Source: Lophium mytilinum (taxonomy: Eukaryota). From it: DNA of 64,000 nucleotides. Below are positions 1-64,000 of this stretch, piece by piece (position 1 is the first letter of the stretch; each line of letters begins with the position of its first letter). Made by a program: the position numbers and the translations under genes. The stretch is taken from the NCBI GenBank assembly GCA_010093605.1, contig MU004181.1:1364001-1428000 (forward strand), read 5' to 3'. The notes below the pieces were generated by a model. That model ran no database searches and was not told the origin of the DNA. It saw only the letters and a program-made list of their open reading frames with translations.

Positions 1-396
1 TTGAATCAGAGATTTTGTATAGAGCTAGTATGGAGCGTCTCAAAGAGTTTGGATGACACAATTGAGAAAGCTGTACCTGGAGCTTATCCTCGATCTCGGC
101 GACGCTCAACGATGCCACAGAAACATCTTTACTTTCGAAAATGTGAGCGTACGTCTGGCACACGAGGAGCAGTGCAATAACTGCACAAAGCAGCAGTGAT
201 ATGCGGGAGGGCATTGTTGCGGATATATGAGGTGCAGATGAGACGAGCAATGCCTTCAGGGGCACGAGGGGTGGTGCAGTGGGGCCTGACGTCCACCGCA
301 AGGCTGTGCCAAGATTTCGCGGGCCTCGATTTTTGCACATTTAAATCCGACCCCGGATTTGCTGTTTCTCTCCGCCACAACGTTTTTACCGCAATC

Positions 397-1150
397 ATGG
401 GCCGCGAACTCCAAAAGAAGAAGAACAAGTCTTCAATCTCCAAAGTCAAGAAGAAGCCAAAGTCGAAGAAGAAGGTCCTCCACAACCCCATCATCGCCGC
501 AAACTGGTTCGTCCATTCCATACCTCCGACAAAACACCTAAAAACCTTTAACACCCCCCAGGAACTCCCATGAAACTCTCAATCAGAACTACCGCCGGCT
601 AGGCCTCACAGCCCGCCTCAACCACGCCGCCGGCGGCGCCGATAACATACATAAACCCACGTCCTCCGAATTGACCTCGACTTCCTCAAAAGCCGCCGCG
701 CCCCCATCCGACTCCCTACGCATGCCAGCGCCTTTAGCCAAGACCCTCACACCCCAAGATGCGCGCGTAGAGCGGGATCCCAAGACGGGCGCGATCCTGC
801 GCGTCCTCGACGACCCCACCGCCCCGCGCAGGCCTAACCCGCTGAACGACCCGCTGAACGAGCTCGAGGAGGAGAACGAGGAGGAGGAGTGGAGCGGCTT
901 CGCGCACGTGGCGTCTTCGGTTCCGGCGACTACGAGCGTGGTGCAGCAGCTTGAGGAAGCGGCGGCGAATGGACTGCGCAAGACGCCGCGGAAGCAGAGT
1001 ACTAGGGAGGAGGACTGGGTGGAGCGGTTAGTGGCGCGGCATGGGGACAATTATGCGGCTATGTTTAGGGATGGGAAGTTGAATCCCATGCAGCAGAGTG
1101 AGGGTGATATTAGGAAGAGGGTGAAGAAGTGGAGTGAGAAGCATGCGTGA
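397..1150 (+). CDS. NOP16: Ribosome biogenesis protein Nop16 (2 exons: 397-506, 562-1150)
   Basis: MGRELQKKKNKSSISK...NPIIAANW, intron 507-561 (GTTCGT..CAG), then NSHETLNQNYRRLGL. C-terminal REEDWVERLVARHGDNYAAMFRDGKLNPMQQSEGDIRKR matches the Nop16 family. Confidence 0.9.
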
Positions 1151-1723
1151 GGGAGTGGGGAGGAAGTGTGCTGTGTTCGGATACCCTTCTTTGAGGCTAT
1201 GTGAGGGAGGGTAGGCTACAGTGATGGGCGTTAGGCGTAATGATGGTCAAAGACTATGTAACAGATAGCTACCTGGAGATATACCTCTCGCGAGGAGAAG
1301 TTCCAGCACTTTCAAAGTAACAGACGTGCCTTCCACACTACATACACCTTCATTGCTTGTAGTGCCTCATTGTGTAGAAGGCAACTCGGGTCTAGTCCGC
1401 ATACACCTATTCGTCATTGCCTGACGCAACCCGGCAAGGAATCAGGTGTGTCAAAAGAATGAAAGTTTATTCACGTCAAAATTGACGCAGATGTCTCGAT
1501 TCACTTCAAACGATGCCGATATGGTGTCAGCAATCAAGGAGACAAGTAGAGCAGAAGTAACAGATCAGTACAATAGATATGCTGATTTATATACCAAGTT
1601 CGTCATTCTTACAATACATAACGCTAATTCATACAGATAATTACGAAGGAGTGGTCTAGTAGACATCGCAACCAAGGATTCAAAGCCGAAGCCGATCACT
1701 CGGCCACCATACCTATCCCCGCT

Positions 1724-3657
1724 TTAGTGCAACGGCGCACTCTCAAGCTCCTTATCACTCGCATCGTGCGAACCGTTCGAGGGGCTCACATGTGCGTTCT
1801 GCGGCGCCGTCAACTGAGCGCTCCTCTCCGGGTTTGTCGCCTCAATATCCCGCCTTGTCTTCTCGTCCATGAGCTCCAGAGGTGGTACTTCCCACTTGCT
1901 GCTCTGCCATGGCTTGACGCCCATAAGATACATGGTGTCGATCTCTTCGAGGGTTCTTCCTTGGCCTTCAATGACGAAGAAGTAGATGCCAATGCCAGCG
2001 ACGATGTTGCAAGCTGCAAACACGTAGCCGTAGCGGAAGTCGATGTCGCCAGTGATGAACGGCGTGAAGAACGCGAGCATGAAATTCCAGAACCAATTCG
2101 AGGCTGTTGAGAGTGCCATACCCTTCGCGCGGTAGCGGCTTGGGTAGAGCTCGCCACAAATGGTCCAGATCATGGGGCCCCAAGTGGTTGCAAAGCCGAA
2201 GATGAAGAAACAAGCGAAGATGATCATAGCCTTGGACGCTTTAGGGGTGTTGGTCGGGGTGTCACGGTCCAAGCTGAAGTGGCCGACAGAGGCGAAGATC
2301 ATGAAGCAAATGAACATCCAGGCGGACCCGGCCATCAATGACTTGCGGCGGCCGTAGTGTTCGACGATGTATAAGCCGTAAAAGGTGACGCCGAAGTTAA
2401 TGCCGTTGAGGATCATTTGTGTGACGAATGAGTTGTTGATTCCGGTGCCTTTGAAGACAGTTACCCCGTAGTAGAAGAAGTAATTGGCTGGTGTGCATTA
2501 GCGCTTGTCAATTTATATCCAGATTTGTTGAACATACCGCCAGTGAGTTGCTGGAACATTTGTAGAAGCATGCCAAGCACGATTCGGTAAAACATCTTTG
2601 GTGCATAGAACATGCTGTACCATTCGTGGAATGAGGAGCCTTTCTGACTCTCTGCTTCGAGTTTGATGCGGATCTCGTCGAGCTCATGGTGTACGCTCCA
2701 ATGATTCTCGGGAACACCGTAGATGTGGGACATAGTGTGCTGTGCCTTTTCGGTCTTACCACGGCGGTAATCGTATCGAGGGGTATCCGGGAAGAATATG
2801 ATACCAACACCAAGGATTGCGGCAACAACAAAGGATAGACCCATGGTGATCATCCAAGAAGCCTTCTTTCCCGCTTGATGACGCTCTGCGGCGTAGTTGA
2901 AGACAGCTGCAAGGAAGATACCGAACGTTATCATCAATTGGTAGGCGCTTTGTGGGTGTTAGTATACTGCAATCGGATGAGTCTTGCGGAAAAGCTAACC
3001 TAATTAGAGCTCCACGAATGTGAGGAGGAGCAGTCTCGGCTTGATACATCGGAACAAGTAGGGACAGTGCTCCAACTCCGAGTCCGGCCACCCAACGGCC
3101 CATCATAATTTGGACCCTATCAATGGTTAGTTGCCATGTTTTTCTGATGGCCAAGATTGAAACATACCAGCTGTGTGTAGATGATATTTGGATTACCATG
3201 CCGATCGAGAAAATAAAACACCAGAATTGGATGGAAATCTTGCGACCAATCCTGTCTGCGATTGGAGCTGCAATCAAAGCGCCGAAAAGGGTACCGATGG
3301 AAAGCTTGCAAAGTCAGTAAGATCCATATCAAGGCTGAATGTATCTGAACTCACCAAACCGACAACGAGACCTGCGCGGACGTTGCTGAAGTATGCAGTA
3401 CCGTCGTCATGGCGTTGACCAAAGCGATCAAGAAAGTCTGTCATCCCAAGGAAACCGCTGATTTGACCCGTGTCGTAACCAAAAATGAAGCCACCCATTG
3501 ACACCAGGACGCCCATATTGAACGAAGCCCATGTCAGGCGTGGTAGTGGACTATCATCGTAGCCTTCGTGTTTCTCGATGTGTCGTGTTTCGCCATTGTG
3601 GTCAACGGCATTATTGTGACGAGCTTTCCAGCCCGTCATAGGATTTGAGATCTTCAT
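1724..3657 (-). CDS. MFS sugar porter / hexose transporter (multi-exon)
   Basis: Sugar-porter signatures across spliced ORFs: GGFIFGYDTGQISG, ADRIGRK, VPMYQAETAPPHIRG, PDTPRY, QQLTG, VEHYGRR, GELYPSRYR, EGQGRTLEEID. Several short GT..AG introns. Confidence 0.93.
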
Positions 3658-3720
3658 GTGTGTTTATCAAATATAATGTGATGTGATGAGGAAACAAGCC
3701 AAGTCCAGCGGCTACGATGC

Positions 3721-4805
3721 ATTTTATATAAAATACGGCTGATCCGGCCGAGGCCCAGCGATGACACGAGAGGAATACTACCCCGCGAAGACCTCCACCG
3801 CCACGAGATCTCAAAGCGCGGTGTAGCCGGATTGGATAGAATCCAGCAAGTCACGGTGCGCGAGCGGAAGATGCGGGTCGAATATTTTGTGAATAAGCTG
3901 TCCGAGTGATCACGCGGTGGCGGGTCCATCGCCGAAAGGCCTTAAGCCCAGCACCGGGGCCGAGGGTCCGCAGAATAATCTTAAAAAGCAGGTCTTGTCA
4001 ACAAAGGCGTTCCCTTGTTCCTGTATACGTACAGTAGTAGAGCAGTAGGGCGCCTTTCCGAAGGGCGCTGCTTCGAAGGTCCATACGCGACGAACACTGC
4101 TCGGAGTAAACTCCATCTGAAATAGGTGAACGTTTCTGACGATCTCGATACACAAGATCTGCAGTGGTACATAAATCTGGTGAGGTGATACGTTAACGTG
4201 CCCTGTATACGCTAGGAGCCCAAGGCGTGAGTCTCTTCTCCCGAGCCCCCGGTTTGTATCACGCGCGAACAACGACTCCACAGGTCAGTTACATCGCCCC
4301 ATCGTCAGCTTCGTGTCCAAAGCCGGATATGCGGAATGTGAGAGAAAGAATTAAATAATGAAACTTGACTAATATGAAGTATGAGGTGACAAGGTCTTGA
4401 CGAATATACCGCAAAGCAATTTCTTAGCTCTGCATTACCACGTCAAGTTTCCTCAGTTCTTTCATGAAACCATCGTGAACGATCGAAAGATTGATGTGGA
4501 GAAGTAAGAAAACTACGTCATTGATCATGTTGAGGCGTTCGTTGATAGGGTGGCGTTCATGAGGTGATGTTCCATTGGAGCTTCCAGGGCCACGTATTCC
4601 GGTGACATCCGCGACAGAGGGTCGGGGACTCTTCAGGAAGGTACAGCATAGTAATCCGGGGTGCCGGAGACGTTCGGTCAGCGAATGTCAAAAGGCATCA
4701 AAAGAGACGGCCTGCCTTTCGGCGCAGAAAGTAGAACAAGTCTGTGGACCCTGAAGTCTTGCAAGATTTAGGGATTTCCCTGACTAGGTCCAACAAAGCC
4801 CCACA
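3721..4805 (-). promoter_or_regulatory. Hexose transporter promoter: TATA box plus clustered CreA/Mig1-type SYGGRG motifs
   Basis: TTTTATATAAAA at ~3722-3733, about 65 bp upstream of the ATG at 3657. SYGGRG matches on either strand at 3781, 3793, 3954, 4247, ~4496, ~4655, ~4663 and ~4799. Confidence 0.5.
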
Positions 4806-5525
4806 AAACGGTGCTAAGTCGGCGACATTATTTCGTCCAAGATGGACCACTTTATAGCTTTTCTAGATTGAGTTCATATTCGAACACTGCTGGAATGATA
4901 TGCCGAGAGGGTGTATAATGAAGACATTTGATGGATTTTGAGAGCGTTGGGAGTCAACCGGAATGGAAAAACATGAGATCCGCGCTAACCCCATGCGATA
5001 TCTCACGTGCTTTCGGAGTATATTCCTCGAGGTCGCTTTCGATTCCTCAGAATTAATAAAAGATGCAACTGACATTTTCTCATTGTTTCCTTCCAAGAGA
5101 CTAGCGGCCCGCAGGTATCAACCATATTGTAAGCATTAATATGGTGAATGGGGTTGACTACCTCAAAAACCTTCACCTCCAAGCAGTAGATCCGTACTAA
5201 AGTCAGCTATTGTAAGTCTTAATGCACTCAAGACATCCGGGCAAACTACACATTCAGCAGAGATGGGTGAATGCATTCTCAACCACCCTTCTTGTTTAAC
5301 GGCGCTCAAACGCATCGCGAGTCTAGACCAGTCTCGCTGACTCACTAAATACGACCGAAGGGATGGAAAGCTAGATTTGATGAATTTAAACAAAATGCCG
5401 CTCTGGTCCCGTGTTGCGATGTCTTAGTGACTTATCTAAATCCCACGACATTGTCAAGGAGAAAAACAAAGACGCCATCCTGAACTCTTTCAAACCACCA
5501 GACTCCCAAATCATATCAATATAGA

Positions 5526-6548
5526 ATGGTCGTAGTCGCAGTCGCCGGTGGATCCTCCCCCGCAGTCGGCCGCTCAATCCTCCAAGCCCTAAAAGCCCAT
5601 CCCAAACACACACCATTCGTCCTCACGCGACTCTCCTCTGCAACTCCGCAATGGCTCCAAGACCTAGAAATCGAGGTGCGGAGGGTAGACTACCAATCCG
5701 AAAAATCATTGCTCTCTGCCCTGACTGGCGTTCACACTGTATGCCCTTTATGCTTCATCCAAGTCAGCGATGTCCCAAGACTTGAGCGACTGAACCCCAA
5801 CTAGCTCATCTGCACCCTCCTCGCCAAGGACGGCACCTGGGCCAGCACACAGATAGCACTGCTTCATGCCGGCCTTGAAGCAGGCATCTCGCGCTTCGCG
5901 CCGGCTGAGTTCGGCTGCGGACCTCTGGCTTCTCCTCACATTGGCTTTCTCGCGCCGTCAGCTGAGGTTCTTGAAGCGTGCCGTGAGGCGAAGAAGCGGC
6001 ATCCACAGTTTGAGTGGGCGGGTTTTCATGTCGGGCTGTTCATGAACTACCTGGGGTATGGTGCGCCGGACGAGGCTAAAGCGTTGGCTGGGAAGGAGAA
6101 TGATGGGACTTTTATATTTGACGTAGAAAACTTGACGGCTGATATACCGCTAACGGCTACTGGGGAAATTCCACGGATGAGCCTGACGGAGATAGGAGAT
6201 GTAGGCCGGTTTGTTGCTGCTGCTTGCGATCTACCGGTCGGCGAATGGAAAGAGGAATTTGGGGCTGTCGGGGAGACTCTGAGGATGAATGAGATTGTAA
6301 AACTTGTGGAACGGGTAAGGGGTCGGACGATGCAAGTGAGGTATTGGAAGCTTGAGGAGATCAACAAAGATCTTTGGAAGGTCGAAAAGGGGGACTATCT
6401 GAAAGAATTCTGGCTCGAGATGGCGACTCGGTATGCAAGAGATGCAGAGGGCGAAGGCATCATTGTCCCTGTCTTGAATGATTTGTGCCCGCAGGTTAAG
6501 CCGATTGGCGTGGAAGAGTACCTGTCGAGATTTTGGGTACCATTGTGA
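5526..6548 (+). CDS. NmrA-like / isoflavone-reductase-like NAD(P)-binding protein (exons 5526-5738, 5805-6548)
   Basis: Rossmann start VAVAGGSSPAVGRSIL; RRVDYQSEKSLLSALTGVHT; after the intron GISRFAPAEFG, GLFMNYLG and LTEIGDVGRFVAAA. Confidence 0.88.
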
Positions 6549-6800
6549 AGCTGACCTAGATTGTCGATGTTGAGATGGCGAAGAATTCTTTTAACAATGA
6601 GCAAGTCTTTAAGCAAAACCTGCGCAATGTTAAACAACTCTTACAATGCTGAGACCGGCTTCATAAATACCTCCTAGCTGGCTCTAGAAAAAAAGTATCG
6701 CAGCCTTTCGATTCCCTTGTCAACTCCAAGTCAAGTCATAGAAAACAAAATCCTGAACACACAAGAATTTTCCACTGCCCACGGAGACAATCAGTCGAAT

Positions 6801-7400
6801 ATGACTTTCCAAAAAGTACAACGCCATACTCATCGCATGGATTGCGGGCACACCATCAACACGAAGATCGCTGATCTCCCATGCGGCACGAATTGCAGGT
6901 GTCCAGGCTCGGAAGAAGCTGGAGACCGACCATTCCTATGTACAGCCTGCCTAGAAACAGAGTATCTTACCGGGTACTTTGCAATCCGAGCTAGGTTTCG
7001 CCTTGAGTATCCAACCTCTGTATGGCCGATAATTGACGAGATCAAGGTTGGAGCAATCCTGCGCCTTTGCGCGCAACTAGAACAGGTCATCCTACACCGC
7101 GTTCCGGGATTACGTGAGGGTGTCGGAGACATTGGCACGTTCTTAGCCCAGTTACTGACTGAGGATCACTTAGCCCAATTACTGACTAAGGATCAGCATG
7201 TCGAAGAACCTACATCAGGTGAACCCGAGAATGAGCGCAGTGCTTCTCATGAGCCTGAATATGAACGCTACGAGGTCTGGATCACGGAGTATCTCGAATG
7301 GGTCGAGGCTGTTGTCGAGGGTAGAAATATCGACCCTGACCTCGAAGAACTGATTATTGAACTGGCCACGGAGGTCGAGCAGGCGAACTCTCGAACTTAG
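6801..7400 (+). CDS. Hypothetical protein with N-terminal Cys/His cluster and acidic C-terminus
   Basis: Single-exon ORF from ATG 6801: HTHRMDCGH-x10-PCGTNCRC-x10-FLCTAC. No family recognised. Confidence 0.55.
   Translation: MTFQKVQRHTHRMDCGHTINTKIADLPCGTNCRCPGSEEAGDRPFLCTACLETEYLTGYFAIRARFRLEYPTSVWPIIDEIKVGAILRLCAQLEQVILHRVPGLREGVGDIGTFLAQLLTEDHLAQLLTKDQHVEEPTSGEPENERSASHEPEYERYEVWITEYLEWVEAVVEGRNIDPDLEELIIELATEVEQANSRT
7142..7195 (+). repeat. 27-bp tandem duplication inside the coding sequence (LAQLLTEDH / LAQLLTKDQ)
   Basis: cttagcccagttactgactgaggatca followed by cttagcccaattactgactaaggatca; 2 mismatches. Confidence 0.9.
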
Positions 7401-7868
7401 ATCCCGTGAACGCTGCAAAGAAGCTCGTTGTCTTTGTAGGGTTGATCAGCCATGACTGAGGCAACAAGAAATAGCTAGAACAATCAAATCCGGCGATCCA
7501 TCATGATGCACGAGGTCGCTGATCACACTCTCCCCTATCCCGTGTTCCTTATTGGCGTACTGTGCATGCAAAAATATTGATATTGAAATGACGTATTCAA
7601 GCCGTACTTCTGATTGGGCAGCAATGACCTGTCAGAAAGGCTACCTAGAACTTTACCAAAGCGCCAACCGGCCCAGCACCTATATACAGCCGTAAAACTA
7701 GTATTTCACCGTGTCTAAAAACACTAGTAGTAAATATAAGAAATATGAAGGTATTCCAAGTCTATGCAAACGCCCGTATAAGAAGAATTACGCGAAACTG
7801 ACCTAAAATCTTACTTTCTCAAAAATTGTAGTATTATGAGCGAAAATATATTAGCCGAATCGATACGA

Positions 7869-10444
7869 TTATTCCTCCTCGTTAGCCTTCTTATCGATCT
7901 GTGTTTGTACATCCAGTCCTCTGAGTCTTCGGGCCAGCAGTCCTGCACCGGACATAGCGGTGCTGTCTGAGCTAATCGTACCACGAAAGGCATTACCGCC
8001 ATACCCGACATCCCCTCGCCTCAGCTTGTCATAAGTCTCGAAAGTAGATCCAATCGGGCTCCCAAGTCCAGAAATAGGAGACTGGGGACTCCCAGCAATG
8101 TTTGAAGTTGTCGCAGTACTCGGATAGGAGCGCAATGGACTATCGTCCAAATCCATCCGATCTCGGCTAACGGGCCTAGAGTCGACAGCAGCGAGGCGAG
8201 TGGTTTTGAGTGGCTTTGGACCTATGGATGAGATAGGAGTACAATAGCCTCCTGATGTTATGTTACCAGCCCCCGTGAACTGGCAGGCTGGTGCAGGTAA
8301 CGGCGGGTGCAGGCCGATGCCATCTAATCGGTCGTATCCATGCTGCGATAGTGATATTCCAGCGCTTCGCCGCCGAAAAGCCTTATCCGCGGTCAGTTGG
8401 CTCGCAGCCGACGATGGCGTATGCAGTGGCATGCTGTCACGACTCGGTTTATAAGTGCTATAGCGTGGCTCGGGAAGCTGGATCTCATTCCGTAGCTTTT
8501 CCTTTCCATCGGGAACTCTGTTGGCAAATACAACCCTGATTGCTTTGTACAAGAAGTAGCGTCCCTTTGAAGGACACGAAATATGCAGGTGGATGAGATA
8601 TCGCAGAATTGGACGGTCGTTCGGGTCGTCGGAATTGCTAAGCGCTGCTTCGGGACAATCCGTACCCAAGTTCTTTCGAGATGAAAGTGGCATGTCGATG
8701 ATGGGACCAGCGGAGTAGCTGCGCTGACGGATGAAGGTCTTCTGACCAGGCTCCATATCCGAGAGATCATATGGAACGAGGAAAAGCTTTACTGCTGTCT
8801 TATTGGGATTCTTGATGACAATTTGAAGTTGGCCTTGCTGTGGGATACGATAGCTGCCACCAGGAGGTGATTTTGGGGACGCTGATCTCCTCATCATCTT
8901 CTCCAATTTTCGGATGCTGGGTTTAGTATGTGATGCGACTGTTTCATCGCAGGGGCTGGCAGGAAGATCCAACTCATCATGGCTTGGATTGGGGACAGTA
9001 TGCCGGCGTCTCCTTCGAAGTCCGTCACCACTATCGTCCGGTGTCGGGAGTGAGTGCTCTAAGTCAATGAGCCCCACGTATGGACTTGGAGAGTCATCGG
9101 CTATTCTACCATTTCCACTATTGTAGCTGTAGAACACAGCCGGGAACGGGACAGTGACATGAGCTGGACAGCGGAGGTTTGATTTGCAGTTCCCCTTCCC
9201 CAGTACACCTATTTTCGCGACGAAATCCAATGGCCGAGAGGGGGTCGTAGACATCCTTCCCCTGAGAATGGATTCCTCGTATGAACCGACCATGGGTGCA
9301 TGCTGAAGAGGCGAAGCATCTGATGAGATAGAAGGCCGTCGGGCTTGTATGAGTGGCGTCTGTGGAGTGGAGTGAGAATGAATCTGGCTCATCGAAGTCA
9401 TAGACCGGCGCGGTTGGTGAGCTTGGTAGGGGAAAGTTGCTTCTTTCCGGCATGTTGAGAAGTGCCGTCCTGCAGGTGTTCCAGAGGTTGCTCGTTCCAG
9501 AGAAGACGATTGAAACGTCTGGAAAGATTGTGGGGAAAACGTGTGTCTCCTGTTGTTCCTCTCCGGGCTTCTAGAGCCTTGTCGTGAAAGAGGTCTTGAA
9601 GAGTCCAAGTCTGTATTGTTAGATTGCTGCACCAATGGGCTTGTTGGCGGCATAAGAATGAACGGGGATGGATAGGTTGTATGAGACGCAGCCCTCGATC
9701 TCACACCTGGCCGGCTGTCATGCTTTGGAAAGGCTCTGGGGGTAAATTGCGGGTCGGTCCGTGTAGACGGATATGCGGAAGACGGGAAGGAATGATGCCA
9801 CGGGGCTACCGGAGACGTAGCCATAGACGTGTTTGTAGAGCCTTTGTAGGAAGTCGTTTCGTCATCTTGCCTGAAATCCCCAGAATGTAGGGCTGATTTA
9901 GGACGTTCGATCTCAATCCCAACAGAGGCATGATCGTACAGTGGATCAGGGGTGCTTCTCCGCGACCCCCTCAACTCTGCTGCTGGCAGCAAAGGCGTTG
10001 TTGATCTTTCTCGTGGTCTAGGTGCCGCTTCAAAGCTCTGCTCCCGGGATGAACGTCTTCCATTCTACGTCACTATCGTCAGGTGCTATTCGAGGTAGGG
10101 TGGGCTTGCCATTGCCAGTCCGAATAAGATGAATGGCTGTAAAAACTCACTATATGATGGCCCGGCCACGATGGGCTATTGCCTCTCTTTATCCTCTCTA
10201 TCAGCTCCACTCTCCGCAGCATTGACGGTATGGCGTCATTAGCATCAGGACCAGGACCAAGCACATCTGAGCGAGATGAGGGACTCGTAGCATTCTCCAG
10301 TAGCGTCTTCTCGAATATATCCGCTCTTAAAGCTATCGCCGGGTCATTTGTCCCCTGAAGGCCAGTTCTAGGGGAAGCGGTGGGCCGGGAGCTTAGAGCA
10401 TTGGGCGGCGAATCGTCCAGATCATGGAATATCGGCATGGTCAA
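7869..10444 (-). CDS. FAM214/Atos-like protein (DUF4210 plus C-terminal chromosome-segregation domain); intron 10065-10150
   Basis: MVGSYEESILRGRMS, CPAHVTVPFPAVFY, SPYVGLIDL, YRIPQQGQLQIVIKNPNKTAVKLFLVPYDLSDM, TFIRQR, LRYLIHL and IRVVF. A GTGAGT..CTGAC..TAG intron joins the two ORFs in frame. Confidence 0.88.
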
Positions 10445-10684
10445 AACCGGAGCTCTTCTTGGGTCGCATGAATACGGCTTCTGAGGGTGTGGGCAAGCTC
10501 CAGGAGGGCAGGAAGCGTCTGGGTGGTGTCGTGGCGAAAGGGGAGGTCGACATGAGGTTCGAAGGTTGACTCCGCTCTCGTCTCATGTCAGGTGCATGTC
10601 GGTCTGTGCTGGCAGGACCAGCTCCACCTTCAAAGAATCACCAATCCACGACTTTGTCCACACCGCCCCCGCATACCGCCCACA

Positions 10685-11370
10685 ATGGCCGCAAAACGTC
10701 CACGAGACGATGAAGATGCGCGAGCATCAAAGAAACACAAGAAGGGCTTCTCCGTCGGGCCTGCGAATCTCCCAGATGGGGTACACAAGCGCAAAGGTAA
10801 TTATCGCCCACCAAGCGCCTGCGGTCTTTCGTCCGTCAAAGCCACCCTGCTTATACAGTTTGTTCGACAGTCCAAAAGATCAAGCGGGAGATCATCCACA
10901 AGTCCAAGATCAAGAAAGACTATGCGAAGCTGAAAGCACGGGAGCAAGCGGCCGACCCGCCACGCTCCGTCTACGAAAAGTTCGACGACGGCGAACAGGT
11001 CGAAGTCGCAGAACCAACTGTAGAACCCACCCTTGAGCCTCACCCGGACCGTCAAGTCCTGCTCGACAGAACCTCGCCAGAGCCCACGCAGCCGCCCGAG
11101 CGACCGCAATCACGCACGCCAAGGAAACGACCACGTCCACAACCTTTCAGTCGGGAGGCTGAACAGGCCGAGAAGCGCAGAGCAGAGGCGGAGGCACGGT
11201 TGAAAGCGCGAGAGGAGGCAGAGAAACAACGAGAACAGAAGCTGGCCGAGCGGGAGCGGTATCGAAAGGCGATGGACAAGGCGAGGACGGGAGGGCGCAA
11301 TGGGCAAAGGAAGCTTGGCCGCGAAAGCAAAGTCCTCCTGGAAAAGGTCAAACGGCTTGTATCAAGCTGA
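10685..11370 (+). CDS. FYV7: rRNA-processing protein Fyv7-like (intron 10797-10870)
   Basis: MAAKRPRDDED...KKHKKGFSVGPANLPDGVHKRK, intron, VQKIKREIIHKSKIKKDYAKLK ... GRNGQRKLGRESKVLLEKVKRLVSS*. Confidence 0.78.
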
Positions 11371-12673
11371 TGGTGATGTGTTTCCTTGCGTGTTGGGAAA
11401 ACTTGCATTTGCTACATGGATTGGCACAACGACTGGAATGATACCCGGACAAAAATGGCGGTGAATTGGATTTGAGCCTTCACACCGACTATCTGCATCG
11501 TGGGCTTGATCAAGCGCGTACCTGTTTCGAAACACGTGTCTGTACGGCTACTCACGGCGACCATCGTCCTGACTATTGATTCCCGCGTTTAGCGTAATGG
11601 CGACAGAACGGCGACAGCACGGTGCTGAAACGGAGTGGGACTCGACTCTATGCTACGGTGGGAGCGATTACGAAATCCCTCGTCTCGATGCGTAAGTCCA
11701 GCTCTATCAAATCATGGAGTCAGTGCACACGAGACGGGATCACTCAGAGGGGTGCTTCGGCACTGCCAGAAAGCCTGTATCTGGCTGTTGCAATAGTCGA
11801 TAAATATTCATGCAGAGAAGACAACCTTCTGGGCGGCTGTGAGCGAATACCTGAGGGAACTGGAGATATTCGCCATCCATCACATGCACAAACAGATTTA
11901 GTCAACATCACGTGCGCGCGATTTCAATCTCCGCTGTGTCGCAGCCGGCCAAGACTGAGTCAGGCTCTGCGAATGAAAGGCGCCGCTGAGAGCCGTACCG
12001 AAGCGCACTCGGGACACAAGCCGTGCCCTCAGGTGGATTTCGGGTCACGCCAAGCAGAGTTTTCAGGCCGAGACCCTGGCGGGACGGGAGCCGTCTCGCC
12101 ACATGGTGCACCTGGATGGCTGCGAGCCATCATTGGTGATCTAATTAAAACTATATTTTCAGCCTCGTGTACCGTAGCCAGACAAGGATGACGTCTAGTG
12201 CTAAGACGAAGACTCCAACGGCAAGGCGGGAGCAGCTGTGGCAGCTTCTGGACGCCGAAACCCGATTAAAAATCTCTTCCCACGTCGCGATTGGCTGCAC
12301 GCCATCCATGCGCCTCAATAATTTTTATGCGACATTCGAAAGGGCGCAGATGATGCCAGCAGTGTACGGAATGGTCGAATTTTATGACACACGATGGAAC
12401 ACTATGACACACTTCACGAAGATTCTAATGCGAGAATGACTGCTCTGACTACCACGAAAACTTCTTCACGAGAGGTATAAGAGGCCACCAGCTTTCCGTC
12501 CAGTACTCATCATCACAACATCAAGCATCACATCAACAGCCAACAGCCTCTTTCAATCATCACCTGAACCAACCAACAGCTCGATATACATCACATCAAG
12601 CTCATCTTCCGATCTTCAAAGCACTCAAGCCTTCTACTCAATACCACTTCCAAACCTCACAACCGACTTCAAA

Positions 12674-12859
12674 ATGGTTGCCACCAACAACACCTCATTT
12701 GAGACCGTTCGCGCCTCCAGCGTCCCCAAGGCCGGCAACAGCTCCATGAAGAAGGCTTTCAGCTCTGTCGCCAAGCACCTGAAGGAGCACCACCAGGGCG
12801 TCAACCAAGCCTTCGTCTCCTACTACGGCCTCGGAGGACAGGTGCAACACCAGAACTAA
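12674..12859 (+). CDS. Small 61-aa protein of unknown function
   Basis: TATAAG at 12476, long C/A-rich leader, strong start context (CAAAATGG) and strongly C/G-ending codons. Motif KHLKEHHQGVNQAFVSYYG. Confidence 0.72.
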   Translation: MVATNNTSFETVRASSVPKAGNSSMKKAFSSVAKHLKEHHQGVNQAFVSYYGLGGQVQHQN

Positions 12860-14879
12860 GCAGTTCTTCGACCTGCGGAGGGAAATGTTCCCTTGGAGCA
12901 GCAGCTGGACTGTTATCTTTGGAGCATCATGATCAATATGATACCACGGGGCATTGAGACCTTCGGGTAGCGCACTCGATGCACCGACTTGCATTGCGAA
13001 CGGAACGGAAAAGTTATTTTTGGAGCATTTCGCGGAGTTGCATTTCTCGTCTTGGGAAGACATCTAATACCTTAATATAATCACCTTTAAAACAATCATC
13101 AAAGTTTTGAAGCCTTCAACATCTCATCTTCATCGTGCTTTCAGTGATACTTCACATCATAACAGCGACAAGTAGCTATTGACACCGCTCTTGTGTTCAA
13201 TCTGCGCTTAACTTGTCGAAGTCTCTTCGTGCAACATATTTCTACAGTCATGTAGTGGACGCGTGTGCAGTAGACGCGTTCCTAGGTATTGCACTAACCT
13301 TAGGATTTCGAGTGCACCATGTAACCCCTATCAACCAAGTGTGCGGCACCCGTTGGCGCCTGACAACTTGGGCTTGGACCTGACCATTCGGATCCGGACC
13401 CACTGTTCTGAAGATAGGTCTGCGGGATCTACTAGCGTGTCAAGGGTGACATCTGTACAGTATCAAAGAAGAAGGTATGTGCTTACTATTTCAAAGTGAT
13501 AGTCGGAACAGGAGTATCCTGGCCTATCGAGAGGCCAAGTTTGTTCGTCAACAAGTCCACGCGTTTTGTCACTTGATAGAATAGAGGTGATTCCAAGCAA
13601 TGAAGATCCCGATTCCTTCGCGCGACAACACAGTCATCTCGAACTGCCGCCACTGCGAACGAAGAGCCTCGTCGGCATGATAGCGTGCTATGTCGGGATT
13701 GAGAACATGGGTAGAGGTTGGTGAGGCCTCCAGCAGTCCGAAACAAGTATGGACGGATAAATCGAGCCCACGCCCTGTTGCTCACAGAGTTAAGCATGCT
13801 AAGCCTGGTAAGCCTGGTCGTCCTACACAATTAAGCATCTGTATATCGGACGGTTTCCACGCCGCTGACGTAAGAAGACAGAGCATACTTAGTCTAGCCG
13901 AGCCGCTCTTGGGAACTAATCACATCTACCGTGGACGGTCGCCCCACCCTTGCTGCGCCTTTCACTGAATTTGGTGATATTGTTCTACGTGGCTCGTTTT
14001 AGTTCCAGCCTCGCGATACCTAGCCATGATGTTTCAGGATAAGCACTAGGAGTAGGTACTTTGTTTACGTCTGTGCACGTCGTGCAGCTAGAAGTGAGGC
14101 CCTGCAGACTTTGTTTTATATGTCTCTAATTGAGAAACAGAAATGGTATAGAGATAGGCCTCTAAATTTGGAAAATTATCCGATAAAAAAGCAGCAAGCT
14201 ACAGTACATTTTCGCCAGAGCATGGTTGTGTACGAGCCGAACCGTACATGGGTTAGAGCCGCACACCCCCTAGTTCTAAAGCTTCAACATCGGCTACCAC
14301 TTTCATCCTCTTTCATCCTTCAGCCAATCCACTTCGTCAGCAAGCACAGCCATAGAGCACCCTTGTATCGCATAATGTAACTTCATCGAGCAACGTCGTC
14401 CGTCCGATATCATTTGTATCAGGCTTTCACGTTCGAAAACAACCAATTGTCATCCAATTCAAAAGAATTATAAATTGGTGCTTGGAGGGGCACATATGCC
14501 CGTTAATCTCTATTTCTACTCCTAGGTTGTTCACTAATCCCCGCTCTAAGCAATTGTTCTCAATTAGTCCAAACCGCCCTGAACCTCTTGTGCCATGATT
14601 CGTGCGAATCAGGATTGCATCCTTATTGTAGTGTGTGGCTGTACTAAAACACAGCTACAAGCCAGATACAGAACCAAGTTCTTTCATATTTAGCTCGTTG
14701 GATCAATGACTAGCAAGCACCCTTGTATTCCGCAGACCGCCGATACGCAAGACATTGAGAGGCTATGGCCTCTACAGTATACAATTTTCCACTGAAAAAG
14801 CAACAGCATTCTTTATTTCTAATTCATGGACTCGTAGAGTTGCCCGGCGAGATTCAGCAGTTGCTTTGTTACAGGCGAA

Positions 14880-16276
14880 ATGGCTACCAATTCAAGACGA
14901 CCTCATACCAAATCGAGAAATGGATGCAGTGAATGTAAGAAGAGGAGAAAAAAGGTACGTAGTTGCATGTTTCATTGGCCCACTCTCTTCTGAAGGCGTC
15001 TCTAACTTGTCATCCGGTGAAGTGCAACGAACAGCTACCCCGTTGTAGTAATTGTGAGAAATGGAACGTCGAATGCGATCTCTCCATACGCGCCCGACAG
15101 CAATCCGCAGACACTAATACGCAGGTACGCTCGGAGGGGAGCCCGTCTTGGTGAGTTGAGGGCCCAGCTTTCTCTTTCTCCGCTTTCTCCTTCTCCGCTT
15201 TCTCCTTTTCGGACTTCTTGGAGGGAAATCCGAAATTTTCCCGGCATCAGACTATCAACATTCATTTCATTTATTGACGCCAGTATAGGCCGAGCAATTG
15301 TTCCGACAGCAGTACCGCTTTGAGTGGTCCTATACCACCTCCAAACGCACTCACTCTCAATATGCGAGACTTAGAGTTAATGAACCACTATAGCAGCCAC
15401 ACCAGCCTTACGCTCTCCCGGCAGGAGCACTGGCCAGTCTGGCAAACGCAAATTCCCCGGGAAGCCCAATCGTATCCATTCTTGATGCATGATGTTCTCG
15501 CTCTGGGTGCCTTACATATCTCATATCTCGACGCTTCTCGCCGGGAAGCCTATCACCACATCGCTCGCAGCCACCACGATCGAGCACTGGAAGCCTTTCG
15601 CTCGGAGATCACCGAGGTCACTCCTCGGAATGCAGGCGCCATCGCTGCTTCCTCCATTGTCGTTGTCATGTTCGTTTCTGGATCTACAAAAGCCACAGGT
15701 TTCTCCGTGGATACGATATCCTCGTATATCGACATACTTGCTGCTATGAGAAATACTGGCTCCATGGTACATTCATGCAGCTCTATTGCAGGCGGCCCGA
15801 TAGGACATCTGGCTCAGCTATTCCAGGCCATCGGTGATTGCGGGAGTGTTGAAGCCTCGGAAGAGATGGATTCTATCCTCGTCCTCCTCGATGACTTCAA
15901 CCTATCTTCTTCTGACACCTGGGAAGACAAGATCGTCTATCAGACAGCAATAGCAAGTTTACGTCAATACCCCCCAACACAAGTCCACGACACTCCAACA
16001 TGGCAGCAGGTCCTCTGCTGGCCGACACACGTTAGCCCGGAGTTCTTCGCACTACTTCGTGCTAAGAGACCGATGGCGCTTATCATCCTGGCTCATTGGC
16101 TCGTACCAGTGCACACGATTCGACTTATGTGGTTTATGGATGGGTGGGGCGAAAGCGTAATGAGCAGTATCAACGATTTGTTGGGTCCAGAGTGGAGGCC
16201 GGGGATTTCATGGCCCTTGAATGAAATGAAAAGTACTTATAGGATGCCTGAAGCGTTCGACCCTGACCTACGATGA
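14880..16276 (+). CDS. Zn(II)2Cys6 transcription factor, Upc2/sterol-uptake-control-like (3 exons)
   Basis: MATNSRRPHTKSRNGCSECKKRRKK, intron 14955-15022, CNEQLPRCSNCEKWNVEC. C-terminal LNMRDLELMNHY, YPFLMHDVLALGALH, WPTHVSPEFFALL and PMALIILAHW. Second-intron boundaries are ambiguous (15151-15288 or 15125-15283, both in frame). Confidence 0.88.
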
Positions 16277-16944
16277 AGCTGGTAGATGGGAATGGTTGCT
16301 CCCTGTATGTAAGTCTCTACCTCGTGAAGAAGAATTTCTTCCCTCACATACCGTCATCATCCTACGATCTATACTTGCAATCAATTCGCTAACCATGGAG
16401 CCAGGTTGCGCTTGGGGGTATGAAAAAGGTGGCACTTTTATCTTAAACCAGCTGCAATGGGTGTTTTGTGCGTATATGCCACTGCTTGGGTAACTTCAAT
16501 GCGTTTTCAGAAACCTAAACGAGACAGAAGCTCGTCAGTTTGGGCTACATGGAATCTTGTTGGAACATTTCATGCAGTGGCAGGCAAGCGTACAAGAGGC
16601 CGTGCTTGAAGAGTGTGCCACTTTGTTGACGCCCAACGTGGGAGCATAGTCTCTCCACGAGAACGTACAATCTTACAGGGTTCACACCGTCGACCCAGTT
16701 CTCAGCATCATCGTTCACTGTAGAATCGCTGAAACGCATGATCTTCGGAACAAGATATTCGGGACGAATTGAGAGCGATGGGGAATGTTCGGAGAGAGAC
16801 AAAGATAGAGGAACGCTTCCGGACCACGTTCCTTACTGAAACTTGAATAGATGATATGTACTCTGTGGAAGACTAAGTAGTGTGCAGTAATGGCATTTCG
16901 GATTATCTCTGCTGTCGACGCGAAAAAGTTTAACATCGCAAAGT

Positions 16945-17763
16945 CTACCAATCTGTCATCTCCAGCTTCTTCCCTGGTAACCGATGCGCTGATGCAGTAT
17001 CACTAAGCCATTCCAGACATTCCCGGATTCCATCTCTCGTGAGCGCCTTAGTGCCTTGAACATGCTATCAATTTGTCAGACCTAGATCTCTGCTATCCAT
17101 CGAAGCTATCTTACCCATCGCCTCCCCTTGATCTCATGCAACTTCAACTCCCTTTCTATATCACCAACCGACATCGCATTCTAGAAGACTTAGCACCGCT
17201 TTGCATGAAACATACGAAACGGCACCCGCTTACCGGCAAATCCTGCTTATTCGCGACCACCAAAATCGGCACCGCGCCCGGCAGCCACTCATTCAAGAAC
17301 GACCATAACTCTTTCTTGACGTCCGGAGTACGTTCGCGATCATTCGAGTCGACTACCCAGATAATGCCACAGCAGTCGTCGAAGTCCGTGTATACGTATT
17401 TTAGCATACGAAGCATATATGTAGATCCGCTGCCTCCGACATCGAAGGATGTGAATGTTGTTTCGTAGTGCGAGATAGTCTCTAGGGTCAGGCCTACAAC
17501 CAGTCAATCTAAGACAGTCTGGTGGGACGGAGAGAGAGCAGAATACCGATCGTGGGCATCGTTGTGACGATCCTCGTTTCTTCGAAGATTTGGTAGAGGA
17601 TAGTGGATTTCCCTGCCGCGTCGAGTCCGCTGATGATTATTCGTCCGTGGTGGTTATCCAAAGGTCTTCTTTCTTCTGCTTTGCTGAACGATGCGAAGCT
17701 GAAGAGCTGGTGCCACCATCTAGGTAGTGCTAGGATTGGAGGGCTGCTGTTGCTAAACGCCAT
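16945..17763 (-). CDS. Divergent ADP-ribosylation-factor (ARF/ARL)-like GTPase, 4 exons, ~220 aa
   Basis: GLDAAGKSTILY, TMPTIG, FDVGGS, IIWVVDSNDRER, LVVANKQDLP, NAMSVGDIE, TKALTRDGIRECLEWL. Introns 17494-17546, 17181-17233 and 17065-17114 all keep frame. Confidence 0.87.
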
Positions 17764-18159
17764 CGTTTGCTCGGGTCGCGCATAAATAGAAGAGACACTG
17801 GATGAAGATACTACTGCGGTCTGAACATTTTAATGGAGGCTGTCTTTCATATCCAATACTGCTAATGAACAGATGTTGAGAAGTGAAGGCATCAGCTTTT
17901 GATTCTCTTTAGGTTAGTATGTGGCGCTTTGTACTAGTCTAAAAATAGGAATGAAGTGGCTGAGATTCAGCCGTCTTTAAACGTAGTCATCTTGAGAACA
18001 CTGGCTTTGGATGTACTTCGTTCAACATTTATTCACTATGATTGAGATGGAAGCGTACAATCCTTTAGGCCGATTGGTGAAGGTCAAATTTGGGAGATGA
18101 GAAGATGATCTAGGCTTATTATATAAGAGGGCGGACAATTTATCTAATAGTAAAGTTTA

Positions 18160-18385
18160 GACCTTTTCGCGGGCGGTATGTTTGCGGCAGTACTTCCGGC
18201 GGTACTTTTGCGGGTGGCTTATACCTCTTCTTACGTGCTTACTAGACCTAGAACTATACACTTAAAAGTAATTAATAATGCCTAAAACCTAGAAAATATA
18301 CTCTAGCAGCCTAGATATAAAGATCTTTAGCTTTTAAGATTAATTCTATTAGTATATTGTATAGTTAGTGTTCTTTAGAGATTGT
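18160..18385. mobile_element. Probable RIP-degenerated repeat or transposon remnant
   Basis: Abrupt AT-rich, TpA-saturated, CpA/TpG-poor tract at 18240-18380, preceded by short degenerate GCGG..GTAYTT repeats (18165-18215). No identifiable ORF. Confidence 0.4.
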
Positions 18386-19089
18386 GTGGTGTGGCAGAGA
18401 AATGTGCCAAGGATTGACTGCTATTTTGCACCCGACAAATGTACAGAGCTGGCCTACCTAGAACCTACCCCACCTCTCCTTTTACCCGACAAACAACGAG
18501 GCCACGAACGGAAATAGCATCACGCCCGATGTGGATTTCAGATGAAAAGGGTAAAGTAGCGCAAAATGTTGTCTCGTGGATTGAATTTCGTGGTGATGCC
18601 TTTTGAGCTGCTAGAAAGAAACACGTACCTGAACGCTGGGTATAGGATAGGCTAAGAGTTGACACTAGCTAGAAAAGTAGTGACCAGTAGGCTTAGAGTC
18701 CATCCTCCATGCACATAGTGTTGATTTTGGGCCCAGAATTTTGTATAGTCCTTCTCACTATTCGGGTATGAAAAGAGCTAGACTTACATTGATACGTTTC
18801 GTAAGTGTTTTAGGTTACATGCTTGTAAAAACGTCTTTTACCACATAAACCAGGTCCGTCAATGTAAAGCCACAATCGAAGATCGTACGCATTTAAGGAC
18901 TGGAAATGGAAAACGCCGTTAGATGTTCATCAAAGTTTCTCGCCCCGAAAACATAAAATCTTACCTGCATGTTGTCCCAAGCACTCTTCGTTGATGCTTT
19001 GCTTCGGTTAGAATGACATATCGTACATCTCTAAGTAGAGCCGCTGGTCGCGAATGACTACTCCCGGAGGTCTCGTACTTTCCATCGCA

Positions 19090-20496
19090 CTAAGGAGCTG
19101 GATGATCTCTCATGTACTCCAGTACCATATCGAGTCCCTCGCTAGAATCGGGCCAATCCATATGCCAGAGATACGGGTGCTTGGACACTTTGATGCAAAG
19201 CGATCGGAAGCTGTGGTCTTCTTGATTCGGGTCCGGAGCATCGTGCAACAGAGATGGATGCTCAGGGAAAGTTTGCGCCTCTTTGATGTCTGGTGCAATT
19301 TCGCCCTTCGGTATCCATTCTTGAGGAATTTTGGGAGCTGAATGTGCCTCAAGGACTGGTGACCACTTCTGTGGTTTAGTGAAGTTGATGGTCGGTGTCA
19401 GGCTAGGTCCTGTGCTGCTCTGTGCCGGTTCGTGTTGAAAAGGCGTTGGGCTCATCTGCATGCTGCTCCTTCGACGATTACGATGCTCTTTCGGTCCCTC
19501 ATGCCTAAGCCGGGAAGCTTCGTCCCTAAAATTTTGCATTCGAGGTAGCCAACGCCGAATACAAGCCGCATCCGTATTCTCAGATGTCACCACCACCCGT
19601 CCTATGTGGCGGACTACCGCTTCTACGTCATTTGGGAAAAAGTAACGCCCAGGGTGTTGTTGAGCGAAGTGAATGGCGCGAGTCAGATCAGCGGCATCTG
19701 CCCCTTGTGGGAGCTTTTTCATGCCAGTCGCTAGGGACTCCAATGGAATTGATCTCGGCGGCCGGTATATCTTGCTATGGGTCTCCGCACGCGTCCGGAC
19801 GCGTGACAGGGACACATTGTTCGGATCGAAAGTGATATTGGGCACCAACATGGGATGCCTCGAGCGTGTCCAGTCAGCCATCGGATTTGTGGGATCTGGT
19901 CCAGCCCTCATCGCATGTTGATAGCCAGCCAAGATTGAGTTGACCGAGTAGAGCTTGTCGTCCTCGTCTGCGATCTCGTCGATAGTTGCGGAACTGTCAA
20001 GAACACTGCCTGCTCGATGGCGGCGGGCAATGTACTGATGTAACTTGTAAGTCATCCCGTTCTGGACCAGTCGGTTCGCGATGGGCCAGCTCAAGATAGA
20101 GTGCGGAAGTAGGGCAATCAGTTCTACCGCCGTCACCGAGATATTCAAATCCAGCGAATGGTTCTTGTGCGGAGCGCTCTTCATATAATCGTAGCCCCGT
20201 GCTCGGCCACCATTCTCGTTGTTTTGCGCTCCCGGCGTATCTAGTTCTTCCCGCTTCTGCCGTTTTCGGTCTGGCTCAGAGCAATTGCGGGGGCTATTGA
20301 AGCCAGTGGTCGTATCATCGTCGTCTGCTAGCGCTTGACGCATGAATCCTGTCATTGGTCTCGGTACTGAATGTGCCACGGGGCTAGCATGAGTGATATG
20401 GTAGACCGCATCGCTTTCTTTGAGTGGTATGAACTTTGGCGGGTTTGAGCCTAGGAGTCGGGGATCGATGCACCACCGTTCAGAGAAAGGCCCCAT
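19090..20496 (-). CDS. Uncharacterised family member A (~468 aa, intronless)
   Basis: Long uninterrupted ORF, first ATG at 20496. Aligns by eye over ~215 aa with the 21602-23605 protein. NLS-like RKRQKR. Confidence 0.8.
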   Translation of the reverse strand: MGPFSERWCIDPRLLGSNPPKFIPLKESDAVYHITHASPVAHSVPRPMTGFMRQALADDDDTTTGFNSPRNCSEPDRKRQKREELDTPGAQNNENGGRARGYDYMKSAPHKNHSLDLNISVTAVELIALLPHSILSWPIANRLVQNGMTYKLHQYIARRHRAGSVLDSSATIDEIADEDDKLYSVNSILAGYQHAMRAGPDPTNPMADWTRSRHPMLVPNITFDPNNVSLSRVRTRAETHSKIYRPPRSIPLESLATGMKKLPQGADAADLTRAIHFAQQHPGRYFFPNDVEAVVRHIGRVVVTSENTDAACIRRWLPRMQNFRDEASRLRHEGPKEHRNRRRSSMQMSPTPFQHEPAQSSTGPSLTPTINFTKPQKWSPVLEAHSAPKIPQEWIPKGEIAPDIKEAQTFPEHPSLLHDAPDPNQEDHSFRSLCIKVSKHPYLWHMDWPDSSEGLDMVLEYMRDHPAP

Positions 20497-21440
20497 TGGT
20501 GTAGGCTGTTTTTGGCGTTGGTGAAACAAGTGGTGGTGAGACTCAACAAGAAATGGACGTCTGAAACAAGGTGGTGGTGGTTGGATCCCTGGCTTAGTGA
20601 AAGAAGGAGCTCGGAGCTACCAAGCAGGAGATTTTGTACTCTATATTCGTAAGCTTGTACATTCACGCCGAGCCTCACGAGGTGCTTTCACTTCGAGGGC
20701 GCAAAAGTTCCCCAGAGTGAATTCATTCAGATCGGTGTCAACGATGCGGAGTGCGAATAGGGACTTACAATGCCTTGTCATAGACATCCGCAGCCCCGCT
20801 GAATGCTGTAGCTGCATGAGAAGCCTCATACCAAGATTTAAAGTCTGCGAAAGAGAGAAATTCAGCACGCATTAGACAACTAAAGAAATTTAAGGTTACC
20901 TTAGACAGCTTCAGTAGGGTAGTGTGTACCCAAGTTGAGAGTGTATACCCAGCGACACCCTTGTATCAGTACGCCCAAGCCCTATAGATGGTGGAAGGAA
21001 AGTGAAAGAATATCTCTCACCAGCGTGGGCAGTAATTCGGCCGCCGGCGTCCGAAGCCCTTGGACTAATTGGATTGGGCCGGCTAAAAACGGAAATTGAT
21101 TGGACGGGTTAACAAATTTTCTCAATCCGGATCAACCCAGCAGGAGACATCTTGCCGCTGTTCTCCGCTCGTAGATCGCTCAAGATTTACAACACGCAAT
21201 AGGACATTCTTTCACCAACTTAAACAAAGACGGGGAAGTTACAAAGTTTTAGGATAGGATTTTCTACATGACAACTAAAACAACCGGAATCAGATTATTC
21301 AAAGGAAGGTGTTCATGGGGAAACACACGAGTCTAGATGAACTGCAAACGATGCATGGGCTTGATCAATTTACTGCCCTGAAAACAAGAGCGAAGAACAT
21401 TAGCTTAAGACTGTAGCGAATTTTGTGAGATACGACGACA

Positions 21441-21526
21441 GGTCAGTCAATTTAGAGACCAGTTCAAGCCGTTCAGTGATTACGTGGCAGCCGTGCTTGT
21501 ACGCGCCAGCCGGTCAGTCAATTTAG
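21441..21526. repeat. Direct repeat GGTCAGTCAATTTAG, two copies 71 bp apart
   Basis: Exact 15-mer at 21441-21455 and 21512-21526, with weaker similarity continuing downstream (gacc..agccgt). Confidence 0.8.
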
Positions 21527-21601
21527 GGGACCCGAATCTAGCCGTCAAGCCTTACACCCCCTCACCTAGATCATTTGCTCTAACGGCGGGAGACAAGCAC
21601 C

Positions 21602-23605
21602 TTAAAGTTGCGTCCAGTCATTGTAGATCGAATCGAAGGGTGTGTGGTTGATATCCCACGGCAGTTGAGCGGCGTTCTGCTCCAAGATCTCGACTATTGC
21701 ATCTAGGTTATCAGGAGTGTTTGCCCACTCGATGTCGTAGAATGACGGATGTTTAGAGAACCGGATGCAACGCGATAGGACGCTATTGTCGTCAGGAGGT
21801 GGATATGGAAGATCTCGCAGTAGACCACCTTGTACATACGGATTCTCCCTGCCGAGTCCCAAATCAGGCTGTTCCGCTGCCGTAGCTGAGAGCGTCCTAT
21901 TTTCGAATAGAGGCTCGTTTGAAATCAGGTGGCCGGGAGCTCGGTTGGGCGTTACCGTGGTCTGATGGCAGAACTCTTCTTCGTGTCCAATGCTATCGAT
22001 CTTCAATCCCGTCGTTGGATTGGGGGTTCGAGAGCCGAAGACAGCGTTGCCTAGGAAGTAAGGGTTCGGAGTTTGTCCTCCATAAGGATCTGCAAGATCT
22101 TCTGGGCCGTTTTCGTTGGCATGTCCTAGAGTGCGCCGGGTAGGCAGTTTTTCCACGTGAGTGCGGCTGACAGTTGGTTCGCTCGTGTGGGGTACCGGGT
22201 TTTGCTGGTCTAGAGAGCCAGGAACGCGTTTCGCCTCACGCTTCAGGCGGTTGCACTCCGCTCGGATTTGCTCTAGTCGCGGGTTCCACCGCGCAATGCA
22301 AGCACCATCAAAGTGATTCCCGGACAGTCGTACCGGTCCACCAGCATCGCTGAGCGCCAGCTCGACATCAGCCGGATACTTGTATGTTCCTGGATGGTCT
22401 TTAGCCCACAAAACCGCTTTGGTTAAGTCAGCTGCGTCATCTCCTGATGGAACCTGATCGACGTCATTCAACAGAGATTCTAGCATCACGTAACCAGGCG
22501 GCCAGAATGTCTGGTCTGGTAAGCAGTGGGTGACTCCACGAACCTGAATGCCAGCGAGAGAGATGTTCTGAGGATCCCAATTGTCGTTGGAGATCTTCTG
22601 CTTGTGGGTCGTGAACGTCCAGCCAGGAACAGGATTGTTGCGATCCTTGCCTGCGCGAAAGGCGTGCTGATAGCTGTGAAGTATGGAATTCCGAGAGTAA
22701 AACCTGTCATCTTCATCCAGTAAAACGTCTGCCCGTGCAGTAGCACGATCAAGAGCAGTGCCCCCAGTACGGTGGCAACGAACGATGAACTGGTGGAGCG
22801 GGTAAGTCAACCCATTAGTTACAAGCCGATTTGCAACATGATAGTTCAGATGCGCATGGCCCAACAGCACTAAGATTTCGACAAGGGTGACGTTGATGCT
22901 CGGAAGTGGGTGGTTTTGATGTGGTGCCTTCTTCATGAAGTCATAGACCCTGCTCGGCTCATCATCTTCTGCAGCTTTGCGCTTTCGATGCTTTCGAGGC
23001 TTCGATGCATTCGTTGTGCAGGTTCCGGAGTTTGTGGTGAGATCATCTGACACCACTGTCTTTGTAGCTGGGCCCTTCTGTTGCTGGCAGTGATCGCCTA
23101 GCAGTGGCGCATCTGAAGATCCAGAGCCATGAAATCGAGCTTCAGTATGATAGACTCCTTCAGAAGCTGTGCTATTGAAGATCGCTGGAGACTGAATGCT
23201 AGCTCCTTCTAGAATGTGGGGCGGCTCGCCGGTAGGTGGCTTGATGTGCTGCAGAAGGTAAGGTGCATTTGATCCCGTGACTTCTTGCTCGTACAATTGG
23301 CCATGCTGGGCAGCAATCGGCTCAGCTGAGAAAAGCGAGAGGTGCTCAAGAGTAGCGCCAAGATCTCCCTGATATGTAGTGGTGTAGAGCTGGTGAATGT
23401 CTCGAATCATTTGCGATGGAAACAGTTCCTTCAGCCTCGCCACCGCCCGGCTATGCTCGGCACCTGGTATGTCCTCAACTTTCATGTCTCCGATCTCAAG
23501 CTTCTGGCGCTTTGCCTTAGGCTCAGACACCTGGGTGAGATCAGCAAATTCAAGTTCGTCCTGAAGCTCGTCTGCTCGTCCACGTTTAGCCCCGGCCATG
23601 GGCAT
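21602..23605 (-). CDS. Uncharacterised family member B (~667 aa, intronless) with CUE-like N-terminal domain
   Basis: Long uninterrupted ORF, first ATG at 23605 (MPMAGAKRGR). Paralogous core shared with gene A. NLS-like KAKRQK and RKHRKRK. Confidence 0.82.
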   Translation of the reverse strand: MPMAGAKRGRADELQDELEFADLTQVSEPKAKRQKLEIGDMKVEDIPGAEHSRAVARLKELFPSQMIRDIHQLYTTTYQGDLGATLEHLSLFSAEPIAAQHGQLYEQEVTGSNAPYLLQHIKPPTGEPPHILEGASIQSPAIFNSTASEGVYHTEARFHGSGSSDAPLLGDHCQQQKGPATKTVVSDDLTTNSGTCTTNASKPRKHRKRKAAEDDEPSRVYDFMKKAPHQNHPLPSINVTLVEILVLLGHAHLNYHVANRLVTNGLTYPLHQFIVRCHRTGGTALDRATARADVLLDEDDRFYSRNSILHSYQHAFRAGKDRNNPVPGWTFTTHKQKISNDNWDPQNISLAGIQVRGVTHCLPDQTFWPPGYVMLESLLNDVDQVPSGDDAADLTKAVLWAKDHPGTYKYPADVELALSDAGGPVRLSGNHFDGACIARWNPRLEQIRAECNRLKREAKRVPGSLDQQNPVPHTSEPTVSRTHVEKLPTRRTLGHANENGPEDLADPYGGQTPNPYFLGNAVFGSRTPNPTTGLKIDSIGHEEEFCHQTTVTPNRAPGHLISNEPLFENRTLSATAAEQPDLGLGRENPYVQGGLLRDLPYPPPDDNSVLSRCIRFSKHPSFYDIEWANTPDNLDAIVEILEQNAAQLPWDINHTPFDSIYNDWTQL

Positions 23606-25036
23606 GGGTGCTAGGTTGCTCTCGGAATTTGTGGTGTGGGGTTGTAATAGCAGCTCGACGAGTTGGAGATCCGATTGGCGAAGTTCCAAGGCTAGGCGGA
23701 CTCGTAGAAACTATGTGAGAATTGTAGGACTTACAAGAAGACGGTGGTGGGGTCTCGAAGGCGATGAGAAGAAAGGGCTTTAACCTGCTGAGAAGAGCTG
23801 CTATATACAATTCTCCAGGCGTATGATTCCTGCACATTCACGAGCGAAGTGCCTTAACATCTCGAAGGTGCCTTGAGGTGAACGTGAGACACTGGACAAC
23901 GACTTCCCACAATGCTCGAATTTCTTGAGAACATTGTGCGGACCTAAGGTTTCGCGTATTTCTGCATCATGGCAGATGAGCCATGCGATACGATCCTGAT
24001 ACATTGTGTAGGAGTCTTGAGTAAGAACCAAAATGACAACGTTGAGCGAGACGATCATAGCGGCTTGACGGATTCAATTTGTCCTTGATAGCGAGCGCCA
24101 TAGGAAGTGGAGATGAGAAGAGATCAACACATAATACTAAAGGAAATGGATAGTATGCATTGTGACAGAGGCGTATACGAAGACTGATATTCTAGACTTA
24201 GGGGAACAAGAGCCAGCAGAACTGAGAAAATTCTAGAGAATTCTTGTGCGCAGGCATGATCCTGCTTTAGGCTAGTAATTTTGCAAACCTCACCGCTGCC
24301 AGCCATGATCGTATTGTATCTCAGCTTAGCCGAAGTTCAATCTATCAGACCTAGCGCCTTTCCAAAGTAGCATTGCGCTACCACTTCGGACGGAGAAACA
24401 TTGCGACGTTGGTACTTATCCGCATCCGAGGACAAGTCCAAGGATGGTTTTTTCATCCCTTACGGGAGGACATTTGGGCACCATCAATCGGTTTGACACC
24501 TGGTTGTTTGGGTTGAGGTGGAGAAACGTTAGTTTTCCGTCCGAAAAGTAAGGATCAGTTCTAAATCTCAATCCAGCTGGAGCGGTTACAGTGGCTGCCC
24601 TCGCTTTCGCTAAACACAAACTTATCATCGGCCGAGCTGCATTTTATTAGCTTTCAGTCATTTAAGAAAATGAAGAAAGGGGTTTGGATTATCCTGTGTT
24701 CCCCGACCTTGACACCGCAGCAATCTCCGAATTTTTGCGTCCGCTAGGGAGAGGGACCGCAAAGAGGGTGAAGCATGTGAACAGACATGCAAACTATCTA
24801 CTCCGGGCTCAAGAAGTGAGCGGCGCTTCCGCATTGGTAATGACGCTTAGGATCGTGGTGACAAGCGGCGGTTGCTACGCGTTGACGCGTTGATAGCATC
24901 TCCGCTTATCCATTCACCTCGCCTACTAATCTCTTTCGTAAGGCCTAGCTTCAACGAGAAGCCAATCCACTTCCTTCTCCGCCTTTACACAAAGCTCTCA
25001 CCACCCGTCGCCAGCAGTGCCAGTGAAGCAACCCAG

Positions 25037-26673
25037 ATGGCTAACAACAAGCTAGACTCCTCCAAGCCCAGAAACGAGCGCAACGCTGCCGAAATTTTCG
25101 CCGTCGCCTGTCTTGCTACTCCGAAGGCGCCCGTGGAAACACAGGCCTCCAAATCCACTCCGAGCGAACTTTACGAACTTGCCGTCTTGGGATACCACAC
25201 CCGTATGCGATCACTCAACCACCACCGAAGAATACAATACGGTCTGCCCCTACCTATTTCGCCAATACTGCCACGTATAGTCGTCGCGGAGTTCATCAAA
25301 CAAGACAAAATGGCGCGAGAGAAGCGAATTGTACCTTCAGACCCCGGCGCTATCGTGAATCGCGAAGCAGAGGAGCTAAACAAGTCTGCGGTGGAGGCGC
25401 CAATGGAGTATGCAGGAGATAATGAAACAGAAGTACAATGGGTTGGGGATGGCGGTATATTGGCGAGAGTCAACAAGGACTGGCATGACGAGACTACACG
25501 GGTCAACATGGCAGGTGTTCAGAAGACTCTGCGAAGGCCAGAATACACACTGCCTGTTGGAGCGAGGTGGCTGAGCTATATGAAAGTCGGAAAGACGACA
25601 TCGAGGCATACCCATAGTTCGAAGGAGTTCGTGGAGGGAGCTGTCCACGAGGATTGCATTCTTCCTCCGGGCGTCCCTATGTCTGGCGTAGAGATTCTGG
25701 TCAGTTAATGTGGTACTTGTGATAAGATTGCACGTCACTAACCTCTGCAACATAGGCATTCTACCCTCATCATCTCCACTGGCCAGCAGTAGCTCTGCGC
25801 CTTATCAACAACTCTCACACTGGAGCTTCCCTTTCCGGCATTATCGTACGTATTTCGCTGGAATCCCATAGGCCCTTATACTAACGCTGAATCCTGTAGT
25901 CGTGGCTTCATGGCCAGAAAGAAAGCACCGTAAGCCGACAAATAGTCAAAGCTACAGTCCGCACTGCTGGCATCAAGTTCACGGGTAACGCAACGTGGAC
26001 AGAAACCCGCCATCAACCTACCCCCACTACCAATATCTCTCCTGACGCCCTTGTGCCATTGCCCCGAGTCGCCGAGAGCGGTCTATGTGTCCCAACCTAC
26101 GCACAACTAGTGGCAAGCCTAACGCATCTCCCAAGTGGCCTCCACGCGCGGGCTCTGACGGCATGCATCGAATTCTGGCTTCAACATAAGGACTTGGACC
26201 TGAATGTGTTGCATACCGCTGAACTGTATCGTGCATTGCAGCCACGCCTGAGGAGCGTGGGGCCAATGAACCTGGATGCTGTGGCGCTGTCACAGTGGAA
26301 CAGCAGCGAGAATGTTGATGGTTCTGGGAAGCGGTTGACAGAGAACCTGCTCGAAGAATACGAGAGGGGCCGTGGATTGGTAGGAGAGAGACCGGACTCC
26401 AGCCTAAATTTTCATATCACGGAGGTCTTGCTCGCTCCGCTGTTTGCGTGGCAGAGAGTGCGAGTGGCTGGATTGAACGAGATCGTGAAGCGAAAGGAGA
26501 GGACCGAACAGCCTGCGAAGGCAGCATATGGCGTACATACGCCTGCAGGCCCAACAGTCGGAAAGAAATTACCGGCTCCTAGGGCGAAGACTGTCAAGAG
26601 GAAGGCTGCTGAGATGGGTGAAGGCAATGACATGAAGTCAGCGACAAAGCAACCGAAGAAAGCCAAGAAATGA
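25037..26673 (+). CDS. Uncharacterised family member C (~508 aa; exons 25037-25699, 25756-25845, 25900-26673)
   Basis: Two canonical introns (GTCAGT..CTAAC..TAG and GTACGT..CTAAC..TAG) join ORFs 24872-25708 and 26053-26673 in frame. The spliced product carries the gene A/B core motifs and a basic C-terminal KRK..KKAKK. Confidence 0.78.
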
Positions 26674-27304
26674 TGTTAGGTCAATCGTTGATGGGGTTGG
26701 AGGAGGTTGTCCAGAATGAAGATGAGAAAGGATTGGTGGTAATGGTGAGCTTGGACAAGCCTTTGGCGATTGGTATGGCTATGCTGTTGTAGGATAGATG
26801 TTTCTCGTAAATGCAATGATAAGGCTAAAACTTTCGATGAGGCTGTTGATGAAAAGTGCACCCATGAATGTCGATTAGGGGAACAGTCTCGGCGTCATGG
26901 GCGCGCAGCCGGACTTATTGCTTTCGAGGAGAGAAACATTGCAGTCTCGAGCATCCGAATTCGCAGTCGTAAGCTCCGAGACTACTTAAGCTCTTTGCAG
27001 TCCCCTAGCCTGGATGCCAACCAGAGACGTCCCTAATGTCTGGCGTTGTTACCTGGGTAGTGGGGACGAACTATCACTATTAGCATTGAAAGGGCAGATG
27101 TAAGGCCCATACACCGGGTAGGCAAGCGTGTTGACACGCCGGGGGAGTTGGTTTTCAGATGGGATGGAAAGGCAGTGTGGCAGGTAGCATATGGGATGAA
27201 GTTGAGACGGATAGGATTAGATCCGCTTAGTCAGCTCCCGTATCATGGGTCACTTGAACCTCAGCTATGGTCCAGAGCTAGTAAGATTTATCTACACTTA
27301 CAAC

Positions 27305-28393
27305 ATGCCTCTTCACAAGCCAAAGTCACAGAGAAGCCGCTTATTCAGGCCCCCCAAGCGATCAGCCTCTGGCACGCCTAAAAATGCAATAGAAAGATCG
27401 CTGTCTCCCCTCGAAAACTTGCCGGTGGAGCTTCTCCAAAAGGTCTTTCTGTACGCCGAGAACGTAGCTCTTGCGAGGAGTAGCCCATATATTGCAGCTG
27501 CGGTCTCATCGGAGCACATCATCCAGCATTTTGCCATGCGTGTGTTGTTTCCTCGGGAAGAAGCAGTTACTGTTGACCAGCGGGCTGGCGGGACCGATTC
27601 TGACGCCATGTCAGATTCGCCGGTGACCGCTCATGTAGGTGGGCAGTCCGAGAGACGTTCAGCTCGCCTCATTCGGAATACGGGACGGCTCTGGCGACGG
27701 TACACTGATTCCTTTTTCAAGGATTCAACTGACATACTTGCCTGTCGCTTCATGACCTGGGAACGGTTCAAGAGATGCGTGCAACTGGGCCTGCCGACCT
27801 TCGATGCGTCTTACTTCGATCATCCCTATCGACTACCCTCCACTTTTCAGGAAATGAAACACCTTGAGAAAGAACAGATACCCCGAAAGCTTCTCTGTGG
27901 TCCTTGGACCTCTGACAAGGCCGCCTTTCTATATTTTCTAACCTTCGTTGGACTGCGGGCTCCCAGGTCCTGTGAAAGCATTGCCAACGAAGGTCTTCGT
28001 GAGGCTGTTTCGCAGCAATCCCCCCGTGCCGTCGCGGCACTCGTATCGCCTTATGTTATGGCTCGGCCCACTACGAAGCTCCTGCGCAGCGCCGTAATCG
28101 ATCATGATTGCCACCTTGCAATCGTTCGCCTTCTTATCACGCCCTGGGAAGACGGCACAGGAACTCCACCATTCCTTGACTTCGAGGATGTCGAGCTTGC
28201 ACGATGGATTGAGACGCAGAAATGCCGCGGGAGCCCCAAGGGATCGTGGCTGGGGGCGTTGCTGAAGGACGCGCGGTTTGGGCTTCTTCGACACATGTAT
28301 AGACGGCCCGGAGGTCGTAATGGCTCTCTAGACGTGACGCCAGATGAGGATGCTACCATCCCCATAGCTCAACGCCGTCCAGATTCAGCCTGA
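27305..28393 (+). CDS. Hypothetical protein with F-box-like N-terminal motif
   Basis: LSPLENLPVELLQKVFLYAENVALARSSPYIAAAVS resembles an F-box start. Also IPRKLLCGPWTSDKAAFLYFL. Single exon. Confidence 0.65.
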   Translation: MPLHKPKSQRSRLFRPPKRSASGTPKNAIERSLSPLENLPVELLQKVFLYAENVALARSSPYIAAAVSSEHIIQHFAMRVLFPREEAVTVDQRAGGTDSDAMSDSPVTAHVGGQSERRSARLIRNTGRLWRRYTDSFFKDSTDILACRFMTWERFKRCVQLGLPTFDASYFDHPYRLPSTFQEMKHLEKEQIPRKLLCGPWTSDKAAFLYFLTFVGLRAPRSCESIANEGLREAVSQQSPRAVAALVSPYVMARPTTKLLRSAVIDHDCHLAIVRLLITPWEDGTGTPPFLDFEDVELARWIETQKCRGSPKGSWLGALLKDARFGLLRHMYRRPGGRNGSLDVTPDEDATIPIAQRRPDSA

Positions 28394-28862
28394 TTCAAAT
28401 GCTTGTGTATGAACATGGATCTTTGATGCTGCTGGCGTGGTGATGGTCCCTGGCGTTGCTGCAGCGATTTATACAGTAACTGGAACAAGCCCAGCTCTCT
28501 CGACGCATTGCTCGTGCTTGTGAATGCCCCACATTTCCCCGACTCCTAGGCGTAGATCGCGATATAACGGTAAAATAAGCATACCTGAACCCGCGCCGTA
28601 CCAGATCTGCGGGGCTATACGTGGCAGGGATGAGGATTAATGACGCTATGGCGTCCGCTACCTTTGGTGTTGCAGCGGGAGAGGCAGCAGACTCTCGCGG
28701 CCGGTGCTCTTGCTTCCTCGCGCCCTCTTCTTCTACATGTCCTGTGCTTTTATCCTCATGCCCCTATGTGGCCCTTTAATACATTAATATCCACTGTACA
28801 CCGCCTTCCAACCGAGCGCTACTCGCCGAGAGCGTCTTCAGTGAACCCCTGTCTGCCCTCAG

Positions 28863-31800
28863 ATGACTGCCCCGTCAACGCCGCGCCGGTCATGGCAAGA
28901 ACCGCCAGATGTGTTGAACCTGTCTGCAGATAGTTACACAGCTCAGAGACTTGTGAGGCTGTTCTGGAGCTCTGGAATGCAATTGCTGACAGTTTGGCCT
29001 AGGAACATGCCACGCCCAACCATATCCACCTTACCTCCAGACGCGCATTCATCGGCCCAATACCTGTTCGTCCATCTCATTGCATATAATGATATACCGT
29101 GTGACTTACACATGCATGACAGGAAGGATGGCTTAAAAGTCACCGGAAGAGCTGGTATCAACACCACCTCCACATCAACTATTCCTCCCGCGCTGCGACA
29201 TTCTCTGAAGACCCCGTACAAGCTCGCCAGCGACGTCTATCTGGTCTGGAAGGGCCCAGTGCCTCCGTGCTGTACGGTCACAGCTTCCCACAACCGGACA
29301 ATCTGTCGCTGGAAGAAGAACCAGAAGATGATGGCAGTATCCAAGAAGAGGATAGTGGAGCTGCTGTAGCCACGTCAAGCTCGCCCCCTGCCTTGGAAAT
29401 CCCCAGAACCTCTAGAATACAGAGCGAGAATATTGAGGATGATGGCGCAGACTTTGTGGACGCGCCATCGGAGCCAGAGGATGAAGCTATACCAGACCCC
29501 ATGGACCCGTCTCCGCGTCGACTGAAGAAGCGCCGCAAAAGCGCCCAGTCATTCGTGACTGCCTCTAGCACGTCTTCCAGGGAGCAAAGTCCGGCACGTG
29601 GCTTGGAGAACCAAGACTCGGAAGACCATACCGGGGCGAAGGCGACACCGCAGCGGGGCGACTCCCTAGGCATAGCGGAGGGTAGCATCAACCGAGTGGC
29701 AAGTTCTCTCACTCCTGAGCCTACGGGAGAAGAGACTTCCACATCGTCTTTGTTGCGTAGGACTGACAGGAAGAAGGCCCAAGACGAACCCGAACCTCGA
29801 GCGTCAAAAGGTATGATTGCCAGGGTAATGACTAGACGGTCACACAACGGGTCTGTCGAGACACGTTCACAGCACGATGGCGCAGAAGAAGACGTCAGCA
29901 CTATCTCTCGATCCAAAAGCCATCTCCGTAACCTTGTGCATTTCGACGTCCCAGAAGACTCAAAGCGGGCAGAGCTGCAGCTGAAGGCAAAAGCTGCGCA
30001 GATGACTATACAGCACGCTTCCACCAAAGTTCGAAGGAGGAAGGTAAAAGATGGACTAGTAGTCAAAATGGAGCGTATGTTGATTCGAGTGGACATGACT
30101 GCAAACGAAGTCCCAGAGGACTACGACGAGAACGGCAATCAGAAAATCGAGTCGAGGGTTTCAGAGAAATGGCGAGAGTACATGGTCGTGTGCCGGCAAA
30201 ATACTTCCGAGGATGCAGAATTTGTGCTTCAGATGTATAAGTCTCGGGTAAGATTCTCTAAAATCAACGCCGTTTGAGAATTCATTCTCTAATTACTTTG
30301 TGACAGGTTATTCCAGCGATTGAAGCAGCTAAAACTAACAAGCGTGCGAAGTTCGAAATTCCGCTGGGCCGCAAGATCACCAAAGTCAATCTTTACTCCT
30401 CGTTAGATAAGTCCGTGGTGGTATGGATGCCCTCGTCTCGAGGTACCAAGATCTTCATCATGCAGGCTCGCACTGCATCCAATGCAGTTGAATGGTACAC
30501 CTTTCTTAGAAACGTTCTTGGCTGGCGGCGAGCATCCGAGCTTCAGATCAGCATTCCAGACCTTAGCATTAGCTTGAACATTCAAGATCCATTCGAAAAG
30601 CTGGAAGCGTCACAGAACATAGCCCAGGCCGCAGAAGAAGGCGACGAAACCGCCATTCTGAAAACCATGCAAGAAGAACAGGCCGTGGCTAGAAATTTGA
30701 TCAACCGATGCATGTCCATGCTGGGAGAAACAACGGAATGGAGTGACATCCTGGAGGCCTGGACTAAAGAAAGGCGTATGGGACTAGCCTGGAAGCGGTA
30801 CGACCGACTCGAATGGATTCACGGAGCCAATGAAAGGAAGATGTACGGAACGATAGCAATGTCGAAATCGCACGACCTGGAGCTGAGACCGAAATCGCAC
30901 TATCCTACCACTGCTATAACTCGCAAGAAAAAGAAGACGTTAACAGAGCCTGCTCCAGTAGAAGGGTTTCTGATTCGACTGACTTCGCAACGTGGTGTCA
31001 ACAGGCGATTAGGGAGGTTGTTCTTCAAGCGATTGTATTTCTCTACCCACGATCAGTACCTGGTGTTTTCACTGCCAGCAAAAGCTGCTCCGCCTCCTCC
31101 GCCAAAGCTTCCGGCATCTGCAAATTCTAGGGTCCCAACTGCCCACGATATTGCAGAAAACATCCCATTGATATACGCTGTCGACCCATACCCTATTCAA
31201 GACGGAGAAATAGAATGGTTGGCTTCTGGACATACTGGAACACCTGCGAAAGTCAAGCTTCACGATCGAGATGCGCAGGACGAGGCAGATCGAAAAGCCC
31301 AGATCTTGCTGAATTGTGACGGCTACATCAATCTTTGCAATGTCATGAAGGTTCGAAAGGTACACAAGGGCGAGACCTTAGCGGACGAAGACATCGAGTC
31401 AGGATCTGATGTTGACTTCGACGCCGACGTGGAGGATACCAATCGCGACGACGGCACGACACAAGACTTTGACAACGATCGGACATTCGAATTGGTCATG
31501 CGCAACGGTCTGATAGTCCGGTTACAGGTAAGAACTTGACCCTCTTCTCATGAAACCGATCAAAACTAACAACTCAGTCCTACAACAAAGCCACCAGAAA
31601 GGAATGGATCAAGCGCCTCCGCCATCTCACCAAATACTGGAAACTCCGCTGCGCATCCGACATCGCCCTCTTCAAATCCGTCCGCCACCAGAACCTCTCT
31701 AAGCTCAACATCGACGAAGAAACCGAAGCCTACATCGGCCAGTTCGCCCGCAAGTGGGAAGTGACCCAGTCGCACGCCTCGCCGGAACTCTACAACCTCT

Positions 31801-32408
31801 GCGGCATCTCCTGCTGCCGCACCATCCACGTATCCGGCGTCTTATACCGCAAGCCCCGCATCCACGCCGCCTTCTCCCGCTGCAGCGTCATCCTCGCCGA
31901 GGGCCACCTCCTCATCTTCCAAGACGTCCTCCGCAGCAACTCGGGCAAGCAGCTCGCGCATATCCACCACGAGCGCGTTGCGGGCCTCGATCTCAAGGAC
32001 TGCTATATCTACTCCGGCCTGCTGACGGAGAACGACCTGCTCTACCAGAATCAGACATTCGATAACAATAAACCCGGCCATCATGCGCTACCGCGAATTT
32101 ATCTCGAAGACGGGTGGACGAGCACCGATGAGGATGTCATGACGACGTTTGTGGTTTGGTACGGGAAGTCGAAGGGGTGGTTCCGGGCCGAAGAGGGCAG
32201 CGGTGGCGGCGAGAAGGCCGTGAACGAGGGGAAGAGGAGTCGGATTAAGCGCGTAGGGAAGCTGGGGACTACGGGGCGGAGTGTGGTGTTCCGGGCGAGG
32301 AGTCGAGCGGAGAGGGATCGCTGGGTTTTGGGGATTCAGAATGAGATTGAGAGGGTGCAGGGGGGTACGGGGGAGGACTTTAGGATCACGGAGGAGGGGA
32401 GTGGGTGA
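28863..32408 (+). CDS. SPO71: Spo71/Mug56-like sporulation PH-domain protein (5 exons)
   Basis: N-terminal SYTAQRL|EHATPNHIHLTSRRAFIGPIP|EGWLKSHRKSWY; KMERMLIRVD, EKWREYMVVCR, LAWKRYDRLEWIHG, EPAPVEGFLIRLTS, LDLKDCYIYSG and VFRARSRAERDRWVLGIQNEIER. Confidence 0.88.
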
Positions 32409-33134
32409 GAGGGTGTTTGTGGTTTTGGTGCGCTGGTTTTTTGGGTATTGGCTGCGGCGTAGCGTGAGGGCGTTTGATGATGCGTGGGTACATACACATA
32501 CACCTGGCGTTGCTGTGGTATTGTTCATTTTCCTTCCAAAGCCACAGTAATGATAGGCCTAATTTGAACACTGTGTAAGACACATAATCTCACACATTGA
32601 TTCTCAAATTATTGCCATCAACAGAATTGATTCAACATCTACTACCCTCTTCGCCACAACATCCACCACACAAATTTATATACACCTCCCCCTTCCAATC
32701 TCACAGAATCAGACCAATCATTACAAGGTTCCACACTACAACTACCACCACAACCACCCTGCTCCTGCAAAACTAAAAAGAAGGCACAGGCAAGGGGGTA
32801 TAAAGCCAATCTTCAACTCGTTTCCGACGTCACGGGCGCTCTCATGAAGTCATCATTCTCAGAAAACGAATGCAAAACCACGAACAAACAAAGCACAGAA
32901 AAGAGGAATAGAGACCAATTGGAGAGGAAAAAGAGGCTACACAATTTTGGATCCTAGAGGCTTAGGATACAGGACAAAATGCTTGGGTATTACAGAGGGG
33001 CTTCGCTTCGCTGATGTTTCGCAGAACGACGGGTAAAGGGGGATGTAGGATATGCGAGGCCAAGGCGACATTCGTGTAAGGGGGAAGGGCGTTTAAGCGG
33101 CAGTCTCGGTGGGCGCGGCCTCAACGTCGGCGGA

Positions 33135-36100
33135 CTATTTCTCGGCGGCTTCAGGTGCGGGTGCTTCCTCTTTGGCTTCCTCCTCGACGGGCTCGGCTTC
33201 CTCCTTGACGGGCTCGGTGTCCTCCTTGACGGGCTCGGCTTCCTCCTTGACGGGCTCGGTGTCCTCCTTGACGGGCTCGGCTTCCTCCTTGACGGGCTCG
33301 GCTTCCTCGACAGGAGCATCGCCATTGACCTTCGGCTCGGCCTTCTCTTCTTCCTCGACGGGCTCAGGGGCCTTCGACTCTTTCAATGCTGCCTCAAGTT
33401 CCTTAGCCGCTTCGGCGTTGGCCTTCTTAGCTGCTTCGAGTTCAGATTCAGTCTTCGCAGCCTGCTCCTTAGCCTCCTTCAGCTCGGATTCGGTCTTCGA
33501 AGCCTGCTCCTTAGCCTCCTGCAGTTCGGCTTCGGCCTTAGTAGCTTGCTCTTTAGCCTCCTGCAGTTCGGATTCAGTCTTGGTCGCCTGCTCCTTGGCT
33601 TCCTGCAGTTCGGCTTCAGCCTTAGTGGCTTGCTCCTTAGCCTCCTTGAGTTCGGACTCAGTCTTGGTAGCCTGGTCCTTGGCCTCCTCGAGCTTAGCCT
33701 CCAAATCTTTGTGCTCAGCTTGGAGAGAGTCGACCGTCTTCTTGGTTTCAGCTTCAGCGGCCTTGGCAGCCTCGAGGTCGGATTCCAAGCTAGCAACGCG
33801 ACCCGCCTCCTTCTCGGCTGCTTCGAGCTTCGTCTGAGCCTCCTTTGCAGATTCTTCGGAAGCGGCTAGCTTCTTCTCAAGCTCGGCCTTCTCGCTAACA
33901 GAGTTCTCAGCAGCGGCCAGTTTCTTCGTCAGTTCCTCCTGGGCAGTCTCAAGCTCCTTGACCTTTGCTTCGGCAGCAGCAGCATCCTCTTGTGCCTTGG
34001 TAAGAGTGGCCTTGGTTTCCGCGTGATTGGCTTCGGCAGTCTTGAGAGCTTCATCACCTGCAGTTGACTGTTCGGTTTTGGCGTCTTCGGCATCTTTCAG
34101 TGACTTCTCCAGGGTAACAACTTGGGTCTTGATAGACTCGTGCTCTGATTGAGACTTCTCAAGCTCCTCCTTCGTGGCAGCATGGGCAGCCTCTACCTCA
34201 GCAGCCTTAGCTGCGAGTTCTTCTGCCTTGGCCTTCTCTGCTTCGGCGGTCTTCAGAGCTTCTTCCGCAGTAGCAAGCTGGGCCTTGGTGCTCTCAGCCT
34301 CCTCTTGGGCACTCTTCTGGGCAGTTTCGATCTCGGTAATCTTGGCTGTTAATTCTTCGGTCTTTGCCTTGTCAGCTTCGCCGGCCTTGGCTGCCTCCTC
34401 TGCGGTTGCCAGCTGGGCCTTGGTGCTCTCGAGCTCCTCCTGAGCGCTCTTCTGTGCTGTTTCAATCTCAGTGATCTTGGCATTCAATTCCTCGATCTTT
34501 GATTTGTCAGCTTCGGCGGCCTTCGCTGCCTCCTCCGCGGTGGCCAGCTGGCTCTTGGTGCTCTCGAGGTCTGTTTGGGCGGTCTTTTGTGCTTTTTCGA
34601 GCTCGGAAACTTTAGCGGCGAGCTCATCAGCCTTGGTCTTTGCAGCATCCAATTCTTTAGCAGCCTCTTCGGCGGCGGCAAGCTTAGCTTTGGTGCCCTC
34701 GACTTCTTCCTGTGCACTCTTCTGTGCAAGTTCAAGCTCCGAGATCTTGGCAGTCAGTTGCTCATGATCAGCGTTGGCACCTTCAGCGGCCGTGAGAGCC
34801 TCTTCGAGCTCCGCGATCTTGGTTTTCGTAGTCTCATGGTCTGCGTTGGCGGCAGTCAGTTCCTCGTCCTTAGCGCTAAGATCGGCAGTGGCCTTCTCGT
34901 GCTTGCTGTCGGCATCCTTGAGCTTCTCTTCCAATTCAGCAACACGAGCAGCGAGGTCGGTTTTGGCGCTCTCGAAGGCAGTCTTGGTAGCTTCATGATC
35001 GCTGCTGGCCTTCTCGAGTTCTGCTTTCGTGGCTTCGTGGTCCGACGTGGCTTTAGCGAGATCACCCTTAGTTGTCTCGTGTTCAGCAGCAGCTTGCTCA
35101 AGGGCCTTGGTGTGCTCGGCAATGAGTGCTTCATTATCGGTACCCTTTGTAAGGGCCTGTGCAAGCTCCTCCTTGGTGGCGTCGTGATCCGAGGTAAGTT
35201 TAGCAACAGCTTCCTCGTGGGCTGCCTTTGTAGCGTCGTGGTCCGAGCTGGCTTTCGCGAGATCAGCTTTAGTAGCGTCATGTGCAGTGATGGCGTTTTC
35301 GAGTTCGGATTTGGTGGCCTCATGCTCTGCTGTGGCCTTCTCGAGGTCTCCTTTGACAGCGGAGACAGCATCCTCCTTAGCCTTCTCCAATTCGGCCTTA
35401 GTAGACTCATGGGCTGCAAGGGCAGCCTCAAGTTCGGCTTGCGTAGACTTGTGGTCGTCGGTAAGCTTGTCAACGTTGGACTTCGCGGCGTCAAGCTCCT
35501 CGGTCTTGGCGGCAAGGGCGGCCTCGAGTTCCGCAATCTTCTCGGCCTTCTTGTCGTGTTCTGCAGTGACTGTAGCTAGCTGGAGCTTAGATTCCCGGGC
35601 TCCGTCGAGTTGGCCTGTGAGTTCTTCTACCTGCCCAGAGAGTGATTGGCGGGACTGGACGGCTTCATCAAGCTCTTTCTTGGAGCTTTCCTGGAAGGCA
35701 GCGTGGTCTGCAGCAGTCTTTTCAGCATCAGCGGCGGTGGCGTCGAGTTTGGCCTGGATTTCAGAAATTTTAGCCTCAAGAGTAGATTTGGTACTGTCAT
35801 GTGCAGCCTGAGCTTCACCCAGTACCTTCTCTGACTCTTGCTTGTGAGCTGCAAGCAGCTCAACATGGCTGTTGCTAGCTTGCTTCTCTGCCTCCAGCTC
35901 AGCTGCCAATTTCTCGACGGTTTGGTCACTGGCGTTCTTCGCAGCATCAAGCTCGGCTAGCTTCTGCTCGAGCTCCGCGAGGTGGGATCCCTTCGCATCC
36001 AGTTCCGAGCGGACCGAAGAGAGCTCCGCCGAGACGGCGTCGCGGGACTTCGTAATCGACTCGAGGGCCTGATCGTGGGATACCTTAAGAGACTTGACGT

Positions 36101-37223
36101 TAGCTGAATGCTGCTCATCGCATTGAGCCTTCACAGCATTACGCTCAGACTCTTTGGCCTCTTTGACCTGTTGGACGACGACTCCCACCATATGATCTTC
36201 TAGTACCTTCTTTTCTTGGATAAGAGCAGCCTCCTTCTCCTCGTAGTCCTTCCTAAGGACAACTGACTCCTTCTCGAAGTTCTGAATATCCTCATTCTGG
36301 GCGTCGATGGTCTCCTTCGCCTCGTCAAGCTCCTGCTGCAACCTCGAGTTCTGGTTCTTCAGCTTCTCGACTGCGACAGCAGGAGGATCGTTCTCATCGA
36401 CGGGAGGGGCAGGTGCCTCGGTGGGCTCCTCGGCTTGTCCCTTGGAAGCCGTGGCGCCATCGGAGGGTTCGGAGGTAGGTGTGTCGGGAGGGGCGGTGGT
36501 GGGGGTGCCTGAGCTTGGTGTGCCTTCTGGGGTGGTCTTAGTAAGAGCTGTTGATGGGATATATGGCGTGTTGGAGTATGGAAGATGGATCGAGAAGCTC
36601 TGAGTGGGAGCTTGGCTGTTGTTTACACAGTGGTGACAGCAGCCTAGGAGCTCGCTCTGATGTCGATCGTGACAATAAGGACGATCGAAGCTCTTAGTGT
36701 GCTCAACCACAGCTTCATGATGCACAGCTATGCCCCTGGGTCTAAGTGCAAAAGTGGAGTGAAAAAGAACTGACCTGGCTGGGCAGAAGCATCAGGTGCT
36801 GGCTGGCCACCGAAAAAATAGTTATAGGCTCGACGCTGGGATGGTTAGCTCGTGCAAGGACGAGATGCAGAAGGACACAGGCTTACCATACTGCTCGATC
36901 GTTTGGGGAGTTTAGGTCTGTTGGAGGAGGTGGAAGCGCGGCCCTTGCGAGGAGACGAAGTTCCTTCGTCGCCGGGGAGGACCGTGACAGGGACGATCGT
37001 GCTCGAGCTCTTCTCTCGTTTGTGGCCCAACAACTTCCGCTGCGCCTTCTGCGAGCCCTCGTTAATGTCGGCAATGATCTGCCGCTCTCGCGCCGACGAT
37101 GAGGATCTTGAGTGCGTTGTCAGTCTGGGGCCGCGGTGAAAAGGCGGTGGAGGAGGAAAGCACTGCGATGGGGAGAGGAGGCACCTACTCATAACTCGGG
37201 CGGCTACGCGAAAACGACGGCAT
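33135..37223 (-). CDS. Large Ala/Glu/Lys-rich coiled-coil protein (myosin-tail/Uso1-like composition), 4 exons
   Basis: Phase-consistent model: MPSFSRSRPSY, intron, ESSSSARERQ...RSSSM, intron, RRAYNYFFGGQPAPDASAQP, intron, EGTPSSG, then a >1100-aa heptad-rich exon ending EAAEK*. Confidence 0.8.
33181..33311 (-). repeat. Coding minisatellite, 21-bp unit (EPVKEEA / EPVKEDT), about 6 copies
   Basis: tccttgacgggctcggc/t unit repeated; alternating EEA/EDT variants give a 42-bp higher-order period. Confidence 0.95.
33440..33700 (-). repeat. Coding tandem repeat, 42-bp unit (EAKEQATKAEAELQ / EAKEQATKTESELK), about 6 copies
   Basis: Visible in both the translation and the DNA. Confidence 0.92.
34210..34752 (-). 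repeat. Coding tandem repeat, 135-bp (45-aa) unit, 4 copies
   Basis: AKITEIETAQKSAQEELESTKAQLATAEEAAK-type unit; atcttggc anchors at 34339 and 34474 are 135 bp apart. Confidence 0.9.
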
Positions 37224-38576
37224 GGCGAACAGTTGCTACTGGTGAATGACTGGATCAAGCCCTTTTTTCTTACTAGCGAGCTTTTCAATAATCGTCGAGG
37301 GCACCGGCTCTTGAACAATCCTCTTTATTCCAAAGCACAACGCAGCAGCGTCCCGCGGGCTTCCAATCAGCAAGCAGCACGTAGTGGCACTCCAGTCGCG
37401 TGGGAGTGCAAAAAGACGGAGAGAGCAGCCAATGCCTGAATGCAGGTGAGCGCGAGGGCCGCGTTTAAAGACAGTGACGGTGTGCATGGCCTCGACGTGT
37501 TCATGCACGCTGCGTTTGAGCCCGGCAGGGGTATGGCACTCCCTGGATATATCTCAGAGACAGACAGCGTGGGTGAACCAAGAGACCTCGAATTAAGCTC
37601 CCATAGCCTCACCCTCGACCTGCAGGCACCAGGGCCATCCCGCTGTTCCAGTCGGCCCGCCCTGTGGCGGCTTCAAGGGACTGCTTGCAACGCTGCGAGC
37701 GCCAGACGTCACTGAAGCCGGGCGAGCTGGCGGTAAGCACCACAGTGACTCTCCATGGACCAGACGACCAGTCCTTCATCTGCCTGCCGCCGCCCCACGT
37801 TTTGACGCACGCGTGGCCATCAGTGGATGCGTTGGCTCTGCCGCAGCGGCCGGGACGAGCATGGTGTGCGTTGGTCGAAGATTTTGCATGAACCCTGCAG
37901 ATGAGAAGACACCACAGCAGTGCTTTGGACGAAAATGTTCAGAAGAGGTGCAATTCTAGGTCCAGGGCGGTGAGCAACATATATTAGAGATTTGCAGGCT
38001 GATATGGAGCAGTCACGATTTCTAGACACGGATGGACGTTGGATCTGTGGCTCGAGTAGCACTCCACTGTGCCACCGTTCTAGATGGACTCCACATGCTT
38101 CATCTGCAAGGGATACCTGTCAATCCGCTGTAGAGGTAGACGAACCGAACATCCGCCTGCTATATATACACACTTTCTTGCGTTTCTACCAAGGTAAAGA
38201 TTGCTCCCGTTAAGTGCGATCTTTGGGCGTTTTAGAGATATGTCATATGTGTGGGTTTGAGCATTTTAGTATCCCTTGGGTTTCTGATACGATGTTCGAT
38301 GCTAGAGAACCCTAGTAACGGCGAGCAGTTGTGCACAGACGCTTGTCTAGATACTTCGTAAGAATAGACATAGTATGGGCATCCTTGATGCTAAACTAAA
38401 GCCCTAAAACACCAGGTATCATTCGTCCAGTCTCCAAATCCCATCTCGTAACTCCGAATCGAAACGCCCGAGCCACTCTGCATGCGTCCTGCGAACTATG
38501 CAGGAATCCATAAACTCCCACGAATAACGCTACTAGCCATCTAATCGCCCCACGCCCCCTCAATGTGCGTAGCCCC

Positions 38577-39299
38577 TTACAGCCTTCCCCACAGGTAGTT
38601 CGAGTAGAAGTTCCGCGAGAACTTCGGGTCGATGTCGATGATGTGCGAGTCTCCCTTGGAGTTCTGCCGTATAATGACCTTGTTGTAGATTCCGGTCGCA
38701 GGTTCTGCCTCGATATCGATGTTGAGCATGCGGTAAAGCTTCAACTTGAGGCTGTGTGGAGACTATTAGCACACTTCCACAGATTCCGGGGTTGCGATAA
38801 GCTCGCAGCTTGAAAACTTACAGCTTTTGCGTCTCATCTTCCGATGACCCTCTTGCGGCTTCTGCACCTTCCTCAACACCTGCATCGTCCAGATCTCCAA
38901 GCGTTTCCTCAAGTCTAGCCAGCTCTGCAGCCATTCGCTCGCCTTCTATTTCGAGGTCAGATGCCTGCTTTGCCACCTTGAACTTCTCCGTGTCCAGTCG
39001 CAAGATTTCGGATGCGTGGTTGGTGGGGTTGTGGGAGCTGAGAGTCAGGGAGTGCGTCGAGGACAGTGTTTGTTGTTGTCGCGACAGCTTTTGTAGTGTG
39101 GATTGGAGGCCGTCGAGTTGCGCCTGGCGACAGGCGTGTAGTGTGCTCAACGAGTCATTGATACGGTGAAGGGAAGAGCGGTCAGGTCCAATGTTGAAGT
39201 TCGCGGCGCACGAGGCGATGAGCTGGGGACTATTAGTGGTCGTGTTTTCGCCATGTAAACAGAGGAGCGCACCGTAGCGGGGTCTTCGTCGAGGAGCAT
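38577..39299 (-). CDS. SPC24: Kinetochore Ndc80-complex subunit Spc24 (3 exons)
   Basis: MLLDEDPAT|LIASCAANFNIGPD...HASEILRLDTEKFKVAKQASDLEIEGER...|LKLKLYRMLNIDIE...DSHIIDIDPKFSRNFYSNYLW. Confidence 0.9.
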
Positions 39300-39627
39300 A
39301 ATGGCAGCGTTTGAAGAAGATGGTAGAATAGGAGCACAGTGCCAGAGTGTTTGCAGTTTTAGGGTTTTTGCTGTGATTGCGGTGGGGGTGTGGTAAAGCG
39401 GAGCAGATGTGGTGAGGTCGAGATAGCCGCATGGTGTTGAGGAGCACCCGCGTGTTTTGATGGGCGCTTGGGCCATGTCGGTTTTCCAGGGCAACGACGA
39501 CCGGCGTCCGGCGTACGTCACAAAAGTTCACGAGATCACGGCTTGCGCAGCGGCGAAAGGCGACCACCAGACCGCCGCTCCTAGACTTGCTATCACCTTC
39601 TCGCCCATATCTCCCAGTACACCAGCC

Positions 39628-40264
<637 letters not shown>

Positions 40265-41044
40265 AGGAACAATTTGTGCATAACGGTGGAGGAGCGATGA
40301 GCGTTAGTTGGGTGCTCTCGGCGTCTGGGCGGCTTTCCCTTGGCTGAGAAATCACATGTAGAATATGAACATCATTAATCTTTCAAGACGTATGTCTCTG
40401 GTCCCAAAGACCTCCAATGGTGTTTTCCGGTTGTCTCGGATCCAATAAAGTACCCATGCGGGGCTGCAAGAATAGCAAAGAAGAGCATGGAAAACCAGAG
40501 AAGGCCTAGGTAGTAGCGAGTCAAGCAGACGTAGAACCACGTACTCACACTGTGCACTCAAACAATCAGGCAGTTTTGTAGTTAAGACAGCCATGCAGCG
40601 AGCATCTAGTACAGCAGTCACCTACCTAATTCACCGGACCCTCCTCTCGTTTGGCTGCACCGGCTCAACGATCCCTGTCAAGTCGATTATCTAGCACAAC
40701 GTCACCGGCAGCGCGTTAGCATCAACATTACTTCGCCCCTACACCTTGACGCCCTCCTACTCGACGCCTATTTACTACACTCTGCTTTTCACCTGCTCCG
40801 CCTCCATCTCTCCGTGCAGCCAAGCTGTCGGGCTATCACACCGGTCACTGGCGAGAGGCGCATGACTGCAAGACATTCACCGAGCTTGCCTCTGACCCAT
40901 CACCCTTCACTCACGTCTCGTAAGGATCCGATGACAACGTAGCTTTGCTACGACCACAGCAAACTTTCGCAACCTTCTCCGAGCAGCCACTATCCTCTGC
41001 TCTCCGACCTTTAATCCTAGATTCCCTCCTCTGCCCTGCCCAAC

Positions 41045-42594
41045 ATGGACCCACCACCTCAGCAGCCGGCCCAGCAGCCTCAGACAACGGCGCGCGACAT
41101 GGTGTTCTGTCACGAATGTGAAAATGAATGGTACAGAGACGAGCATGGGCTATCTTGCCCTGAGTGCCAATCTGATTTCACCGAAATTGTAAGCTGCCTG
41201 GAGATGCTGACTTTGCACCGCTGCCCGCCACTGCGTGCGCCAAGGGCAAAGAGCCCTCAAATTGCTGGGGATTAAGCACCGAAAGCTAAGCTAACATCTT
41301 CTCTTAGATAGAGGACGACAATGACCCTAGAAATGCCACCATGGCAGACTCCGACGACGACGGCCCACCCCCACTAAGCGCCTTCCACCACCACAACCCT
41401 TGGAATGCTCCAGACCCCGATGAGGATGACATAAATCAGCTACACTGGAGGGCTGGCCCAGACAACTTCACTGTCGAGGGCGTCATAATTCGGGATGGTT
41501 CCAGCACGCGTCGAGTTGACCCTCTTGGTCATGATCTCCATAATCCAGTCGCGAGGAACTTCGCCACGATGCTACAAAATATAGTGGGAGGGCTTGGCCA
41601 GCAAAATGCTAGCGAACGACCGAGGGGATCTCCTTCCCCAGGCCAGGGACTAAATGATCGGTTTTCCGGTACCCTTCCCGGGGGAAATCGCTTTACGTAT
41701 CAACGTACTGTGCGGCTCCATCCGCCAGATGGTACACATCCTGGTACACATCTAGACCCCAGCGGAGACGACTTGAATGGGTGAGTTCTTGAGATCGTGC
41801 TCACTTGCGAAATAACTATTACTAACACACTTGGTAGGCTCATGGAGCATCTTCTCGGCGCCGCCATGGGCGGCACGCCCGGTCACACTCACCCTCCCAG
41901 TGGACAGCCTGGAGAATTCGGCCAGCCGCCAATAAATCCCCTCGCCGCTATATTCGCACAACTGATGAATCCAGGAATGGCCGCTCCGGGCGATTTCGTC
42001 TATTCACAAGAAGCCCTCGATCGCATAATCTCGCAACTAATGGAGCAAAACACTAGCAATGCTCCAGGACCCGCTACTCCCGAGGCTATCGGTTCCCTCC
42101 CAAAAAAGCAAGTGACAATGGAAGACCTCGGGCCTGACGGACGGGCTGAATGTAGCATCTGCATGGACGAAGTTACTGTTGGTGAAGAGGTCACTCAGCT
42201 ACCATGCCACCACTGGTTCCATCAGCCATGTGTGGCCATGTGGTTGGGAGAACATGATACATGTCCACACTGCCGCAAAGGCATCATGGATAACGACAAG
42301 CCCAAGGAGAGCACCAACAGCTCGAATAGCACCGCGGCCGCCTCCAGCGGTTCCAGCGGGGCACCTGCGACCCCCTCCCGCCAACAGATGCCAGGCACCT
42401 TCGGCGCCGGTACGGAAGAAAATCCATTTGTAGTCCCGGAGACACCGGAGCAAAGTCGGCTACACGCACAACAAGACCAGCGGTCAAGCTCAGAGCGTCA
42501 ACCGAGCCCTCACTCGGTACACTCGGATGGAGATGCAGCTAGCGGTGGACTAGGCGAGCGTATTCGAAGGGGTCTGTTCGGCGCACCTCGTTGA
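41045..42594 (+). CDS. RING-H2 E3 ubiquitin ligase, RNF126/RNF115-like (3 exons)
   Basis: N-terminal zinc ribbon FCHECENEW...CPECQSDFTEI; GDFVYSQEALDRIISQLME; RING-H2 CSICMD..LPCHHWFHQPCVAMWLGEHDTCPHCRK. Confidence 0.92.
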
Positions 42595-43379
42595 TGCTTG
42601 CCATTTTTGCTTGCTCTTTGCTAAACTCCCGTTTGCTTGTTAGGACGAACTCGTTTCCGACAAAAGCTGGCTGCTCGCAGGTCGAGGCACAGCAATAGCC
42701 AGCTGTGAAGTCATCAGCTCGACTGCGCATAATGTATACCCTTTCTCTGCATTTCTTGGCGTTTCGGTCTGGCTTTTAGAGGCTCTGTAAAGACCCTTTC
42801 CTATGCCAATGGAGCAATCCCTTCCTATTCTTTGTTAGTCTTCGGGGATTTGCGTACATGAATGACGGTTTTTCGGAGGGTCGGACCAAATCACATAGAA
42901 GTGATCATGGGCTGTGATGGCTGGAGTTCGGCGGGGTTATCTTGGAATGTATATAGATTGATGTAGTCAACTTTTATTCTATTTATTCTTCTTCTCATCT
43001 CATCTATCTAGGTTTCAGAGTAGTATTCTGATACTGCTATCTTTCAAGTACCTTTCAAGAGACATTCTCACGCCTCAGATACTGACGCAGACTTCGATCA
43101 CGTGGTTCATAAAGAAGCGGCACACTCAATATCCAGTGTCTTGTGCGGTCGTTTTTCCACTGGTCTGCTATCGTTTGGGGTGGCTCAACAATTTTTCACC
43201 TAGGCCAAAGCTACAGGTTTCTTATCACTTTTCTATTTTTGAAAATGCATCGAGGCACCCCAGACGGCGGCAACCGGTGTGCAGATGAGCGCACAAGACA
43301 GCATGATTGCTCATGTACGACCTTTTTCATGCCTACCGTGTGGGTTTTCGCGCCGCAATCATGCCCACTGGGCGGCATC

Positions 43380-44186
43380 CTCCAAGATAGCCGCTACTCA
43401 AGCAGGCAAACACTAAGCTCTACGAACTCTAGGCCATCTTGACTCGCCTGAGGGTCTCATGTCGCGACGCCCGTTTGCCGCTGCTGGCTGCCAACCGGCG
43501 GCGAAGAGAGCAGAGACCTCTTCAATCACTACAGGAAGACATCCGGTCTGTTAAAAGCAACCTGAACATTCTGCTGGGTGCATCAAATTCGTACGTTTAG
43601 CTGCTTACGTGGAGAAAGGCGGGCCGGCGGCTGATAATAACCTGCATAGGCAAGACATGATGCAGCTGCGGCTTGAAGTTGAACGCATCTCCGTCGTTGC
43701 GGCACAGCCGTCGCAGGAACAACTTACACCTCACAACGATCTCCTGGGCAATCTCACAGGTATTGATGGCCGCATAGCCCGCGTTGAGGATGTGTTGCGC
43801 TTTCAAGCCGAGCAAGTTCGCGAACACCGGCTCACCCAGTTTGGTCCCTTCGTCAACAGGTTGGCTTTGCGCCCACCTAGTCCTGCAGCGCGCAGCCGAA
43901 TACCCCCAGCCACTCAGCACTCCGACGGTTTCAGTGTTCGAGTCGCCCCCTTCGCAACAACATGTCGCACTGGCTGCGCTTGTGTATGCCACTCGAAGCA
44001 GGCAGCGGCGTCTCCCAAGATGCTGAATCGTTTCCTGGGGCTAGTTGTTCGTAGGAAACACGGGACTCCCCTATTTGTCTCCGAAATGCAACAATGAAGT
44101 GTGCGCCAAGCCTCGTGCGAGCAAGGTCAGCATAGAATACTGGTTTCCATGAGCCATACTTTCCTCTACTATTGTCAGCTCCAAGT
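43380..44186 (+). pseudogene. Decayed 5' half of a fungal ankyrin-repeat gene
   Basis: In-frame TAG at 43388 and 43430 upstream of LQEDIRSVKSNLNILLGASNS, intron 43591-43649, then QDMMQLRLE. After CRTGCACVCH there is a +1 frameshift with TAG at 44042, then LFVGNTGLPYLSPKCNNEVC..SIEYWFP and TGA at 44150. Confidence 0.75.
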
Positions 44187-44416
44187 CATAGCTGGCATTG
44201 ACCATCTTGTGGCGGATCGCGCCTGACTGGTGTTTCAGACTCTGAAGAGACTACGTGTCTGTAAGTTGTCAGCTCAGTTTTGACTCAATGCTCTGTGGAG
44301 GAGTCACTGGACCTAGCTATAAAAGATAGACTTGCTACCACAGTAGCTCGTTCAACATACACTATACAAGCACCACATCCACCTTCCAGCCAGCTATGGA
44401 TTCGGCATCTATCACA
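44187..44416 (+). mobile_element. Candidate insertion (solo-LTR-like) interrupting the ankyrin gene
   Basis: About 230 bp that does not fit the protein family. Contains TATAAAAG (44318) and a CA-rich tract, and ends in ATCACA; TGT starts at 44173 and 44260. No target-site duplication found. Confidence 0.35.
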
Positions 44417-45682
44417 GAAAGCGTTCCCGACGACGCTATATGCGTCAACTATGCACTCAATGGAAATATCAAGGGCTTGGAATACCTCTTTAGCAACGGT
44501 CTAGCATCTCCAAAAGACATCAGCCATACAAGAGGGTATTCTTTGCTGCGTTGGGCCTTGTACGGGAAACAGTACGCAACATGCGAGTTCCTTATCGAAG
44601 AAGGGGCCGACCCCGACCATAAACCGATCTCCGCGAATGACTATAGTCCCCGCATCAAAGCCTGCCACTTCCTTCTTGAGGGTGGCCTTCCAGAAACGGA
44701 ACTCCGCGTCTTACAGCTCATCGCGAACGGCCACCTTAAGAATTTCATCAACGAAGCAGGTTTCACCCAGGCACATCGTATAGCTCTCGGGTTGTCATTC
44801 ACAAGCTTGAAGGAAGAACTCAAACTCCATCCTGAGGACCTCGATAAGCCAGACTGTATAGGTCGAACTCCGCTATCATGGGCAGCGGCCAGGAGTAACA
44901 ATACACTCGGTGTGAAGGCATTTCTGAGCCATGGCGCAAATCCAAACATCCTTGACGCCACCTTATCTGGACCAGTGTCAAATGCCGCCGCCCAAGGCCA
45001 TACAGCTTGTGTACGCTTGTTACTTGAAGCTGGCGCATCCCCCGACGCCAGAAAACTCCCAGGGATCAGGAAAGGCAGCCCACTCAACGTTGCTGCACGG
45101 CGATCGAACGATATCGAGCTCGTTAAAATCCTCCTTGAATTCGATGCTGATATTGAATCTGTTGGAGTCGATGGGGTTACCCCTCTGATTCACGCTACAC
45201 GAAACGATAATGCGATCTTCGCCGCGCTATTCCTCGACTACGGCGCTGATATCCACGCAATCACGGTATCCGGAGCCACTCCGCTCACGACGGCTATCAC
45301 TCACAATAGCCATAACGTTCTCCGTCTGATACTTGACAAATGGCACGATTGCACCGTAACCCCGCGTCTAAAGGGTCCACATCTCCTTGATATCTCGGCG
45401 ATCTACGCCGATATCGAAACACTTGAAATTCTTACCAGTACCAACCATCTGCCGGTCCGTCGAGACAACAGCTACGATGCTAGCAAATGCGGCGATCAGC
45501 TTCGCCAACGACGCGACTATACTGAGGAACTCTCGTCGGCATTCGAGAAGTTTCTTGAATCGATTAGCAGTGCACCAAACGTGCGAAACAGCCCGGACCA
45601 ACTAGCAGAGGCAGCATGTTTGGACCCGGCTCTCGCCCAAAGTGATGCTTCCGATCTGGCAATTGTCGAAGTCGAGGATTAG
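44396..45682 (+). CDS. Ankyrin-repeat protein (intact 3' half, 428 aa)
   Basis: VPDDAICVNYALNGNIKGL..GLASPKDIS..GYSLLRWAL; ankyrin repeats GRTPLSWAAAR, GSPLNVAAR, GVTPLIHA and GATPLTTAITHN. Confidence 0.75.
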   Translation: MDSASITESVPDDAICVNYALNGNIKGLEYLFSNGLASPKDISHTRGYSLLRWALYGKQYATCEFLIEEGADPDHKPISANDYSPRIKACHFLLEGGLPETELRVLQLIANGHLKNFINEAGFTQAHRIALGLSFTSLKEELKLHPEDLDKPDCIGRTPLSWAAARSNNTLGVKAFLSHGANPNILDATLSGPVSNAAAQGHTACVRLLLEAGASPDARKLPGIRKGSPLNVAARRSNDIELVKILLEFDADIESVGVDGVTPLIHATRNDNAIFAALFLDYGADIHAITVSGATPLTTAITHNSHNVLRLILDKWHDCTVTPRLKGPHLLDISAIYADIETLEILTSTNHLPVRRDNSYDASKCGDQLRQRRDYTEELSSAFEKFLESISSAPNVRNSPDQLAEAACLDPALAQSDASDLAIVEVED

Positions 45683-46964
45683 AATAGGTCTGAAGAGTTG
45701 GGTCTTTTCTTTTGTCTAGCGATGTCATTGAAGGAGCTGCTGGCAAGCTCCGAGAATGAAGGCGAGATGTGGATTGTTCGGTGGATTTTTTTTTCCTTAT
45801 TTCCTAATATTTCTTTACATCACCTCAGACTTTCCTTACCCTTGCCAGAAAATGACCTGTCAATACACCCTTTTTAGAATAAAACTATGTGCCTTGACGA
45901 ACTTCCTTTCGATCTTCCACAATTCTTCGAGCGACTTATTAAGTTGATCGATGTGGTCCATCAGAGTCAGCTTTATGTGACGTTCCATCTGGCAGCTTCA
46001 CAGTCATATTGTACATACATGCAAGATGGGAAGGTCTTCGTATCTGGGTCTTACTTATGATGACTCAGATTAAGAGTGTTTCCGCCGTAGTTTTTCCTTA
46101 AAACCATTCGACCTTTTTCCTCTTTCTGATGCTTTTAATATCATGCTGCCTACTTGTAATCCTTCTTTTTTACCGTCGCTGTACTACGTGGAAGTTCGTT
46201 GAATACCTCACTGGTCTCGGCGGCACTTTGCGGTAGTCCGCCCTCTCGATTTTATTCGCCGCACTCTACTGCTATCCAGAAATCTAGAGGTAATGAAAGA
46301 GAACTTCGGGCGGGCATCTACGGAAGCGCATGCTGTCTCCGACTGCCGTCTTCGTGGGGTCAATCAACACACATTGTAGGATCGAAATCCTAGACCAGGG
46401 GATTCTCAAGGGTATATGAGGCGGTATGGCGATGAGGTGGTATGATCGTGTGTGGACTTTCGTCTCCCCCTCGGAGCGGTTACTGCGCGTTAATACCTAA
46501 ACAATGCTAGAGTAAATATAGGGTCGTAATATACGGCGTCAGACACCGTTGACAACGCCCCAACCGCACTCGGACGAACCACACCAAAAGCCAAAATTAC
46601 GATGCTATAGATTCGGTCCCTGGCCTGCAGAACTGCCATGCCTCTATTCACACCTTATATTTGGTAAATGCATGGTCCTCTATACAACTACCAGGCCGCG
46701 GTGCCTTCACGAGCCGACTGCACCTTTTTCTTCATCAGACGGCTACGCGCGTCACTCAACACACTGAGAAGCCTTATTCACCATCTTCCTTTTGTCGAAG
46801 TAATTGCTTTTGCCACAAACCCGGATATGCCTGCCTAAGTGATGTGCTAGGAGTGTCCGTCTCTCTTTATAGCTCATCGATACCTCTCCTGGCTGCACGC
46901 CGATTTCTCTGCCTCTCTATCCGCTCTTCCTACTCTTTCCTCATCTCTTTTCGCCGCATCCACC

Positions 46965-49734
46965 ATGCAGTACATCCTTCTCTCCGTCTTAATTGGGCTC
47001 CTTTCAGTCACTTCCGCCAACCCAATCTTACACCCTCGTGCCAGCCCTACCAACACTAACAGTAACACCGCCACTAGTAGCGGTACGGCGCCATGCGCCG
47101 CCGTCTCTGCCGCTCACTTTGCGCCAACCAACCCTGATGGTACAGTTCCGGCGAACCTGGCTTATGAATGCCTCAAGAGCGTGCCACTCAACATCACCGC
47201 TGCTAAGAGCCTCATGGGGGAGATACGGCCCTACATCAGATGGCAAACCAACATTGCCTTCCTGAAGAATCCACCCTCCGAGTACATTCAGAAAATCCAG
47301 TCTCCCGTGGACATTCTCGCCGGATTAGATCAAATTGAGGCACAAATTGATAGTGGGGCTTTCTTTGGCGAGTACGACGTGAGTACCTAACCTTTTCTTT
47401 TCTCAGATTGATAGAAAAAAATCTAGAGATACCTCTTGCACAGTACTTAATCGCTAGTCTTTGTAAATTTTTCTGCTGCACTTCGAGGTGTTACACATTC
47501 TCAAAATTCGGAAGCGCCTCTTTTCAAATAATCATTGTCCGGCACGCCACGTCAAATGGTGGCGGATGCAGAGCATTTCGAAAGCGAGAATTGCTGTAGT
47601 TTCGGTGGAATCAAGTTTGTGTGCGCATGTCTGCCGCCGTTCATGTACTCTGAATACGTTTCCAAACCTATGACGAACTGTAGATTAACGATTCTGATGT
47701 ATCCCCGGATTCTGATCTATACCATACTGCTTGGGCCACGTCGAACCGTATGGGCGAAGGTTCTAACTAACTCCTCCGTAGTTCGGATCTGCGCTCTATA
47801 AACTCATCTTATCAGCACACGACGGTCATTTCTCTATCGTCCTAGATTCCGTAGGAAATCTTTTCAACTTCGACAGGAGGGTACCATTGGTTTCCGTCTC
47901 TGAAGATGGAGTGAAGTTACCTGCGGCTTTTGTGTACGCCGATGTCGTGGCCCAGCAATTCAACACTATTTCCTATACTCCCTCGGCTGTTGTCCGGATT
48001 GATGGCCAAGATACCGCCACCTTTCTCGAGAATTGGAGCCAATGGGGCATTCTTCAGGACCGCGATGCCCTATATAACAATCTCTTCTACGAGCTTGCGC
48101 AAGTCTCAATTGGCGGCTCTGGGACCGGCACTGGAACCTTTAGGTAAGGCTCACTCACACACACACATGACGCCCGGGTTCGCTCACACATTTATCATAG
48201 TGGCGGTGGGCGCGGTCGTTGGGCTCCGTTGACGACAGCGACTACTACACTTACTTTTGCCAATGGGACCTCCCGCGTGTATAATAATATCGCATACCCC
48301 ATGTTTAGCTTGAGTGGTATCGATTCAGGGGAGAAGCTGCAGCAGCAGAATTTCAACTATTACGACGGGAGCACCGCCAATACTGGAGAAGCAAAGCTCC
48401 AGGCCGCTCCTGGTGCAAAAGCCGCAGCACCAGTCTCAGGATCAACATCGCCCGCTGGCTACCCGCCTTACGTTGTTGCCGGTCCCTCAAACCTCGTCAA
48501 CGGCTACTACATCGATTCGCCAGGCTACACCGACGTTGCGGTCCTCTCCCTACCCAATTTCGAGGGAGACTCAGACTACGAAGCCGACTTCCAGTCCACA
48601 AACCGAAACTTCCTCGCTAAAGCCGTCGCAGACAACAAAACTAAGCTCATCATCGACGTCTCCGCCAACGGCGGCGGCACCGTCTTGCAAGCCTACGACC
48701 TCTTCAAGCAACTCTTCCCCTCGCCCGCCTACCTCCCCTACGGCGCGACACGCTGGCGAGCCCACGAAGCCATGGACCTCATCGGCCAAGCCTTCAGCGC
48801 TGTGTGCCCGCTCTACCCGCGCGTGCTCGACACGATCCAGTTCTACGTGCAGGAGATGCAATCAACGTACTTCGACTATGAAGAAGAAGCCGACGTCAAC
48901 TACAAGCCCTTCACGTCCTGGCCCGAAAAATATAGCCCGCGCGTGTACAACGGCGACAACTTCACCGGCATCTCGCGCTACAACCTCTCCGACACCCTCA
49001 TCACGCTGCAGTCGGGCGGTATCGACATCACCGGCTACGGCGCCCTCGCGGGTCTTAGCAACAACCCGCAGCCGTTCAAAGCTGAGGACATTATTCTTGT
49101 CTACGACGGCTACTGCGCGTCTACGTGCAGCATCTTTTCGGAGCTGATGCGGCAGCAGGGCGGCGTCAAGGCGTATGCTATGGGCGGGCGGCCTAACACC
49201 CACCCGATCCAGGCGGTGGGCGGGACCAAGGGCGTAAACAACTACGGATGGGATACCATCCAGTCGTTAGTGTCGTTAGGCGTTAGGGCGACTAGCGGCG
49301 CGACGAGAACCCGGTATCAGCAAAGCACGCTGGGCACGGATTACAACGCCTATGGGCCGTTCGCCCGTACGTCTTGGGCGAGCTCCCCCGGATGCAACGT
49401 GAGAGATGGGCTCAGGCAGGGCGATGACAGCGGGACGCCGTTGCAGTTTCGGTACGAGGAGGCCGACTGTCGGTTGTATTATACGCCGGAGATGACGGTG
49501 GATGTGACGGCTATCTGGAAGGCGGCGGCCGACGCGCATTGGAGTGGGAAGGGTAAAGGTAAGTGTGTGGTGAATTGGTGGCCATTTTCTAAGAGAGAGG
49601 TTACTACAACGTTGAAGACGAGTAGACTTAGGAAGAGGGGCGCGAATGATGCAAAGGTTATGGAGGAGTTGTTGAATACGCTGACAATTAAGACGGATAA
49701 TCAGCTGAGGGGGAGTGGGTTCATGCAGCCGTAG
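46965..49734 (+). CDS. Secreted peptidase S41 family protein (CPAF-like); introns 47379-47781 and 48144-48200
   Basis: Signal peptide MQYILLSVLIGLLSVTSA; LAYECLKSVP; SAHDGHF; LIIDVSANGGG; catalytic-Ser region YDGYCASTCSIFSE; GGRP..QAVGGTKG; PLQFRYEEADCRLYYT. Confidence 0.9.
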
Positions 49735-50088
49735 GTTTGAAATGGGGAGTGGAACGGCTGGGAAACGGCAACTCATCAAGCATCAAGTCCAATAGTGGTG
49801 TCCAAAATCCAATCCTGTTTCGCCGCGATCCGGTCCAGATGGTATGCTAGCGATGCTGCAGAAAATGACTGTGACAAGATGGAAAGGGAGCCAAAATCTG
49901 CCGTGAAATAAGAATAACAAACTCCTCCGCAACTCCACCCAATGCCGGGAGCCGACGTTCTTCCCGAGGACCAAGAAATGTGACGGCGACCCAATTGCTC
50001 CTTCTAAATCCCTCCAACCTCATCTAAGAGGTCCGTAAAAAGTACACATCCGTATCCAACATCTAGCCGCCCATAGACTTATCTACAT

Positions 50089-53000
50089 CTAGGAAGGCCG
50101 CTTCCCCTCCAACCAAATATCCCCTCCTTCGCCTCTAACCCACATTCCCCACGCCCTCTCGTACGCCTCCTCTAAATCTCTCACCCACCGCTTTGTATCA
50201 AACAACGCGCTCTTCCACCGACTCTCGTACAGTAACTTGCGTAATGCCGCCAGCCGACCTGTCGCCCGATATCCCTCGTACACACACTCCTTGCCCAAGC
50301 GCACAGCCGCTTCTTCATACTCCTCCTCGCTCCCTGCGATCAGATCCCGCGCCGCTTGCACTCCATCCGCGTTTCTTGGCAGAGCGCCTTTCAGGATACT
50401 CGCCGCCATGCGGCTGCACATCTTGTAGCGATAGCGCGGGAGGGTTAGTAAGGGTGTGCCCGACCACAAGACGTCGGCGGCCGTGGTGTGCGCGTTGCAT
50501 TCTGGCGTGTCTAGAAAGAGGTCGCAGACGCGAGCGCGCGCGATATGCATGTGCTTCTGGGCGACGTCGGTGAATATAACACGGGACGCGACTTCAGGGC
50601 CGGCCCATGCGTGGGCAGTTTGCTTTAGGTTGGTCTCGCCGAGGTCGGGGAAGCGAAGGAGCCAGAGAACGGCATTAGGGAGACGTGCAAGGATGCGGAG
50701 CCAGGTACGGAAGGTGGTAGGCTCGATCTGAGGGACAGGTGTTAGAAGACTTTACAGGGTGATGAAGAGAAGGAATGGACGTACCTTGTAGAGTTGGTTG
50801 AAGTTGCCCAAGATAATGGCATCGTCGGGAAGGTTAGGGAAGAGTTCTTTACGCATCTTCCAACGTCGGACTTGCTCGTCTTCCCAGTCCAACTGCTTGC
50901 CCTGCGAGTCTGGCGCGCTCTGTCTGTGGTCGCAGCAGAAGAATGTATCGCGGGAGAAAATGATGTTCTCGCCATAGACCCATTCGTCGTCTGTCCCTCC
51001 GCTGTTGTCGTCGACGAAATTATCTTCAATATCGACGTTGCGACGCCACTTCCGCAGCGTACTCGGGGGCACGGCTGTGTCGTCTGCGAGTAAGTAATCA
51101 CACCATTCCGCGCCTAGTGTGCCGGCGAAACCCATAAAGGACATCTGAATGGGAGCTGGACGAGCTGCGAACACTTCGTTCCTCGCGCCGCGAGTGTAGC
51201 CATTCAGGTTGATTAGTATGTGAATCCCATCTTGCACAATCTGGTTGACGAGGCGTTCGGCTGACCAATTGCTGGCATCGTAGAAGACCGGCGACTCTTT
51301 CTCAATCTGTTGGCGATGAACAGAACCGTCGCTTGCAGTAGTAGCGTAACAGTATGCCTTGGCGCGGGAGCGGTCATGAAGTCCAAATACTGACTGCATG
51401 AGATGTGCCAGTGGGTGGTTGTTGAAGTCAGATGACACGTACCCGACCTTGAGGTACGGTTTCGGAGGTGGAGGGGGAGCAAAGACTGTCGGTGGTATCC
51501 ATGGAGCCTTTAGTGTGGAGCAAGATATGCGAAGACCGTTTCTCTGAGATATCAACCTTATCTGCTTCGCAGACATCGGACAGGTGAAGGTATGGAAAGG
51601 AAGAACGGTAGGAGCGGCCGGGACCGTGAGAGCGCCTGGTAGCTGAGGTCGCCGGTACCATGTAGTCGGACGTGGCATTCCCTTGACGTACTTGTCTTGG
51701 TACCATTGCCATGTAACTCTTCTGATTACGCGCTCAACCAAGCGTACCACTCTTGCGCCTTCCCATTTCTGACCTCTCCAGCTGGCCAGCGTTGACTTCA
51801 TGCTCTTCTCCTTCTCCTTCAAGTCGGAAACACCACCTTCGATGAGAGTCAACGATCGAATTATTGATTCCACAAAGCGCTGGTCGATGACGCCCAGTCC
51901 CCAGTTCTCTCCATCGCCCAGTTGTTTCTCGACAAGATCAACGACTCGCTTGATCCAGCCAGAACTCGAAGCACCGGGAAGTTTCGCGTCAAGGAGCATG
52001 CCCTTATCGTCCACGTGCCATCGATCTCGGGTGCCGCTATCCGAAGCAATACCGCCTCTACCTGCCCAGCCACAGACTGAGTTCAAGGCATTCGCAAGGC
52101 CGCACACAGCCTCAGCAAAGTCAGGACTGGCATTCACAGCGCGCCTGTAGTATGTGATGGCGTCGCTAATCCGGCCTTTGTCCTTCACAGCGTTTGCCAG
52201 ATTTGCAAGGGCGATATCGAAGTTCCCGTCACATGCTACGGCCTGCTCATACATATTGATGGCAACGTCTAATTGGCCGATATCTTTGAGTAAGCTGCCA
52301 AGATTCGTGTAAAGATGTGCGTGTTTCGAGTCTAGGAGCAGGCCGTAGTTGTAATGCATTAGTGCTAGTGCGATTCCGCTCCCGGGGACCAACCCAGGTA
52401 TTATAGGTTTGGGGATGGGAGCGGATACCGGGATGTGCTTGGAAGGCGCCGACTGCTGCACACTGGAGAGCAGTATACCGACATTGTTGGCAGTCGACGG
52501 ACTTGGTTGAAGCGAAAGAGAAAGGTAGTATAAGGCTAGAATCTCTCGTACGCTGTATGAAGTCTGGTATGCGGACGACTTCGGTGAGTTTGTGGACATC
52601 CCATCCTGGAAAATTTTGGCTAGGGACAATAGTGAGTTACTGGTAGTTGATATCGCAGCTTTCCGAGCCATTCCTTCACTAGAAACAAATTTGAGACCAG
52701 GAAGCTGTCCATGCGGAGGAAAGCAAAGCTGTGAGGTTTTCAAGGCAGGCTCAGGACCGAGTAAAATCGGATCATGCGAAATTGGGACGCGCCGGCCGTC
52801 AGCGGTTGTCTCGCCTTGTCCAATAACTGAGAGGATATGCCTAATAAGACCTTCAATGCCCTGTATTTGACGGCCAGCAGCGATCAAGACGGCGCTTTCG
52901 AAAGCTTTAGCAGCGCCGACGTTGTCACCCAGAGCATATAACATGTTCCCCTTGGCGTGAACTAGTGCGAGGATTCTGCCGTTGTCCGATCCTGGAATAG

Positions 53001-55297
53001 CGTATCCACTTGATCCGAAGCCAGGCTGATCTGAGCCAGGTAGCTCGTCCAGATCCTTGAAGACAGTCTCACCATCTCCATCGAAGAACTCAAACACTGG
53101 TTTGTCAGAGACTTCTGAGACTGCTGGAGAGCGGCTCATGGATGTCGACCGCTCACTCTGAACATCGAGGTTCTTTGATAGCTCCCCACTCTTGAAATAT
53201 CTCAAGGATCGCTCCACATGTTCAATAATCTGGACAGCCTCTTTCCCTCTATGATCTGTGCACAGAAGACCAATCAAATGTTCAACAGCTTCGAAATAGC
53301 TAGGACGTAATTTGACCGCGCGGATCCAATACTGCTCGGCATCTTGTTTTCGCTGAAGCGCGAGAAGAGTTGCAGCTAGATTAGAGATTGCTTCCACATG
53401 GCTGGCATCTTATCAGCAGGGTTTGAGTGCGGCGGTCATTGTCAACTTACTCTGCGTCAAGATCAAGTATCCGAGAATACCACCCGAGTGCCTTCTGATA
53501 ATCTCCAAGTGCATAGGCTAAGCATCCGCCGAGAAGCATGCCGTCTATCCATTTCCAAGAGCTTTCACTGCAGTGTTTTGTAATTGACTCGAGAGCTGAG
53601 TTTGCAACAGTACTTGAAAATACGCTGGGTTGCAATCCGGTAATCGATCCCGAGGTCCGTCGCAACGTACGAGCAGAATCATTAATCTGATTATGTAGGT
53701 GCATTAGGCCAGGACTTCCCATTTGCTGTTGCCAAGAGGCTCGCCGTTGAGCTTCGGGATCCCGTTGCTCGGCCGGACTTGGGGACCACAAAGAAGATGA
53801 GCGACCGTGAGATAGCGATGGTCGCTTGTGTTTATTTTGGAAGTTCGGATCGTCATGCTCGGCGCTGAGCGCTTGAGACAAAGTGCCAGGATTCGATATC
53901 CGCCTGTCATAAGTCTTGCCAGAGTTGTTAGTATTTGAGGAGGAGAAATTAGCGCCAGGCTGCCGAGGAGGTTTTGGATAGATGTTGGGACGAGGCGGCT
54001 GCCCGTTTGCGTGTCGAATATGGGCATTTGCCTTTCTAGTTTGTTGTAAATACTTTAGGAGGTCAATGTAGACCGTGTGAGCCCAGTTGAAAACCTTCTC
54101 CCGCAATTGCGCATTGCTTGAATGAGGGCCAAACTCGGAGTCGGAGATAGGTGTAGAGATGGGCGTGAGGTCAAGTACTGGCGTCGTTTGGCCAGACGAG
54201 TGTGACGAGTGGACGTCAAGCGGGGTATGTGATGTTCGCTGTCTAAACTGAGTATTGAGATTCAGGTTCTGATATTCTGGTCCTTGGTTGCGTCCATGGT
54301 GATAAGTATGATGTGTCGGTTCACCATTTCGTATGCTATATGGCAGCGGCTGATCAAGAGCAGCACCGTCGATGTTATACGAATTTCCAGGTGGTAATGG
54401 TATTGATCCGGGAAATGGGGTTTGTTGCAAGAGGTTGGCATTCGGTACCGGAGGATTGAATGCTTGCCAATCCCCCATGCCTTTGCCAAGATAGCCTTGT
54501 TGATGCGCCGAACTCCAAGTAGACGCAGGATGATGGTAGTAGCGTGGATCACGCATAGCGGCAGGCCTGTAGGGAATGAAGGTTCCATCGTACCAGTAAG
54601 GCCCATACGGGCCTTGATCATTCGATACTGTTGGAGCTAGTTGTGTGTGAAATTGAGGGTCCATTGCACCACAAAACTGCTGGCCATAGAAGCGATACAC
54701 GAGATCCTGGTCGGCTGGCAGCTGGTTCAGCATCGAATCAAAATTTGGCAACGTGTTTTGTGAATTCGTCCACGAATTCTTGCGAGCATGCCAATTGACG
54801 GACTGGGGCTCTTGATTCACTTGACCGTAGCCATTGAATACCGAAGCAGGCGACCTTATCGGTAAATTCTGAGTCAGGCTATGCGGAAACACTGCTGAAT
54901 TCAAGTGGGTAGGTTCGTCAGCCGTGACGGGTAGCAGAACGTGCTTGGATGCATGTGGCCTTTCTGTCTGCTCCACTGAAGTTCCGTCGTACGCGGCGGC
55001 CAGGATCCCGTTTGGTGTCTTCCGACGAAGCATGTGCTCTGGATGCTTCACTTCCACCTGACCCTGGCCCCTCTGTTCTGTATATTGCTGGTGTGAATTC
55101 TGGCGCTGAAGGGGATGAGCGTACTGCTGGGGCATTCGGGGATGCCCAGCACTCCACTGTTCGTGACCAGGGGCATTTCGACGTGCAGCGGAGCGCGGAG
55201 AGATGGGGAGTGAGTCGGAAGGCGCAGCGGGTGTGTTGAAAGTGAACAGCTGCGTTTGCTGCGTAGGGAGGGGTGGATATTGCCGGACCATCGTCAT
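50089..55297 (-). CDS. OGT: O-GlcNAc transferase (GT41, TPR plus catalytic domain); introns 53402-53450 and 50728-50784
   Basis: TPRs (HVEAISNLAATL, HLYTNLGSLLKDIG, ALANLANAVKDKG); LKVGYVSSDFNNHPLAHLM; ILINLNGYTRGARNEVFAARPAPIQMSFMGFAGTLG; NFNQLYK|IEP; DLFLDTPECNAHTTAADVLWSGTP. Confidence 0.94.
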
Positions 55298-58200
55298 GTT
55301 GTAATCAGATGCCTAGTGCGCACTTGGAGAGGAGAAGTCTCAATCAATAGGGCTCCCAGGACAATGGGGACGGGCCTCCAACTCGTACAAGGCTCTTTCA
55401 CCAAGACCGGCTGGTGCCTATGCCTTTGCGAAGTTGTCTCCCGTCGCCGGTGCATGACATTTCAGATTATTGTGTCCAAGACAGGTGGCTCCAGGCGTCC
55501 CAATACCGGCTTGTCACCAGTTTAGGATCCCAGCATGCAGAGGAGAGGTCCCAGCAGGCGGACGGCGGACGGGTGCAGCGTCGCAGCAGCAACGGGCCGT
55601 CCGATTAGCGACTCCCAGACTCTGGAGAGCGACACAAAGCGCGAGGCGGGGAATGTAAAGACAGAGTGTCAGGATTGAGGCCGGTGAGGACAGCACGCGG
55701 GATGCGAGGCAGATGCAAGGGAGTGGACAGCGTGCCGTCTGACGCAACCGGGGCGGCTGGGCGGGAGCTGTGCAGCGGGAGAAACGGTGAAGCACACTCT
55801 CAGGCGACGCGAGCTGACGAGGCCGAGGGCTCACTACGTGCAGCGATGGAGGATGCGTGAGGTTTTACGTCGAGCGGGAGCAGGCGTCTGCTGTCACACG
55901 GCGGTGACGGAGGCGCAGCGGCGCGACTGGAGAGCGCCCTGCCGTTCGGGCAACGAGACACACGGATAGCGACGTCGGCTTGGGGCTCGAGCTGGCGGGT
56001 CCACCAGAAGCGTGCCGGGCGCGTTGGGAGAGCGGACGAGAGCGAAGGTATATGGGTTGGTGTTGGTCTGTCTTGAAAGCTGGCTCGACAAGCAACGATG
56101 TCACTAAAGCGGGCGGACTTGGGGGGCTAGCGACAGCGTCAAAGAGCGTCTCTGGCTTGGGAAAAGCCTGCCGCCAGGCGTTGCGCGACCCCGGCGTGCA
56201 CCAGCGAGAATGCTGCAGGTGGCTTGCCCCAGCCCTGTCCACCGCCCATCCGTGGGGCGCCAAAACGGGGACAGGGGCTGCGAGAACACGGCGCCGTGCT
56301 CACTGCTGTGCGAGGACATGGCTGTTTGCAGCCTCTCGATGCCCACTCCGTTGCCGTGCCGTCTCTCCAGGTGCCGTCCGCGTTGATATTCGCCGTACTC
56401 TCACCATGCTCGCGCCGACTCGGGGCCGGGCAGTGCGTGTTGGGCGGGCAGAGTGGCTCCACCCGTCCTGATACTCTGCAGCTCAACACGCCCGCCCTGT
56501 CGACGGGTGCAAATCACAATAACGAACCCAGCGTCGTCGCGGCGGCCGGCCATCGTGGCGTGCGCCCAAGACGTCTCGACCAAGCAGAACGGTGGATGCC
56601 TGCGCCGTGGCTGACGCCGCCCTCACCACCCCGACCAATTCGTTCAACGGCGATCGCCCAACTCTTGGGGCCACACAACGCGGCCGCCATCACGGCCTCA
56701 CGCGCCAGCGACGCTGCTGGTGCCTGTGCCAACCATGGCGTGGGGAACATGCAGACTGACCGCACATCTGGCCCACTAGTAAGCTGGCCGTGCCGGATCA
56801 AGCCGGCTACCAAACCCGCTTGCGAATTTGATAGTAGCGATCTGCTGCTCATCCGGGAGATACACTTTGTGTCGTTTGTCCGGCGGTGGGCCAGTGGTGT
56901 CGATGCAGCTTCGATCTGAGACAAAAGACGATGAAACGCTTGGATTGGTACATATATAATTGTGGGTATATATAGCTGGTAGATTGAGTAAACCTGAAAC
57001 CGTATCAGCCCCCATTGGATGGCGAGGCATCCTTCGCCAATGCCGTGCAGCTGTGCCGCATGCCTGTAAGCGCATTGCTAACATCAGATCGCCAGTTGCA
57101 AGAATTGCATGAGGTGGCATGTCTGTAGACCGTAAAAGATGGACCACTGCACCCACGTCCGAAGAGCAGGATGCCGCGGTGAGTAGTAGGTCTGATTTCC
57201 TCTCCGTTGCACCAAAATAGGCCTATACCATGGTATGGTCCGATCCAAAAGGAAAGGGGTAAGGGCCAGAGTGTTGGCAAAGGGATCTCAAGCAGTGTCA
57301 CAGTATATGCTAAGAGTAGGTGGCATGTAAGTGGGAGTTTAGTAAAGGTAGAGACCGAGTTTGACAAAGATGGATGACGATGATGATGCTGAAAGAGATC
57401 TGCGGCAGTGCCCCACATATCCTCAAACCTTACGCCGTACCTAATCTTATGTGAGAAAGTCCGGCTGTGCTGCTCAAGCTGGGCTTTGCCCCGAAATACT
57501 GCCGTGATGTTTCAAACTGAACACAGAAGCCTTGGTGATGGAGTCAGAAAACATATCCAGTGCTAAAAACTGTTCCGAGTTGTCGAGCTAGACTCAATGA
57601 GTGGCATTGAGCATGTTTGCTTTCTTTAGGGTCCCGGCACACGTAGTGTTTTGAGGCAGCATAGGAACGTGAATTCGATGATGAAATTGGATGAAAGTGT
57701 CTATAGAGAGCAGTAGGTCAGCGACGTGTACTATGACGGAACATACGGCAAGCATGCCAAAATAAAAATTGTGGAGAACCCACAAATACGACTGAACAAG
57801 ATGGGTAACTTACATATTGATGTCTACGAACACGTTGCAGAAAAAGTAGGCTACAAGTTGAGACACCAGAACCAACCCAAAGGATGCTGGCCATAATGTA
57901 TGGTAATTCGAAATGTGTTGGACCGCATTGAAGCGTTGTTGAGGGAGGCCTAAAGCTTCCTCGGTTGATGCGAAGATGGAGAGATGGAGAAGAAAATTTC
58001 GGTTTGATGAAGTTCCCAAGACTTGGCACGCTAATATATCAGCCTTACCTAATCTGGAATAGCGCTCCCCGAACCTTAGAAGCACCTCACCTGCATAGAT
58101 CGACCAATGTGGTCTACGAGCTTTAATACAGCTAGAGATCTGGTAGGATATAACTGAAATATTTTCATTGTCTGTAGAGAGGCCGAATTACTCTAGAAGT

Positions 58201-58477
58201 CATTGTACACCACCTAAAAGTAATCTTCAATGGATTGCAACTCGAATTTCCACCAGCTATGGTGCACTAACAACTAATCGCTACAATCAAGACTATGAAA
58301 TGCTTCGTCGGAACATGGGCTTGTTGCGGAAGTCGTGAGGATCATACCATAACTCCAGCCTTGTCCCATCCGAGCCATTTTCCGTTCCCAGAGAGCCTTT
58401 AACACCGTGTACCAGCATATTTCTTTTCCATCTAGGTCGCGCACACACCTGAAACATCATGCGAGCACTCGTGTGCT

Positions 58478-59657
58478 TCATTCTCCATCTTCTGTCTTTG
58501 TGTCGCCGACCTGTCCAGGCGCACCACTGTTAGGACCGAAGGAAGGACTCCTTCCCAAGTGGGAGGTCACGACGGGTGTGTGAGTAATCGGAGACGTCGG
58601 GTTGAGCTCGGTCATTTGCCGCTCTGGGTAGCATTAGCAACAGCCCCTGCAGGCTGCAGGAAATCGAAGGGACTCACCAAGTTCCCGGATCCTCAGCTTG
58701 AGCATCTGGTTCTCCCTCGTCAAGGTCTGTGTCTCCGCCTGGTAGAAAGCACTCTCGTCCCTAGCGCTAGCTGGAGTCCCAATTAGGAACTCACTACTCT
58801 CGTTTTGGCTTCCCAGTGCGGACGAGACCGGCCGGATAGCTGGCGAGCCTGCGTGGCTGCTGCTCTGGGACTGATTGTGGAGGGACGATTGCCGGGAAAG
58901 GCTGTTGTACGCTGGCAAAGGCGAGCGAGAGCGCGGAATCAAGGGACTGGCTTGTGGGTGCGACACGTTCTGCTGTGAAGCGAATCCAGAGCGAGGGAGC
59001 GACGGCGAGCGTGCCGGCTGTGGAGGGCCATCATCGATGACAGCTGAAGAAGAGTGTGGAGGTGCGTGGTTGTTTCGCTGGTTGCTGAGCGCGTGCTCTT
59101 GGCGGATCATGTTCAGCAGGCGGTTCTATGGAATGGGGTCAGTTGGAAGGTCAGAATAAGGTTTCGTGTTTGGTGGCGGCAAGACAGGACAGTGTAGGGT
59201 TTTGGGGATCGTGTGACAAGCCACGTACCACCTGGCCTTCCTGCTCAGACTCTAGTTCCTGGTGCAGCTCTCCCAGACTGGGCGCTCGCTCGCGACGGGG
59301 GCTAGGCGGGAAGCCTTGGGCGCGGGTTCTTGACGAAGGGCTCATCTGTTGCAGCTCTCCTGGGGACGGTATTGTGGGATCTTCCCGCTGCACGACTAAG
59401 CGGACTGACGAGCGTCGCCGGGCGCGTTCTACCTCGCGACGCATGGGACTGCCAGAGGGCCGGCGAGAGTCTTCATTCTGCATGCCAGCGTTCATAGCAG
59501 CAGCTGCGACGAGGGATCGGGGCGGCGAGTGGGAGGTGGGCGGCGTGGCAGGCCTGGGGGCGCCATCGCTGCTGGGGATTGTATGGGCCATTCGGGGTTG
59601 CAGTGGTGATGCAGTGGTGGATCGCGAAGGAGGAGGGAGCGAATTGATGTCGGGCAT
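58478..59657 (-). CDS. Conserved-looking fungal hypothetical protein with short coiled coils (3 exons)
   Basis: ERAPSLGELHQELESEQEGQV, intron 59126-59228, NRLLNMIRQ...ARDESAFYQAETQTLTRENQMLKLRIREL, intron 58624-58677, ERQMTELN...DGE*. Confidence 0.8.
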
Positions 59658-60789
59658 AGCTAGAGCTGCGCAGAGGCAGATATAGCAACGGCTAAATGAT
59701 AGGTCGGCTCAGGTGCATAGGACGGAGGCGAAGGCCGGGGCGGATGGGATTCAAGAATGACGGTAGAGTGGCATTCTGGTGGAGAGACACCGGGGATGTG
59801 GGGTGCTTTGGGCACGTGGAGCGCATAAAGAAAGGCCCGGTGATGCAGGCACGTTGCACGAACAGGCGCCAAGAAGGGTCGATCGCATCCATTGCCTGGG
59901 TCTCGCTCTCCGCTGGCTCGAGCCAAGAGGGTCCGGGCAGCAGCTGACAGCGGAGCGGAGAATAACGAAGCAGGCTCCAGGCGGATGGCGATGCGAGGCG
60001 ATGCGAGGCGAGGAGGGATGGTGTTGAGTGCCCAGTGCTGGCGGGTGTGATTGCCAGTGCATCCGGCGGCCTATTCCCAGCGCTGCCCAGCGGCCCCTGC
60101 GCCGGAATATTGGGAATAGAGGCGGGAGGATGGGGCATAGCGGCGGCAGCATCGGGAATAGCTGCTGTGAAGGATCGTCTCTCGGTAGCCAGGAGGTCTG
60201 CGCGCGCCCCGTGCAGTCTTCGAGGGTCCTGAACACCCTCCGCCGTTTCAGCAACCTCCTCCACTGTGCCTCTCAATTCCTCAACCGCCCGTCTCTCCTT
60301 CGTCCTCTTCTTCCTCCTCTCTCCGCCAGGCCATGGCCCCCACGCTCCTTTGATCTGTCGCTCTTTCCGCCCGGCCTCGTGCCATACCACACTCGTTACC
60401 TCGCTAGAGCCCTGCATCGAGCGTTTCCGGCCAGCTTCTGCCACAGCATTCCAGACGAGACACGGCCGCCCGTTCGCGGTCCCCGGCGCTTCATGCTCGC
60501 ATTGGCATCGCTGCATCGATCGAACCGGCTTTGCGCCAGTCCTGACTTGTCACCGTTTTCTTATCATCGCGTACTATATTAGCCGTGTCCAGTTCCCCTC
60601 GAGTTTACCGCACGGAGACGCCCCCGCCAGACCGGCATATACCACCAGCAATTGCCTCGCCACGCTTCTAAAGCTCCACTTCTGCTGCTACGCACTCCCG
60701 CTGACGTCGTCCATTTCCCTGTTTGACCCTGTTGTATTGTAAAATTATATGTTTCGCGAATCCTCGTGATCCTCCCCGGCTGATCTGCC

Positions 60790-63330
60790 ATGGCCACCGA
60801 CGAGAATGAGAACCCGGCCAGCTTGGGTGCTCGGCGCAACAAGAGTCTTCCGCCTATCCAAACGAACTTCGTCAAAGATGCTCCCCCAGCTTCCCGTTGG
60901 CGCCGCGCCCGCCCGTCTATAATGGATCAATCGCGTGTACCCTTGAGCCCTGCTCCCTTACCAAAGCCTGTGCCGACGAAACCTGTTCTGAAGCTTGAGA
61001 AGCGGCAGTCTAAGATGTCTCTATTCAATCTCTTCAGTCGTCCCAATGTGGAGAAAGCGAGAGGCCACCACGAGTCCGGTCTTGCAGTGCCCATGGAGTC
61101 ACCAACCTCGCCTTTGCCAAGTCCCCCACCTAAGCCACCCTCACGGCATATTCCAGTCACTCCAGCACCTGCTCGACCTCCGGAGCGGACGCTGTCCAAG
61201 TCGCAGAAAGGTTCCACAGTCAAACGTTCACGACAACCAATCAATTGGGACCCCCCGCCACTCTTCCAGGCCTATCCTCAATCAATCAAGCATGCGACCT
61301 TGCAGGCTTGCACAGCATCTCCAGATGCTCTCATCCGCTCACATAGTCAACGACAGGTGTACCAAGCGCAGCAGCAGAAGCTTGAAAGCAAACAAGACCT
61401 TTCGGTGCTCGAAGGAGATACAGACATGAAGAAGCTTGACAAAGGGAAAGCCGCCCATAAAAGACTAGTGTCCGCTTCTATTATGAACCCACCCGACCTA
61501 ACTACTAAGGTCTACGTTTTGGTTACATCAGGGTATGTACTGCAATACGCCGGCGAGGGCCCCTCGGACCGACTTCCAGAGAAGATTCTACAGTTAGGAA
61601 CGGAGTCAGCCGCATTTGCCTGCGATCTTATCCCGGGGAAACACTGGGTGCTTCAGATATCCCAATCCGCGAAGGAGGATGGGACGGTGTCATCGTTCCC
61701 CGCCAAATCTCTGTTGTCACGCCTACGGCTACCAAACTCCGGGGCGAAGAGGACTGCCTCGAGCTTCTTTTTGATCATGGAAAGTGCCGAAGAGATGGAT
61801 ACTTGGCTCACAGCGGTGCGAAGAGAAATTGATACGTTAGGGGGGATGAAATGCAGGACAGAATCCGATCCTCCTCCCATCACGGAACCTGCTATAGAGA
61901 CAGGGCTGCGACACCGACCCAGCCATCGCTATATGGTTCATCGGGATCCCAATCGCTTTGGAAATGGCCAGTCTCCCGCTACCTCTCCCTTCCAATCACC
62001 TATCGATTCGCCTATCATCGTGGCTCAAGATTGGGAAGGCAGCCGTCATCGAAAGCCGGCAAACAGTTCCGATAGTACTTCTGTCCATTCTTCGAGGCAG
62101 ACATCCGTGAGACAATCCACAGAGGCGTCTTCGATTGCTACCACCATCACTTCGAATGACCAGCTTCAACTAAATCAATTGCGGGAAAGCTCGAGACTTT
62201 CCTATATCTCAACTGGCACTTCGGGCACTGGAACGATGACGGTGACTACGTCTCGTGGATCCTCGCCCGCAACCTCTCCTCGTGTTGATTCTTTCCAAAA
62301 AGTCGAATCGGAGGCCCCTCGAGCAGCCACCTCTTTGAGATCATTTCATATGAGTCCTAACTCTATGTCCAACAGGAGGCGATCCATGCAGACTTTGCCA
62401 ACAACAAATGAAGATCATTCATCTTCGACTAACCCCCGTGTCAGACCCCAACGACACTCCACTTGGGGGCCTCGGCAAGACTACAATCAGCAAAACGTGC
62501 ATGTACCAACCAATGAGGGCCATTTACTCTCAACAAACACTCCGGCGAGACCTCAGCGGCATTCAATTTGGGAAGCCCCGCCAGGTCACAACCAGAAAGA
62601 CGTGCATATTCCTGCGTCTGCTTATTTCGACCGCTACCGAAGTAACACTAATATCCCTCCTATGAAATCTAACCCTGCCACAAGGAGTTCAAGTGCACCA
62701 CCAGTCAGACAAGCCTCGCTACCGCCCCCGCCGGAGTCTCCGATCATTGGTAGCATTCGACCCCAATCTCAAATTGGAGGTCTCCCAACAATATTCACTA
62801 CATCTGCTCAATCCTCCAACCGCCTATCTGCAACGCCGAAACCTTTCTTTCGGCCACTACCGATCCGAACGCAGGACGCTTCTGGGTCAGTCGTTATCCC
62901 GCGACGACTCTCGTCCCTGGGACCTCCCCCTGCATCTATTGCTGCCGCAATATCTCGTTCCGTTTCCACGCCAAACATGCTCTTACCTTCCTCCTCTTCT
63001 ACCCCCCCAGCACAACTTTCTCAGCCCCCGCCCCAGTCGCTCCGCCGCCCGACAAGCATGCAGATCCGCGCCGATCGTGCCCCGTTTCTATCTTCTTCAA
63101 GACCTACTGCTGCCGCGTACAACCGTTCCGTGGCCACTACTACATCTTACCCTTCCGCCAATCGATCCTCCTCAAGTCTTGGCATTCACTCTGCTGCATC
63201 TCTCTCAGTATCTCGCTCTCGCGTCCAAAATCGGAAGTCGATGCCTGTGATAAGTCTTCCACCACCAGCTCCACCACCAAATATGCCTTTACCGCCACCT
63301 CCTCCAGTAGCACCGGCCGTCCGAGTATGA
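60790..63330 (+). CDS. PH-domain protein with long Ser/Pro-rich tail (846 aa, single exon)
   Basis: WDPPPLFQAYPQSIKHATL; KVYVLVTSGYVLQYAGEGPSDRLPEKILQLG..AFACDLIPGKHWVLQI..ESAEEMDTWLTAVRREI (PH-fold C-terminal helix); C-terminal PPPAPPPNMPLPPPP. Confidence 0.85.
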   Translation: MATDENENPASLGARRNKSLPPIQTNFVKDAPPASRWRRARPSIMDQSRVPLSPAPLPKPVPTKPVLKLEKRQSKMSLFNLFSRPNVEKARGHHESGLAVPMESPTSPLPSPPPKPPSRHIPVTPAPARPPERTLSKSQKGSTVKRSRQPINWDPPPLFQAYPQSIKHATLQACTASPDALIRSHSQRQVYQAQQQKLESKQDLSVLEGDTDMKKLDKGKAAHKRLVSASIMNPPDLTTKVYVLVTSGYVLQYAGEGPSDRLPEKILQLGTESAAFACDLIPGKHWVLQISQSAKEDGTVSSFPAKSLLSRLRLPNSGAKRTASSFFLIMESAEEMDTWLTAVRREIDTLGGMKCRTESDPPPITEPAIETGLRHRPSHRYMVHRDPNRFGNGQSPATSPFQSPIDSPIIVAQDWEGSRHRKPANSSDSTSVHSSRQTSVRQSTEASSIATTITSNDQLQLNQLRESSRLSYISTGTSGTGTMTVTTSRGSSPATSPRVDSFQKVESEAPRAATSLRSFHMSPNSMSNRRRSMQTLPTTNEDHSSSTNPRVRPQRHSTWGPRQDYNQQNVHVPTNEGHLLSTNTPARPQRHSIWEAPPGHNQKDVHIPASAYFDRYRSNTNIPPMKSNPATRSSSAPPVRQASLPPPPESPIIGSIRPQSQIGGLPTIFTTSAQSSNRLSATPKPFFRPLPIRTQDASGSVVIPRRLSSLGPPPASIAAAISRSVSTPNMLLPSSSSTPPAQLSQPPPQSLRRPTSMQIRADRAPFLSSSRPTAAAYNRSVATTTSYPSANRSSSSLGIHSAASLSVSRSRVQNRKSMPVISLPPPAPPPNMPLPPPPPVAPAVRV

Positions 63331-64000
63331 TCTACCCAAGTGTAATCGACTATTTCTAGCTTTGTACAGCTGTAAAAGTTTTTCCTTCTCGCCATTTTCC
63401 ATTTACCATTTGTTCATCTCTAAGGCGTTAACGTGAAGGCGAAGCATGGAGAAAGGTACGGCTCATAAGACGCAACCTGCCGCGTCCTTTAATGTATTTA
63501 CGTTTCAGCTGAGGACTGGCTGACTTTCCTTTCTGATTTGGGGTTCTGTCATGTTTCTTGCATTATACCACTTTGATCAATTCAGATCATCTGGACCAGA
63601 AATTCTGCGTCGCCTAGGGGTCAACCCTCTTCGTACTCTTTCAGAGTGTTCTTCTTCAGCGTCATGCGCTAGTATCGATTACGTCTTCGCACTTACGATA
63701 TCGCTAATATCCAAAAAATTGCTTCGTTTTTTTTTTGGCTGTTTCTATACGGATGGCGTAGGCAGCTCTATGGCAAGGATGGCATGGCGATGTATGATAG
63801 ACGGAATCTCAAATACAAAGTGACTAATTGCCAATCCTGAATGAACTCTGCGGGTAAAATCTTAAGTAATATGTCGACAGCAATCGGCTCATCTGGACTG
63901 CGCATCAAAGCCTCCTTTTCTTGGAGCAGCATCACAGACCGGTGAACGAAAACCAAAAGCTAGCATGATTGACAAAAAGATTTGCCAGTCACTTCACCTA

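Follow-up and report, generated by a model that had tools for sequence, protein, structure and literature searches.

Three true paralogues, genes A, B and C, lie together in a 64,000-nucleotide stretch of the Lophium mytilinum genome (the window; contig MU004181.1, positions 1,364,001 to 1,428,000), and each encodes one mostly helical core domain of about 220–240 residues (Table 1). We are highly confident of this description, that is, of three paralogues carrying an unnamed helical domain, a diverged C and clusters of the family in other genomes. The mechanism that we attach to it, in which the products would form a co-expressed nuclear hetero-oligomer with C as the diverged partner under antisense control, is tentative, and the best explanation, which blends description and mechanism, has in our estimate a probability of about 50%. 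What is new is the family with its fold, as judged against Pfam and PDB.

Table 1. Features of the A, B and C locus (positions within the window)
Feature	Position	Strand	Basis and remarks
Gene A, single exon, 468 aa (stop included)	19090..20496	-	exact entry in protein collection
C-terminal conserved motif of A, residues 415-467	19096..19254	-	alignment; also in B and clade I relatives
Core domain of A, residues 95-335, the part modelled	19492..20214	-	profile 219 bits; AlphaFold2 pLDDT 92, pTM 0.89
Gene B, single exon, 667 aa (stop included)	21602..23605	-	letter-for-letter entry in protein collection
C-terminal conserved motif of B, residues 594-646	21668..21826	-	BLASTP against A 415-467, E 6e-9
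Core domain of B, residues 219-490	22136..22951	-	profile 198 bits
N-terminal stretch of B, residues 45-100, common to B-like P0004	23306..23473	-	alignment; CUE-like by eye only
B-C intergenic region, 1431 bp, possible shared promoter	23606..25036	.	gene coordinates
Spliced antisense transcript across whole of C, contig of 2523 nt, depth 40.9	24577..27159	-	strand from intron ends; 27159 computed from length of contig
Gene C exon 1, 221 codons	25037..25699	+	
Core domain of C, residues 183-400, span includes introns	25583..26346	+	54.1 bits; AlphaFold2 pLDDT 85-95 over residues 200-390
Antisense intron, 60 nt, minus strand GTTAGT..CTGAC..CAG	25683..25742	-	joint 25682>25743, ends CT..AC; mirrors sense intron 1
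Gene C intron 1, 56 nt, GTCAGT..CACTAAC..TAG	25700..25755	+	family profile crosses junction (VEIL|AFYPH vs EilaFlP); unspliced in RNA-like contig
Gene C exon 2, 30 codons	25756..25845	+	matches HMM 40-70 by itself
Gene C intron 2, 54 nt, GTACGT..TACTAAC..TAG	25846..25899	+	retained in RNA-like contig
Gene C exon 3, 257 codons and stop	25900..26673	+	

A, B and Spliced C Are Homologues

An earlier note on this DNA had read the three genes as homologues, and their similarity is indeed far above chance. In BLASTP comparisons, A and B share 40% identity over 364 residues (E 3.5e-71) and A and C 25% over 225 residues (E 2e-6), while B and C by themselves reach E 0.05. C scores 17.3 bits against a 5-sequence profile (top of 1000 shuffles, 4.5) and 54.1 bits over HMM positions 5–222 against a 150-sequence core profile (top of 2000 shuffles, 5.3), and in tblastn both C and its Mytilinidion orthologue directly match many copies of the family (E as low as 4e-8). 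All three proteins match the core profile along its full length, and when the whole window was scanned in six frames, the domain appeared nowhere outside A, B and C.

The gene coordinates and peptides quoted in the earlier note are correct, and so is its view that C emerges as a family member only after splicing. The joined exons (1527 nt) encode 508 residues identical to the deposited Lophium mytilinum protein BU16DRAFT_587684 (P0006), both introns carry textbook fungal splice signals, and the alignment of C to the profile crosses both junctions uninterrupted. That family similarity extends over the two junctions speaks for a correct splice model of C. In the sole RNA-like contig set (a run labelled RNA by guess), both sense introns are unspliced, formally the result that the earlier note had named as one that would refute its reading; A and B are represented there at patchy low depth (2–5).

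The same contig set contains the spliced antisense transcript, whose longest ATG-initiated open reading frame is 112 residues. With its depth of 40.9, its minus-strand GT..AG intron and the retention of both sense introns, this contig could suggest that C is a decaying relic and that the true product of the locus is a spliced non-coding RNA encoded on the minus strand. We consider this improbable, since the spliced frame is open over 508 codons and agrees with the deposited model, the family profile can be aligned past both junctions, the core of C is predicted by AlphaFold at pLDDT 85–95, and the Mytilinidion orthologue has the same length, with 76, 84 and 74% identity and one gap each in the N-terminus, core and C-terminus. 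Furthermore, contigs lose rare variants and sample one condition.

A Domain without a Named Family

As the earlier note had supposed, the core matches no recognised named domain. No Pfam-A family reached the gathering threshold in A, B, the exons of C or C as a whole, and 58 of 58 relatives had no Pfam hit at E<=1e-4. Our comparisons found no structural neighbour of the core domain in PDB and no paper on the family in the literature, nor could we recognise in the domain the motif of any known catalytic class. In the AlphaFold2 models, the C core (217–385) has its helices in the same order as the A core (29–238), both at high pLDDT, and by this measure C is predicted to retain the family fold. 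A family of several hundred sequence clusters that folds with confidence in prediction, yet for which we found neither a Pfam model, a PDB neighbour nor a publication, is rare in a well-sequenced fungal class.

The family comprises at least 486 clusters at 50% identity (E<=1e-3), with 417 representatives at E<=1e-10. Thirty members were looked up, and the 19 that carried an organism name represent 17 species, all from the Dothideomycetes, a class that includes many plant-associated species and to which Lophium mytilinum (Mytilinidiales) belongs; the five species whose taxonomy was checked are all Pleosporomycetidae. In the tree, the family falls into deep orthologous clades kept across Pleosporales, with all three Lophium proteins inside clade I or next to it. 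The paralogues are old, as had been proposed: the A/B split predates the divergence of Lophium and Mytilinidion, and C is much older still. A and B come from a duplication inside the Mytilinidiales, and C is a far older, strongly diverged member; the branch by which C is placed in the FastTree tree is long. The A orthologue of Mytilinidion resinicola (BDZ99DRAFT_564944) is 67% identical to A, with 36, 82 and 68% identity in the N-terminus, core and C-terminus.

C Has Lost Conserved Charged Residues

Twenty-seven columns of the core are kept in >=85% of members, and the consensus residue stands at 23 of these in A, 24 in B and 14 in C. C keeps, among others, E37, R54, N58, W103, H108, P158, G160, L166, T167 and D206; among its losses are seven near-invariant positions, of which five are charged (R73H, D162H, D165A, R168A/T, P184 deleted, G195Q and R212Q). 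All but G195 were tallied by clade, and these six are kept in 83–100% of members in each of clades I–IV. Charge-depleted as it is, C is as conserved as A between Lophium and Mytilinidion. C is a natural experiment in which conserved charged residues have been stripped and constraint remains, and it resembles pseudoenzymes and other degenerate-paralogue partners in keeping the fold and skeleton while losing a coordinated charged set. No activity is known for any family member, so C can be called "dead" only by comparison with the consensus of the family.

What the near-invariant E/R/H/D/D/R set marks could be an active site and not an interface or a salt-bridge network. The domain would then be an enzyme of new fold, the paralogues independent proteins with different substrates, the cluster a trace of tandem duplication and C a dead pseudoenzyme. 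Such a role would fit the polar set E37, R54, N58, R73, H108, D162, D165, T167, R168, D206 and R212, which is kept in 57–100% of members per clade in clades I–IV (lowest for H108 in clade II), and the joint loss of five charged residues in C; joint loss of this kind is typical for dead paralogues of enzymes. We nevertheless regard it as rather unlikely, given that the domain has no known catalytic motif and no Pfam or PDB relative, and that ancient paralogues of different clades stay linked, head-to-head on short promoters, across lineages. Gene order in Dothideomycetes is otherwise scrambled (mesosynteny), and independent enzymes would have no need for linkage, which argues against them.

Linked Paralogues Recur in Other Fungi

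The retention of multi-paralogue linkage envisaged in the earlier note extends to other genera. At least two family copies occur in 12 of 31 metagenome loci and in 10 of the 11 loci of 7 kb or more, where those with multiple copies have 2–3 each; because many loci are near-duplicates (L015/L016, L018/L020, L014/L031, L008/L009 and L027/L028), there are fewer independent clusters than loci. Copies of one locus belong to different deep clades in seven of the eight non-redundant locus groups placed on the tree. Six loci (L010, L012, L015, L016, L018 and L020) have head-to-head pairs, with an intergenic gap of 315–549 bp in the four where both start codons could be placed. Among named species, all three with two looked-up members have them on the same contig with accession numbers 1–6 apart (Mytilinidion 564944/564945, Lindgomyces KAF2472842/844 and Amniculicola KAF2004711/717), an adjacency inferred from GenBank protein numbering and not from coordinates. 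At L010, a 3-copy cluster adjoins an orthologue (44–77% identity) of the SPO71-like gene of the window. The paralogues could be linked simply because they arose by tandem duplication. As a genomic pattern, a tandem paralogue cluster is ordinary.

B and C are arranged head-to-head across about 1.4 kb, as described previously, compared with 0.3–0.55 kb in other family clusters, and their intergenic region has no motif in common with the conserved promoter block of those clusters. Since A, B and C lie in or beside clade I, the Lophium trio is not made up of clade III/IV members as the head-to-head pairs elsewhere are, and the properties of those pairs may not transfer to it.

The earlier note had also raised a poison-antidote, allorecognition or meiotic-drive locus of linked paralogues, a proposal that the genomic setting leaves with very little probability. 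Like fungal het genes and Spok loci, A, B and C are linked genes without obvious annotation or named domains; C is strongly diverged, and an antisense RNA could allow stage-specific control. Unlike in those systems, A and C have orthologues with 82–84% core identity in another genus, deep orthologous clades are kept across Pleosporales, and the locus, which is syntenic with that of a distant relative beside SPO71, lies among ordinary core genes, in surroundings free of repeats and AT-rich blocks. By Pfam, no HET or other named incompatibility domain is present in A, B, C or the 58 relatives. Least probable of all is a mobile element as the source of the three genes, either as its cargo or by domestication: the many family copies per lineage and the lack of any known domain would suit such an origin, but the cluster has no terminal or direct repeats around it and no transposase, integrase or reverse-transcriptase domain nearby, its SPO71-adjacent position is conserved, and the paralogues are too diverged for a DNA-level repeat.

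A Possible Nuclear Complex

Returning to the blended explanation, nuclear location, co-regulation and membership of one complex are plausible proposals. The basic NLS-like patches noted earlier are present on direct reading (KRQKRE; KPRKHRKRK; KRKAAE..KKAKK), and since they adjoin the domain and the tails are disordered, the A, B and C proteins would be nuclear; such patches are common in disordered regions. The three would act jointly, most probably by assembling into a hetero-oligomer, with co-expression of the subunits driven by promoters that are shared or lie close together, and C may be a non-canonical, regulatory or "pseudo" subunit. The spliced antisense RNA would start near the promoter of the next gene and hold C down, at least in the sampled condition. 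The clusters give a concrete and testable hypothesis, that of co-expressed subunits of one lineage-specific nuclear machine.

Two known systems offer comparisons. The fungal histone H2A-H2B and H3-H4 gene pairs are divergently transcribed partners of one complex, and other clusters of the present family likewise have members head-to-head on a short shared promoter with long-lived linkage, as B and C are head-to-head; unlike histones, however, the family has no sequence or fold relation to them, and B/C is not a clade III/IV pair. Natural antisense transcripts cover developmentally regulated genes in yeasts, and the spliced, apparently non-coding RNA running antisense through the whole of C is similar, although it comes from one contig set of uncertain library type with its strand given only by the intron ends. 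In its boldest form the proposal would be a new fold, an obligate nuclear hetero-oligomer unique to Pleosporomycetidae with histone-pair-like head-to-head clusters, and C as a regulatory subunit that has shed its charges and that a mirror-spliced antisense RNA switches; we think this whole chain unlikely to hold.

Weak Resemblances

Among Pfam hits below threshold, DTHCT ranked highest, with 13 bits (24.9 required) in a part of B that is basic and of low complexity. CUE (PF02845, cut-off 21.1 bits) gave no hit in B and a weak one in the B-like P0004 (10.6 bits, E 0.49). The N-terminus of B has a weak HTH_70 match (E 0.082) and, by eye, a resemblance to CUE (LKELFP..). Helix-turn-helix DNA-binding domains (the TetR-type Mce3R, 9b7y_D, and the LuxR-type RcsB, 5o8y_A) were considered as candidate structural relatives.

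Three homologous genes in a cluster

Three neighbouring genes, A, B and C, form a real and constrained cluster of paralogues built around a shared domain, the core (~220-240 aa), which is unnamed and apparently unmatched. A and B are read directly as open frames, and C, once its exons are joined, is identical letter for letter to the deposited protein P0006; its third exon retrieves Lophium mytilinum (Dothideomycetes, Pleosporomycetidae, Mytilinidiales) BU16DRAFT_587684 at 100% identity. B and C lie head-to-head, 1431 bp apart, and a six-frame scan of the whole 64 kb with the family profile confined the domain to these three genes.

A and B are 40% identical across 364 aa (E 3.5e-71), with a separate match in a C-terminal motif (E 6e-9). 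C is 25% identical to A across 225 aa (E 2e-6), and its pairwise match to B is weak (E 0.05). Against a five-sequence profile C scored 17.3 bits (1000 shuffles, ≤4.5), and against a profile of 150 cores 54.1 bits (E 1.4e-15, profile positions 5-222; best of 2000 shuffles, 5.3), with an alignment that runs continuously through both splice junctions. The orthologue of C in Mytilinidion scored 53.8 bits against the same profile, and tblastn with both C proteins gave direct matches to many family copies, down to E 4e-8. BLASTP, the profile scores set against shuffles and P0006 thus confirm the proposal of the earlier note that the three genes are homologous and that the third is visible after splicing; the peptides it quoted are all present.

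The C-terminal motif (~50 aa) is common to A, B, Mytilinidion A and several relatives in clade I, one of four deep clades (I-IV) of the core tree, with a disordered linker between it and the core. The N-terminal stretch of B, found also in the B-like metagenome protein P0004, resembles CUE/UBA domains by eye, and its Pfam matches are sub-threshold (CUE, E 0.49 in P0004; HTH_70, E 0.082 in B). In a family member from metagenome locus L030, a 52-nt intron (1820-1871) falls between profile columns 69 and 70, within one nucleotide of the position of C intron 2; its phase is 1, that of the C intron 0.

Coordinates of features in the window and in metagenome loci (L numbers)
Feature	Sequence	Positions	Strand	Remarks
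Gene A	window	19090-20496	minus	single open frame, 468 aa; exact entry in protein collection
C-terminal motif of A (..CI+.SKHP......W.....LD...E..)	window	19096-19254	minus	~50 aa
Gene B	window	21602-23605	minus	single open frame, 667 aa; exact entry in protein collection
C-terminal motif of B (same pattern)	window	21668-21826	minus	~50 aa
N-terminal stretch of B (LKELFPS..GD..AT.E.L)	window	23306-23473	minus	also in P0004
Gene C, exons	window	25037-25699, 25756-25845, 25900-26673		joined, 508 aa
Gene C, introns	window	25700-25755, 25846-25899		donor, branch and acceptor signals typical of fungi
390-codon frame	window	27221-28393	plus	between C and SPO71-like gene; no Pfam family
SPO71-like gene (PH_SPO71 + PH_4)	window	29120-32408	plus	adjoins family cluster
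SPO71-like gene	L010	13809-17108	minus	adjoins L010 three-copy cluster
CACGTG block	L012	4732-4894		
CACGTG block	L016	9340-9500		
CACGTG block	L018	1860-2017		
CACGTG block	L020	5849-6011		

An unnamed family and its predicted fold

No Pfam family passed threshold in A, B, the exons of C or whole C, and none of the 58 relatives scanned had a match at E≤1e-4, so the domain is unnamed, as had been suggested. Word-based searches recovered just 2 and 4 proteins; HMMER, run exhaustively over 1.84 billion representatives, gave 486 matches at E≤1e-3, of which 417 reach E≤1e-10 and 65 reach E≤1e-30. Thirty matches were looked up, and the 19 that carry an organism name come from 17 species, all Dothideomycetes, every one annotated as hypothetical or uncharacterised. 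Lineage was verified in the taxonomy for five of these species; the other named species we take to be Pleosporales, a view helped by 9PLEO tags in some names. Six family locus tags were absent from the full texts searched, and titles and abstract openings yielded nothing on the family.

The core of A (241 aa, 103-row alignment) was modelled by AlphaFold2 with a mean pLDDT of 92 and a pTM of 0.89 (90.6-92 across five models) as a mainly helical fold with much ordered coil. Foldseek against 350,542 PDB chains gave nothing at E≤1e-3 (best 2.6), a BFVD fold search was empty, and a PDB sequence search with the 103-row profile gave two weak matches to unrelated proteins (E 0.014 and 0.064), neither of them in the part of the profile that represents the core. 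The ESM Atlas gave no usable match by features; the model behind its structure rows was poor (pLDDT 0.33), and the rows reached TM ≤0.35. The model of whole C (57-row alignment) has a mean pLDDT of 64.7, with residues 200-390 at 85-95, and its helices follow one another as in A. Fold searches with it were empty save for generic long-helix matches to residues 7-71. The tools used here give no known group to which the family could be assigned. Family and fold appear to be new; the genomic pattern is ordinary.

Linkage of ancient paralogues

The homologues are not scattered: linkage is the rule among the loci examined. Members were linked in all three named species with two looked-up members, namely Mytilinidion (564944, A-like, and 564945, C-like; consecutive identifiers on one 3.45-Mb scaffold), Lindgomyces (KAF2472842 and KAF2472844; one 1.65-Mb contig) and Amniculicola (KAF2004711 and KAF2004717; one 754-kb contig), with adjacency inferred from the numbering. 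A metagenome scan, based on a 12-sequence alignment and the conserved peptide DALDLTRCV, a pattern that skews the sample towards one part of the family, gave 31 loci. At least two copies occur in 12 of them and three copies in L010, L016, L018, L020 and L031, several loci being near-duplicates that reduce to about nine independent multi-copy groups; at 7 kb or longer, 10 of 11 loci have at least two copies, the exception being L027.

Copies within one locus fall in different deep clades: I, III and IV in L010; III, IV and II in L016, L018 and L020; III and IV in L012 and in Lindgomyces; IV and I in L009, L014, L031, L022 and Amniculicola. L021 has two clade IV members. The linkage of ancient paralogues is conserved across the subclass. 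Furthermore, the SPO71-like genes beside the window cluster and the L010 cluster are orthologues (44-77% identity), so the locus itself is old; their orientation relative to the cluster differs. Together, conserved linkage, synteny on the SPO71 side and sequence constraint bear out and extend the view of the earlier note that this is an old, retained multi-paralogue module. Its more colourful suggestions (poison/antidote, allorecognition, meiotic drive) found no support, and a role in drive or allorecognition is less likely, indeed very improbable. That the cluster is a mobile element is likewise less likely and scarcely credible; the idea was dropped since DNA or terminal repeats around the cluster amount to short, chance-level matches.

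Head-to-head pairs occur in six metagenome loci (L010, L012, L015, L016, L018 and L020), with a gap of 315-549 bp in the four where both start codons can be placed. The short spacers of clade III/IV pairs hold a conserved block of ~130-160 bp with a CACGTG palindrome, 75-83% identical between lineages, which is present also in the L015 spacer and missing from the window and L010. In pairs with this block the plus-strand gene appears to carry a 5' intron.

Beyond the SPO71-like gene, a 1218-codon frame (33135-36791, minus strand), rich in Ala, Glu and Lys, has near-repeats of ~30-40 aa, is evidently coiled-coil and has no Pfam match; the extreme AT skew at 34-36 kb (-0.385) is due to this repetitive frame.

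Divergence and constraint of C

In FastTree core trees of 152 and 181 rows, A is sister to Mytilinidion 564944 (support 99-100) and B to P0004 (support 90), which shares B's N-terminal stretch. The two pairs unite (98-99) and are then joined by Lepidopterella, also Mytilinidiales (91-93), so that A and B stem from a duplication within Mytilinidiales before the split of Lophium and Mytilinidion. No Mytilinidion B orthologue surfaced in a word-based search, which is not proof of absence. The branch of the two C proteins, next to clade I (95-97), is very long, and the placement of long branches in FastTree is unsafe; no C-type orthologue turned up in the metagenome loci.

C is stripped of charge yet conserved. 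It retains E37, R54, N58, W103, H108, L150, P158, G160, A163, L166, T167 and D206 (columns of the 150-member profile), and it shares with Mytilinidion C the changes R73H, D162H, D165A, R168A/T, G195Q and R212Q and the deletion of P184; a tally by clade of these positions other than G195 puts their conservation within each of clades I-IV at 83-100%. The two C proteins are 76, 84 and 74% identical in N-terminus, core and C-terminus, with one gap each, and the A proteins 36, 82 and 68%. To judge by its sequence, C is not decaying, and that it is a relic is less likely, an improbable reading given this identity of the core.

L031 holds a second case of a diverged cluster member: a 567-codon frame (4186-5886, minus strand) with a strongly degenerate domain copy (36 bits, HMM 23-176), ~4 kb upstream of two normal copies and, by tblastn, not C-like.

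Antisense RNA over C and a possible joint role

Antisense RNA covers C in a single 2014 run, labelled RNA by guess and holding 47% of the words. A contig of 2523 nt (depth 40.9) aligns to 24577-25682 and 25743-26700, with 459 nt more beyond; the segment it omits, 25683-25742, has CT..AC ends, the minus-strand GT..AG of a 60-nt intron (GTTAGT...CTGAC...CAG). Uneven depth, together with the canonical intron, points to RNA as the material, and the orientation of the intron points to a dominant transcript antisense to C. Among its ATG frames the longest has 112 aa, so the transcript is probably non-coding. Its start would be near 27159, in the promoter region of the adjacent plus-strand gene, the 390-codon frame (ATG near 27246), a short way upstream of it, which would fit a divergent promoter. 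A and B have patchy cover (depth 2-5; parts of A and most of B uncovered), which says nothing about their expression. Both sense introns of C are unskipped, so that the sole contig set, from one condition and of a kind that drops rare forms, stands against the C junctions in RNA; what speaks for these putative junctions is homology, together with conservation in a second genus.

Classical basic patches beside the domain and long low-confidence tails suggest that the three proteins are nuclear. The paralogues may work jointly; the simplest form would be a hetero-oligomer, its subunits co-expressed from shared promoters, in which C would be a non-canonical partner under antisense control. This mechanism as a whole is tentative, and we give it a probability of about 0.3. 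A prediction for the A and C cores together, made by ESMFold2 without family alignments and with the partner's fold uncertain, scored 0.00, a value that speaks neither for nor against a complex. The main rival, an enzyme family whose paralogues are independent and whose C is dead, is doubtful too.

Sense intron 1 of C (25700-25755) overlaps the antisense intron as its mirror image: in reverse complement, the sense donor GTCAGT becomes the antisense branch site CTGAC, and the sense branch site CACTAAC the antisense donor GTTAGTG. In fungi the donor consensus is nearly the reverse complement of the branch consensus, so one stretch can be an intron on either strand.
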